A DNA stretch of 64,000 bases from Corallochytrium limacisporum Hawaii. Taxonomy: Eukaryota; Protista; Pluriformea. The translations under genes and the position numbers were made by a program. The stretch lies in the NCBI GenBank assembly GCA_002811645.1, contig PDIP01000011.1:128435-192434 (forward strand). The letters run 5' to 3'. The notes beneath the pieces were generated by a model, which saw only the letters and a list, made by a program, of their open reading frames with translations, was not told the DNA's origin and made no database searches. Shown here piece after piece: positions 1 through 64,000 of this stretch (the first letter of the stretch is position 1; every line of letters starts with the position of its first letter).

Positions 1-10
1 TCTTCGGCGC

Positions 11-2032
11 ATGAACCTAGAGAACCTGCCGGGCTGGCTGAAGCACTTCCGCAATCTCAAACACTTAAATCTCGCCAGTAATCGGTTCCGGTCCATTCCT
101 GAGGTACTGTTATGTGGGGTAAAGAATCATTATCATCAGGATCAACTTCTCGATCAGGATGGTAAAGCTCCGAAGTCCTGCGGCTGTCGCCTGGGATTTT
201 CCCTAGAGGACCTGATTCTGAGCCACAACCAGATGCGCGAATTGGTCACTGCCAACGAGGACCTTGGTGTCGCCCTACCCAATCTGAAACTTCTCCGCCT
301 GGACGGCAACCGCCTGACTTCCCTGCCAGATAGTCTTGGTAATCTGACGCAGCTCGAGACGCTCGTTTGTGGCTCCATCTACGGCGGCAACCGCATCACT
401 GTTCTGCCCCACACGGTGGGCCAGTGTGATCAACTACGTGAGCTTGACGTCCGACGCAACGAGCTTGTGTCCCTGCCGAAAACCATGGGTGAGCTGGTCA
501 GCCTCCACACTCTAAACGTGAGCCGGAACAATCTCGAGAACGTGGCGGATGTGGATTTCCGGGGAATGACCTCGCTCCTGACTGTCGACCTGAGCCACAA
601 CCGCTTGCGTCGCATTCCGGAGACAATCGCCGACAATCCCACACTCCGTCTTCTTGATGTGAGCAACAATGCCATTGACTACCTTCCCACCGGCTTCCAC
701 GAGCGCGTCAACCCACAGGCCACCGTGCTCATGCAGAATAACCCCTTGATGGAGGACGTCATTGTCATCAATAATCCTGCGGACAACCGTCTGCGAAGGG
801 AACGCAGCACTGGTAAGGAAGGTGACCGTGTGCCAACCCTGATGCAACTGTGTTACCAACAGATTGCCAAGCGCGTGGAAGAGGAGCAGCAAGAATTGGT
901 GCGCAATGCCGCGCAGAAGCGCCGGAGCAGTTGTGCTGCCCCCACTGCTGGTCCCTCGACCCTGGCTTCCGGCGTGACCACTACACACTACACTCTGAGC
1001 AAGCGACCGTCCCTGAGACAGCGCACAAAGTCGGAGAGTACGACGGCGTCCATGTCATTTGCTCGCTCCGGTCTTGTCAAGCAACGATCGATTGTGTTGT
1101 CCGTGGGTCACCGCCAGCATCGGAATTCAGAATCCTCGTACCCGATCATGGAGACAACCACCCCGCGCCCGGGCATGCCTCTGCAACGCCAGCGTGCAGT
1201 GCGTGGTTCCTTCGCCAGGCACCCGACCCGCCCATCAACCGGGTCTGATGTCAACGATACCCGCATCTCTCTCGCTGATGTGCACGAGCACATTGCGGCC
1301 ATTGCCGCTCTCGCGGCGGAGACGAACGGAGACATTGACGAAATGGACGACACGGATGCTGGCCTGAGCTTTATTGGTGAATCCAGTCCGTCAGAGGACG
1401 ACGACGACCAGGCGAGTGCAGAAGGTTCTGAAATTCCTCGCGATGAGACGCTGGAAGATATTGAACAGCTTGACATTGCTCTGTTCGAGGATCACGATGC
1501 AGTGAGATGTGTCGTTGATCACAAGCGCAAGAACGGCAGAAACCAGGACAAGCAGGACGACCAATTTTTGGGCATCCCGCGCAAGGCAGACCGTGATGAG
1601 TGCCTCAGCGAATCACTCGCTTCGCTGCCCCTTGAACTCCAGAAGGACCTCAAGGATCGCTACCGTACCTGCATGACCTGCAAGACGAAATTCTACCACC
1701 AAGGCCTGACCTCGGTGCGGCTTCTGTCCATTCTGGGCCACCGGCGGATTGCTACCCTGTCCACATTCTGTTCTATCAAGTGCCGCGACGCGAACCAGAA
1801 TCGGAGCCCGTACATCAGCGCTGAGGATCTTTCCCCTGGACAGCAATCTATGCCCAACCTGTCCGAAGAAGGCTTCTCAGTCATGACGCCACGCCGCCGC
1901 CGGTTCAGCGTCAGGCCTCTACCGTATACAGCGGCTGCAGCGGCTGCAGCTGTGAACCGCCAATTCCGTCGCGTGGGAGGCACGGACGATTCCGGTGCAG
2001 TGGCCACCGAACGTCCAAACCTGCGCTGGTAG
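11..2032 (+). CDS. Leucine-rich repeat protein with BC-box-like motif and C-terminal Cys cluster (LRRC58/LRRC28-like); probably 5'-truncated by the window edge
   Basis: Repeated LxxLxLxxNxLxxLP units; VPTLMQLC (BC-box-like), LPLELQKDL, CMTC...FCSIKC; frame is open upstream of base 11. Confidence 0.8.
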   Translation: MNLENLPGWLKHFRNLKHLNLASNRFRSIPEVLLCGVKNHYHQDQLLDQDGKAPKSCGCRLGFSLEDLILSHNQMRELVTANEDLGVALPNLKLLRLDGNRLTSLPDSLGNLTQLETLVCGSIYGGNRITVLPHTVGQCDQLRELDVRRNELVSLPKTMGELVSLHTLNVSRNNLENVADVDFRGMTSLLTVDLSHNRLRRIPETIADNPTLRLLDVSNNAIDYLPTGFHERVNPQATVLMQNNPLMEDVIVINNPADNRLRRERSTGKEGDRVPTLMQLCYQQIAKRVEEEQQELVRNAAQKRRSSCAAPTAGPSTLASGVTTTHYTLSKRPSLRQRTKSESTTASMSFARSGLVKQRSIVLSVGHRQHRNSESSYPIMETTTPRPGMPLQRQRAVRGSFARHPTRPSTGSDVNDTRISLADVHEHIAAIAALAAETNGDIDEMDDTDAGLSFIGESSPSEDDDDQASAEGSEIPRDETLEDIEQLDIALFEDHDAVRCVVDHKRKNGRNQDKQDDQFLGIPRKADRDECLSESLASLPLELQKDLKDRYRTCMTCKTKFYHQGLTSVRLLSILGHRRIATLSTFCSIKCRDANQNRSPYISAEDLSPGQQSMPNLSEEGFSVMTPRRRRFSVRPLPYTAAAAAAAVNRQFRRVGGTDDSGAVATERPNLRW

Positions 2033-2537
2033 GAGGATCACATGTTTTCGGACACCAACTTTAGTTTTCTCAAATCATTCTCATCACTCTGGGGACTGTT
2101 TCATGGTACATCAAACATCAGACGTCATATTTCGCATTGTAGACCAATGTAGCTCTCCGTACATCAGTTTCACATTGTAGATCAATGTAAACCACACGCC
2201 ATGATCCAAACACCCCATGTACGTACTAGCTGTTTGCTTTTTTTTTCGTTTTTTTTTTCGTGTTCCATCTTGAACATCCATACATAATACATTTCATTTT
2301 GTTTCCAGTAACATATCAAAGTCATGCCGTCGCATCCGAATTTACTTCTGCCGTCAGTGTTTTTGTGTACAACGTGTCATACTATAGGGTGCTCTAATGC
2401 GCTCTCTTTTGTTTGGTTTTTAAAATAGTGAAGAAAAGATGATGTTCTTGAGTGGTTCGATTAGGACTATTCCCTGAGGAGGTCGTGGTCACGTTGAACA
2501 AGTGTGCTGCGTAAAACAAATTGTCTCAATGTGAGTC

Positions 2538-3200
2538 CTACATTCCCCAGGAGCCCGGATCCTCCTTCCAGGTACCCTTCGACATGGTCAAAAAGTTGTT
2601 CAGGAGCTGCTTGCCGTCATCCGATTTGATCGATTCCGGATGGAATTGCACGCCCTCCATGACATATTCTTTGTGCCGAACGCCCATGATGATGCCGGAT
2701 TCCGCAGTGTGGCTTGTCTCGATCAGGTGATCCGTTGGGGTGGTGCCCTTCATGCCAGCCAGAGAGTGATATCGAATCATAGTTGTGTTTTGCGGTAGAT
2801 TAACGTACACACCCTTACCGTCGTGCACAATCTCCGAGGTCATACCGTGTTTGATTTCACCACATCTGCCGACTGTACCCCCGTACTCCTCGAACATAAT
2901 CTGTTCGCCGAGACAGACGCCAAGAATAGGAATCTTGCCCGCAAAGGCGTGCATTATCGGGGCGCATTGACCGCCGGCCTTTGGACTCCCTGGTCCTGGG
3001 GACAAGACGAGATGCGTCGGGTTCATGGCAATCGCCATTTGGACGTCAATCTTGTCATTCCGGTGGACAGTCACGTGGGCTCCTAGTTCACTCAAGTACT
3101 GATACAGATTCCAAGTAAAGGAGTCGTAGTTATCGACCATCAGCACCCGCACAGAGTGGGCGGTGCCGTTTGCATTGGTATCGGTATTGTTGCCAGTCAT
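2538..3200 (-). CDS. trpG: Anthranilate synthase component II (class I glutamine amidotransferase), stand-alone
   Basis: VDNYDSFTWNL, SPGPG, GVCLG, RYHSL and QFHPES motifs; first ATG at 3200 (accATG); the ORF track start at 3242 is a TTG. Confidence 0.93.
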   Translation of the reverse strand: MTGNNTDTNANGTAHSVRVLMVDNYDSFTWNLYQYLSELGAHVTVHRNDKIDVQMAIAMNPTHLVLSPGPGSPKAGGQCAPIMHAFAGKIPILGVCLGEQIMFEEYGGTVGRCGEIKHGMTSEIVHDGKGVYVNLPQNTTMIRYHSLAGMKGTTPTDHLIETSHTAESGIIMGVRHKEYVMEGVQFHPESIKSDDGKQLLNNFLTMSKGTWKEDPGSWGM

Positions 3201-3306
3201 GGTTCTTGTGACAATCAAGACCTTACTTTCGTTTCCGTCCAATTCGTTGTTCTTTCTGATCCTTTAGGTTACGGTTCCCGATGCTCAACTATCTGTTCAA
3301 TCCGTT

Positions 3307-4914
3307 TCAAATTTTCTGGCGCTTGTTTGCGTTCTGCGTGCTTTCGCTTTTAACTTTCTCTTCGTGGCTTAGTTGGTTTCCCATACCCTCGGCCTGGCGG
3401 TGGAAGGCAAAGCGCTCCTCAGCGCGACGCACAGTGGCAATGTTAGAGTTGAGTTTGTTGATGGTTTCCTGGTACTCATTCTCCGGTGTGGAATCGTAGA
3501 CAATGCCACCACCGGCCTGCAGGAAGATGATGCCGTTGCGATACCACATGGTGCGCAGAGCAATGCACGTGTCCAGGTCTCCGTTGTAGGCAAAGTAGCC
3601 AGCGGCACCGGCGTACACACCTCGTGTCTGTCCCTCCAATTCTGAGACAATCTCAATGGCGCGGATCTTGGGGGCGCCGCTCACCGTACCAGCAGGCATG
3701 ATGGACCGGAAGGCGTCAAAGCTGGTCATGCCCTTGCGGAGCTTACCCTTCACAACGCTGACAATGTGCATCACATGGCTAAACTTTTGGATGGTCATCA
3801 AGCGTTCGACGTAGTTACTCGACGGTTCGCAGATGCGATTAACATCGTTGCGGCCGAGATCAACCAACATGATGTGTTCGGCACGTTCTTTGGGGTCGCC
3901 GAGTAGGGCATCTGCATTGGCCTGGTCCTCTTGGGGTGTCTTCCCGCGCTTGGCGGTACCGGCGATTGGATGGGTTTCCACTACGCCGTCAATCACTTTC
4001 ACCAAGGCTTCAGGAGATGCACCAATGATCTGGTAGTCATGGCCGTCAATGTAGAACATGTACGGACTCGGATTCACGGTGCGCAGCTCGCGGTAGAGAT
4101 TGAAAGGATGGACAGGGGTCTTCTTCTCTACACGGCGCGCGGGTACGCACTGGATGATATCACCGTTGATAATGTACTCCTTGGCCTTTCGCACGTGAGC
4201 CTTGAAAGTCTCGGCTGCCTCGTCCGTATCACCCAATGGGCGTCCGTCGTTGGTGCCGTTGGTTGTCGCGGCAATGTCGTGGTACGGGGGCAAGGTCAGC
4301 CCAGGCTTCTCAAGCGTGTCCGCAACCTGGCGAATGTTGCGGCAGGCCTCACGGTAGGCATCGACGATCTGCTGGTCGTCAATATCTTCAGGCTGCACGC
4401 CCTTATCGAAACGGACGTGGCTGACAATCTTCAGAGTGCGGTAGACGTGGTCAAAGACCACGATGGTGTCGCAGAACATATGCATGGACTCGGGCATGCC
4501 GGTGTTATCGACCAGGTCACAGGCTACACGCGGTTCAAAGTACTTGATGCAGTCGTAGGCGATAAAGCCGATGGCGCCGCCGGTGAACGACGGAAGTCCT
4601 TTGATGGGTACGTACTTGATGCCTCTCATTTCTTCTTCAATCGGCACCAGGGGATCACCCTTGATTGCCTCCCTGGGACCGGTGCTGATGATCTTGTACG
4701 GGTTCGTGCCCAGGAAACTGTACCTTGCAATTTTGAGATCGGCCTCAACACTTTCAAGCAGGAAGCTGTGCTTCTGGCCCTCCTTGAGCTTAAGGTATGC
4801 AGATACGGGTGTCAGGAGGTCGCCCATCTCTTCCACAAAGATGGGGATCACGTTGCCTCCCTCACGGACGTGCTTGCGGACCTCACTCAACGATGGTGAA
4901 ATCTCTCCGTGCAT
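3307..4914 (-). CDS. trpE: Anthranilate synthase component I
   Basis: SFLLES and NPSPYM (Trp feedback motifs), PIAGT, KERAEHIMLVDLGRND, PAGTVSGAPK, AGGGIV; fungal Trp2-like N-terminus. Confidence 0.96.
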   Translation of the reverse strand: MHGEISPSLSEVRKHVREGGNVIPIFVEEMGDLLTPVSAYLKLKEGQKHSFLLESVEADLKIARYSFLGTNPYKIISTGPREAIKGDPLVPIEEEMRGIKYVPIKGLPSFTGGAIGFIAYDCIKYFEPRVACDLVDNTGMPESMHMFCDTIVVFDHVYRTLKIVSHVRFDKGVQPEDIDDQQIVDAYREACRNIRQVADTLEKPGLTLPPYHDIAATTNGTNDGRPLGDTDEAAETFKAHVRKAKEYIINGDIIQCVPARRVEKKTPVHPFNLYRELRTVNPSPYMFYIDGHDYQIIGASPEALVKVIDGVVETHPIAGTAKRGKTPQEDQANADALLGDPKERAEHIMLVDLGRNDVNRICEPSSNYVERLMTIQKFSHVMHIVSVVKGKLRKGMTSFDAFRSIMPAGTVSGAPKIRAIEIVSELEGQTRGVYAGAAGYFAYNGDLDTCIALRTMWYRNGIIFLQAGGGIVYDSTPENEYQETINKLNSNIATVRRAEERFAFHRQAEGMGNQLSHEEKVKSESTQNANKRQKI

Positions 4915-4926
4915 GATTGACTTAAC

Positions 4927-5607
4927 TTACGCACTCGCTGCGATCGGTACTGTATGCTGCATGGTCATTGTGGTTCCCGCAAAGGAACGAGACAAAGGCT
5001 CGACCTGTCTCCCGTGATGATTATGAAGGTGGTGGTGGTGGTGCTGCTGCTGCTGCTGCTGCTTCTGTTGTTGTTGCGTACGGCGCTTTCGCATGACCTT
5101 GCCTGCCTTACGACGCTGACGTCGGGCCTCGATAAAGGCGCTCGCGAGACGGATCAGAACGGCGAAGCGTTCCGGCAAGTGCTGGGCAGAGGTAGTCGTT
5201 GTAGTGCTCTGGTGCAGAACCTGATTGATGGCGGTCTCTCTGCCACTGTCGGTGGCGTTGAAGGTACCGGAGGTTTGCTGCTGCTGCCGTTGCTTGATGT
5301 GAATTGGTGCAGAGGTCACCTTTTGCTTCGGCTGCTGCTGCTTTTCTAGCTTCGGGGCCATGCGGGGTAGCCAGCGCACAAATGATTCCAGCGCGCCGAC
5401 ACTGGCAGCGTAACATTCGTACCGATTGACGTGGGAAAATGCGGTCATCTTCAGCTGTTCCGCACCGTTGATATCTTCAGTTCCGTCGTTCTCTGCCTGC
5501 TGCTGGTCAGTGACCAGAGGAGGGAAGGTCTGCTCGTTAATGACCACTCCTGTTGTCTTCGGCTTGGTATTCCGCCTGGGTCCACGGCGAGTCTTTTTCT
5601 TGTTCAT
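4927..5607 (-). CDS. Hypothetical basic, Gln/His-rich protein (226 aa)
   Basis: ccaccATG start at 5607; long ORF with basic N-terminus and polyQ/polyH; no recognisable domain; stop lies 12 nt before the trpE ATG. Confidence 0.5.
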   Translation of the reverse strand: MNKKKTRRGPRRNTKPKTTGVVINEQTFPPLVTDQQQAENDGTEDINGAEQLKMTAFSHVNRYECYAASVGALESFVRWLPRMAPKLEKQQQPKQKVTSAPIHIKQRQQQQTSGTFNATDSGRETAINQVLHQSTTTTTSAQHLPERFAVLIRLASAFIEARRQRRKAGKVMRKRRTQQQQKQQQQQQHHHHHLHNHHGRQVEPLSRSFAGTTMTMQHTVPIAASA

Positions 5608-8171
5608 GGTGGAATGCAAGGACTGATTAAAGCTGTTGCACGGGTTCTCAACGGCCGTAAAGCCGGAGATTGCATCCGCACAGCAGTCGGGCACATCACT
5701 GGTGGTCCTTGCGACGGTTTGCATCTGTTCAGGCACTGTTGCCTGCAGATCAAACCGTGCGTGCCCACTGGTCCCGTACCGGGACCAGCGCAAAAGGATT
5801 CTATCCCTCACGGTTAAAGGTTATTCAGTTCGATTATACGCGAAATTGCAAAACTTCTTCTTTTCTTCACTTGTGGGTGCGATCGCATTTGATCTGTCGA
5901 CCTGCTCTCTGTATCAAATACGTTCGACGGTGGGCGGGTCACATACTCATGTACATATCATAACACGTGCATTCCTTTCTCTGGCTCCACGCATCGGTCC
6001 TCTTATCTCGCCGTCCCGTGTATTCTCTGCTGTCCGTGCTATCGTCACCATTCGGACAGGGCCCTTCTGGTGTTGCCCCCACCACCACCCATTTGCACCA
6101 ACACACACAATCGTCACCCCCCCTTTCTCCCAGCCCTGCTCCTGGTCTCTCCCTCTGCCCTTTCCTCCTCGGGCCCGGGCCCGGGGAGAATTCTCCGACC
6201 TCTCGTTCATCGGAGGCGAAGGAAGGCAAAAAAGACAACCCTCCCCTTCCCTGCCCCCTTCCCCGGAGCCTTGCTCCCCCGAGGAGAAATCCGGGCGGTC
6301 TCGGAGTCTTCGGTGTGTGAAGGAAGAAGAAAAGCCGGGCACCACCGTGCGCCCAAACTTTATTTCCCTTTTATTTATGGCTTGTTTTCCTCCTCGCTCC
6401 CATGCACTGCCCATTTTGTTTTCTTCTTAATTTTTTTTTTTTGGGTTTCGTAACTCATCGCCTAAATGACAAAGCGGAGCCAACAGAATGATGGTGGTTT
6501 CTTCGTGGGCCCATGCTTTGCGAACCTCTCGCTCTCTCTGTGTAACACAGACCATTCGGAAGGAAGACTGAGTAAGAGCGCGCCTCGGGAAATCTTCACA
6601 CCCTTGCTCTCTACTCGCAACAGATGGTCAAGAGACAGCAATTGCTGAAGGTTGCTGACCTGACAAACTTTGGTGGCACTCGAACAACTAGACCAGACCG
6701 TTATACGTTCCGCTGACCCATAAACGACAAACAATGGCAACAGCAATCAATTCCAAATCTCAGTGTGGGGGTATTATGAGCGTGTGTAGTTTTGGCGCTC
6801 GGTGCTGCCATGTTCTGACCGTGCATCATGTTGTCTGTACCCTACATGTCGATATCGCAGACCCTTTCATTCACGGTGCATGATCATGCACAATCATGGT
6901 GAAGCCAAATGACGTGGATTAACGACGAACATTAGTATGGCATCACAGTGATGGAAGAATCCAAATGGCTGGCCTGACTCGCGTATTGGAGACCCCGGGG
7001 AGTGCCATTCGCTCCCGGCGTTGTGGATCTCCATAGAGCCAGGCCGAGCATCCCCTCGTGTGCCGCTCTGTGGCTGCCACCGTGCTCCATCTTTCCCTGT
7101 GGGCAACAGTCCGGTACATTCACTATAAAACAGCCACCCCGGCAGCACCGAACACTACCCGCCATTGTTAAGCGCAGTGGGAAAACAAAAGTATAAAATG
7201 GGGGTTTGCGAGAAAGCGCTAGCCCCCCCCCCCCAGGGGGGGGTGGAGGGTCAGCAAAAACAAGTGGTACAGACGTGCACCCATACGCAACACGCCCGGT
7301 GAGTACTGCGCCTACGGAGGAGGGAGGCGGGTGGTGGGGCAGTTGGGAGTAGCCAGATTTACCTATTCTCCCTTTTTCTTATTCTTTTTGTTTCTTCTGT
7401 TTCCTTGGGTTTCCCGGTTTCTGTCTTTTCCTTTCCTTTTCGGTTTTTCCTTGCGGATTTCTCTCTGTAACCAAAACTGGAGCATCTCACATCGCAGGAC
7501 GAGGGGCAGCTTTGGGTACGGAGGAACCGATCACTGTGTGCCGGCCAGCCCACTAAACAAAACTAAACTAAAGTTCGATTGAATCGGTACGGTTTGAGCA
7601 GGCCATCCCCCGTGCGGCGGCCGGTTGGGTTCTTTTTGTTGTAGTACTTGACTCGCGCGTCCTCTGGCGTACAGGGCCCAGTAGTACCGTACGCACGGAT
7701 TGGGCTTGGAGGCCCAATTTGCCCCAGCCCCCCTCAGGGTCCGCAGGGCCCAGTTCTTCTGCGGTACACCCACCCCGTGGGCGAGTATTGGCAGCTGGCC
7801 CCGGGAGCTAGGACGGAGGGCGGAGCGTTGGATGGAAACTGCCCTTGCGGGAAGCGGGGCGCAGTACGTCGTGCGTTGTGTTGTTTCCATCGCTGAGAAC
7901 TTCTGGTTTACTGCGTTGGCCCGTGGACCTGGTGCGCGAATTCATCACTGCTACTACTAGAAAGCATCAATGGGCTTTTCGAAAGTGGGAACAGTGATCA
8001 TCATGACGGTGAAGCCATCGGATGCAATAGTAGTCCGTAAAGTTCTGGAATGAATTTGACCCAGGGGTGTGTAAGAATTAGGAAAGTGTAAGCATTGGCT
8101 GGTGAAGACAACTCTTGTTGTTCGCCGAGCACATTAAGAAGTAGAACGGCCGAGACAAACATACTACGCAA

Positions 8172-9638
8172 ATGACGGGTCCAGACGCAGAGGCAAAACG
8201 CCGCAAGGTAGAGAATGGGAATGGATCCGCAGCGGCGGATGTGCTGCCGGAAACCTGGGCTCCTGACTCCTGGAGGGCCAAGGAGGCCAAGCAGCAACCC
8301 GAATACGGCGACCAAAACAAAGTAAAGAAGGTGATCAACAAGATCTCTACGCTGCCCCCGCTGGTTCACCACGGTGAGGTTGATCGATTGAAATCAAATC
8401 TTGCAGCGTGCTCTCGTGGCGAAGCATTCCTGCTCCAGGGCGGTGACTGCGCTGAAGTGTTTGATGACTGCATGCAGGCCCGTGTTGAAGGCAAGCTAAA
8501 GATCCTCCTGCAGATGTCTATGGTACTCATCTATGGATCGCGTCTGCCTGTGGTGCGGGTCGGGCGTTTGGCGGGACAATATGCCAAGCCACGAAGCAGC
8601 CCTACGGAAGTCATCGACGGCAAGACCGTCCCGAGCTACCGCGGAGACCACATTAACGGATACGAACTTGAAGATCGGGACCCAGATCCGAAACGTATGC
8701 TCGAAGCCTACTTCCATTCCTCTGCGACGCTGAACTACATCCGTGCATCTGTGGCTGGTGGCTTTACCGATATTCGTAACGCCGATCACTGGCGTATGTA
8801 CTTCAGCGAGAAGCACGTCGACACGAAGAAGGCCTATGAGGATGTCTCAAGGCGCATTCTTGACGCTTTGGACTTTGTTTCGACCTTTGATGACTCTACC
8901 CACGAGCGCTGGAAAGGAGTGGACTTCTTCACCAGCCACGAGGGTCTGTTGCTGGACTATGAGGAAGCGATGACGCGCAAGATCGAGGATGCTGGTTTCT
9001 ACAATCTGAGCGCTCATTTCCTTTGGATCGGTGATCGCACACGCCAGCTGACGGGAGCACACGTTGAGTATTTCCGTGGAATTCGCAATCCAATCGGTGT
9101 GAAGGTGGGACCGAGCATGAAGAAGCAGGAGTTGATCGATCTCCTGCAGATTGTGAACCCGGATCGGGAGGAGGGCAAAGTGACTCTGATTAGTCGCTAC
9201 GGAGCGGACAAGATTCAGGATTACCTGCCGGATCACATTGCCGCTGTCAAGGAGAGTGGAGTGCCAGTGGTGTGGACCTGCGATCCGATGCACGGCAACA
9301 CAACCAAGACGGCCAACGGATTCAAGACACGGCAATTTGATTCCATTCTGGCTGAGATTTCGTCCGCCTTCCGCATTCACAAGGAGAATAACAGTATGCT
9401 CAACGGTGTGCACTTTGAACTCACAGACGAGTCTGTTACTGAATGCGTTGGTGGTTCTAGTGGTTTGACGGAGAGCGATCTCCAGGTCAACTATGCCACG
9501 CTTTGTGATCCGCGTTTAAACTTTGATCAGAGCATGGATATGGCCTTCCTGATGGCCAAAGTGCTCAGCGACGAACGCAAGGGTGGACTGGAATCTTCGT
9601 CTATTACCTTTCCGAAGGATGCTCAGAAGAAGGCCTAA
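8172..9638 (+). CDS. Class II DAHP synthase
   Basis: LLQGGDCAE, GRLAGQYAKPRS, TSHEGLLLDYE, LWIGDRTRQ, CDPMHGNT, CDPRLN motifs of class II DAHP synthases. Confidence 0.96.
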   Translation: MTGPDAEAKRRKVENGNGSAAADVLPETWAPDSWRAKEAKQQPEYGDQNKVKKVINKISTLPPLVHHGEVDRLKSNLAACSRGEAFLLQGGDCAEVFDDCMQARVEGKLKILLQMSMVLIYGSRLPVVRVGRLAGQYAKPRSSPTEVIDGKTVPSYRGDHINGYELEDRDPDPKRMLEAYFHSSATLNYIRASVAGGFTDIRNADHWRMYFSEKHVDTKKAYEDVSRRILDALDFVSTFDDSTHERWKGVDFFTSHEGLLLDYEEAMTRKIEDAGFYNLSAHFLWIGDRTRQLTGAHVEYFRGIRNPIGVKVGPSMKKQELIDLLQIVNPDREEGKVTLISRYGADKIQDYLPDHIAAVKESGVPVVWTCDPMHGNTTKTANGFKTRQFDSILAEISSAFRIHKENNSMLNGVHFELTDESVTECVGGSSGLTESDLQVNYATLCDPRLNFDQSMDMAFLMAKVLSDERKGGLESSSITFPKDAQKKA

Positions 9639-10542
9639 AGTGATGGATACACAAGCAACACACGACATGGGGCAGTGAAGTCTTCGCGGCAGTTTGTGCG
9701 GTTCCTGCCCCTAGCAATGTACTCAGCAGATCAGTAAACCCATAGTAATGTGTCTTTCTATAGGAATTTTTGCCCACCCTGGTCCCCCAGGGGCGGGGGA
9801 GGGTTTCGAAATCTGACCGGCCCGTATGTTCATGCCCTCCGTTGTTGACATCACACTCCGCTTTCTGCACTTTGGCCCCCAAGAGCAAACTACCATCGTA
9901 AGAGACACTTGGTGCGCCATGGTCCACCCCTGTATGCGGAGGGCATTCGGACATTATACGTTGAACACATGCTCCAACAGCAAAACTAGCAGCAATAACG
10001 ATCATCTCTGAGATGAGAGCGACTACGAACTCAGCCGACGATGCACTCTTAGATGAACTCGGATCGTCCATCGTCATCATGTGTCGTCGGTACGACCCTT
10101 GTATCACAATAATCTTCAAACCGCTCCGTGATTCATTAGGTTTGCGCACACATGTTCTCTCTCTCTCTCGCTCTCTCTCTCCCCGTGTATATGCCTGGGC
10201 CGAGTTGTAGTTCGATATTGCGTGCCAGCAGCCATCATCATCTCCCACACACACTCCTACTCTGTGTGTTTTCTTCGTGACTGCTGCGGTTTGAGTGTGT
10301 CATCCTGCAGGTCCTGTGTGATCTTTCCTCTGTGCGGCGTCAGACGACACAACGGACAGGAAACCGACGTGTGTGTGTGTGTGTGTGTGTGTTCTCCGGA
10401 AGAAGATGATGAGAATTTCAGTTCAATTGCTCCCCGCCAGTATCCTTTCAAATGCTGCTGCCCACCCACCCCGCCTCCTTTACCGGACACTAACAAGGGC
10501 CAGAGAAAGTGTGAGGCAAAGGAAAATAAAAAAACGAAGAAA

Positions 10543-10722
10543 GAGTCAGAGACAGAGTCAGAGACAGAGTCAGAGACAGAGTCAGAGACAGAGTCAGAGA
10601 CAGAGTCAGAGACAGAGACAGAGACAGAGACAGAGACAGAGACAGAGACAGAGACAGAGACAGAGACAGAGACAGAGACAGAGACAGAGACAGAGACAGA
10701 GACAGAGTCAGAGACAGAGACA
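10543..10722. repeat. Hexamer array, 30 units of GAGACA/GAGTCA (alternating 12-mer block, then pure GAGACA)
   Basis: Directly visible tandem repeat. Confidence 0.95.
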
Positions 10723-12012
10723 GAGAGAGAAAAAAATTCAGAAGGCCTCTCGGGAATTTTCACACACAAAACCGTAGCACCGTGGCCGAAAGTGAAGAAA
10801 ACACACACACAGAAATTTCCTCCACAAAAAAAAAAAGGACAAAAAAATTATTGGCACCGGCATAAAAAAAAATAAACCTGCCCACGCCCCGAGCTCTCGC
10901 CCTGGCGGCAGACGGAAGGAAGGAAGGAGGAGGAGGGTGGGGGCCAAGCCAAGACGCATAGTTTGCCCGTGCTTGGCACCTTGTCCGCCCCGCGAGGGAA
11001 AGTCACAGCAGTTCCACCGAATTTTCAACTCTAGCGCTACTGAGAACTCCGATATTGATAGTTAATGTACTATTTAAAATTGACCCGTGTGTGACGATGA
11101 GATAGTTTTCTGCTGTCGAGTGATCTTGGCTTCGCCAGGGGGCGGGGCGGGGGACGGGATCTCTCTTGGCTCCAGCCTCTCGTTTCGCCAGGTCTCCCAC
11201 ACTGTCCGATGCGTACAATATCGCCATCGATACCAATTCTTGCATGCAGTCTCTATACATAAATTTGCCGCAGTATTAGATCAGACGTATCAGTCGAGCC
11301 GGTTCGGTGTCCCCTTTGCAGGGCCAGTCTGTTCACCTCCCTTCTCTGTTGGGGAGGGGGGCCAGGGGACTGCGTCACTCTCTCCCTCTCTCTCTCTCTC
11401 TCTCTTTTGGCTCTAACTTTTCGTGTGCTTTTTAAGCTTTTCTCTTTGGTCTTTCTATCTTTTCGTATTTTTCATTTGCCATATTTTTTTAAAAAAGTCG
11501 TTTGGTGCAGGCAAAGGCCCCTTTTTCCCTTGTTTTCATTTCCGGTGGTCTTTGTGTGTGTGCGTGCGTTAGCGTGTGCGTGTGCGTGTGCGTGTGTGGG
11601 TGAGTGGGGGAAGGGGGGCCAAAGGGCTGAACTCGGGGTGCTCTCTCCCTCTCTCTCTCTCGCTGCTCCTGCGGCCCGGGGTCCGTCTGACCTTCGCAGT
11701 GAATGGGAACCGCGGGGCCCGAAGGCAGCAACCAGCACACAACACGCCCTGAGGCGCTCTGTGTGCGATAGGACAAACCACACACTGCACGGGGTAAGAA
11801 CAAATATAGATGGGAGACACGATGAATGAAAGGCACCCATGGGGATGTTAATGTCTTCAGCTGCACTTCTGTTCGAATTTTACGTACTGCATTCGCGGGT
11901 ATGTTGACGCATGCCGAGTAGGACATTTCGGCCTATTTAATGTGGCCCACGTGTGGGAATTGTTGATCACGGCAGAACGCCCCCTCTCCATATCACTTCG
12001 GGATAATTTGCA

Positions 12013-12249
12013 ATTGTATTCAATAACCAAGCGAAGGAGCCTCGTTACGAGTCTTTCGCTTTTCATTACCAAAACAAAAAGTTAGGTCATCGGGTGGCTG
12101 TGGATCGAAGCCCGGTGATTTTAGTTTCGGAGGAGTCCACAAGGTTACCTTCGCGTGTCATGCACATTGAGCACAAAGGGGAAGTCCGCTTTGTGACAGT
12201 AAACTGGGGCATCGATAACTGCTCCTTCTTCCCCCGTGAGCCGTCCTAG
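12013..12249 (+). promoter_or_regulatory. Regulatory uORF (uCC-like) in ODC leader ending ...FFPREPS-stop; start at ATT 12013 or ATG 12160
   Basis: Frame open 12007-12249; ends CCG TCC TAG; matches the EPS* end of the AZIN1/ODC uCC peptides. Confidence 0.75.
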
Positions 12250-12373
12250 CATCCCTTCTCTAGGCATCCTTTAACCGGGAGTATCAAAAACTTTTATCCT
12301 CATAGCTGAATCGCGTATTCGTTTTAGCCTAGCTTAGAAAATCAAAGCAAAAAAAACCAACTTTTTAGTAACC

Positions 12374-13627
12374 ATGTACAAGAACAAGATCAACATTGAG
12401 CAGCTGACTTCCCACGCAGAGGTCGTGGAGAAGTTTGTTGAGATTGCTGAGACTGAGGGCCAGGAAGATCCCTTCTTTGTAGTTGACCTGGGCCAGGTCA
12501 AGCGCAAGTTCAACTACTGGAAGGAGCTCCTCCCACGTGTGGAGCCCCACTATGCCGTCAAGTGCAACCCGGACCCCAAGATTTTGGAGACTCTGGCGAA
12601 ATTGGGATCGGATTTCGACTGTGCCAGCGCCACGGAGATGAAGATGGTCACTTCACTGGGTGTTGACCCCGAGCGCATCGTGTACGCCCACCCGTGCAAG
12701 CCAGCCAGCCACGTGAAATACGCGGCTGCCAACAATGTCAACCTGACCGTTTTTGACAACGAGACTGAGCTCTACAAGATGAAGGAGCTGCACCCTGACT
12801 CTAAGCTGCTGCTCCGTGTGCTGACTGACAACAGTCGCGCCCGTTGCAACCTGGGTATCAAGTTTGGCAGCACCCTCGATCGCGTGCCCGGTCTTCTGGC
12901 CTTGGCCAAGGAGCTCGAGCTTGAGGTTGCGGGTGTCTGCTTCCATGTCGGGTCGGGATGCACTGATTCTATTGCTTACCTTGATGCCGTCGAGGTGGCC
13001 AAGTCTGTCTTTGAGATGGGCATCGAAGCCGGCCACAACATGCGCATTCTCGACATTGGTGGCGGTTTCCCCGGTGCTATTGAGGATGGTGTGACCTTTG
13101 AGGACATTGTCCGCGTCGTGAACGTTGCTCTGGACCGCTACTTCCCCGAAGAGGAATACGGTCATGTCCGCATCATTGCCGAGCCTGGCCGCTACATGGC
13201 TGCGTCCTCTCATGTGCTGCTGGCGAACGTGATTGCGAAGCGTATCGTGCCCCGTGACGTTGTGCAGCGCGCTGACGGTGAGGAAATCACCAGTGATGAC
13301 CACCCTGCCTTCATGTACTACCTGAACGACGGTGTCTACGCATCTTTCAATTGCATCCTTTACGACCATGCCACCGTGAACCCGATCCCTTACTCCGAAT
13401 CTGCGCTGCGGACCGCTGACTCCACTTTCCAAAGCTCCCTGTGGGGCCCGACCTGTGACGGCTTGGATTGCATCACCAAGGACACTCTGCTTCCGGAGCT
13501 AGAGGTTGGCGACTGGCTGATCTTTGAGAACATGGGTGCTTACACCAACGCTGCCGGTTCTGCATTCAACGGCTTCACTTTGGCTGCCTCTCACTACCTA
13601 GACACTACTGCTGAACCCTCTGCCTAA
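12374..13627 (+). CDS. ODC1: Ornithine decarboxylase, catalytically intact
   Basis: PHYAVKCN (PLP Lys), FHVGSG, LDIGGGFPG, IAEPGRY, WGPTCDGLD (catalytic Cys), MGAYT. Confidence 0.96.
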   Translation: MYKNKINIEQLTSHAEVVEKFVEIAETEGQEDPFFVVDLGQVKRKFNYWKELLPRVEPHYAVKCNPDPKILETLAKLGSDFDCASATEMKMVTSLGVDPERIVYAHPCKPASHVKYAAANNVNLTVFDNETELYKMKELHPDSKLLLRVLTDNSRARCNLGIKFGSTLDRVPGLLALAKELELEVAGVCFHVGSGCTDSIAYLDAVEVAKSVFEMGIEAGHNMRILDIGGGFPGAIEDGVTFEDIVRVVNVALDRYFPEEEYGHVRIIAEPGRYMAASSHVLLANVIAKRIVPRDVVQRADGEEITSDDHPAFMYYLNDGVYASFNCILYDHATVNPIPYSESALRTADSTFQSSLWGPTCDGLDCITKDTLLPELEVGDWLIFENMGAYTNAAGSAFNGFTLAASHYLDTTAEPSA

Positions 13628-13990
13628 GGGGACAACTCATCTGTTTTTGGATCGAGCTTTCAATGGCCGTAGTTTAATCATTATATCTTGTTTAGACATT
13701 TACTCTCAAGCCTATAATCATATTGCACTGTCCATTGCTTCCCATCCTCACTAACATCTCCCACAAAAACACACGCACAGCCTAGAGAGGCATAGGACAC
13801 TGCTGGCTCCCCCCTTGTGGTGCGGTGCGCTCACGGCTCTCCCCGTACTCTCCTCCACGCTCTTCCCCCCCTCCCCCCATCCCTCCCCGAACCAACAACA
13901 ACAAACCCCCAACCCCACATGAAGATCGCGTGGGGCCCGCCGTTTGTGTGTAAAGACAAAAAAATCCTGACGCGCCTTCGGCCGTACGGA

Positions 13991-14439
13991 ATGTACGAGG
14001 CTTCGCCCGAAGGCGCTCCTGGGGGAGTGGAGATTGATCCGCGATCGGCTTCGTGCAGATATTTAAAACAGTCCGTATATTATTATTGCCCGTTGCCCTC
14101 CCCGCTCGGCGAATCCCCCAGTCTCATCAGCAGAAGGGATTCAGCAAAGTACCAAGCTACCTTGCCAAGCGTCAAGAAGAACTGAAGGCTGAACGTGATG
14201 CGGTTGCCGAAGAGAAGATCAGCTTTACCACGATGACTGACAAGGAGCGTGAGGAACTTTTGGAAGGCTTGAAAAAGAACTATAATAAGCTGCAGAAGGG
14301 CTTCCAAACCATGTCATTCACCATAGACTCTGCTGCGAAGGCGCACCGCAAACAGTGGCTTGAAGACCAGCTCGACCAGTACGAGAAAGACATTGACATG
14401 CTAGAACGTCATCAGGTCATCATGATAAGCAAGTCATAA
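13991..14439 (+). CDS. Short enkurin-domain protein; probable small intron about 14075-14130/14133; 5' structure uncertain
   Basis: KVPSYL...EREELLEGLKKNY...RKQWLEDQL..YEKDIDMLERHQVI resembles the enkurin C-terminal domain; no in-frame ATG before the domain, but a GT..AG intron joins an upstream ATG frame in phase 0. Confidence 0.6.
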
Positions 14440-15613
14440 GCGCCTAAATTCAGTGCTGTTACTGTTACACAATCGGCAATTCGTATTAGCTAATACTTTT
14501 CATCGACGATGACCAGGAACATCATGCATCACGAAGTGCTTCAAGCATCTTGCTGCGCGCGTTCGAATACACCCACCCACACCCCCCTTCCGCAATTCTC
14601 GATTAAACTGTGCACCTCGTTATATGAATTAATCCAGGGGCAGAAAAATGGCAGCCAGCCAACTAAGCGCCCGTTTGTTAGTATGCGTCCCCCCCCCGGG
14701 GGAGGGGGGCGGAGGGAAGTATGGCAATGCCTTGCATTTGTAAGGTTGCTCGGTCGTCAAGAATTCCGCCGGGTTTTACACATTTTCCTTGTCCTTTATT
14801 TTAATACTAGTAAAAGACAATATTTGCACCAGCGGGCCCCCGGGCCATAGTTCCCCAAAACCCGCCACCAAGCGTCGTGGCGAGTGCCGGGGTTTCTTGG
14901 GTCTCAATCGTCCGTGTCTCTCTGGTACCTCACGTCCCCGTACCAAAATCCTCCACGTCCGTCCGGCCTCCACACACACACCCCCACTTCCTTCCCAACG
15001 CTGCCAGCTTTTCTTTCTTTCGTTTCACGTTCTTTTTCCCTATTTTTTTTTCTTTTGGGTCCTTGCTGCACACTGACCCGCTCAATTTTTTTTGCCGGCC
15101 TTCCAAGGTTCTGGGTCTGCCAAGGTTGGCACGTTTCTTCTTTGCTCGGTCCTTTTTTGGGGGGGGGGGGNNNNNNNNNNNNNNNNNNNNNNNNNNNNNN
15201 NNNNNNNNNNNNNNNNNNNNNNNNNNNNNNNNNNNNNNNNNNNTCCAAGGTTCTGGGTTTGCCAAGGTTGGCACGTTTCTTCTTTGCTCGGTCTTTTTTT
15301 GGGGGGGGGGGGGCCGGAGCGGCACCCTTCCCCCGGGGGGCGCCTCTCGGATATTGAAGAGCCCAGGCAGGGAGGAAAAATGACGCGACAGCTTCTGATT
15401 TGTAATGTCATGTTTATATTTTCATTTTGTGTGCTTTGTAGCATTTTCCTATCTCCTTGTAATTTTTTGTGTGTCCATGATAAGCATTTGATCTGATACT
15501 AAGGTCAAGGTATTTGGAAACAAGCCGTCACCTTCGACGCAGTGTTTATAGCAAGTTCGGCGTCAAGGGGGTGATAAATTCAGTGGACCCGAACCCATTA
15601 GCCATTATACACT

Positions 15614-15844
15614 ATGGTGCGTGCAGCAGAAGAGACCAGTCTGGTCAGTCCAGACTACTGGATCAACGTTTTCAAGTCAATCTGGGCGGCCATCATGCTG
15701 TTCTTCAGCACTCTGTTCTATCCCGGCACTGGCACCTCGAACATTCCTAGTGGCACTGGGGTGCATCGGGTGCGCCGCGGTGGCAGGAAGATCGGTGGCA
15801 TCAATCATGGCTCACACGTTGCCCGGGGTGGGTGAGCCAGGTAA
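15614..15844 (+). CDS. SELENOK: Selenoprotein K; in-frame UGA at 15833-15835 read as Sec, C-terminus GG-U-AR
   Basis: Single TM with ...IMLFFSTL, Gly/Arg-rich tail RKIGGINH, then GGT GGG TGA GCC AGG TAA, parallel to SelK ...GGUGR. Confidence 0.82.
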
Positions 15845-16526
15845 GCGTCCAGGATTTTTAGTTGCTCTCGTTTAGAGCCCCTTTCATCTGGCCAGTATGT
15901 TTGTAATTGGCCTTATGGGTAGGCCGTTTGGTGGCTGTGGTTGATCCACAGGCCTCGAAGGGCAGATGGAAAGGAATCTTGAATGAGGCAGCCAGGACTT
16001 GGTCAGAACCCCTTTTGGAGGTCAAGACATGAGTTCTGATCCTGGACGCTGGGGGTTGAAACTCTACGCAAAACACATTATGACACTGCAGCGGGAACGA
16101 AAAATGATTGGAGCAAGTACCAGACTCCAAGTTTATGACGCCCACAGACAGAAATGAAGAAACCGCGGCAAGAGTCCGAGGAACTGTCTGTTTACAACTT
16201 AGTGGCTGATCAGGAATCGTTTTGCTTTTCTCGCAGGGGACCACACCACAACAATGCATCAGTTGTTTCATGATCATGGGCTGTGGTGGTCCTTGGTTAC
16301 ATCCGCATGTCTCGCGTAGTGGAGGAACGACCGCGAAGAATCGTTTCTCGGAAATTTTTAACCCAGAACCCGAACCAACTCTCTCTTAGAAGCACATGCA
16401 TTTCACACAAAACCAATCGATAAAGAAAATTTTCTGCTTGTTTTATCTAATATGTATGGGCGTACCCTGCCCATGTGTTCTTTAACAAATGTGTAAAACG
16501 TTCGTTGGCAATCGGCCACTGACCAA

Positions 16527-16805
16527 TCACCTATTCTGATTCTCCTCCTTCTGTTTCTTTCCCGCCTCGTACATTGCCACCCGTTCTTTCTGGCGCTCAA
16601 TCACTCGCGTGCGAGACAGTCTCTGTTTCCATGCCTCACGTTCTTCTGCGTGCTGCACGGACCATGGCACAACCTCACCGGACGCCAGTTGCGAGTTCAG
16701 ACGGAGGCTAGCACCCACTGCTGCAATGGGGACAATGATGAGCATGTAGTACGAGAACTTGTTCCATGAATTAATGGAGACAAATCCACCTCCTCGGCGT
16801 GACAT
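16527..16805 (-). CDS. Small single-pass membrane protein with charged coiled-coil tail (possibly mitochondrial)
   Basis: aacATG start, hydrophobic YYMLIIVPIAAVGASL, E/K/R-rich C-terminus. Confidence 0.55.
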   Translation of the reverse strand: MSRRGGGFVSINSWNKFSYYMLIIVPIAAVGASLRLNSQLASGEVVPWSVQHAEEREAWKQRLSRTRVIERQKERVAMYEAGKKQKEENQNR

Positions 16806-17099
16806 GTTTGCAACTCTTCAAAAGATGTGTGCCCAATATGTGTGTTCCTCTTTCCACCTCTACCCAAAAGTCATAGTCAGGAGCGTCGGGACATCATCAT
16901 CACCCACCACATGACCGACAACTCTCATCCACCCGGAGGCATTTTGGAATATGATTTGGTCTTATCACTCCCGCTCTACCTATGATTTAAATATCTTTGT
17001 ATGATTTATAAATTGGAGAAAGAAGGTGCGGCATTCCCTTTCTCCGGCAGTCCTCGTTAGCGCTCTCCATGCCCGTCACTGCTCTCTCCACACCCACAA

Positions 17100-19609
17100 G
17101 CAGCAGTCACACCAACGAGCAGCCACCCGAGCCGCACACAGGCCAAACTCCCCCCCCCGGGGGCCCGCGGGGTGCTGGGGGGACTAGGGCAGATGATTAT
17201 ACATCCTGACTTATTTAAACTCCCACCGTTCATTATGGACTCCCGTTCCGGGACGTGCTTATAAATCAATATTCAGTACTCAATCTACGGCCTCTGGTGG
17301 CCATGGAAATCCGGATATTGATAATCCCCCCCCCCCAAACACACACACACACGCAGAATCCCTCCCCGGGGAGATGGCACCAGCAACCCCCCTCCCTCCC
17401 GCTTCCCCACCAACCGCGAACCCCTTCCAAACACACACACCAGCCCCTCAGACTCCCTCCCACCGGGCCCGGGCCCACCCCCCCCGGCCCGTTGCTCCCC
17501 CCGGCCCCCNNNNNNNNNNNNNNNNNNNNNNNNNNNNNNNNNNNNNNNNNNNNNNNNNNNNNNNNNNNNNNNNNNNNNNNNNNNNNNNNNNNNNNNNNNN
17601 NNNNNNNNNNNNNNNNNNNNNNNNNNNNNNNNNNNNNNNNNNNNNNNNNNNNNNNNNNNNNNNNTCCCCTTCTTTCTCCTTTTCACTTCGCACTCCCCCC
17701 TTCCCTCTCCCCCCTCGCCCGCGGTCTCCCTCTCTCTGTCTTTTCAGAGTCTCTGTCGCTGTCTCTCTCTCTCTCTCTCGACAACCACCCCTGTCACACT
17801 GTCTCCCTTAATCCCCCCTCTTTTCCTTCCTTCCCTACCTTTTTGACCAATCATTGGCTCTTACTATATCCCTTACAGCCAATCAGAGAGCGTTCACGCT
17901 ACCCAGTTGCCCACAGAGAAGCACACGCGTCGTTAAAAATTTGCACCCAAAATCCAAAAAAAAAAAAAGAAAAAGGGGGGAAAAATGGAGCAAAACCGGA
18001 AAAAGAAAGGGCAAAGTGTACTGGGCACTGTGCCAGACTTTCAGCGCAGATTTTCTTTTTTTCTTTCTTTCTTTCTCTCTCCCGACCCCCCCCCGGGCCC
18101 CCTTTTTCCAAAAGCCAAAATAAAAATGTAAAAAAAGAAAAGAGAGAAAGTGGGAATGTTTAATTATAAACAGAGAAACAGCAAAAGAAAGAAGAAGGAT
18201 CATAGGCAGATGGGAGATGAAACCATCAATCAAAACGCCCCTCTCCCAACGACCAAACAAGAAAAAACATTGACCTAAAACTCCATAAAAAATTAGGCGG
18301 GTGTCGATGAAAACACAGCCACCGTGCCTAATTGGATTGGCCGGCCCATATAAAAAGAATGAAATATAAAGAATATAAGGAACAAAGGGGGTGTGGTGTG
18401 GTACGGAAGGGAAGTCTTTGCCATTGCGGATCCCAAAAAAAAAGCAATTACAAAAGCGTCTCTGTTGCGTTTGCCTTCTATTTTTTTGTTCTTGATTATT
18501 CTTTGGTTACAGAGTCTCTTATTTTTGTTTTCTTGAATGTATATTTTAAATGCGCAAAACAATCACAAGCAAACAGAAGCTTAAAAAAAGAAAAGCGAGG
18601 GAAGTATAAATTTTAGGGCCACTGTGCCTTTATTTTGTATAGTCGAATCCTTTCCCTCCTCTCTCTCTCTCTTCCCCGGACCCCTGAGCCGTCTCCTTCT
18701 TCGCACCGGTCCACTCCCCAAAAACATAAACTTAACCAGCTTGAGAGTGTGTGTACCTCAAGGGACAATTATTTACAAAAGTTAAAATAGAAAAAGAAGA
18801 AACCCCCGGGTCGGTAAGAAAGGAAAAAAAAAGAAAAAAATAGAAATAAAGGGCAAAAAAAAGGGTTGGTCTCCTACGGCACCAGCAATATGAAAGATGG
18901 AATGGGTAGAATTGTCAATTAAGTTGGTATCTTTGGGCGAATATCCCGAGCGACGATCGATCGTAGTTGCTTCCGTTGTTTTATTCGTCCGAAGAGAGAG
19001 AGAGAGAGAGAGAGAGGGGAACGCTACTTTTCTCTTTCTTTTTTTGTTGGGTTTTTATGTTTTTTTTGCGGGTTCGCTTGGTGCGCGCGCGCGCCCTGGG
19101 GCAAAGCCCCGGGAACCAAAGAAAAAAAGGGGGAAAAAAGGAAAAATTGGCGCTTCTTTCCAGAGCGATAGGTCTTCCGTAAGAAAATTAGGTGATTTTG
19201 TATGGTCGGGCTACGAACATAAAATTGGCTTGGCTTCCGCCTATCCACCTGCCGTCCATTCTAATATTTTTTTGCGGGCCCTTTTACCCCACTCCCCCAA
19301 ACGCGTTCGGTCGCACTGAATTTTTAATTCATTTTTTTATTTGCTCCCCCCTTTCTCCACTTTGTCTTTGCCAGCGCCCGAGGAGGCTTCCGGGGCCTCG
19401 CCTCTGTGTGTATGGTCAGGGGACTTCCCCCCCCCTCCCCCTTCCTGCGCGGCGACGGTGCTCAGACAGAGAGAGAGAGAGGTTATTTTCTTGGGTGTTA
19501 GGACGGTAGACGCTGGTTGGGAAGGCGGGCGTGGGGAAGTAGAGAGAGAGAGAAAGAGCGAGAGCTATACCCCCGGCGCGCGCCGGCGCGATCGCCACAC
19601 GCACACACA

Positions 19610-19641
<32 letters not shown>

Positions 19642-20570
19642 GTCGCAGAACATTGCCGGTGTGTGTGAGTCCGCCGTGGCAGCTGCGGCTGGTGTGGTGC
19701 ACCAGTGCAGGGCGGAAGGATGGCGGCGGGAAAAAAAAGGGAGAATAAAAATCAAAAGGGAGAAGTTGGTTGGGTCAAAGGGCGCGCGCGCGCGCCGGCC
19801 CCCCCCCCCGGGGGCGTTGCCTGTGTAACAAAAAATCACACCACCGGAGCGGGGCGGTCACGGTACACAGAGAGCCCGGGAAGGAAAAAAAAAGGGGGGT
19901 GGGAGGGCAACCAAAGACGCACACACACACACACACACACAACCCACGCAGAGCAAGTTTAAATTCAAAAAGAAAAAAAAAGACAAAGGGAAAATCGGGA
20001 AGGAGCAGAGCGGAGGAAGGGGAAGGGAGAGAGGGAATAAAAAAAAAACAGGACTACTACTGCAAAAGAAAGGGAGAGAGTGTGGGGGGGGGGAGGACCG
20101 GCGCGCGCCCAGCGCGTTCCCTCAACCAAGAAAAGAAAAAGAAACAAAAAGAAACAAAAAAAACTTTCTCTTTGGTCTCGAAGGACCCGCGGACGGAAGA
20201 GAAGAGACTGGGTCAAGGTCCCCCCCCCACCCCTGCGGGGGGTTCCCCCACCGTCGCTTTGGTGAGGGGAGATTGGCTTGGGTTGGGGCAGTTGTTAAAG
20301 GGCGAGGGACCACACCGACCGCGTTTCTTTAAACGGCTCCCTTGGGCGCAAAGAAAAAAAGAAAAAAGGAAAAAAGGAAAAAGGAAAAAAAAAAGTTGGA
20401 AGAGAGAAAAGAAGGGCAGTAGGCACGGTGGGCACACAGAGGGAAGCGAGAGAGAGAGAGAGAGCGAGAGAGACAGAGAGAGAGACACAGAGAGAGAGAG
20501 AGAGAGAGAGAAGGGTGGGCTTCCCACTCCTTGGGAAGGGTTGGGAAGGCTGTCGTTGCTGGGCGAATGA
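17100..20570. repeat. Low-complexity gene-free tract: (GA)n/(CT)n, (CA)n, (CG)n and A/T/G/C homopolymers; includes N gap 17510-17664
   Basis: Direct inspection; ORFs here are composition artefacts. Confidence 0.8.
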
Positions 20571-21058
20571 ATGAAGACATACGTGACGCGCACATATGCT
20601 TTCATGCATCCCCCACCAGCTCATGATAACGGTTTTCGGTATGTGGTTGCCAGTGATCGATAGGTGGTGAAGGCTATGTGAAGGTAGAAGGTTTTAGTAT
20701 GCTAGCAACGTCCGTACGTGCGGAACCAGATCGGATTGGAACCACAGAGCGAGAAATTCGTGAACGGTGTGCGGAAGGATATCAGCACCGGACACGAAAG
20801 ACAGTATAGGGAAAACTCTGGAACGTGACGACACAGACAGATCGTGTGTTATTCACTGACGGTATGGTTCAGAAGTGAAGATACAAACCGCGGGAAAGTT
20901 TCTACATTTGCGCTGAACACCTAGCATAGAGAAATAAGCTAGACTACTATTCATCTGTTTGATTGCACGACCGTAGGGAAAATTTGTGCGATAATCATCC
21001 ATAGAAAACAGGAAACAGTTCCGTTAACCTAATCACATTCATCAGAAAAGCAAAGCGA

Positions 21059-22099
21059 ATGCCAACCAAAATGGCCCCAGAACATATTCAGTCGCTTCGC
21101 AAGGAAGCAGAACAGCTCAAGTCCAAGATCAAGCAAGCACGGGAGACTGCCAAGGATGCCACGCTCGCAGAATGCTCTAAGGACGTCCCTGACCTGCCCA
21201 AGCAGCAATTCCGCATTCGGAGGACCCTGCGTGGTCACTTGGCAAAGATCTACGCTCTCCACTGGAGCACAGACAACCGGCAACTCGTCAGTGCCAGCCA
21301 GGATGGTAAGCTCCTGATTTGGGATGCCTATACAGCGAACAAGGTGACCGCTGTGCCCCTCCGCAGTTCCTGGGTAATGACCTGCGGCTACGCGCCAAGC
21401 GGTAACTTTGTGGCAGCGGGTGGCCTGGACAATATCTGCACTGTCTACGCGCTGCGGTCTCGTGATGGACAGCCGCGCATCAGCCGTGAGTTGGCTGCTC
21501 ACACTGGCTACCTGTCATGCTGCCGCTTCCTTAGCGACAAGGAGATTCTCACTAGCTCAGGCGACATGACCTGTGCGCTGTGGGATATTGAGAGCGGACA
21601 GCTCAAGACTCAGTTCACTGGCCACAATGGAGATGTCATGAGCGTCAGCCTGGGACCTGACCAGAACACATTTGTGTCCGGAGCTTGCGACGCCTTGGCG
21701 AAAGTCTGGGACATTCGCTCCGGCAAGTGCGTCCAGACGTTTAGCGGCCACGAGAGCGACATCAACAGCGTCCAGTTCTTCCCGAATGGCAAGGCCTTTG
21801 TCACCGGTAGCGACGACTCCAGTTGTCGACTGTTTGACCTGCGCTCCGACTGCGAAGTCAACGTGTACACCTCTGAGAACATTCTCTGTGGCATCACGTC
21901 GGTTGCGTTCTCGAACTCCGGACGGTTGCTGTTTGCTGGCTACGATGACTTCCATTGCTACGTCTGGGACACGCTCAAGGCACAACGGGTGGGTGACCTG
22001 CAAGGCCACGAGAACCGGCTCAGCTGTCTCGGTGTTAGCCCAGATGGTAAGGCGCTGTGCACTGGATCATGGGATAGCAAGCTGTGCATCTGGAACTAA
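21059..22099 (+). CDS. GNB: Heterotrimeric G-protein beta subunit
   Basis: N-terminal coiled coil, [24 protein letters not shown], seven WD40 repeats, TGSWDS..IWN end; start may be 21071. Confidence 0.97.
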
Positions 22100-22334
22100 A
22101 GCAAAAGAAACAGGACCTCAGAGAATTCAAAGTGTTCAGGTCGCAAAGCAACAGAGTTGCCTGTTACTGGACCATCCTTTTCTGAAATACAACACTTTTG
22201 TTGACGATGAAGATGTCCGCCACGGGGGCCCACGAAGGCCTCCCAATGAAGAAACCCAATACAAGACCAACATTGTCCCTTTTTTTGCAGAATGGTTTTT
22301 TACTCTCTTTTTTTTTCCCTTTTTGATGTGTGTG

Positions 22335-23300
22335 TTAAAGACGTTCTCTTTCAGGGACATTTACGTACTCTACTGTGGACACCGCCGTGAGCTCGGAAGG
22401 AAGCCTCTGACCGATTGGGGCGGACACCTGACTGACTAAGTGCTTTGCATTGGCAGTGATGTCGCATTCTTCGCACTGCGTACTCCGGGCCATGGCTTCT
22501 ACTAACTGCTCTGGACACGGTCCTAACATCCGCACAGTCGCCAGAATGGAGGCACCTGCGATCATTGCTGTGGTCCACTGGCCGTAGCGACCTTCGACCA
22601 TGGCAATGTCCGTGAAGCTTTCAGCCAGGAAGAGGATGTCATTATTGGAAAGAGATCCTTTGCTGTTCAACCATGCCACTAGCTGACGCTCGTGACGACT
22701 GAACAAAACTCTGACCGCCTCGGCTGGAGTAGTCTTCCAGATATTCCACTGCAACAGCCCGAGAAATCTGAACTCGATCTTGGTAAACTCTTTGAAGCGC
22801 AGATCGTGTTCCTTACCGAGCTCCTTACGCAAACGGATACCGACACCGCTCTGTGTATGGTACTTCATGGTCACAGCCAGGGCGACAATGGTGGCTTGCT
22901 GCCAGTCTCTGTGCGCCAAGGTCACGGTCCTGGCGGATCCTCGGCAGGTTTGCCTGGCACACCACGCCCGTAGCCAGCAATTTAACAAGAGTACGGCATG
23001 TTGAGCTACGTCACGGACGTGCCAGCCCCTCATGGCACGAGTACGACGGTCATTCATGTGCGACGTCTGCAACATCCGCTCGTAGTAGTACTCAACAACG
23101 TCCGGCATGGCGACTGCGCCTGGGCAGGCAACGTCGAATGCGTCAGCAGATAACGCGTTGCTACGGAAGGCTTCATTGTCTTGATCATGAAATGGTACCA
23201 TGCACTGCCTCATATTGTATAACTGTTTGCTGGCAAGGGCACGCAGCATGACAGGTTCCGGTATATCGGCGGCCGGGAGCTTTCGTATCTTGCCGCTCAT
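22335..23300 (-). CDS. Divergent cyclin-fold protein
   Basis: ALAVTMKY...IEFRFLGLLQWNIWKTTP cyclin-box end; MIAGASILAT second box; ATG at 23300 (track start is TTG). Confidence 0.7.
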   Translation of the reverse strand: MSGKIRKLPAADIPEPVMLRALASKQLYNMRQCMVPFHDQDNEAFRSNALSADAFDVACPGAVAMPDVVEYYYERMLQTSHMNDRRTRAMRGWHVRDVAQHAVLLLNCWLRAWCARQTCRGSARTVTLAHRDWQQATIVALAVTMKYHTQSGVGIRLRKELGKEHDLRFKEFTKIEFRFLGLLQWNIWKTTPAEAVRVLFSRHERQLVAWLNSKGSLSNNDILFLAESFTDIAMVEGRYGQWTTAMIAGASILATVRMLGPCPEQLVEAMARSTQCEECDITANAKHLVSQVSAPIGQRLPSELTAVSTVEYVNVPERERL

Positions 23301-23726
23301 TGTGGCGGATCCGTTCTTGGCCAAGCTGATCTAGAATTCAGGATCACAAGCAAATGCCAAGGAAATACAAAATCACGCTCTTTGCTCGTTGGAGATTAAG
23401 TCTCGAAAGTGTGACCTGCACTCCACTGCTGTCCAAGTACCCTCAGGCATTGAGAGACCCGCCGCAGTGGGCGATCCGATAGGGGGTTTTTGGTGGAGTG
23501 TGAGACCCCCCCCCCCGGGGCCCGCCCTTAGACCTCGGGGCCTATTTTCTCCACTTTCAAATATTTCGCGCCGACCAGTGTCGAGAATGCTCGTCGGAAG
23601 CACCGAGTAGAAACACATATCCACATCATCACGATCACCACGGTTCGTTGGTGACATCCTATGAAGGTGGTACCGAGGAATAAAAGAACGGTCGAACTCA
23701 GCTTTAATGGAGTAGAGTAATTGGCT

Positions 23727-26387
23727 CTATTTCAATAGATCCCACGGATCGTCCTTCTGGCTCTTCTTGTGGCTGCTGAAGGCGGCATTCATTCCACTGC
23801 CGCTGCCAGTGTTGGACATGTTGGCCCAGGGGTTGTTGGGGGCTGTATTGGTGCCACCACCGCCTCCCATGGTATTCATATTCATGCCCATGGATGTATT
23901 GGGCATGGAGGAACCGCCCGTGTTGCCCCACGAATCCCACGCGGAGGGCTTCATGGGTTGTTGCTGTTGCCCGAAACCGCCTCCACTAGATGCCATCTGA
24001 GTCGGCTGCATAGGCTGTTGCATACCACCGCCACCCATCATGTTCATGGGCATTCCCTTGGATTGTTTCTGCTGGGCAGCCATCTGGTTCATGGTCATTG
24101 GTTTCTTCTGTTGCTGCTGTTGTTGCATGGGCTTCGGCGTAGGCTTGGGCGCCATGGAAGCGGCAGCCTGTTGCTTTGGTGTGTCATTGATACCAGCCCA
24201 GTCTTCGTCCTTGTTGCTCTCCCAACCGCCACTGCCGCCTGTAGCACTGGCTCCGCCATCCATGGCGCCAAACTTTCGAGCAAGCGCGTCGGCAATGGGA
24301 TCACTACTCGTTGCAGCTGCCGGGTTGCCGAAACCAAAGCTATTGCTACTGCCACCAGAACCTCGACTGCCGAGCTTCATGCCACCGGTGCCACCGGCGG
24401 GCTGGAGCGGCTGGTGCAAGGCGCCACGAGTGCCTGACTCTTTCTGCTGGCCAGACAAGAACACATCGTTAGAGGCCCCCCCGCCTGGAGCACTGCCGGT
24501 TGCGGTAGAAGCTGCAGCAGGCGCACCCGCTGGCTTATTGTCCGCCGGCTTCGCGCTCAATGGCTGATTCAGTTGCTGCTGGTTACTGTTATCCAGACCG
24601 GACCGCTCCAATACCGATTTCGGAATATACTTCTTCGCTCCATCCAGGTAGGAGCCGAACCAGCCACCGCTGCCAGCGGAGGCGTTGCTGGAGCCATGCA
24701 CGGAATTCGGCTGGGCCGGATCAACGCTGAGCGCTACCGTTCCGAGTGTCTTGGCCTGCTCCTCTGCGGCCTTCAAACCGTCCCGCATCAAGGCAAAGGC
24801 GAGATCACGCACATCCTTTGACGGATCTAGCAGGATCGGTGCCACTCCTGGGATGACACGAGTGACAAAGTCCTGGGTAGAGTAGAAATCAGTGCACTTT
24901 TGCAGTGCCTTTAGGGCAGCAACGCGAGCCGGGGGGAAAGTATCTTTCAGGGCACGCAGGAATGCAGCAATTAGAACCTTCTCACGCACATGAGCAGAGA
25001 GGGACGGCGCGATCTTGCTCAGGCAGACAGTGACGTTGGTACGGATGCCCGGTTCATTGTCAAGTTGAAGTTTGGCAAAGTAGCGCATGAGTTGCTGTGT
25101 GACGTTCTTTTCATTGAGCTTGGGAGCGAGCGGGATCATCGAGCGCAAAGTAGCTTCTCGCATGATCGGTGCAGTGTCATTGAACCCGTTGAGAATGGTT
25201 GGGAAGATGGTATCATTAACCAGCTTGTCCGGTAGGTGGTCCACATAGCTGGGTAAGTTGTTCAGCAGGTTCAAGCGCACCACACGCTCATTCTGCTGGA
25301 ACAGTTTCAGCAGGGATGGCAATATCCGTTTAGTGTATTCCTCCTCAGTCAGATCCTTACCGATAGACACGACCATGGGGAAAACAGCCATGGCGTCATC
25401 GCCGTACTCTGTGACCAGCAGAAGCTGGGGCAAAATTTTGTACTTGTTAAATTCCTTTGGGAAGGTGTCTAGCTTATTCTCCAGATCCCGGAAAAAGCGC
25501 AATTTTTCTGCATGATCCTTGACGGTCAGTTCCTCCAGGAACAGATTGGTGCGCACAAAGTCGTTCTGGAAGAAGCCACCGGGGCTAGTTTGCGACTGGA
25601 GTAGCTGGCGTGGGTCGGGTCGACTGTTCGGATTCGCACTGCACATTTCGATATACTTCGGCCTAAGCTGTTGTGTGATTCGTGAGGTGTCCCGCATACG
25701 ACGTGGGTCGTCCAGAATGCCGTTAAAACATTCCCACACCAAACATCCCAGGCCCCATATGTCGACGCCCCAGATGGGTGACTCAGTGCTGAGTCTACCT
25801 CCCGTCCTCTGCATTTCCGGAGGCAGGTAACGCTTGACTGTTTCCGGGTATTTGCTGAACAGTTCGTAGGCTACTGGGTCCGACGGGGACGTCACAAAGT
25901 CCATAGCTCCGACCTTCCAGTCTCCTCCCCGGTCGATGAAGACGCTGAAGTTGTTGATGCAACCGTGGATCAGGCCGGCTTCATGGTTCAGGAAGCTGAT
26001 AGCCCGAGTGATCTGGTAGAGGCCCCAAGTGAGACCGTCTGTGTTGGCCTGCACGTTTTCGAACTCTGCAGTCAACGGCCGCACCGGTTCTGTGGCAATG
26101 TAGATTAGTTTATCGGTCTCCTCGCCGTAGATAAGTTTCACGAAACCTGGATGACGCACCGTCTTTGACCGCTTCAATGCGTTCTGGGCCACTGGAATCT
26201 GCTCTGGGTATTCCTGCTTGTTGAAGATGAAGATGCTCAACGGTTCACTATTTGATTTGTCCCGACCATGGTGCAACTTCCAAATTGTCATCCGACCATA
26301 CTCTGGTACTTCTTCTTTAATCTCAAACGGCAGGCCAGAGGCTGCCGTGGCAATGTAGTTTGCTACTTTTCCAAAGAAGCTGCTCAT
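23727..26387 (-). CDS. SCYL1: SCY1-like pseudokinase with HEAT repeats (SCYL1/Cex1)
   Basis: KRSKTVRHP, IATEPVRPL, WGLYQI, HEAT region (EPGIRTNVTVCL, DTFPPARVA), disordered tail. Confidence 0.92.
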   Translation of the reverse strand: MSSFFGKVANYIATAASGLPFEIKEEVPEYGRMTIWKLHHGRDKSNSEPLSIFIFNKQEYPEQIPVAQNALKRSKTVRHPGFVKLIYGEETDKLIYIATEPVRPLTAEFENVQANTDGLTWGLYQITRAISFLNHEAGLIHGCINNFSVFIDRGGDWKVGAMDFVTSPSDPVAYELFSKYPETVKRYLPPEMQRTGGRLSTESPIWGVDIWGLGCLVWECFNGILDDPRRMRDTSRITQQLRPKYIEMCSANPNSRPDPRQLLQSQTSPGGFFQNDFVRTNLFLEELTVKDHAEKLRFFRDLENKLDTFPKEFNKYKILPQLLLVTEYGDDAMAVFPMVVSIGKDLTEEEYTKRILPSLLKLFQQNERVVRLNLLNNLPSYVDHLPDKLVNDTIFPTILNGFNDTAPIMREATLRSMIPLAPKLNEKNVTQQLMRYFAKLQLDNEPGIRTNVTVCLSKIAPSLSAHVREKVLIAAFLRALKDTFPPARVAALKALQKCTDFYSTQDFVTRVIPGVAPILLDPSKDVRDLAFALMRDGLKAAEEQAKTLGTVALSVDPAQPNSVHGSSNASAGSGGWFGSYLDGAKKYIPKSVLERSGLDNSNQQQLNQPLSAKPADNKPAGAPAAASTATGSAPGGGASNDVFLSGQQKESGTRGALHQPLQPAGGTGGMKLGSRGSGGSSNSFGFGNPAAATSSDPIADALARKFGAMDGGASATGGSGGWESNKDEDWAGINDTPKQQAAASMAPKPTPKPMQQQQQQKKPMTMNQMAAQQKQSKGMPMNMMGGGGMQQPMQPTQMASSGGGFGQQQQPMKPSAWDSWGNTGGSSMPNTSMGMNMNTMGGGGGTNTAPNNPWANMSNTGSGSGMNAAFSSHKKSQKDDPWDLLK

Positions 26388-28085
26388 GGTGCCCTAATTG
26401 ATCTTCGTGTTCTTCTTTAACTTTCGTTTTACTCTGTTCGCTCCGAGTATTTCTCGTGTGACTATTCACCAGACCATAGTGACAATATGTCTCAATACAT
26501 AACCGGTATGATCTAAACCAAAGCAAGTTCTTGCAAGCAAAGAATAAGGAAGAAATGTCTTCTGATTAGCAAGCCATCCGGAAGAAAGTACCTTCGCTCG
26601 CGGCCAAAGAGGCATAAGGCTTGTCACCTCATGTCCTCGTTTCCTGGTCTAATTGTTTTGCCCTCAAGCAAGCGCCCCACTCCCTCACTTTCACTTCCGC
26701 CTGTTGGTTGCCCTACCTCCTGGCCAGACTGAGACCCGCCCCGCCTAAAATCAATTCCAAGCTAGTTCGAAAGGGGGGTGAGCCAAGACCCAGGGGCCGG
26801 GGCGGGGGGAGACAGCCAGCCAGAAGAGAGGGCGCGCGGCGCGAAGGGGGGCTCACTTCCCTGCCCTCTTCCCCTCCCCTCCCAAAAAGAAATTCATTTC
26901 CTTCAACAGCCATAATCGGGAGTCTATTTTACGGACTCCCGCCCCGACGCCCCCCCCCCTGGGGGGGGGAACAGAGCGGTCTCCCCTCCAACCCCCCAAC
27001 CCCCAAGCGCCCTTGTTTCAAAGACGACCCCACGCAAACACAGAAAATACTCACAAAGCAACCGGGACAACCGAAATTTCCTTCGAGAGCAAGGGGGGGT
27101 TCGGGGGAACGGAGAAAGTGGAGCAGCGGGAAGAGAGATTCGCGGGGGCGATCGGGAGGCGTCCCCGCGCTGTGGTCCAAAGGAAAAGCAAGGGACGGAT
27201 GTGGAATGGCCCGCTGTGGTGATGGGGTCGGGGCGGCAGTACTTTGGTCCCTGTTTCCCCCCCACCTCCTCCCCTCCTCCCCCTTACTCTCAGAGTTCAG
27301 GTTCGAGATTTTCACAGGAGTCTATTTATTAACGGTCTAGTGAACCTACCAACAAGGTTCAGGAAAGGCAACCCACCCTTCCAGAAAGGCTAGACCGGGA
27401 GCCGCTCCAGCGGTTGCGGAAGGTCCATCGCGTTAGGTAACCGCACAGGGTGTTGGTGCCAGAGCTGCAAACTGAGCAAAATTAGAAAAAGAGGACTAAT
27501 CGCTGCTCACCACAAACAAAGAAAAAGCATATGAAAAAAGCAAACAGAGAAGGGGGATAGGGAGGGGGGGGGGGGGGAGAGCCTCGAACAGCAGCAAAAG
27601 GGGAAATAGCACGGCTTAAATCGACACCTCACTTTGGAGTCGGGTTGACCAACGACCTCCCCTTATAGCCTTGGCAATGGTGAATTCAGACGAAGCCTTG
27701 GAACAGAGCTTTGAAATTTTTTTTCTGGCCCCCTTGTTTCAAAGACGTGCGCCGGGGTATTATGGTTTCGTGGGCATCTCGTGCCCTTGTCCTTGCCTGC
27801 CTTGCTTCTGTTCTTGTGAGTTTTTATTGGTTTTTGGAGCCTTATCTGCGCATGTTCATCGTGCCACGTATCTGTTTCTGACTGGGCAGTGGCCGTGTGC
27901 GGCTGGTATTCATGGTTCGTCACCTTTGCTATGGGTACTTCAGCTCGTCGTCACTGAGACTGTCTCTCGCACCGTGGGCGATCAAAAGAGCACCAGAGGT
28001 CAAAAGATTGCACCCATGAAGGAATGAGACATATAAACGATGTAGAGAATTTAGAACATTGACACGATCAGGGTACATCAAAACA

Positions 28086-29927
28086 ATGTTTGCGTTGTAC
28101 GACATTTTATTCGGCTTGCCGGACGACAAGCTTCCGAAGAAACAGGTTGCAGAGAGCAACCCTGATGCCAACACATCAGTGGCCGCAGAGACAGATCAAA
28201 CGGTACCACAAGAGACTGTGGCAACCACCAAAAATGAAACACGTAAAGACGTGGCGGAGGACATAGAAATATCCGTCATTCCCAATGAAATCAGGGAACG
28301 GTTGGTCAGCGTGTCGGAGAAGGGAAGCGAGGGCTCGAACGAGCAAAAGGACCCGCCAAGGCAGGAGGACCCGCCAAGGCAGGAGGACCCATCACAGCAG
28401 GTATCCCCGCCACAGCCGGCACTCTCGGAAACGGATCTGAAGCAAAGTAAAGAACAAGGCCCAAGTCCCAAGGACATCAATGGACAGGAGGTCAATGTCC
28501 CCGGATGCACAATCGACCAGGTCTTCGCCTTCGCCGAATCAGTTCAACACAAATATTTTGAAACAGCACATAACGGGGACGTGTCCCATAAAGGGGACGT
28601 ATCCCATCACGGGGACGTGTCCCATAACAAGGACCTGTCCCGTGAGCAGGCCAGTTCAGAGTGGAATGATTTAACGACAACTATCACCCTGCATCCGTTA
28701 AGTTACGAACAACGGAATTATCTGTATGGACTACGTATGTATGTGCGCAGCGGACCCTGTCGACCCAAAGAGTTAGGCCTTCCGGACCTGGGCTGGTTCG
28801 ATTGGGTCGGAGCTGATCGCAGGGCCGCGTGGACCAGCCTAGGCGACAGTATGGACAAACCCACAGCGCAGGCAACATATGTGAACACTTTAAAAGGGTA
28901 CTTGCAGAGCGCAATTCCGGAGGACGAGCAAGGGTTGCGTATTTGGCAGGAAGAACTCGATCACAACCTACGTGGGATCAAGGGCGCGTTGGTCGAGGAG
29001 CTGCCACGGAGTGCGATCGAGGAGAGTCGGAAGAGGCAAATGGAACAGGACGTGCTGAAAGCTGAGCAAGAGGTCAAGGCACACATCAGCGCCAGCGCAG
29101 AAGGAGCTAGCGCAGTGACGGCGAATGTCCATAGAACTCCGTCATCAACGCCAACCCAAGGCACGCCCGTCCGGCCTGCCACAGTGACGGATGCTGACAC
29201 AGCTGGAAAAGATAAGCAGAAAGATGATCGTGCCTCAGAAAAGACGGACGAGGGTGGCAAGGGACGGACACCTAAGTCAACTACAAAGGGCCACTCTAGG
29301 CGTGGATCGCACTTCCTCAAGGCCTGGATCGAGCGTGTCAAGGCCGAAGACACCACTCTTAGAGTCGAGCCGGGAGAGATTGTGGTAATTCGCGTCCCAG
29401 TGGAGTCGGAGACGTTGGAATCGGCGATCTCATCCCCGACAAGGGAATCCGTGTCCAGCAGTTCCAGCAACAGTCCGTGTGCAGTGATTGGCAGTAAGGG
29501 TAGTACCCTGCACTGGGAATTCTGCACCGAGGACTACGATATTTCCTTTGGCGTAACCTATGAGTACATGAAGTCGCCGCGCCAGACGGAGTCCGTGACT
29601 CCGAGGACAACGACGATAACGAAGGCAGACGCGCCATCGACTCTTGCACCGCCCCAAGCAGTTTCTGCAAATGCATCGGACATTTCCGAAGAGCTGTCCT
29701 ATTCGGGGAGTTCGGTTGACCTCTTGGACGAAGCTGAAAACCTCTGTGATCCGGCAAAGGAGACCGTGGAGGTCGTGCCCTTGCAGAGGGTCGCAGCGCA
29801 TACAAAGGTAATCGCTGGCAAGTTCCACGCGCGTCATCCTGGTGAGCTTGTGGTTAAGTTTGACAACAGTTACTCATATGTCAGGTCGAAGACAGTGATT
29901 TTCAAGATCTGGGCTAAGCAACAGTAG
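28086..29927 (+). CDS. ACBD3: ACBD3/GCP60-like Golgi protein (acyl-CoA-binding + GOLD domains)
   Basis: GWFDWVGADRRAAWTSLG ACB motif; LHWEFCTEDYDISFGV and KFDNSYSYVRSK GOLD motifs; ATG at 28086. Confidence 0.85.
   Translation: MFALYDILFGLPDDKLPKKQVAESNPDANTSVAAETDQTVPQETVATTKNETRKDVAEDIEISVIPNEIRERLVSVSEKGSEGSNEQKDPPRQEDPPRQEDPSQQVSPPQPALSETDLKQSKEQGPSPKDINGQEVNVPGCTIDQVFAFAESVQHKYFETAHNGDVSHKGDVSHHGDVSHNKDLSREQASSEWNDLTTTITLHPLSYEQRNYLYGLRMYVRSGPCRPKELGLPDLGWFDWVGADRRAAWTSLGDSMDKPTAQATYVNTLKGYLQSAIPEDEQGLRIWQEELDHNLRGIKGALVEELPRSAIEESRKRQMEQDVLKAEQEVKAHISASAEGASAVTANVHRTPSSTPTQGTPVRPATVTDADTAGKDKQKDDRASEKTDEGGKGRTPKSTTKGHSRRGSHFLKAWIERVKAEDTTLRVEPGEIVVIRVPVESETLESAISSPTRESVSSSSSNSPCAVIGSKGSTLHWEFCTEDYDISFGVTYEYMKSPRQTESVTPRTTTITKADAPSTLAPPQAVSANASDISEELSYSGSSVDLLDEAENLCDPAKETVEVVPLQRVAAHTKVIAGKFHARHPGELVVKFDNSYSYVRSKTVIFKIWAKQQ
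28343..28396 (+). repeat. 3 x 18-nt coding repeat (QxDPPR-like)
   Basis: gcaaaaggacccgccaag / gcaggaggacccgccaag / gcaggaggacccatcaca. Confidence 0.85.
28569..28640 (+). repeat. 4 x 18-nt coding repeat (HxGDVS) inserted in the ACB domain
   Basis: cataacggggacgtgtcc-like units. Confidence 0.85.
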
Positions 29928-30243
29928 AGATTGTGGTACCGAACAAATAGAGCACTAGTCAACGTCTATAGCTACATATGCATGTCAACCTGACCTGTAA
30001 TGACATTGGCCGCGTGTGGTCTTGTACTGCCGATCCCGCCAGCAAAGGTGTATGATGATCACGATCCGACCCTAAATTATGTAAAAGACACAAAGAAAGG
30101 ATATACCGCCACAGAAAACATAGTTCAAGAGCTGTGTTGTAGTTCATATGCGTAAAACAGGTGTTTCTGGGTTCGTTTGTTTTGGGATCCCAGTCTTCGA
30201 TTGAATCATGGCCATATGGCCAAGTTTGGCTCCAAATTACAAA

Positions 30244-31545
30244 TTACTTGCTGGGATGACGGAAGTTCTCACCAGCGTACTCAGCGTTTGCGCCCATCTC
30301 TTCGCTGATGCGCAGAAGCTGATTGTACTTGGCCACACGTTCTGAACGGCAAGGGGCACCGGTCTTGATCTGACCAGTTCCCAGTCCGACGACGAGATCA
30401 GCAATGAATGTGTCCTCAGTCTCACCGGAACGATGGCTCACCATTACTCCCCAGCCAGCGTTGAAGGACATTTGAGCGGCCTTGATGGATTCGGTCACAG
30501 TTCCGATCTGGTTGACCTTCAGGAGCAAGGCAGAGGCAGCCTTGGTGTCAATGGCCTTCTGCACGCGTTCTGGGTTTGTAACAGTCAAGTCATCACCCAC
30601 AACCTGGATGCTGTCTACAGCAGCAACGAGCTTCTTCCAGGTCTCCCAGTCGTCCTGGTCGAAAGGATCTTCGATCGACACGATAGGGTACTTAGTGGCC
30701 AGTCCCTTGAAGACCTCGACCATCTGGTCCCCATCATGCACATTGGCGGGGTCCTTGTTTGGGTTCTTGAAGTCCAGGTCGTACTTACCGTCCTTGTAAA
30801 ATTCGGAAGCGGCCGGGTCCATGGCCAGCTTGATCTTTCCAGCATAGCCCGCCTGGGCGATGGCTTCAGTGAGCACATCCAGAGCTTCGTCAGCACTGGT
30901 GCAAGGAGGAGCAAAGCCACCCTCGTCACCGATCAGAGTAGCGTCCTGACCGTACTTCTTCTTGACAATCTGCTTCAGGTTGTGGTAGGTCTCAGTACCC
31001 ATCTTCATGGCTTCCTCGAAGTTGGCCGCTCCGGTGGGCATGATCATGAACTCCTGCATGGCCAGCAGGTTGCCAGCGTGCTCACCACCGTTGATCACAT
31101 TGAAGGAAGGCACGGGCAGGCGGGGCTTGGTACCAGCGAGCTGGGCAATGTGCAAGTACAGAGGTACACCCTTGGCAGCGGCACCAGCCTTGCAAACTGC
31201 CATGGAGACACCGAGGATCGCGTTGGCACCAAGAGTGCTCTTGTTCGGAGTTCCGTCAAGGTCGATCATGAGTTGATCAATCTCGTTCTGCTGGCTGGCT
31301 TCCAGACCGGAGGAGACCAGCTTGGGGGCGATCTTGTCGTTAACATTGGCGCTGGCGTTGGACACACCCTTGCCCATGTAGGCATCACCACCATCACGCA
31401 TCTCCAGGGCCTCGTGAACACCGGTGGAAGCACCGCTTGGGACTGCAGCGCGGAACAGACCCTTGTCAGTAGTCAGGTCGACCTCCACAGTGGGGTTACC
31501 GCGTGAGTCGAACACCTGACGAGCCTTAAGTGCGAGAATGGGCAT
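30244..31545 (-). CDS. ENO: Enolase
   Basis: [44 protein letters not shown]; start MPILALK at 31545. Confidence 0.98.
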
Positions 31546-33645
31546 CTTTGTTTTAGTTTGTTGCAAAGTTCTGGTTACCGATTGGTGAAAACAACCTTGG
31601 GCCATCAACTCATACCGAACCGCTTGTTGAACCATCTCCTTTAAGTAGTCCCCGCATCATCGGCGGTCACAACAGCCGCAGTCGCGCAGGTGCAACAGTA
31701 CGAATCTGACCGCACAAGGAGCATGACGGATTTGCTCAACAACACCCACCCAAACACATCTCCCCACAGCAAACATACTGCACTAGCCAGAAGTAACCGG
31801 AGTTATGGCTGCGTGTGCACTACACAGACACCAATTTGAGCCAGCCACACAGAAAGTCCTTAACACTCGCTCCCTCTATTCATCAGCTGTTGCCCATCAC
31901 CGATTCGGCGAGCGGCACATCCAGTGTACGCTGAGAAGTCATTGACAAGCCGGTGTAACATGCTTGGGATATGAAGTTGAAAACTCCCCTTGGTAACTTC
32001 CAATAGTGATGGGTAAAGATGACACCCATTCAACAGAAAGGTACCCTTTACTTCTTGCGGATGAATCAGCACAGATAGACACACTGCCGCACGGCCGTTG
32101 AGTCAGTCAGCACTTCGGATGGGTATTGGCAATGAAAACACAACACAGGGACAGTGATCATTCACAGCCATCATCATCATCCCTCCAGAAGCAAGGAAAA
32201 TGCCGGCCCCACCGTGAGCCGACTTTTTTTGGTGTTGAAACAAGCGCAGTGATTTGTCCGAGGATTCCACCATCATGGCCCTTTTCTCTGTTGTCCCAAT
32301 TCAACCAATGGTTGAGCCATCGGATAGCAGAGCATCACCATCATCATTTGTCAGTTCATCTCCAATTTCATTATAGCAGCACACACACAACAGACACACA
32401 AAAAAAGCAGAGAGTAAGCAGCAGGACGACACAGAGACGACGACTTCGGAACACCGAGCAAAGCACAGATACCAAAAGCGCGACACTCCACAGCCAACGC
32501 ACACCCCCCTCCCAGCGATAGCCAACTTTGGCCGCCCCACGCAGTAACCCTGTGCCGGCGTGACATCACAGGGTCCCTCTCCCAATTCTCTACCCCAAAT
32601 TTTCCACTGCGCACTGTGGTACATTCGCTATGGCCCCCGTTTTTTTGCATGAAGCCCTCCCCCCTCCCCCCGTCGGGGCCATTGGAAACGGAAACCGGGC
32701 CCATGTTTAGAAGAGAACCGAAAGCAAAAGGCCAAAGAAAACGGTGGAGGGAAATCCAGGGCCAGTGGTGACTCACTGAATGGTGTGGTGGTACACGCGT
32801 CGATGTCATTGCAATTGGGTATACGAATTATATTGCTAAATTCCAATGAAATTGATAAACAACCAAACATTGGCCGCCAGTGCGGCGCTTTGCTCCGAAA
32901 TATAAATTTTTTCGGGGCTTTCCGTGGGTATGGGCTCCCGTGTTCCGCATTCCAAGCCAGCCCCAAGCAAAAGGGAAAACAAATGAAATATTGTAAACGA
33001 TTCAAATATTTCTTGGTGCTCATAACGGTCGTGTACCCTCAATTGGGGACAATCATAACGAATATTAAGTGAGTTATAGGTCCCTGCAATGCACATATTT
33101 TATATATGTGAATGATTGATTGTTTTTGATTCATATTCGTGCCAGGTCCCAGGCAATTACCTTCCTTTCCGGGGAGGTCCTGGAAACGTGGGTAGAGAGG
33201 GGGCCAAGTGGGGGAGTGGTCCGGGGACTTTTTCTCGCCTCACAGAAACTGAAACCAGGACGGAGAAGAAAAAGTGGGAGATTTCTGTCCGTACAATGGG
33301 CAAAGAAAACGCAGGAGTACGACAATCTTCGCGTCATATTTAGGCTGCAACTGGTCCTTTCGCACTGGAGCTGCAAAAACCAAACCCTGATTCGATGGGT
33401 CCCTCATCAGCACGCGCCTTTGAAATAGCTGATCGACTTCTTGGTGCATTGATCAACTGTTGCTTCGGAAATGGTATCATCGGCCGTATCCTCTTTCTCC
33501 ATCACCATCTTCGTTAGACAGGTGCATTTTGGAAGTACAAGAGGGTTTTTGGATGGTTTGGCTCCGCCTTTCATTCCTTCTGAAGAAAATAAGAAGACAA
33601 AACCCGGGAGGAGGGGACTATATTGATTGAATTTTTTCTACCTGT

Positions 33646-34608
33646 TCAGACAGGAGGCACACCGAGGTACGCCCGGAGCTGCTCAAAGACCATGAAGCTA
33701 ACAATCGTGTGCGGTCCCAGGCGCATCCAGTTGGGCAGGAAGCCCTTATACAGCGCCAGGGGACCTTCTGCACGTATGGTCTTTCGGATGCAGTCGAGGG
33801 TTCCGGTGTACCTCGGGTTTTCCTTTGGCTGGTTCATGATGCGCGACTTAACAGTGTCCATGGGAGCGGATATACCGGATCCAACAAAGCCAGCAATCAT
33901 ACTGGCAGCCATGTGCAAGGGGAAACCTTCATGGAGCAGTTCGTAGTCTAGAATAGTATGCTTGCTGTGATCGTACGCGGTCAACTGTCCCATGGTTACG
34001 AGGGCAGCGCGCATGACTGTGGGCCCGACACCGGTATAGAGTCCGAGGAAGCCTTCCTGCCGCCAAATCTGCATGAATGCATCCGCGACGTTGCGATACC
34101 GCGTGCCGTTGATATCTGCCTGCATACGCACCTTAATCAGGTCAGTGGGGTTGGTGATGCTAGCTCCGACGATGCCACCCATGGCAGACGCCGCCATCTT
34201 AATATGAAGCGGTGTGTTCCTCCGATCGTGTGCTCCCAGCATTTCCTTGAACAGTTCATAGGAACCCATGCGTAAACCAGAGTAAGTTGCCTCACGCAGG
34301 TTGGCAGCAGCAAGTCCCTTATACAGGCCAGAGATTCCCTCATTTCTTGCGATCGTGTACATGCCCGAGATCCAGCCGTTATATGTGCGGCTTGCTGCAG
34401 TGAGGCGGGTTCCCTCACCCTGAAGTTGGAGCCTAACCTTCATGACGTCCACGGGATTTGTAAAGGTTGCACCACAAACATTTGACACGGCAGCAAGACC
34501 AAAACGCATGACCCGAACTTCTTCATGCGTCCACCGGTGCCCCGTGTGCGGTTCGGTGGCAATCTTGGTCTGCAGGGTTTGGAGAGGACTTTGCTCCTGC
34601 TTCTCCAT
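33646..34608 (-). CDS. Mitochondrial carrier (SLC25; UCP/oxoglutarate/dicarboxylate clade)
   Basis: Three PxDxxKxR signatures (NPVDVMKVR, NPTDLIKVR, APMDTVKSR); RLGPHT. Confidence 0.93.
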   Translation of the reverse strand: MEKQEQSPLQTLQTKIATEPHTGHRWTHEEVRVMRFGLAAVSNVCGATFTNPVDVMKVRLQLQGEGTRLTAASRTYNGWISGMYTIARNEGISGLYKGLAAANLREATYSGLRMGSYELFKEMLGAHDRRNTPLHIKMAASAMGGIVGASITNPTDLIKVRMQADINGTRYRNVADAFMQIWRQEGFLGLYTGVGPTVMRAALVTMGQLTAYDHSKHTILDYELLHEGFPLHMAASMIAGFVGSGISAPMDTVKSRIMNQPKENPRYTGTLDCIRKTIRAEGPLALYKGFLPNWMRLGPHTIVSFMVFEQLRAYLGVPPV

Positions 34609-34623
34609 TCTTGCAAATGGTGT

Positions 34624-34734
34624 CTAAAATTCTTTAAAAGTACCGTCACAGATTGACATGGGAAAATACCTACCAATGTTTCATACCATTATATTGTGAT
34701 CCCTAAAGTAGCACTCCGGAAACAATACACTTAC
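34624..34734 (-). other. Probable 111-nt spliceosomal intron in the 5'UTR of the carrier gene
   Basis: CAG|GTAAGT donor at 34734 and TTTTAG acceptor at 34624, 15 nt before the ATG. Confidence 0.5.
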
Positions 34735-35341
34735 CTGAATTAAACGACGGGTAAGGAATACGAAAAGACGTCAAAGAGCGAACTGTTCTTACTCTTACGA
34801 AAGGGCCGTGGGTGCCAAACGGACTAAGACCTGGGGAGAAAAGTGGTGGAGGAAGAGCGATAGGGAGAACCCTTTGGCCATCATAGGGGAAAAAAATTAA
34901 TCCCAGGGGTCCCCCAAAAAGTATAAAAAAATGTATCCACCTGACCCAGGGCTCGTCTGATGAAAACTGTACGCAGCGTTCGCCTCCGCATACGCACTGT
35001 GAGAAATCTGTCTGTGTCTTAGGGGACGGCGAGGGGGCGGTTGTGAACCCCCGCGGGGGGGGGGGGTCGCACCACTGAAATCGCTCGCGCTCGGTACATA
35101 GAGTATGGAGGTAAGCTGCGGTGCGATGTTGATTGGGTCTTGATTTGTCTTTTCTTATGGTAAAACTATGACGAAAATGATTCCGTTGGAATCAGTATAG
35201 CCAAGAAAGACAATATATTATGTATATACAATGGAAATGGGATCACCGAATCTACAACTCTGGTCCGGCGTCTGTGGGGCTTAGGAATGTTCGGTTTTCA
35301 TCGGTCTTTGTTGCCTATCGTAGTGGGCTTTGTCATGGTCC

Positions 35342-36199
35342 TTACCGGCGGCCGATCTTAACCTCCCGTTGCATGGTGCGGATTCGAGCGCCGAGGTCGT
35401 CTGGAGTTATCGCACTGTCTGTGATCACATCCGGTTCCAAATTGTTACTGCGACAGCCGGTCGTTGCGGCGCCTCCGATGCAGATGAAACCGCAGAGGTT
35501 TCCCTTGTTGAATTCTTCCGCCCATTGGTGACCGGTCAGCAACGCATTGGCACTCATGGACTCATAGAAGACTGTGGTCAGCTGGGCATCGCCCGCACGC
35601 ACAATCTCCCAGTACTTTTCGACGTTTTCCTGGAGGGTATACACGTCGAATACACGCCACTGAACTATCTTGACGTCCGCCTTACACTTTGCCATCATCT
35701 GCCAAAGATTACGGCTCGTATCGAGGTTGCCCGCAATCATCAACACTCTCTTCGAATTGTCAAGGACATCCGGCCAGTACTTGCCGAGTTCGTAGGTCAT
35801 ATCGGTTGCATTCTTTTCGACTAGTTTGGGTTCACTACCCCACAGTTTTGATGCCGAAGCTGCTGTGGTCCGCCCGATGACAAACATGGGCAGTTTCTTC
35901 CACGACTCTGGCATTTCGATTCCTTTTCGGATGATCGCATCAGCTGCACGTTTGTCCGTGAAGACAACTCCATCGTAATTGGATGCGTTGTCTGCCCGCA
36001 TTGTTTCTTCAATATCCTTCGCTACATCGTAGTTTGTCTTCAGGGAAGGCAGATGGGTCACCTCTCCTACTGATGCTTCCTTCAGGACTGGGCCATACTC
36101 ATCACCCTCTTCATCTGTAACAAGAATCACCTGTTGTGGCAAATCTGTCTTCTTAGTAGAAGAACCAAACCACCCGAAAACTATGTTTTTTGTATTCAT
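35342..36199 (-). CDS. Uroporphyrinogen-III synthase (HemD/UROS)-like, divergent
   Basis: YDGVVFTDKRAA, FVIGRTTA, LMIAGNL, VYTL, ICIG spacing matches the HemD fold, with several conserved residues changed. Confidence 0.65.
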   Translation of the reverse strand: MNTKNIVFGWFGSSTKKTDLPQQVILVTDEEGDEYGPVLKEASVGEVTHLPSLKTNYDVAKDIEETMRADNASNYDGVVFTDKRAADAIIRKGIEMPESWKKLPMFVIGRTTAASASKLWGSEPKLVEKNATDMTYELGKYWPDVLDNSKRVLMIAGNLDTSRNLWQMMAKCKADVKIVQWRVFDVYTLQENVEKYWEIVRAGDAQLTTVFYESMSANALLTGHQWAEEFNKGNLCGFICIGGAATTGCRSNNLEPDVITDSAITPDDLGARIRTMQREVKIGRR

Positions 36200-37014
36200 A
36201 ATGATAGGTATGCGATCAGGTGTTCATCTGCTTTCATACCCACTATGGTTGTTATCAGGACCGTTCTGTGGTGTAGATTTCATTCATCTTCGCTTTCACA
36301 TAGCTGGAAGGCATCTAAAGGCTTACGAACTGCGTCAGTGACAACGACAGAAAAAGATGCTTACGGCGGCTCCAGATTGGGCTCTCCGGTGCCAAAAAGC
36401 CTGAGCCCGACCCGGGGGCGCAGGGCAACCGAACCGGTCTGCTCCGGGGAATGAGAGCCCGACGGGGCTTCCTCGCAGTGTGCGATCTCATACCGAATGT
36501 GGCACAGGAATCACACGCCTGTGTGCTCAGCTGCCCGAGCCTCGGACGGGCCGAAGAGAGATGGTGGTGTTGCCCCCGGGGGGGCAAGGGGGGGGGAGAG
36601 GAGAGGGGAAACTAAATTCAAATGTATGACAAATTTAAGGTTTTCAGTTATTTTGTGTTGTGAAATCAAAAGGGAAAAACAAAGGAAAGGGGGGTGGCAA
36701 AACCAAAGGGGCCGAGCGCCCCGAAGCCATTCGATTGGTCGAAACTGGCTTTGTTGGGGATTTCTTCGGGCTCTGTTGTGCCTTTACGCCTTACTTGATA
36801 CAGCGTAGCCGGCCACGAAGAACGGCTAGTCCGGAAGGCGAGTTTGCGATTCGTTTGAAGGGTTTCTTGTTCGAACCACATGTTAGGTCACATTGGCTTT
36901 TGTTAACAATTTGAGCAATAGCTATTTAAGGTGTACATGTATTACGACAGAAATAACCAAAGACGCAGGCGTGCGGAAGCGTAAGCTTGAAAGCGGATTG
37001 AATAAACTGTCATC

Positions 37015-37575
37015 ATGGCCGCTCATGATCTTTTGGCGGCACGGCCCATGCAGGGCTACCACAGCAGCCTGAACGAAACGGAAGTGCAATTGATTGGCAA
37101 TCTACCCATTCTGCCGCTGCGCAAATCAACATACAAGGGACCGGCTCCCGTCGCTCCTGAAGGTGTCGAGGACATCGTTGATGAGACTCTAGCCACCTTC
37201 CGGGCGAATGTTTTCTTTAAGAACTACGACATTCAGGGGCCAGCAGACCGTCTTCTAATCTACTTGACACTTTACACACAACTTGCTCTGCAGACCATTG
37301 CCAACTGCCAGAGTCGCAAGGATGCTGACAAACTTCTCTTCGCCTTGGCAAAAAGCGAGGTGGTGGAGAAGCCGGGAGACTCCAACTTTGTTATGGCCGG
37401 TCTGTACGATCTGCCTGAGACTGGTAAGCAGCAATTCTATGACTACCTCACACAAGTGAAGCACGTCCTCTCGGACCGTCTCTTGGACCGCTGCTTTCCC
37501 GATGACAAGCCCAATAAGTGGTGGCTGTCTTTCAGTCGGCGAAAGTTTATGAACAAGTCTCTGCGCGGTGCATAG
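37015..37575 (+). CDS. ARPC3: Arp2/3 complex subunit 3 (p21-Arc)
   Basis: YHSS, GNLPILPL, KGPAP, FRANVFFKNYDIQGPADRLLIYLTLY, KWWLSFSRRKFMNKSL; start may be 37048. Confidence 0.96.
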   Translation: MAAHDLLAARPMQGYHSSLNETEVQLIGNLPILPLRKSTYKGPAPVAPEGVEDIVDETLATFRANVFFKNYDIQGPADRLLIYLTLYTQLALQTIANCQSRKDADKLLFALAKSEVVEKPGDSNFVMAGLYDLPETGKQQFYDYLTQVKHVLSDRLLDRCFPDDKPNKWWLSFSRRKFMNKSLRGA

Positions 37576-37916
37576 AATGCGACCACTTTAGCAGCAAAGC
37601 CAGTACATGACAACTACATGTCGATACAAACATCAACGTATTAGAGCAGAATACAGAAAGCCCTATATTGCAAGATTAGAAGAGCTGCATGCCGCTCTTC
37701 GTTTGCCCTCACTCCATTATGAATGCCAGATACCGCCGCCGGTCTCTAGACCTGATGGACCTGTTTGGCCCTGTGCACAAATCCTGTTCCTGTCATAACA
37801 GTCTACATCAATTAGAGGTCTTCGGTGATGGACTATGACCATGTTGATGGTGATTGGCCATGCCTACCCGGCTCGTGTCAGCTGTGGGATTTGGTACTGA
37901 GCCAGAATCGAAAACG

Positions 37917-37938
37917 AAAAAAAAAAAAAAAAAAAAAA
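37917..37938 (-). terminator. Pol III oligo(T) terminator of the tRNA gene
   Basis: T22 run on the minus strand, 31 nt after the discriminator. Confidence 0.75.
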
Positions 37939-37969
37939 GGTACTTCCCTACCAACCCTGCGACCAAAGA

Positions 37970-38130
37970 TAGCGGCGGACAGTTTCGATCTGTCGACCTA
38001 TACCCCGAAAATTCACTGGAGGCAAATCCAGTCAAGTCTACGAAGAGTAATTTCGTATGGGTGGCCTAATAAATAAACTCGTAGTTCATTCACTATGAGC
38101 CCATCGCTCTAACCACTGAGCTACGCCGCT
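37970..38130 (-). tRNA. Initiator tRNA-Met(CAT) with two introns; exons 38130-38094, 38062-38057, 37999-37970; introns 38093-38063 (31 nt, 37/38) and 38056-38000 (57 nt, 43/44)
   Basis: Acceptor AGCGGCG/CGCCGCT (A1:U72); D arm GCTC-AGTGGTTA-GAGC; anticodon stem ATGGG/CCCAT with three G:C pairs; T arm GACAG-ATCGAAA-CTGTC (A54, A60); removing both inserts gives a perfect 73-nt cloverleaf. Confidence 0.92.
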
Positions 38131-38181
38131 CTGAGGTTGCAAGGTTGGTACTGGGAGTACCGGTCTCACATGGGGGAAAAA

Positions 38182-38193
38182 TTAATATATAAA
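38182..38193 (-). promoter_or_regulatory. TATA-like element upstream of the tRNA precursor
   Basis: TTTATATATTA on the minus strand, about 20-30 nt before the start of the leader stem. Confidence 0.45.
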
Positions 38194-38774
38194 TTGCTGT
38201 GACAGTGACCGAGAGTATGAAGAGACAAGGTCGGGAGGCGCTTGGCCAGCCACGCGAGCAGTGTGTACCGGTGGGTGAGGGGTGGGGGTGAGTCTCTCAC
38301 ACACACACGGGGAACTCACACTCCCACTGTCCACCGCCATGAGGCGGGTGTCAATGCGAGTGTGGACCCCGTTGGGAGCTTACAGCAAGGACTTTGTCAC
38401 TCGTGTAAGACCGTGGTTTTGGATTGTGTTCTGTGCCTTCTTGAGTTCATGCGTGTGCATAACCAATAATGAATCCTGAGATGAACGTCTTGACAGGTTT
38501 TGTTGTTTGGAGCGGTTACGGTAGGCATGTCGGTTTGCTATATGATGGTACTTCAGAATGCATGGTCTATCAATGTACACAACACAACTGTAGTAAACGT
38601 TACTCCATTTCAAAGAGCATATTAGGGATACAACCATTATATGGGTGTTCTAAGAACACAGGATGTAGGAAGAACCAGTTGCAAGATGAACTAGTAGGTT
38701 GCAAGAGACTAGATCATTCATCTGCTCTCCCACTATTTGTTAGATCAAATTGGTTACACATATTGCATAGAACC

Positions 38775-41700
38775 ATGAGCCAATACCAGGACGGGTTTAC
38801 ACTTAGTAAGCCCCTGCAGACCAGGGTTGGTGTAGACCGAGTCACATTTGCTATATACTCTCGGGAGGAACTGCTGCGTATCTCAGTCAAGGAAGTGCAT
38901 GATCCGGTTCTCTTTGATGCATTGGGTCAGCCCACATCCGGTGGCCTATACGACCCTGCCCTGGGTCCCATAGGTAAAGATGACATCTGTGGCACCTGCT
39001 CGCTAAACTTTGTCCACTGTCCTGGACATGTGGGCCACATCATGCTACCCGTGCCTGTGTACAACCCTTTATTGCTTTCCGCGCTGCTGATGGTGATTCG
39101 GGCGCAGTGCCTGAACTGTGGGCGTATGAAAGAACACCCACTGCGCGTTTATGCGTTTGTGCTTGCCTTGCGATTACTGGACCGCAACCTGCTGCAGGAT
39201 GCGATGAATCTGCAGGACGAGTATACGCCGAGAGGGCGAGACGAAGACGAGCTCAAGGACTCTCTGAATGGATTCTATGACAGGGCGCTCAAACGGGCGA
39301 AGCAAAACAGTGCCGGAGGCAACAACCAGGATGGCAACACACAGCACATACAGGCTTACCGCCATGAACTGGTTGGTAGCTTTATGCGGCATGCCATGGC
39401 CATCAAGAAATGCCATCTGTGCCAAGCCCACGCACAGACCTTCACGAAAGAAGGCTCTGGGAATCTTTTTGTGAAGCCTTTGCCTGCCAAGTTTCGTACA
39501 GCCATGACTCAGTTGCTGATCCTTGAGGATGGAGTGAGTAAAGTGTCGCACATTAGTCAGATCCAGAGCAACAAGTACCTAACGCCGCTGGCGGCTCGTG
39601 AGTATCTGCGCAAGCTCTGGTACCGGGAGCCCCAGTTCGTGGAGGTCATGTATGGTCGCGACAGCACAGCGGACATGTTCTTTGTCGATGTGCTGCCCGT
39701 GATTCCAAGCCGTTTTCGTCCTCCTTCCAAGGCCGGTGACATGATCACAGAAAACCCGCAGAATGTACACATGGGTAGGATCTTAAACGACATTGTAAAT
39801 CTCAAGCGGCAACAATTGAACACAACGGGTAAGGACAATGCCAAGGACGCTGTACAGTCGGGCACAGAGAGCAACAAAGTTGCAGACACTGCTGATCTGC
39901 GCCGTATGTTAAACGCCTACGCACAGCTGCAGAACGATGTCTGTGCTCTGATGGATAGCTCAATGTCCAGTAATGTGCCTGGGACAGTCCAACAGCCTGG
40001 TGTGCGCCAGATTCTGGAACGCAAGGAAGGTATCTTTCGCAAGCACATGATGGGTAAGCGTGTCAACTATGCTGCCCGATCGGTCATTTCACCGGATCCG
40101 TGCATCGATGCCCGTGAGGTTGGTCTTCCGTTAGTCTTTGCGACCAAACTTACTTTTCCAGACCCCGTTACGGACTACAACGTCGAAGTTCTGCGCCAAG
40201 CCGTCATTAACGGACCGGACGTATACCCCGGAGCCACTCACGTGCGGCACGAAAATGGCAGCCTCAGTGCGCTTGGAAACTTCTCTAGGGACGGTCGCAT
40301 AGCGTTAGCCAACCTGCTGCTCACACCCACTGCTTCCAGCGACCACGGCAAGAGCACCAATAGCATGCTTCGGCCACGCAAGGTAGTTCTGCGCCACATA
40401 AAGAACGGCGATATGCTGCTTGGTAACCGTCAGCCCACCCTGCATAAGCCGTCCATCATGGGTCATGTCGCCCGCATCCTGCCCGGAGAAAAAACCATCC
40501 GTCTGCACTACGCTAACTGTAATACGTACAATGCTGATTTTGATGGAGATGAGATGAATCTACATTTCCCACAGGACCTGCAGGCGCAGGCGGAAGCTAG
40601 AGAGATCACAATGGCCGATCACCAGTACATTTCAACCACCGATGGAAAGCCGCTACGTGGTCTGATTCAGGATCACGTCATCGCCGGTACACGTCTCAGT
40701 TCCCGTGATGCATTCTTCTCGCGTCAAGAATATCAGAGTCTCCTTTGTGCTGCTTTCCCGCGGGCCGTCGATGCGTTCATCACGCAGCCCCCTGCTCTCT
40801 TGAAGCCCAAACAGTTCTGGACCGGCAAGCAGGTGTTAAGTACAGTACTTGCCAACGTGACGCGAGGCATGGAGCCTCTAAACTTGGTAAGCAAGTCTCG
40901 TTTGCCCGGCAAGATGTGGGGAGAGAGCAACGCGGAGGAAGGCATTGTCATTTTTAGTGGCGGCGACCTGATGCAAGGCATTCTGGACAAGAGCCAGTTT
41001 GGTGCCAGTGCCAAGGGTATGGTGCACGCCGTACATGAATTGTACGGATCCATGGTGGCCGGTGACCTGCTTAGTTGCCTCGGACGCCTATTTAACGCAT
41101 ACCTGCAAATGCAAGGCTTCACACTGGGCATCAGTGACATGATCTTGAATCTGCCCGGAAAAACCACGCGCCGGAAGATGTTGGACGAGGTCCAGAAGGA
41201 GAAGGGTATTCCAGAAGCCCACGAATTCCTTGGAACGTCATTGCCCAAGAAAAAGGGAGACAAAGGTTTCAGTGAGGAAGAAGCTGCAGCTGTCCGTTCC
41301 GCTCTCAGTTACCGTCTCACTAGTGCTCAGGAGCGAGCGGCCTTTGACGCGGTGATGAAGGGCAAGTTGAACGGGGTCACGTCCAATGTGATTGCGACCT
41401 GTCTGCCCAATCTATTACACAAGCCATTCCCGCTGAATAACTTGGCATTCATGGTCAACACCGGTGCCAAGGGTTCTAGTGTGAACTTTTCACAGATTGC
41501 CTGTCTGCTCGGACAGCAGGAATTGGAAGGCAAGCGTGTACCGGTCATGGCAAGCGGCAAGACCTTGCCCAGCTTTGTCGCCTACGATTCCAGTCCCCGA
41601 AGCGGCGGCTTTGTACGTCAACGTTTCATCGGCGGTCTGCGTCCACAGGAGTACTTCTTCCATTGTATGGCTGGTCGTGAGGGATTAGTTGATACGGCTG

Positions 41701-44006
41701 TAAAGACCAGCCGTTCCGGTTACCTGCAGCGCTGTCTGATTAAGCACCTAGAGGGTTGTCGCGTGTCCTATGATAACACTGTGCGAGACAGCGATGGTAG
41801 CATTGTGCAATTCTTCTACGGTGAGGACGGCACAGATATTTCCAAGACGAGCTACCTGCGTGACTTTGAGTTCAACGCACGCAACTACTACGCTCTGCTT
41901 GGGAAGAGTAGTGCCACACTCGGATCGTCCTTATCCGCTGATGCTGCCGAGACCGAACGCAAGGAGCGTGAGGTGGCGAATATGTGGTCCAAGATCAATC
42001 GCCAGAAGAGCAATGCATCCAGCAACAAGGACTACGTGGACGATCCTGTAATGTCCGTCCTGGCTCCCCAGCACTACATTGGTTCTACGTCTGAGTCTTT
42101 CTACGACGCTGTCGAGACCCACGCCCATAAGATTGAGGCCCAGACAGAGCGCAAGCCGGGCTCTGATGTCGTTACCCGATACACCTCTGAAGAGCTAGAT
42201 GAGGACCGGTTCCGCACGCTCATGCATCTGCGTTACCATCAAGGTCTTGTCGATCCCGGTGAGGCAGTTGGTGTGCTCGCTGGCCAGGCCATCGGTGAGC
42301 CCTCAACTCAGATGACGTTGAACACTTTCCATTTCGCTGGTTTTGGTGCCATGAACGTCACCCTTGGTATCCCACGTTTGCGTGAGATTCTAATGACTGC
42401 GAGTGAAAACATCAAGACACCGACCATGAGCATTCCCGTCACGGAAGAGCGGAAGGAATCTGCAGAAAGATTGGCTGTGTCCATGACTCGTCTGACTTTC
42501 GATGCGGTCGTGGAAGGTCTTGAGGTCGAGGAGCGAGTGCTACCATACGACAAGGCTATGCTTGAACGTGCCCGCTGCTTCCAAGTGGTGGTTCAGCTGG
42601 TAGACAAAGAGGTATACACGGGCGACTCCATGCGCATGACCTTTGACACTGTACTGGATGTAGTCGAAAATGGCCTTATCCCACGGGCAGTGCGGGCTCT
42701 GAAGAAGGCCATGGGCCTAAAAAGTGACGATGAAGCCTTGGCCGGTGGTATTACATTAGATGATCTCGGTGTCGGCCACGTGCCTGTCGCCGATCGCACT
42801 GCCGCAGATGATGGGGATGGAGTTGAGGTCATGGACAAGAAGAATGATAAGAAGGTGAAGGGTGCAGCTACCAAGAAGAGCAAGAAGAAGGCAGCTGCCA
42901 AGAAGGAAGATGGTGAGGTAGCCAAGGCTCTGGATACGGACTCCGACTCAGACGTTATGGACTCTGGTGATGAAGGCGAGGGTGACGAGGACGGTATCAG
43001 CCGCGCTGCTAAGCGCCAAGCTAAGCGGGACGCCGAGGAAGGTGACGAGGACGACGAGGAAGCTATGGACATGGTTGAAGAGGAAGAGGACAACGAAGAG
43101 CTCGATATCAACGAAAACGAGAATGATGACGAGGTCAAGGACGGCAATGATGACGCGGACGTATCGTCTTCAAAGAAGAAGAAGACCACGCGCAGTAGCG
43201 GTAAGAAGGCCAAGGCGGCAGCAACCGCATCTTTGAACGTCAGCAACCCGAAGATAAACCTGATGTCCCCTCTCGCTGGCATGCGTTCCGGCAACAAGGC
43301 CAACCGCACTTACATCAACGCCTACAGGGACCGCATCCAGGCCATCACTGACCTCATGCCGGAGGTTGCCATGTACGACATTGACGACCACCGCCAGCAG
43401 GCGATTGCCTTCACTCTGGTCCTGCCTGGATCCGACGAGAAGATCCTGGCTGTCGACATTCTTCAGCGAATTGTCTCCGAAATGACTTTGCGCAGCGTGC
43501 CCGGGGTTAAGAAAGCTTTTGTGGTTCCGAACACAAAGCCAGACGCCGAGGCGCCATATAATCTTAACGTTGAGGGTGTAAACATTCATCACCTCTGGAA
43601 CCACGGTGAAGCCTGTAGTCTGCTGCCCAAGCTTTCCACCAACCACGTTCACGCCATGCTGAAGACGTACGGTGTGGAAGCCGCCCGAGCAGTCCTAACA
43701 AGAGAAATTCAATCTGTCTTCGAAGTCTACGGTATCGGTGTCGATCCACGCCATCTGTCCCTCATCGGTGACTACATGACCTTTGAGGGCGGGTACCGTC
43801 CGTTCAACCGGCTGGGTATGCGCTCCAACATTTCGCCGTTCGCGAAGATGAGCTTTGAGACCACCGGAGCGTTCCTGAAGGAGGCCACGGAACATCATGA
43901 CAGCGACGATATCCGCACCCCCAGTGCTGCGATTGTAGTTGGCAATGTCTGTGAGGTTGGTACCGGTGTTATTGACATGGGAGTGCCTATGGCTTCGATG
44001 GCTTAA
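38775..44006 (+). CDS. POLR1A: RNA polymerase I largest subunit
   Basis: GGLYDPALGP, CPGHVGHI, FRKHMMGKRVNYAARSVI, NADFDGDEMN, acidic Pol I expander insert; accATG at 38775 preferred over 38469. Confidence 0.97.
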   Translation: MSQYQDGFTLSKPLQTRVGVDRVTFAIYSREELLRISVKEVHDPVLFDALGQPTSGGLYDPALGPIGKDDICGTCSLNFVHCPGHVGHIMLPVPVYNPLLLSALLMVIRAQCLNCGRMKEHPLRVYAFVLALRLLDRNLLQDAMNLQDEYTPRGRDEDELKDSLNGFYDRALKRAKQNSAGGNNQDGNTQHIQAYRHELVGSFMRHAMAIKKCHLCQAHAQTFTKEGSGNLFVKPLPAKFRTAMTQLLILEDGVSKVSHISQIQSNKYLTPLAAREYLRKLWYREPQFVEVMYGRDSTADMFFVDVLPVIPSRFRPPSKAGDMITENPQNVHMGRILNDIVNLKRQQLNTTGKDNAKDAVQSGTESNKVADTADLRRMLNAYAQLQNDVCALMDSSMSSNVPGTVQQPGVRQILERKEGIFRKHMMGKRVNYAARSVISPDPCIDAREVGLPLVFATKLTFPDPVTDYNVEVLRQAVINGPDVYPGATHVRHENGSLSALGNFSRDGRIALANLLLTPTASSDHGKSTNSMLRPRKVVLRHIKNGDMLLGNRQPTLHKPSIMGHVARILPGEKTIRLHYANCNTYNADFDGDEMNLHFPQDLQAQAEAREITMADHQYISTTDGKPLRGLIQDHVIAGTRLSSRDAFFSRQEYQSLLCAAFPRAVDAFITQPPALLKPKQFWTGKQVLSTVLANVTRGMEPLNLVSKSRLPGKMWGESNAEEGIVIFSGGDLMQGILDKSQFGASAKGMVHAVHELYGSMVAGDLLSCLGRLFNAYLQMQGFTLGISDMILNLPGKTTRRKMLDEVQKEKGIPEAHEFLGTSLPKKKGDKGFSEEEAAAVRSALSYRLTSAQERAAFDAVMKGKLNGVTSNVIATCLPNLLHKPFPLNNLAFMVNTGAKGSSVNFSQIACLLGQQELEGKRVPVMASGKTLPSFVAYDSSPRSGGFVRQRFIGGLRPQEYFFHCMAGREGLVDTAVKTSRSGYLQRCLIKHLEGCRVSYDNTVRDSDGSIVQFFYGEDGTDISKTSYLRDFEFNARNYYALLGKSSATLGSSLSADAAETERKEREVANMWSKINRQKSNASSNKDYVDDPVMSVLAPQHYIGSTSESFYDAVETHAHKIEAQTERKPGSDVVTRYTSEELDEDRFRTLMHLRYHQGLVDPGEAVGVLAGQAIGEPSTQMTLNTFHFAGFGAMNVTLGIPRLREILMTASENIKTPTMSIPVTEERKESAERLAVSMTRLTFDAVVEGLEVEERVLPYDKAMLERARCFQVVVQLVDKEVYTGDSMRMTFDTVLDVVENGLIPRAVRALKKAMGLKSDDEALAGGITLDDLGVGHVPVADRTAADDGDGVEVMDKKNDKKVKGAATKKSKKKAAAKKEDGEVAKALDTDSDSDVMDSGDEGEGDEDGISRAAKRQAKRDAEEGDEDDEEAMDMVEEEEDNEELDINENENDDEVKDGNDDADVSSSKKKKTTRSSGKKAKAAATASLNVSNPKINLMSPLAGMRSGNKANRTYINAYRDRIQAITDLMPEVAMYDIDDHRQQAIAFTLVLPGSDEKILAVDILQRIVSEMTLRSVPGVKKAFVVPNTKPDAEAPYNLNVEGVNIHHLWNHGEACSLLPKLSTNHVHAMLKTYGVEAARAVLTREIQSVFEVYGIGVDPRHLSLIGDYMTFEGGYRPFNRLGMRSNISPFAKMSFETTGAFLKEATEHHDSDDIRTPSAAIVVGNVCEVGTGVIDMGVPMASMA

Positions 44007-44097
44007 AGCGACCAGAACGACAAATCTCATTCGGCAGGAGAAATCACAGATTGAAACATAAAAGTCTTTTAGTATTAGTATTCGTTCTATCAATAAT

Positions 44098-46755
44098 TTA
44101 CCAGGGCTCCGCCTTCGGGTTGGTCAGCGCGTGTTCCCTGAAAATGTCATCCAGGCCCTCAAGACCAGACGCGGCCGCCGCGGCCGCTGCTTCGCTCTGG
44201 CCCTCCGCCCGGCGGGCAACGGCCTTGTCGCGCTCCGCACGAAATGCTTCAGCGCTTAGGAACGGGGCCTCCGAGGCGTAGGCCTGAGCCACCAGTGGCC
44301 CCGGTGCAGCCGTTTCTGTCTCGGTCTTCCGGCCTTGCACCGCGGCCGCCAGTGCGGACGCCCCGCGCCATGTCGTGAGACTCAAGTCTTCGCTTCGAAT
44401 TACCCGCGGCTCGACGCCGGACGGCAGTTCGGAGCCAATCTCCGAAAGCAAACGATCGACAAAACCCTGGATCCGAGACACCCCTCCGGTGAAAACAATG
44501 TTTCTGGCCATACACTGGAATATCTCTTTTCCTTCTTCAGTGTTAGAATTTTGGTACTTGGATAGCACAAACGCCACCAAATCTGCCAGTCCGCGTTGCT
44601 GGACATTGATCAGTCCGGGCTGGAAGAAGGCCTCTGCGTAGAGGAACCGTTCGGTGCGCAAGTAGATGCGGTGCTGCTCTTCAATTTCCTCTCGTTCCTT
44701 TGCCTCCTCCTTCTTTACAAAGGTCGGATCATGCTTCCGCAGCTGCTCCTCGATGTCCTGCAGCGTTGCCTCCTCACGCTCCTCCTCTGAATCCTCCGCG
44801 TTGGGGTCCATCTGGCGGTAAACATTCCAATCGTCGTCATCCATACCAAAGCCGTCGTCTTCATCATCGGACAACCCACCCCCTCCGCGCCTCCGACGGT
44901 GATGAACCACGGGACGCTCCCCGTCGTCATCGTCATCGTCCATGCCCATGTCTCCACCGCTAAAATCAACGCCGGCGGTGCCTCCCATTGACCCGCCCGC
45001 AGACGAGGAGCCACCGCGGTCCTTAATTTGCTGTGCAAGAAGCCGCAAACGCTTTCGCGACTCCGCAGTGCCTCGCGAAGTGTCCGTTGTCTGCCGCAAT
45101 CGTTCGCGTCGTTCGCGTTGGGCCAGGAGGTGGTCCCGCTGGTTCCAAAGGCCCTGGAGGTCAACAGCATTAGTCTCTGCGTCGCCCTCGGCTTTGGCTT
45201 CATTCTGGCCGGAACCGTGCCCTTCACCGCCGCTGTTGTCGTTGCCGTCCTCCCCGCGCTCCCACGAGTCGACCTTGGCCTGCAGACGGTCAACACCTTC
45301 TTTGCGCTTCGCCACATCCGTCTCCATGTCCGCAATTGCATTCTCTAATGCCTGTTTGTTGCGGAAGCCAAGCTGTTTTAATGTCGCTCTGAAGTCCTGC
45401 AGATCTATGCCGTGGAGATCATGGAGCTGCTGAAGTTCCTGCAGGTCGCTCTCTCTTTCCTCGAGAAGGGCCTTGCGTTTCTTCAGCATGCCCATTTGGA
45501 GACGCCTCCCCTGGGCTCTCCGTTTCTCCAGACGGATCTTCATTTGCTCCGGATCGTCGACTTCTTTCGTATCATAGGGAATCCGGAAAACCAATTCATG
45601 GTCCTTGACGTACGCCGCGTTTTGCCAGGGCTGGACGGCGGCGTCGTAGGTAGGCAGAGCTGTTACACAATGCTTTCGAACAAGCCGGTCAATAACGTAA
45701 GGCCGGAATACTGAGTCCCACTGACTGTTGTGCAGGCCGAGAATCTGCCCGAAGTACTCAGCTGCCTGACGCCCTCCAACGTCCAACCGCTTCGAATTGC
45801 TCCATTCTGGCTTACCCCGAACAACAGGTACGACATGGCACCGTTCGCTTCCGCAATGTACGACCACGGCATGAATTGCAGACTGGGATGGCTGTGCCCG
45901 TCCTGCGGCGGCATTGGCACCTGCAACAGAAGGGCGCTTACGAGAGCTCGTCAGGTCCTGGGCCGATGTCGAAATTGACGTGGGTAGCCGCAGATCGCTC
46001 CATGCTAACCCACACAGAGCAACAACAGGATCCACCGCAGTTCCAACTCGCGGAAAAGCGTAGGACTCAAAGAAAAGATCGAAGAGAAGACTCCGAGCAT
46101 GGCTGGGTTCCAGCACCGGTTCCGTCAGAAACAGGTCGTGGTCAATCTCTTCCCGCCCGCTCACTCCAAGTCGCCAGAACGCGTGATCGAGCAAAACCTC
46201 TAAATGATCACGGTTGTACATGACCCCGCCGTCAAAGGGCTTTTTCTTCTGCCATCGGCTCTGGGACGGGTCCTGGAGTTCGTCCGCCATGGCATTGCCG
46301 AGCAGTCCGCGGTCATCCCGGCCTCGCACGTAGTAGCTCGGAATTGCAACGATTGGATCCATATCACCAGCGAACCCAACTCGAATTTCGTGCGAACCAA
46401 GATCAAGAACTATTGCTGGTAGTGCACTCGCTCCTAAGGTCCCGGTTACGCTTGTCCGCGGCGTGTTGGAGGCGCTAGTCGAGGATTTTCTGCGTTTCGG
46501 CATTGGCGCAGATGCTCCTGCGGCAGCCAATGCTTCGTTCGCCCATTTCTTCCGTCTTGTCTCATACTCTTCACTTCTGAAGCTCCAGTCCTGCGGAGTC
46601 TGCCAATCTGGTTGTTTTCCAACACTGTCAAAGAACTCAAAGATGTGTTCTGGATTGGTGCCCAATGTGACCCCCTTTACCTCCTCTGAGGTGGTCGGTG
46701 GCATGCTGGTGCCAGGTTCCGGCTTTGCGTCGTCCACTGATGGTGGTGCCATCAT
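44098..46755 (-). CDS. ACTR5: Actin-related protein 5 (INO80 complex)
   Basis: IVLDLGS..RVGFAG, LTEP, LFFESYAFP, long coiled-coil insert, DDGFGMDDDDWNVYRQM, FFQPGLI, TGG. Confidence 0.9.
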   Translation of the reverse strand: MMAPPSVDDAKPEPGTSMPPTTSEEVKGVTLGTNPEHIFEFFDSVGKQPDWQTPQDWSFRSEEYETRRKKWANEALAAAGASAPMPKRRKSSTSASNTPRTSVTGTLGASALPAIVLDLGSHEIRVGFAGDMDPIVAIPSYYVRGRDDRGLLGNAMADELQDPSQSRWQKKKPFDGGVMYNRDHLEVLLDHAFWRLGVSGREEIDHDLFLTEPVLEPSHARSLLFDLFFESYAFPRVGTAVDPVVALCGLAWSDLRLPTSISTSAQDLTSSRKRPSVAGANAAAGRAQPSQSAIHAVVVHCGSERCHVVPVVRGKPEWSNSKRLDVGGRQAAEYFGQILGLHNSQWDSVFRPYVIDRLVRKHCVTALPTYDAAVQPWQNAAYVKDHELVFRIPYDTKEVDDPEQMKIRLEKRRAQGRRLQMGMLKKRKALLEERESDLQELQQLHDLHGIDLQDFRATLKQLGFRNKQALENAIADMETDVAKRKEGVDRLQAKVDSWERGEDGNDNSGGEGHGSGQNEAKAEGDAETNAVDLQGLWNQRDHLLAQRERRERLRQTTDTSRGTAESRKRLRLLAQQIKDRGGSSSAGGSMGGTAGVDFSGGDMGMDDDDDDGERPVVHHRRRRGGGGLSDDEDDGFGMDDDDWNVYRQMDPNAEDSEEEREEATLQDIEEQLRKHDPTFVKKEEAKEREEIEEQHRIYLRTERFLYAEAFFQPGLINVQQRGLADLVAFVLSKYQNSNTEEGKEIFQCMARNIVFTGGVSRIQGFVDRLLSEIGSELPSGVEPRVIRSEDLSLTTWRGASALAAAVQGRKTETETAAPGPLVAQAYASEAPFLSAEAFRAERDKAVARRAEGQSEAAAAAAASGLEGLDDIFREHALTNPKAEPW

Positions 46756-47293
46756 TTATTTCATGCTCTGAATCGCTTCAGGGAAGTACACGAATTTCTT
46801 ACACCATTGCGTGTTTGGAACGGGAGTATTTTCTTCTAAGTTTCCATAAAGAACACAGTGCGTTATGATTATAGCATACCCCATAGTTGTGTACACTATC
46901 ACCAAAATCAGTCCCCTTGATAACAGATCGTGGTCCTCTTGGAAATAGCTAACCTCGTGAAAGCTGTTGATATTGCGACGAGAAGAATGAAGTGACACCA
47001 ACGCTAAAAGAAAAACAGAGTGCAAGGGTAAACTGGACGAGCCCTCTGCCTCTTGAGACTCCCCCCCCTCCGGGTCGGGGAAAGGGGACACCCTTCCCCA
47101 TGCCAGCCCAGGGGCACGCAGGTTAAGGGCTGGCGACGCGACGATCAAACTGTCGATGTAGGTAAGCAAACGTGTCTTCATGTGAGATTCTACTGTGCAT
47201 CCCATTGTTCAACGTGGTATTATAATGCATGATACATGTCTATATTGTGTAAGAGAAGGTTAGAAAATGTGATTCGCATGGTCGCTCTCAAAA

Positions 47294-50200
47294 CTATGCC
47301 GTCTCCGAACCGGAAAGGCTGTCAAGACGGAGGTACTTGTAGCGGTTCTTGAAGCCGCGCTTCAGGCCGATGCGACGAATGAGACGCTTGATCTTGTGCG
47401 CCTGAACGCAATACTTCTCCAGCAAGAAGTGCATGAGGCCGTTTGCCACGACTAACAGGGATAGAAAGACATACCCAGAAGTGGGGATATCTGTACGGTC
47501 AAACTGGAAGAGAGAATCGATCCATCCGACAGGAATAAGTACCAGTGCAAAGCTGATTACATACAGGAGGATCAACGTGAACAGGTACGGCCGATTGTTG
47601 TAAATCGGCTGACGATACTGCTTGCTCAAACTGAAAGCAATGGCTGTGTGAAGGTACTGGAAGCAGCTGATAAAAAAGATTACGTAGTTTTCCTGGCTTT
47701 CAATGTTGTCCGCGGCCGGGTCGGGCTGCAGGGGCCTATACCACGGTTGCTTCTGCAACCACACGTAGGCCATCACCTGGAACAAAACTACCAGCAGAAT
47801 ATGCAGGATCAGACTGATGATCACTACGGGGGCAATCAGAGAACCCGGAGGACGCAGTGGAATGATCTCTTCATAGGCACGCGTCCAGCCCATAAGCATG
47901 GCAACGGGCAGGATCAGGACAAGGTCAAAATAGAGGAATTGGAAGTCGCCCAGGTTTGAATCAATGTAGTACAGAATCAGAATGCTCACAAACTGAATCA
48001 TTGAGTAGAGGGCCATGTACTGGAAGCATCCAAAAGAGGTTATCAGGGCAGCCCTGCCTTCCTTGATTACCGTCAACATACATTCGATCGTAGGGACCTT
48101 GCACGTAAAGGGTGCAGCCACGGATGCTTCACTGTCGGACAGGCTGACGCCTACGTGCGCTGCCTTTAATGCGCCACAATCGTTCGCACCGTCACCGCAG
48201 AAGGCAACACAGTAGCCTAGATCCATGAGGCGAGTGACCAACTCGGCTTTTTGGTCGGGTGACATGCGTGCAAATATCACGCCGCGTACCAATAGCCGGT
48301 CAAAGAGCATGGGTTGCCGAGCCACAAGCAGTCCGAAGGCACGGCCCGTGATGGCGATCTCAACGTCGGGGCGTCGCAGCAGGCGGTCCAGGCTCACATT
48401 ACCGTCCATATCGTGATGGTAAGCATTTTCAAGACTCTGGTTATCCATAGAACTGCGGTGGGAGTCCTCCATGCGAATGTCCGGTTCGTCCATGTGTGTC
48501 CAGTTTATGAACGGACGGCCGTCGGCGTCGAGTTCACTGCTGAGGTCGCCGAGCCAGACCGGAGCTTCTGTTCCGATCATACCACATTCGCGGGCTACTG
48601 ACGTTGCGGTTAGAGCATTATCACCAGTGACCATGGCTATTCGCACCCCGGAAGAAATCAATTCCTCGACTGCAGGCTGAGATTGCGGTTTCAGGCGGTT
48701 TTGCATGATGAGGAAGCCGAGGAAGATCAGGTTGTACTCTACATCCTCACGCTCGATACGATTGGCCCGTACAAAGCTCATATCCGGCAATTCCTTGTAC
48801 GCCAAGGCCAGAACACGCAGACCCTGGCTGGTATAAATCTTTAGAATCTCCGCAAAATCCGGGGGGATACTGTCAGGACTGCTGAGATCGCGGATCATTT
48901 CCGGAGATCCCTTGACGAAGAGTGTATAGTCGTCCTCCAGCACACCCTTGGTAATAACCGACATGCGCTGCAGTCGTGCGCTAAATGGGAATGATGTGAC
49001 GATGCCGTACTCCTGGCCAATAGCGGCCACGTCGAGGCCCGAGGGAGCGTCTTCGTTTTGCAGGAACGCTTCCGCATCAAATCCCTTGGCCTCTGGCGCA
49101 CGCACCACTGTGGGCGCCAAGCGGTCAAAATTTGTGGACTCTTCACCCATCCTGGGTGTGGCTCCGTCCTCGTTGATGTACTCATTGCTGTCTCGCCGCT
49201 CGGGTGGGGTGCCGCTGCTCTCGTCCAGAACCCAGCCCGTGGCCTCAAACATTTTGAGATCGACGGGGTCACCAACCAACTCACCATGAACCCGGGTCAG
49301 AGAGTGGCAGGATGCCATGCAGACCATCATGAGATCTCCTGACAGCTCTGCAGGGAAGTCATGGGCTGCGTGCTCGAAGCATGCGTCCCGGGACGGCACA
49401 GCCCCCCACACGTCAAGCCCTTCTTCAGTGAGAGTGCCAGTCTTGTCGAAACAAATCATCTTCAATTTACCACACACATTCACTCGCGGCGGTGATATGC
49501 AGTAGAGATCCTTCTCCTTCATACGCTCCATGGCAAACACAGTACCAACAGTCATGGCTGTTGGCAATGCTGGTGGTACGACGATTGTTATGAGATCAAG
49601 AGCACGAATGATGGCGTCGTACACACACGTACCCCAGTGGAACATCATCACAATAGTGTAACCAAACCCGATCAAACTCAAGATTGCCAGACAGCCTATG
49701 AACTTGAAAGCATCCTCGTAGAACTTAAATTTGGACGGCCGCGGGAAAAGAATGCTACGCACTAAAGATCCTTTGGCGGTGGTGAAGCCCGTGCGAACCA
49801 CACGCGCCACTACAGGTTTTGTTCCATAGTATCGCGTTTGAATTATCTGTGTACCGGCAAATAGGGTGTGCCGCTTGTCCTCGTCCGGATCGTAATAGTG
49901 ATCCGCGGGAGTCAGTGACTCCTTGGCGACTGGTACCGACTCCCCCGTTAGCATGGCTTCATTGACGATGCACTTGCCACTCAGAAGCACCGCATCGCAC
50001 GGCATAACCATGCCTTGGGCTGGCAAATAAATCAAATCCCCTGGCACAAGATCCGAGCTGTCCGGGATCTCAAAGTATTCCCCGTCGCGAACCACACCGA
50101 CCGCAGTAGTGAAGGACGCCATGTTCCGTAAGCTTTCTAAATTTCGCCGCGTCTCCAAAAGTGAGACTACGATACTAATTACAGAGGTTACAAAGATGAC

Positions 50201-51016
50201 CACTGCGTAGTAGTAGTACTCCTCAACCACCCACAGTACAATGGACGCAATCTGGAAGATATAGAACGGATGCAGAACCTCCGTGACCAGCAAATGCCCG
50301 TAGCTGGGCACATCGACCACGGTTTCGTTGTGGCCATGTACCACGAAACTCAAGGCCCGCAGCTTAACTGACTCTTCCTTCAAGGCCTTGTTGACCATGG
50401 CCCGCTTTGTTAGCTTCTTCTCGAATGCCTCTGCGGGCAGGAATTGGTCCCTGTACGGATGGTAGACGTAGCGCACGTACTTGTGCTCCACCAAACGAAT
50501 CTGATGCTTACCATCGAAAGGAGTTCCTTTGCAATCTAATTCCTCTGTGCGGTAGATCCTGACGCGCAGCACTGAGACCGATCCATCCAACTCTGGGACA
50601 ACGAGACGATGCGCTTTGTTGAGGTGCACCCTTTTCTGAGTTATCTTGACCCACCACTGCGGCATCCATCGGCACAACAGCGCTAGCATACCACCCGTCA
50701 GAATGACCCCAATACGGTACACGAAAACCCAGAATGGGGAGTCCACAAAACCAAATGTCTGGCGTACTACTTCACTGTCCTCGTCCGGGAGTTCAATGTG
50801 CAAAGTGTTTGTGGTTGCTTCTATGTCTGAACCCTCTGGACTTTGATACGATTGTGCTTCAGATTCACTTGAGAAGGAGGTCGCTTCCTCCACGGGGTCC
50901 ACGGGGGAACCGAGCAAGTGCTGTTCCTCCTCATTTTCGAGGCCGTAGTTGTCGTTGAAACTTGCCATCCTTATAGTGTCCTGAAGTTCTATCTCCTCAG
51001 GTGCAAGTTGTTCCAT
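47294..51016 (-). CDS. P5B-type ATPase (ATP13A2/3, Ypk9-like polyamine transporter)
   Basis: LTGES, PPALP (P5B signature), DKTGTLT, KGSPE, TGDN, GDGAND. Confidence 0.95.
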   Translation of the reverse strand: MEQLAPEEIELQDTIRMASFNDNYGLENEEEQHLLGSPVDPVEEATSFSSESEAQSYQSPEGSDIEATTNTLHIELPDEDSEVVRQTFGFVDSPFWVFVYRIGVILTGGMLALLCRWMPQWWVKITQKRVHLNKAHRLVVPELDGSVSVLRVRIYRTEELDCKGTPFDGKHQIRLVEHKYVRYVYHPYRDQFLPAEAFEKKLTKRAMVNKALKEESVKLRALSFVVHGHNETVVDVPSYGHLLVTEVLHPFYIFQIASIVLWVVEEYYYYAVVIFVTSVISIVVSLLETRRNLESLRNMASFTTAVGVVRDGEYFEIPDSSDLVPGDLIYLPAQGMVMPCDAVLLSGKCIVNEAMLTGESVPVAKESLTPADHYYDPDEDKRHTLFAGTQIIQTRYYGTKPVVARVVRTGFTTAKGSLVRSILFPRPSKFKFYEDAFKFIGCLAILSLIGFGYTIVMMFHWGTCVYDAIIRALDLITIVVPPALPTAMTVGTVFAMERMKEKDLYCISPPRVNVCGKLKMICFDKTGTLTEEGLDVWGAVPSRDACFEHAAHDFPAELSGDLMMVCMASCHSLTRVHGELVGDPVDLKMFEATGWVLDESSGTPPERRDSNEYINEDGATPRMGEESTNFDRLAPTVVRAPEAKGFDAEAFLQNEDAPSGLDVAAIGQEYGIVTSFPFSARLQRMSVITKGVLEDDYTLFVKGSPEMIRDLSSPDSIPPDFAEILKIYTSQGLRVLALAYKELPDMSFVRANRIEREDVEYNLIFLGFLIMQNRLKPQSQPAVEELISSGVRIAMVTGDNALTATSVARECGMIGTEAPVWLGDLSSELDADGRPFINWTHMDEPDIRMEDSHRSSMDNQSLENAYHHDMDGNVSLDRLLRRPDVEIAITGRAFGLLVARQPMLFDRLLVRGVIFARMSPDQKAELVTRLMDLGYCVAFCGDGANDCGALKAAHVGVSLSDSEASVAAPFTCKVPTIECMLTVIKEGRAALITSFGCFQYMALYSMIQFVSILILYYIDSNLGDFQFLYFDLVLILPVAMLMGWTRAYEEIIPLRPPGSLIAPVVIISLILHILLVVLFQVMAYVWLQKQPWYRPLQPDPAADNIESQENYVIFFISCFQYLHTAIAFSLSKQYRQPIYNNRPYLFTLILLYVISFALVLIPVGWIDSLFQFDRTDIPTSGYVFLSLLVVANGLMHFLLEKYCVQAHKIKRLIRRIGLKRGFKNRYKYLRLDSLSGSETA

Positions 51017-54000
51017 TCGTAACCAGCTTTCTTAAGCGCGTCACGAAACAGAGTCAATGGTCCACAGCATTGTTCTGACACATATGTTGCCAACTATCCC
51101 AAGTCCAACAAATACACAAATACATATATTTTTACCGGAATATCAATCAACAATGTTTTAACAACAACTCGATCCACCCACAGCACCATTTATACCAGAA
51201 GATGATGTCAACACCAACAGCGAGAACCCAAACAAATACCGCAACAACAGTGAGCCCGTCGTCCGTATCATCAATAAGCACAAACAACTTTGAAAACGAC
51301 GACACAAGGAAAGCTGCTCAAAAGAACTGCAGCCAACGCCATAGCTACGTAATCAGACTTCACTTGCACAAGACACCGCCTCAGGGTGATCACACGCAGG
51401 CTCCTGACAGAGGGGTGACAGTGGGGACCCACACAAGGGCTGTGAGATGGGCCGCCCTCATAGTCACCGGCGCTGGAGAAGGAGCAGCACGGCGACAACG
51501 ATCCCATACGGACCGAGGCCCTTGTACCCCAGGGGGGGAGTTGGGCCCTCAAGAGTCTGCCGTACTTTCACTATAGGCTTTGCACCGGCGATGGGGGTTT
51601 TCATAGCCCTTATCCCTCAGACACTACTCTCCTTCTGGCTACCTCCACATTGATTTGAGAGAGGGTCTCAGCAACAGGGAAGCGGGAAAGGGGGGGTGGT
51701 GGTGCCTGTAGGCACCTTCCCTAGCACGCAATGTCATTTCAGAGAGTCACTTATAAGTATATACAAACTAAAAGTCTGTATATAACTATTAGCCCTAATA
51801 CATTTAATATGAATTAATTTGGAGGGCAGATGGAGGGGACCCTAATATCCCCCCTCCTCCTTTAAACCCTGCCGACCCGGGCCAAGGGGGGTTTAAAGAG
51901 AAGGGGTCCTAAACCGGGGCGGACGGAAATGCGCCAAAATCTTAACGGGTACCGAAGCAAGGGACCAAAAGAAAATTTCACCCGGCCGAAGGCAAGTGAA
52001 CCCTCCGGGGCTGTTTCCTTCGCGAGCTCCATGAGCCCCTGGTACATTGTACCCGGGAAATGATTCGAGGAGAGAGCCGTGGAGACGGGAAGAGAGAGGA
52101 GGGGGGGTTTGCGTCCTCGCTCCCTTCGCAATCCTTCAGTACGGGCCGCCCGTTTTGGAGGGGTGGGGGGTAAGGAGCAGTGCGTCCCGCCACGCACGGC
52201 TCACGATGGAGTGCTGCTGTCTTTTGCTGGCCCCCCCCCCCGGGGGCCTCCTTCCCCCGGGGTCGTCCCTCCCTCCCCGCCCGGTAGAGGGGGAGGTTTT
52301 CTTTTCCGCCCCTTTTTTTCTCTTTCTCTTTTCGCGGACGTTTGCGCGAAAAATTCAAAATACCTCTAAAAAAAAAAGAGGAGAACGGGAAAAAAAAGTA
52401 AAAGGGAAAAAAAATAAAGGAAGAAAGAGAAAGGGTGAAAAGAAAGGGAGGGAGTGTCAAGGGGAAAGAGACGGAGACGGGAGGTGCAGTGCCCGATTCC
52501 CCCCCCGCCCCGGGGGGGGGGGCACCCCCTTATTTCTTCCCTGTGGGTTATTTCCTTAGAGTTTCTTTCAGGCTGAGGGTACCAACACCCCCTGCCGCCC
52601 CTGAGCCCCCCCCCNNNNNNNNNNNNNNNNNNNNNNNNNNNNNNNNNNNNNNNNNNNNNNNNNNNNNNNNNNNNNNNNNNNNNNNNNNNNNCCCCCACGA
52701 GTTTCGAGTCGTGACCCCGGAGTTAGCGTGTTTCACTCACTGTTGGCAGGCAAACAAACATCAGAGTGGCATGGTTGCTACCTAGCTCCAACACGAAAAA
52801 TGATCAGTGTGTGATGGTACGTTTAGCTTAGTTTGGATGTCCGCATACACGCCCAGCGGTCGGCGCAAGTATAGCATCCTGAACGGCCCATACCTTGAAT
52901 TGATCATTCGGTTCAGCTGATGCTATTGGTTACACACAGGAACCGCTTTGGCAAGCCTTCAACATGTTTGAACCATGTCAATAAGCTTTGCAAGGAGGAG
53001 CTCTTCATAACCAAGGGACACTATCGGCCCTTCGAAAGACCAGGCTGGCTGCCGATGGGATTGTGGTGAGCGCCTGCTGCCAGAGGGCGCGCCAAATCCC
53101 TTCCCCACAATTGGGCCCCGAACTTTTCCCGCTTCTTTCCCCCGCTCGGCCCAGACCCACCACCCACACCGTACTTTCACTACCGCAGTCGTCCACCTCC
53201 CGTTGTGGCGGGAAAAAAATGAATTTTTGGCTCTCTCTTTCTCTCTGCCTCTCTCCCCTTCATCTCACGGAACCACCCGCCCTGGGGGGGAGGGAGGGGC
53301 GGCGGTGCTTCTCCCCCCCCCCTTCCCCCGTCGCGAACCCCCCCCCNNNNNNNNNNNNNNNNNNNNNNNNNNNNNNNNNNNNNNNNNNNNNNNNNNNNNN
53401 NNNNNNNNNNNNNNNNNNNNNNNNNNNNNNNNNNNNNNNNNNNNNNNNNNNNNNNNNNNNNNNNNNNNNNNNNNNNNNNNNNNNNNNTCCCCCGTCGCGA
53501 ACCCACCCCCACCCCACCGCCTCTGGCTTTTTGGGCGGGAGTCTCAATTTCCCCTTTCTCCTTTTCACTTTTCGATTTTTTTTTTCTCCTCCCCCTTTTT
53601 TTTTTGTGCGCGACCGAGGGAGCATTGGTACGTAGCACTCGGGGCGAGAGAGCGGGCAAAGACCGCCCGCCCCTGCGAGAGGGAGCACTGGAGCCTCGGG
53701 CAAAAAGGGAGAGGAGGACAAAAGTTTCCTTTTGGGCCCACTTCGGACCGCTGGTTCTTTGAAAACTTTTTGCTTTCGCGGGCTTCACACTTTCGTTTGT
53801 TCCTACCTGTGATGCGTTCATTTGATTCGGTTTGGAAGGATGGTGATGAAGAAGGTGATGATGATATTCATAAGAGTCGTGAAATGATCAATGCAGACGT
53901 GGAAGGTAATTGAAATTTGAGAGCCTGAAGGCTTCATTCGCTTTGTCGATGTCCGGCGGACTTAACTACGTTCAGACCTGGGTTTGGGGAAGCAACGGTT

Positions 54001-54183
54001 CTGTAAGTCTTCTTCCAATCGAGCGACTTTTGAAAGAATTAGAAACGGTAAAGAAACATCCAAACTCAGACAGGGATCAAGCAGAAGAGACCTACAGGCG
54101 TAGCGTTGACGTATATAGTACACGAGGGACTTACTCTTGACCAGGGAGGAAACAAAGCACATACGAACGAAACACACATCATC

Positions 54184-57100
54184 ATGGAGTTTAGGGAAGA
54201 CGGAGATCCCTTCAATGTCATGCTGCTTGAGTCGGCCAACGGCCCGTTCACGGTATTTCAGAGGATACTGGACACTAACCAACAAATGCGGGGGTCTGAA
54301 ATCAACCCAATGTTTGGCATGACCATTTCACCGACCAGTAACACAAACGATGCGCTCGAACGTGAAAGGCAACAGCGCAACCAGGAACAGTGGTGCGGTG
54401 TCAAGGACGATGGCACTCAGCAAGGAATTATCAATACGCCGCATCGTCCGGGAAGCTCCACTACTTCCCACCAGCAACAGCACGGTGCCAATACAGGCGG
54501 TAGTGCCATTGCCACACCCCGCACTCAATTCTTCCGGGACTTCAACATTAGCGAGACCCCTCGCAGGCAGATGGAGCAAGCGATTGCCTCTGGCAACCTC
54601 ACACTTGGCGCCACCCCTGGGCGCAGCACTACAGAACCCGCTGGTTCTCTCAGCGACGGTCTCAATTTGACCACCGTCGGTGACCTTCCAGATGTTGTAA
54701 GCACTGATATTTTCTACCATCAGTCCAACTCTAATGGAGCCTTTCCACAGGCAGGATTACGGGGTCTGCAGACCCCGCGCGGTAACCGCATCCATACTCA
54801 GCCGAACTCGGGCCTGATTACGCCCGGATCTGCCGGTTTCCGTGCGTGTTCCGGAGCCACTGGAGCTGAAGAGAGCCCATTGATCGTTGGCAATGCAGTG
54901 GATCTACAGTCAAACTTCTTGCAACCCCCCGCCCTCACCGGAGGCACGGACTCGCCTGATGGCGGCCGTTACCTGAGCAATGATAATGGCATGATTGTTC
55001 TGCCTTCCCCCCGTACAGAGATGCGTATGCACGCTGAGCGGGCGGAGTGGCAGAAACGCGAGCGCAATGCCGAGCTTAGCCGCCAGGCCGCTGAGCTTGC
55101 GGTCCACACTGCGCGTGAGGAGCCAGGGATGATAGGACATGGTGTTGAACACGGTATAATATCCGGTCAGCTACCAAGGAAGAAGAAGAAGCACGGTGTC
55201 ACCATTAAATCGACTGGCAGCCTTAAAAATCCGGCGCGTCCTTCCGGCATAATTCCGAATGCTCCGGGCAATGCCGGACTGAAGACAAAGGCGCGTGCTA
55301 AGACAAAGTTACCAAAGTCCTTGGTCGGTGCCTCAGCCTCACTTGAGAAAACCACTAAACTTAGCGGCTCCCTCGACACTGAGACGGAGAAGGAGCGCAA
55401 GCGTTTGGAACGTGAGCAGTTGCGCCAGGCCAAGGAAGCAGAACGTTTGGCCAAGCGCCAGGCCAAGGAAGAGGAGCGCAGGAGAGCTAAGGCCGAACGT
55501 GAGGCTGCGCGTCAGAAGGCACGTGAAGAGCGCGAAGCCAAGGAAGCGGCCAAGCGCAAGGCCCGAGAACGCCGGGAAAAGGAATTGAAGAAACAAAGGG
55601 CGAAGGAAAGTGCTAAGCGGCAGGTTCTGGCAGATCTGAAAAACCGTCAACAGCTCTCTGCGGCTGCTGCGGCTGCTGCGAATCACGCTGGCCTCAAGGC
55701 CAGCGGAATGCGTCCAGCTGCCGTACCTGTACATGGCCGCTCCGGTATTCCCAGTGTTCTGCAGTGCCACATGGCCATGGTTCCTGGCACCAATAAGGAT
55801 CAAGCAGCTGCTGCCCTGGCCGCTGCCAAGGCTGATGCTCTGCTCTGTCAGGACCCGTCATCCTTGCCTGTGCCGAAATATATTCCCGCCATTGACGCTG
55901 CACTCCAACACCTGCCCCGGGAAGCCTCCACATTGCAAGAGATTCATCTCTTCATTCAGACAACCTGGCCGTCGCGCGAGTGGGGCAGCAGTGTCATTGA
56001 AGGCCTCCTGAAGAACCTCGTCGAAGAAGGACGATATATGATTGTCAAAGAGACACAAGGCTACTGTCTGAATCCAAACCGTCCACGTGGACAGGATGCC
56101 ACGTCCATCAGCCCCTCTCAGAACATTACTGGTGGCTTGATCAACGAGACCAAGTGCTGGCTTTGCAAAGTTCTCGGCAATAAGGACGTGAGCCACCTGT
56201 GTGGCGTGTGCAATTTGTGGGAAAATTTACACTTTGTGGAGACAATGTACTACAAGCTAGCCGACGACCTATCCACGGTTACCGAAGATGCCACTAAGCG
56301 TATGATGGTGGACGCTTGTTGCTGGCTTGAAGAACGGCTCTTCGGTGCAGACAGCTCTTTTAAGATTGAACCATTCCGCGCTTGCTGGCTCTGTGATTTG
56401 GCCGAACGGGGCGAGTACAAACATCCTATCGCATGCTGTCCATGCTGGCGTAGCCAGGATACCCTGCGCCACGCCAAGGCACGCTTGACTGCTCAGGCCA
56501 CCGCCAGCGACGACGCAACCATGAGCACGCCGAAAGGTAAGGAAATGATGGCACGCCGGCTGTGCCAGATCACCCGTGTTATGGCCAACCTAGTAAAAGG
56601 AGAACCGATCATGGGTCGCCACATTGCCGCGAACCGCCGGACGTCTTCATGGGCGGCACGGCAGCGTCAGTTGGTACTGCTCCAGCAGCAGCAGCGTGAA
56701 AAGGCAGCTGCAGAGGCTGCTGCGCGCAAGGCACAGAAATCTGGCAGTGGCAGCGCTGCAAAAGCGGCCGCTCCATCTGCACCTTCTTCGAAGAAAAAGT
56801 CTGCCTCTAAAGCCTCTAGCGGCATCAAGAATGCCAAGAACACAACGGCCGTGACCCCATCGACGTCCGCAACAACAGCTATGGCTAAGGCCAGTGCGGC
56901 CAAGAAGAGCAGCGCCTCGCCGTTCAAGGCTAGCGAAGAAAAGGAGAACATCGCACCCTCGACAACAAACGATGATATGGACATCTGCGATGACGATGAA
57001 GATGAGGAGGACGTCGTAATGGCTGCAAGCCTGAAGCCCCTCAGTTCACTTGCCACGGTCCCGTCCGGGCGCTGTTCCATGCAGAATGTCGTGCAGCAAA

Positions 57101-57609
57101 CGCCTGTTTCGTCGCAGACTGCGGTCAAGATCACCGACGCAGAGAAGGACACGAGCGTCGTGAAAAGGATTGACATGGAAGACGCGGCTGTCGATCAGGC
57201 TCCTTCCGACGACCAATCCACCGTTGCAACGACCACCGAGACCGACCTCGCGTCACACAGCGACCACATTACCGCCACACCGGCGATCACGCGTCGGTCC
57301 TCTTCACGCGTCAATGGCGCGTCGGCGACGGTACACAGTGACTCGGTAGCTGTTAGCCACGATCATCAGCATAGCACCGTCTCCAAGCGGACGACGCGGT
57401 CCGCCCTAGCCGCGTCCAAACAAGCCACAGGTGCGAGCATGGCCACGACGGTGTCCGCGCCGAACTCTGCCTCTGTCGCAGCTCAGAACGCAGGCCAAAG
57501 CCCGAAACTCAGTCAGGCATCAACGGTAAATCTAGAGGAGGACCTGATTCTGAACGGGAACGGTGCTGAGAACGATTCTGCCGTTGCCGAAGGTGCTCGT
57601 GTGGAATGA
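54184..57609 (+). CDS. Large nuclear-type protein: S/T-P-rich N-terminus, coiled coil, winged-helix-like segment, two CWLC...CxxC motifs
   Basis: Open frame of about 1140 codons from atcATGg at 54184; no family recognised with certainty. Confidence 0.75.
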   Translation: MEFREDGDPFNVMLLESANGPFTVFQRILDTNQQMRGSEINPMFGMTISPTSNTNDALERERQQRNQEQWCGVKDDGTQQGIINTPHRPGSSTTSHQQQHGANTGGSAIATPRTQFFRDFNISETPRRQMEQAIASGNLTLGATPGRSTTEPAGSLSDGLNLTTVGDLPDVVSTDIFYHQSNSNGAFPQAGLRGLQTPRGNRIHTQPNSGLITPGSAGFRACSGATGAEESPLIVGNAVDLQSNFLQPPALTGGTDSPDGGRYLSNDNGMIVLPSPRTEMRMHAERAEWQKRERNAELSRQAAELAVHTAREEPGMIGHGVEHGIISGQLPRKKKKHGVTIKSTGSLKNPARPSGIIPNAPGNAGLKTKARAKTKLPKSLVGASASLEKTTKLSGSLDTETEKERKRLEREQLRQAKEAERLAKRQAKEEERRRAKAEREAARQKAREEREAKEAAKRKARERREKELKKQRAKESAKRQVLADLKNRQQLSAAAAAAANHAGLKASGMRPAAVPVHGRSGIPSVLQCHMAMVPGTNKDQAAAALAAAKADALLCQDPSSLPVPKYIPAIDAALQHLPREASTLQEIHLFIQTTWPSREWGSSVIEGLLKNLVEEGRYMIVKETQGYCLNPNRPRGQDATSISPSQNITGGLINETKCWLCKVLGNKDVSHLCGVCNLWENLHFVETMYYKLADDLSTVTEDATKRMMVDACCWLEERLFGADSSFKIEPFRACWLCDLAERGEYKHPIACCPCWRSQDTLRHAKARLTAQATASDDATMSTPKGKEMMARRLCQITRVMANLVKGEPIMGRHIAANRRTSSWAARQRQLVLLQQQQREKAAAEAAARKAQKSGSGSAAKAAAPSAPSSKKKSASKASSGIKNAKNTTAVTPSTSATTAMAKASAAKKSSASPFKASEEKENIAPSTTNDDMDICDDDEDEEDVVMAASLKPLSSLATVPSGRCSMQNVVQQTPVSSQTAVKITDAEKDTSVVKRIDMEDAAVDQAPSDDQSTVATTTETDLASHSDHITATPAITRRSSSRVNGASATVHSDSVAVSHDHQHSTVSKRTTRSALAASKQATGASMATTVSAPNSASVAAQNAGQSPKLSQASTVNLEEDLILNGNGAENDSAVAEGARVE

Positions 57610-57897
57610 CAGGAACAACAAATCAATTTAAAAAATAGCGAATGACGCAAAGTAATGGTCACAAGAAGCGCTCTGGGAATCCCAAGCATGTTGTTTGTTC
57701 TACATCGAGTACTATAACACAAAACACAACCATGACACAAATAAAAAACCAAAATCGGAAGGACGACATTGAAACTGATCTTGCACAAGAATATTGAGTC
57801 CATTGTGTTCTACATGTATTCTATTCACAAGTATATAACATTGTTAAGTCCAAAGAAGACAAATAAAAAACGATGTCATTGCTACGTTCGAATCCGT

Positions 57898-60726
57898 TCA
57901 GGCCTCTCCTGGATCTTCCTGCGGTAGCAAAGGCTCTTGTGGTGGTGCCCTGGGAACAACACGCGGGCCGGGCTGCTTCTCGACCTCCTCACCATCACCG
58001 TCCGCGGTACCCGTGACGTTAGCAGCCGCTTGCTCCAACGCTGCCGCCTCCATTTCCTGTGCCACTGTGTGTGTGGCGGCCGCGAGCTGTTCGGCAATAT
58101 CCGCAAAGCTAGGCCGGTCGTTGCGGTCCGCCTGCCAACAGGCCAGCATGATGTGATAGACCACGTCGGGACAGCCGTCGGGCGCGGGCATGCGGTAACC
58201 ATTCTTGAGCTTCTCCACGATTTCCTTATGCGCCATACGCGGGTACGGTGCCCGTCCGTAGCTCCACATTTCCCACATCAGTACCCCGTAGCTCCACACA
58301 TCACTCTTGGTGCTGAAGACTTTCTCGCCAATGACTTCAGGCGCCGTCCATTTGATCGGCAGGTTGTCAATAACCGCATTGCTGGGCATGCGCAGAATGC
58401 CACTTTCCGTCTCTACGCAGAGGCCGAAGTCCGCCAACTTAGCTTGTACAGTTAGCACGGCCTGCTGCTTAGTCAGGTGCGTTGTATCCCCTTGCTCTTG
58501 GATCAGGACGTTCCGGGCGGCCAAGTCACGGTGGAGCATGTTCTTCGACTCAAGGAGGCACATTGCGTCGCAGACCTGGGTGGCGATACGCAGCAGCGCG
58601 TGGCTATTTACAACCCATCGGCCGCGACTTCGCAGGTAGTCAGCACAGTTGCCATTGCCAATATACTCTAGAACAATGCACGCTGGACTGGACTGTGTGA
58701 GAACGCCTAACAGCCGCACAATCCCCGGGTGCTGAATTCTCGACAAGAGAAGCGCTTCGTTCCAAAACTCTGACAGCACCTTTTCATTATCAGCGTAGCT
58801 ATCCTTAAAGGTTTTGATGGCAACTTTGGTTCGCATTCTCGCGGCGGCAGTGACAGAGTCCACTGAGTCCACTGCTCCGACGGGTACTGGTTGATCTAGA
58901 CCCTTCTCCACTGCTTCCCGGTTCAATAAATGGCCCGAGTAAACCTCACCAAAGTGGCCCGTTCCCAACACTTTGCCCAGGAGAAGCATGTTTCGTGGCA
59001 GTTCATATCCGGCAGTTTTGAGGTGGTCGATGGCGTCATTGTAAGGGTGTTTGCCACGGACGGTGTCTGTGAAGTCCATTGGTGACGCGTATATGGGAAT
59101 CTCCGGCCGTTTCGTGCACGGATCGCCCAGATTCGTGACCAGTCCGTCCGCATCAGCTTGGTAGTGCTCAATCAATTGCTCGAGATCCGCAAAAAATACT
59201 TCATCGTCGCAGCTAAAGCGTCCAACTTTGTGTTTGATGCGGTAGTTGAAAAGGCGGCCCTCGTAGATCAGAGACAGAGTGTAATCACCCGGGTGTCGTG
59301 TGGATTCTCGCACTAGGAACATGCCATCGTGGCCACCTCCTTGCCTCAAAACTTCCTCGGCCTCTTCACGCGTTAGGCGGCCATGGAACCAGACTTGAAC
59401 CTTGAGCCAGTTCAAAGAGTCTGCACTTGAGGTCAGCCCAGTGATTTTCTTTGCCTTTGGTGCATTAATCTGCGTCAGACTGCCAAGAGTTGCACCCGCC
59501 ACTGGTGGAGTGGTCTGAACTGGCGTCGGTAATGGCCGACGGGCCATTGCATTACCACTGCCTCCACCTTCGTTTGACAAAGACATCTGTGCTTGGTCTG
59601 CAAGCTCCGCCGGAGGGCTGTGCATTGCAACCACTGGTGGATTAGTGGATGGGGGTTGAGGCGCTGGGCGGGTTCGACGGGCGTTTGTCTTGCCTTGGGC
59701 CGCCTGAGAATTGCGCAGGAGGGCGTCAGCCGCACCTGTGCTGGACCGGAGCGGCGGGGGTGGGACGCTAGGCAGTTGGGGCGGTGGTGCCTCTTCGTAG
59801 GTACGGTCGTCATCGTACTGTAAATGCTCCATATGCTCCGACATATTGGCGTAGTTGTGCTGCTGCGGGTCAGTATTGTTTCCTTGTTGTTGCTGCTGCT
59901 GTAACCGCAACTTAGCAAAGTGAGCCTTCATTTCGGCCTCCATGGCCTCGACCTCATCCTTGCGCAGAGTGTTACCTTCCTTTGGCTTTGGGCCCGGGTC
60001 CCGCACCGATCGTCGACGTATGAATGCCTGCGGATCCATTCCCTTCGGAATTCGCCGCACATAACTGGACAGGACTAAACCAGTCTCCCCGCTTTCCAGG
60101 TCCTGACATACCCAGAACCGTGATTCCATACGCGTGTCAACGATGCGCAGCAACGACAGTCGCTTATATGCGAGGTCATCCGTGGACCGCGTGTTCGAGT
60201 CGTAAAGAGTTACGCACAGATCGCTCATTCCGTCTGCGCTGTTTACCACTGTATCTGGCGTTCCTTGTTTAGGCACCCGCGCTGATGCTGGTACTCTGGG
60301 TACCTGTGGTGCTGCAGCCGCTGCCGTGGCAATGCCCGTCTGACTAACCTGGCTCCCCTGCCGACTAGCCGATTCTTTGAGACAGGTGGCGCTGCCGTTA
60401 ACGTTCTGTCCGGCTGATGCGCTCGGGGGATTCTTTCGCACTGGTACGGGAGGCGGTGCCTTTGCACCATGCTGTGCGGATCCGCTGAAGGATCCACCAA
60501 GAGATTCCTTAGATTCTGAAGATCCTTGGTCCGTCTGGGGCTGCGGAACTGGTATGTCTTTTCGTCCTGAACCAGACGAGTTCACGCGAGAGTGAGCTTC
60601 TGTGTTAGATGAGGACCGTTCCATCGGCTGGTCTGGCATAGATTCATGTGATCCCGACTTACCTGCACCGCCGACACGCTTCTTGAGCTTGTCTTTGATA
60701 CCAAAGGTACGATCTTTGAAACCCAT
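57898..60726 (-). CDS. CSK: Csk-like cytoplasmic tyrosine kinase (SH3-SH2-TK) with long insertions
   Basis: SH2 WFHG...FLVRES; HRDLAARN, LPIKWTAPE; Csk-typical LRSRGR and SYGRAPYPR; no Tyr in the activation loop. Confidence 0.85.
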   Translation of the reverse strand: MGFKDRTFGIKDKLKKRVGGAGKSGSHESMPDQPMERSSSNTEAHSRVNSSGSGRKDIPVPQPQTDQGSSESKESLGGSFSGSAQHGAKAPPPVPVRKNPPSASAGQNVNGSATCLKESASRQGSQVSQTGIATAAAAAPQVPRVPASARVPKQGTPDTVVNSADGMSDLCVTLYDSNTRSTDDLAYKRLSLLRIVDTRMESRFWVCQDLESGETGLVLSSYVRRIPKGMDPQAFIRRRSVRDPGPKPKEGNTLRKDEVEAMEAEMKAHFAKLRLQQQQQQGNNTDPQQHNYANMSEHMEHLQYDDDRTYEEAPPPQLPSVPPPPLRSSTGAADALLRNSQAAQGKTNARRTRPAPQPPSTNPPVVAMHSPPAELADQAQMSLSNEGGGSGNAMARRPLPTPVQTTPPVAGATLGSLTQINAPKAKKITGLTSSADSLNWLKVQVWFHGRLTREEAEEVLRQGGGHDGMFLVRESTRHPGDYTLSLIYEGRLFNYRIKHKVGRFSCDDEVFFADLEQLIEHYQADADGLVTNLGDPCTKRPEIPIYASPMDFTDTVRGKHPYNDAIDHLKTAGYELPRNMLLLGKVLGTGHFGEVYSGHLLNREAVEKGLDQPVPVGAVDSVDSVTAAARMRTKVAIKTFKDSYADNEKVLSEFWNEALLLSRIQHPGIVRLLGVLTQSSPACIVLEYIGNGNCADYLRSRGRWVVNSHALLRIATQVCDAMCLLESKNMLHRDLAARNVLIQEQGDTTHLTKQQAVLTVQAKLADFGLCVETESGILRMPSNAVIDNLPIKWTAPEVIGEKVFSTKSDVWSYGVLMWEMWSYGRAPYPRMAHKEIVEKLKNGYRMPAPDGCPDVVYHIMLACWQADRNDRPSFADIAEQLAAATHTVAQEMEAAALEQAAANVTGTADGDGEEVEKQPGPRVVPRAPPQEPLLPQEDPGEA

Positions 60727-63700
60727 GGTGAGACGTGTCGTCGATTTCCGATCAAACCTTTTGCCGCCTTCCCTGGTTGTTTAAACTACAGACTTCCTCC
60801 GGATTAAATGAATATTCGGATTATCTACCTCATGACTGTCCTTGTGTTGATGGAACCTTCTGAAGATATTCACGAATCACTTTTTTCACTAAAGTGGCGT
60901 TGGCGTTGGATGGATAGAATGAAAGAGACCAGCTCCTTCTCGTTGAGTCGCCGTACCACCTAGTTCTAGTGTCTATTCTAATCAGCCGGAATAGGTGGCG
61001 CCCAAGAGTCTTCTGGACCACCCGATTCTAGGCTTCGCGTATGCCCGCTATTTTCAATTGGAGTTGCATTTAGCAAGGTCCTAGATACAATACTTTCTAC
61101 TTCTATAAACACCTTCTCACTAAAGAATGTGGCAGGTCGATCAGATTTTATTTGTTTACCGCCGATCACCCCATTCTTACGAAAATGGGCAGGTGCAAAC
61201 ATGAGGACACATCGTCGTCGCAAGCAAACTATAGCAACTTAACCGGTCGAACATTACGACCACAAAAGCAACCACAGCTGTCCAAGTGCTCCCGGAGTCT
61301 TCGCATAAAGATGCCAAAAATAATTAACGAACCACACGCACCCAGGGGTTCCCAAGGAATGAGAGAGGCACCGCACCAAAAGTTTGCAGGGCTATAATGA
61401 ACCGGGCGGTGCCCCGGGAAGGGGGGGGGGTTCGGTCGGTTCGGTCAGCAGGCGAAATGGAGGTGAGGGTGGGGGGGTGGTGAAAAAATCGACCGGGCCA
61501 GGGGGAAGGGCCGGTGACGGGAGGTAGGGGAGCTTCGGGGTGGGTGGTCCGCGAGCAAAATGTCCAAGGCACGTCCCTCCCCTCGCCCCCTATCACCACC
61601 CCGCCAACCAACCTCTGCGAGTGAGGCAAGACTGAGACTCTCGCACCCCTGAGATTTGAAACGTTCCGGTCTCGAATACCTTTCGGCCAGGGAGGGGGGA
61701 GGTGCTAAGACTAAGAGTGGTGTGTGTGTGTGTGCGAGACATTTCGAGAGACCCGGCGGGGGAGGGGTGGTAGACAGAGTTGAGGTCCACCCCTTTGGGC
61801 AATTCTTGCTTAGTGGGTTGGAATTCGGAGGGGGGAGGGAGGGAGGGAGGGAGGTAGGTAGGGAGTGGGTGTAGTGGGGCATATTTGCCCTTATGGCCCA
61901 TAGCCTGCCCCCTTCCCTTCCCTACTGTCTGTGTGTCCCCCCCCCGGTCTCTGCCCCGGTGTTTTCGTTAAGGGCAAGTCATGGTTTGCATTTGGTCGCT
62001 CGCTCGCGATTGTATCACCGCACTGAAGGACTGCGTTGCGTGTGTGTGAGATAGAAACCCCGTCATCACGGATCCGTATAAGGTGTTTTCATAGCCAATG
62101 TACTTTGATGAACGGGGCAGGGCGGCAACCCCCAGCGGGAAAAAAATAAGAAAAAAAAACCTTGGGAGAAAATGGGAGAAAGTCGGACCAGACGGCCCCG
62201 GCGCGCGGTTACGGAGGAGGAGCTTGTGCGAGGCGGGATAGAGCGACCGGGAAAGGCGCCCTCCCGGGGGGGGGAGGGGAAGGGACAGAAAGGCCATGGC
62301 CAAAGCAAAGGTGGTTTTTTGGTGATCGGGTCCCGCCGGTTTTCTTATTTCCTTTTGTTCCGGTTTGGAATTTTTACCCCCTATTTTTTTTGTTGGTGGC
62401 TCTAGGTGGTTCAGTGATAGTGGGCGCAAGCAGTTGGTTGAAGGGCAACCGAACGCACTAGCGGCAGGCGACCAGCAGCGAAAAAAAAAGTGGCTGATGG
62501 TAGGAGCGAAATGGAAGAAAACGAATATAAGATATACCGTATATTTTATTTGATTAAATTTCCGGTTATTGTGTAATTTTATGTATTATCCGTATATAAT
62601 ATACTCTCGAGCGACTGGAATCCCGAAATGCCAGTGGTTTTGCCCCTTTGGGGAGGGCCCTCCCCGGGCGGGAGGGGAGGGGGGGATGGGCTGTCTGATT
62701 CTCCTCCCCTTTCCCAACCCTCTCGCTCTTGACCGTGAAATTTTCCTTCCCCTGCCTTTGCACCCGGTCCGTTGGAATGGGCTTTCCCTCCCTCCCTACC
62801 TTTTCACCGGTATTCTTTCTAGTTTTCTTCCCCGGCCGAGATCACCCCCCCCCCTCATTTTTTTTTGTTTTGGCCCAATCCAATCTTTAGGTACCAAAAA
62901 TAGGCCCCTGACTTAAAAATTAGGCCCCCTTCCGGATACTAACTTAGATTCCGTCGCACAAAGCACGCGAACTTCGGGTGGTATGGTGGGGAGGCCCTGA
63001 CCCCTTCTTCTCCGCCCTCCCTTCCCAGTTCCAAGTATGTGTCAGACGGGCGTGTAATTCGTCCCCATATTTTAGTTATATGCAGTCGGAAGGAAATAGG
63101 CCCCGAAACGAACCACCGGTGTTGCTCACAGTAGTGAATCTAGCGTAGGAAGGCAAACGGGTGGCGCACGTTTTTCGTCTGGTTTGCGAGATGTTACTGC
63201 CTTCTCTCCTCTCTTGTACGTTAGTGTGTCAGTTGTCCAAATCGAGGTCACCAATTTCCATAGCGAATATATGAAGAGAGAGTCATCGATTTTTCTGCTT
63301 TGTTTCATTTCGTCACTATCTCCGCAATCCCTACGAAGAGAGTCGATCCCGCTCCCTCTCTTGGACTGGCCGGAGTCTCTTTTCCTTCCACCCCCCCCAA
63401 CTGCCACCCAAACGTGAAGTACTTTCAGTACCGAACTGAGGGCTGCGGGAGAGAGCTACTTCCAATTTTCCTTCTGTCCTCCCCGACCCCCCCGCCATTT
63501 TCCGATGGTGCTGATGAGCGACGAACTGCGCAGAAAGAGACAGAGGGCGCGGACCCACGAGCAAGATGCCTCCTTCCACTGATAAGCGACGGGTACTCTA
63601 GTACGGAACCCGCGAAGGGTGAGGCGTGCAAAGGAGGGGGTCACCTCCTAGTGCCCACCCCACTTCCTGGACCCACGGAGAGGTTTGTAGAACTAGTCCG

Positions 63701-64000
63701 AAAGGGTCTCATGTAGGGTTGGAACGCTGTGCGGGTGTAGCTGCGCAATTGCTTCTAGCTTAGCAGGGTATATTAAGTGTCAATATAGTTCAGTTTCCTT
63801 GAAATATCAAAAGGATAATATTCTTTGGCAAGGTGGCCTCTTTTAGATCTTTTTGGTTGTTAGTTTATTATGTAGCATTGGGCCCAAGAAAATCAGAATT
63901 TGTATATTGGAAGACGTTTGGGTCCCGTTAGTTCAGCTTCGCGCCTTCTGCAGAAATCTATGAAAAGAGGCACAAGAAACTAGACACGTGAAGGTGGGAG

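Follow-up and report, generated by a model that had tools for sequence, protein, structure and literature searches.

The splicing endonucleases of the animal and fungal type are described as cutting tRNA precursors only beside the anticodon, measuring from the tRNA body (PMC10485636, PMC4033280). Xenopus TSEN also cleaves a bulge-helix-bulge (BHB) motif set in a non-tRNA substrate (PMC10485636). In its strict form, termed hBHBh', such a motif has two 3-nt bulges, a central helix of 4 bp and flanking helices of more than 2 bp each (PMC3728597). Nuclear tRNAs with several introns in the red alga Cyanidioschyzon merolae combine an intron at position 37/38 with ectopic introns framed by strict hBHBh' motifs (Soma et al. 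2013, PMC3728597; PMC9602550). There, motifs of about -11 kcal/mol are processed first, and the ectopic introns are removed before the 37/38 intron, which always goes last (PMC3728597, PMC9602550). Relaxed motifs lacking one flanking helix are also processed, both in C. merolae and in some archaea (PMC3728597, PMC4090602). Finally, in the nested pre-tRNA introns of archaea, as these are summarized in PMC3728597 and PMC3978253, the structure of the RNA dictates the order of excision (Sugahara et al. 2007; Tocchini-Valentini et al. 2009).

We describe here a tRNA gene of Corallochytrium limacisporum, an opisthokont relative of animals in whose genome spliceosomal introns are nearly absent (PMC5560861). 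Like the C. merolae genes, it carries an intron at 37/38 together with an ectopic intron bounded by a strict hBHBh' motif, and the energy computed for the motif of this second intron is like that of the C. merolae motifs that are cut first. However, whereas the C. merolae motifs fold independently and their introns are described as not nested, the two signals of the Corallochytrium gene share bases, one of them borrowing four bases of the other intron. The ectopic site at 43/44, which leaves a middle exon of only 6 nt, also differs from C. merolae, and the order of removal that was measured in the alga is one that we infer here. The likeness to the archaeal nested introns, as far as their summaries go, is that a BHB is incompatible with another fold and that refolding after the first excision would make the next substrate. 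In the archaeal cases the late motif appears only once earlier introns are gone, whereas in Corallochytrium the early motif also needs a piece of an intron that is still present. In addition, the late signal is here a eukaryotic anticodon-intron pair, suited to a heterotetramer-type enzyme, instead of the second BHB of the archaeal accounts. Taken alone, intron 1 resembles the canonical introns that the Sen/TSEN ruler recognizes through an anticodon-intron pair (PMC10485636, PMC4090602): it lies at 37/38, it has a C32:G(-3) pair and a 3-nt bulge at the 3' site, and its 5' site is loosely structured. Unlike those introns, its last four bases also serve the signal of another intron, with which its own substrate fold competes.

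In the literature we found no description of an early motif that borrows bases from an intron removed later, of a 43/44 site with a 6-nt middle exon or of this arrangement in an opisthokont lineage, nor a paper that pairs Corallochytrium with tRNA introns. To our knowledge, no inter-intron dependency of this direction has been known before. A structure-dictated order (archaea) and a measured order (C. merolae, with independent motifs) are already known.

The gene lies on the minus strand (38130-37970) of the window, by which we mean the whole 64,000-nucleotide stretch of contig PDIP01000011.1 that was analyzed. The initiator tRNA-Met that it encodes is spread over exons of 37, 6 and 30 nt (Table 1). 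Both the cloverleaf and the initiator marks were read by coordinates, exon by exon, on the unspliced locus. Once the introns are removed, 21 of 21 stem pairs are Watson-Crick (7 in the acceptor stem, 4 in the D stem, 5 in the anticodon stem and 5 in the T stem). Eukaryotic initiator tRNAs are marked by A1:U72, by three G:C pairs at 29-31/39-41 and by A54 and A60 in the T loop. All of these are present next to the anticodon CAU, the two adenosines being provided by the T loop AUCGAAA; the same loop is found in the tRNA-Ala(AGC) of this genome and is hence unspecific here when taken alone. The tRNA-Ala(AGC) genes in question are three tandem copies, each with a 25-nt canonical intron (L034, G000:C143:96350-97060). 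We read the locus as a gene, transcribed by Pol III, of the cytoplasmic initiator tRNA-Met.

Table 1. Features of the split initiator tRNA-Met gene, with positions in the window
Feature	Position	Strand	Description
Upstream element TATATA..ATTTTTC	38176-38191	minus	Common to most nuclear tRNA genes here; promoter-like
Exon 1	38094-38130	minus	tRNA positions 1-37: acceptor 5' strand, D arm, anticodon-stem 5' strand, loop CUCAUA, anticodon CAU
Intron 1	38063-38093	minus	31 nt, canonical site 37/38; 11-bp hairpin at 38093-38069, tail UUAGGCC; G(-3) partners C32
Exon 2	38057-38062	minus	ACCCAU, positions 38-43; ACCC in the intron-2 central helix, or C39-C41 in the anticodon stem
Intron 2	38000-38056	minus	57 nt, site 43/44
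Exon 3	37970-37999	minus	Positions 44-73: AGGUC, T arm (loop AUCGAAA), acceptor 3' strand, discriminator A
Outer helix of the intron-2 signal	38066-38063 with 37998-37995	minus	GGCC at the end of intron 1 with G45 G46 U47 C48; pairs G-C, G-U, C-G, C-G
Central helix	38062-38059 with 38005-38002	minus	A38 C39 C40 C41 with intron-2 GGGU; one A-U and three C-G pairs
Inner helix	38055-38051 with 38010-38006	minus	CGAAA with UUUCG; 5 bp
Bulges	38058-38056 and 38001-37999	minus	3 nt each, on opposite strands, both AUA
Alternative hairpin UACGAA/UUCGUA	38039-38057 (38057-38052 with 38044-38039)	minus	Covers the intron-2 5' cut site
22-T run	37917-37938	minus	Likely Pol III terminator

Neither ARAGORN nor Rfam, the latter even at E values up to 10, called a tRNA at the unspliced locus, and we attribute this to the two introns that interrupt the gene. 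The same silence would fit a decayed or unexpressed tRNA-like sequence whose motifs are fortuitous. We consider this very improbable, since the stem pairs and the initiator marks are all in place, both splicing signals put their cuts exactly where the cloverleaf is restored, the common upstream element and a terminator are both present, and another nuclear initiator gene was not found among the tRNA matches of the genome.

The assembly consists of 24,109,830 bases in 286 contigs, and at the DNA level the initiator locus is single copy. The only other nuclear gene with a CAU anticodon among the genome's tRNA matches, for which the best first-look candidates were scored, is an elongator tRNA-Met (L032, G000:C271:13414-13548), whose 62-nt canonical intron has GAGCC at its 3' end. 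Among those best first-look candidates, the split gene is probably the only nuclear initiator gene of this genome. A TATATA followed after 2 to 5 bases by ATTTTTC(G/C) is located about 10 to 75 nt upstream of most nuclear tRNA loci (L002-L046), the initiator included, and this pattern has 37 matches in the genome compared to 8 for a reversed control. Presumably, it is an upstream promoter element for Pol III. With this element on one side and the T-run terminator on the other, the initiator gene looks active. The genome also encodes two proteins with an endonuclease catalytic domain, one Sen54-like protein and RtcB.

Several further observations concern the expression signals. Searching with the upstream element brought up tRNA genes absent from the Rfam first look. 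The tRNA genes of this organism end in very long T runs, often of 9 to 22 T, and runs of 4 to 6 T occur inside introns, for example in intron 2 of the initiator and in the intron of a tRNA-Leu gene (L064); together, this suggests that short T runs do not stop the Pol III of Corallochytrium. When the flanks are included, leader and trailer sequences of the initiator precursor are predicted to form a duplex of about 24 bp (37939-38161, minus strand), extending the acceptor stem to the T run. A GTAC..GTAC leader motif was dropped, as it was present at 4 of 36 tRNA loci against a background of 6%. Long open frames were seen in the window, in keeping with the scarcity of spliceosomal introns described for this species (PMC5560861), and for the two ORFs neighboring the initiator locus no record was found in other assemblies or strains.

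The initial annotation had proposed that the BHB of intron 2 pairs the GGCC at the 3' end of intron 1 with a GGTC of exon 3 and takes up the ACCC that forms the 3' strand of the anticodon stem. Both helices are indeed in the sequence, with C48 lying one base beyond the range first given for the outer one, and so are the other pairings that it had named: the 11-bp hairpin of intron 1 (four of its pairs being G-U), the possible C32:G(-3) pair and the alternative hairpin at the start of intron 2. With a central helix of 4 bp, bulges of 3 nt and predicted flanks of 5 bp and 4 bp, the intron-2 signal has the strict hBHBh' form. Cuts after the second base of each bulge, which is the usual geometry, fall exactly at 43/44: the first follows U43, the second precedes A44, and the cloverleaf is thereby restored.

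The 4-bp outer helix exists only as long as intron 1 is in place. If C34-A37 take the place of the intron-1 tail, at most two outer pairs can form, and these are parted from the bulge by an A-G mismatch. The duplex energy of the motif is -11.2 kcal/mol with the outer helix and -7.9 kcal/mol without it. In the T-loop BHB introns of this genome (L049, L050, L051 and L064), the T stem provides an exon-side helix of 5 bp, and introns at 37/38 have the anticodon stem in this role. For an intron at 43/44, nt 34-37 would form the exon-side strand, and these lack a natural partner; the last four bases of intron 1 take exactly this position and pair. Because the 43/44 site has no native flanking tRNA helix, we propose that it borrows one from the tail of intron 1.

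Two folds of the precursor compete for the same bases. Fold A is the intron-2 signal, with ACCC:GGGU as central, GGCC:G45-C48 as outer and CGAAA:UUUCG as inner helix. In fold B, C39-C41 pair with G29-G31 in the anticodon stem and C32 pairs with G(-3), which gives the eukaryotic signal for the cut at 37/38. The canonical signal of intron 1 comprises C32:G(-3), U33:G(-4) and a 3-nt bulge (C C A38) at the 3' site; nt 32 pairs with intron position -3 in four other canonical introns of the genome as well, and also in that of tRNA-Tyr. The two folds had been said to be mutually exclusive, and this can be seen directly, since neither can do without C39-C41 or without the G(-3) and G(-4) that intron 1 provides.

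With the strict motif enforced, the optimal energy was -55.5 kcal/mol for fold A compared to -56.6 kcal/mol for fold B, a difference of about 1 kcal/mol that lies within the error of the model; with only the outer and central helices enforced, fold A reached -57.2 kcal/mol. When the acceptor, D and T arms were fixed, fold A accounted for 0.32 of the ensemble and fold B for 0.37. In both the unconstrained minimum-energy fold (-57.6 kcal/mol; z = -3.8) and the centroid fold, the outer and central helices are present, along with the 3-nt bulge on the 3' side. The unconstrained ensemble gave probabilities of 0.68 for the outer helix, 0.73 for the central helix and 0.18 for the anticodon stem. The strict form, which includes the inner helix, made up only about 2 to 6% of the modelled ensemble, and about 0.02 with the arms fixed, because the local hairpin competes with the inner helix.

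We then considered how far chance could have produced the four borrowed bases. In 128 kb (both strands), a strict motif with at most one G-U pair occurred 12 times, mostly in low-complexity tracts of purines or pyrimidines; shuffled 64-kb strands had about 0.6 occurrences each. The outer helix accompanied only 2.1% of the matches to the central and inner helices. This figure overstates the case for GGCC, because the canonical signal also calls for G(-3) and G(-4), as C32:G and U33:G. Two of the four outer pairs use these two bases, and only the two C's are free evidence. The motif of intron 2 does sit exactly where its removal restores the 21 Watson-Crick pairs of the cloverleaf. As a side observation, the motif scan also returned a mimic of the strict BHB at positions 2140-2177 of the window (minus strand), made of the self-complementary 15-mer CATTGATCTACAATG and a one-base variant, with nothing tRNA-like nearby.

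A scan of tetramers is more telling than these counts, within the limits of a folding model. The last four bases of intron 1 were swapped for all 256 tetramers in the unspliced RNA, which gave median probabilities of 0.018 for the central helix and 0.92 for the anticodon stem. The native GGCC gave 0.73 and 0.17, respectively; for the central helix it ranked 12th of 256 tetramers, and first of the 64 that keep G(-3). To approximate the state after removal of intron 1, CAUA, the bases that precede A38 once this intron is gone, was placed at the intron-1 end of the unspliced RNA, and the probability of the central helix was then 0.036. In the model, the central helix falls to about 2% without an outer helix, and the anticodon stem takes over. 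By this modelling, the intron-2 signal owes its ability to rival the anticodon stem to the GGCC:GGUC helix.

These results bear on the order of intron removal, which had been claimed to start with intron 2. The exclusivity of the folds on which that claim was built stands, but exclusive folds alone set no order. The order is made more likely by the role of GGCC:GGUC in the model and by the order measured in C. merolae. Furthermore, the complete intron-2 signal exists only while intron 1 is present, the loss of intron 2 removes the competitor of the anticodon stem, and a vertebrate endonuclease is able to cleave a BHB away from any tRNA body (PMC10485636). Taken together, we put the probability of a preferred or obligatory order with intron 2 first at roughly 55%. 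The Sen endonuclease would cut fold A in a body-independent BHB mode, and RtcB would then join U43 to A44. As GGGU would be lost with intron 2, fold B alone would remain, and intron 1 would be excised in the usual ruler mode. Removal of intron 1 first would instead strip the exon-side flanking helix from the intron-2 signal. That cleavage takes place at all, and that RtcB is the ligase, are parts of this proposal that we infer together with the order.

A different view is that no order is enforced. During transcription, the anticodon stem can already form at a time when GGGU and G45-C48 have yet to be made, and fold B may be offered first. The introns could then leave in either order, or intron 1 first, the GGCC:GGUC pairing being mostly a by-product of the canonical signal plus chance at two C's, and intron 2 being cut as a relaxed motif without its exon-side helix. 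The near equality of the two folds in predicted energy would fit this, as would the double duty of G(-3) and G(-4). By simple counting, the remaining three outer pairs are expected in about 1 of 16 cases once G(-3) is given. The intron of the elongator tRNA-Met ends in GAGCC opposite the same GGUC and makes three of the four outer pairs in a gene that has no second intron. In addition, the processing of relaxed motifs in C. merolae and archaea (PMC3728597, PMC4090602) means that an intermediate retaining only intron 2 need not be a dead end. On the other side stand the first rank of GGCC among the tetramers keeping G(-3), the collapse of the central helix in favor of the anticodon stem when the outer helix is missing, and the invariable last place of the 37/38 intron in C. 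merolae (PMC3728597). We regard removal without an enforced order as rather unlikely, at clearly longer odds than removal of intron 2 first, whose mechanism is plausible but unproven.

A more far-reaching version of the intron-2-first mechanism can be formulated only tentatively, and we would stake somewhat less than even odds on it. It holds that the tail of a canonical intron was recruited as the flanking helix of a second, archaeal-type signal at 43/44, and that the sole initiator tRNA matures by an obligatory two-state path (BHB-mode cut, ligation, refolding and ruler-mode cut) in which one enzyme would use both modes in turn.

The initial annotation had suggested that UACGAA/UUCGUA, the hairpin over the 5' cut site of intron 2, could gate the first cut. 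Its existence is borne out by the model: it is present in the predicted minimum-energy and centroid folds with a probability of 0.6 to 0.7, compared to about 0.06 for the strict inner helix. These values speak for a selected gate on the rate of the intron-2 cut, and so on the supply of initiator tRNA. However, the hairpin is worth only -3.2 kcal/mol, and in 32% of 120 shuffles of the intron interior the probability of the inner helix was at or below the native one, so that unselected sequence readily outcompetes an A/U-rich inner helix of 5 bp. Another BHB intron of this genome (L064) has an inner helix of just 3 bp, which also speaks against a gate. We know of no signal or factor that would operate it, and the gating role, as distinct from the hairpin itself, appears improbable. 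Concerning the fate of the introns, RtcB produces circular tRNA introns (tricRNAs) in animals and archaea, and BHB cleavage leaves ends that RtcB can join. Since RtcB is encoded in this genome, circles of 31 and 57 nt are chemically possible, and their formation would be compatible with the enzymes present.

We also searched the genome for similar intron pairs by means of the common upstream element. A second 43/44 intron was not found in this search, which yielded T-loop introns, a canonical tRNA-Tyr intron and a permuted gene. The tRNA-Leu(TAA) gene (L064, G000:C238:23490-23860) contains a 57-nt BHB intron in the T loop, with an inner helix of 3 bp and a run of six T, and its 3' acceptor strand could not be matched to the 5' strand. 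It was considered as a second pair of closely spaced introns and dropped, as no BHB could be placed at its 3' end. In a tRNA-Gly(GCC) gene (L050, G000:C4:74850-75170, minus strand), a BHB-like motif arises between leader and trailer, its inner helix being the acceptor stem; this may be due to chance, because the motif is absent from the paralogue L051. Another locus (L047, G000:C242:177900-178220, minus strand) starts with a body that runs from the D arm to the 3' end, with the anticodon CGC, and has a stretch like a 5' acceptor strand with the start of a D arm about 45 nt downstream of this body. From this layout, it looks like a circularly permuted tRNA gene. The tRNA-Tyr(GTA) gene (L066, G000:C253:46860-47230, minus strand), with an ordinary canonical intron, was missed by the Rfam-based search of the genome and was found only via the upstream element.

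If the proposed mechanism is true, a relative of animals relies on the body-independent BHB mode for an essential and apparently single-copy tRNA, and one natural RNA presents both recognition modes in a fixed sequence. This RNA would then lend itself, as a natural substrate, to telling apart the two modes of a eukaryotic-type endonuclease with two catalytic subunits and Sen54. Testing would be easy, as the four intron bases can be mutated while the mature tRNA is left untouched. Finally, the mechanism would mean that an ectopic intron can become established where the tRNA offers no flanking helix of its own, with a pre-existing intron as its support, and such reliance of one intron on another would bear on the origin of disrupted tRNA genes.
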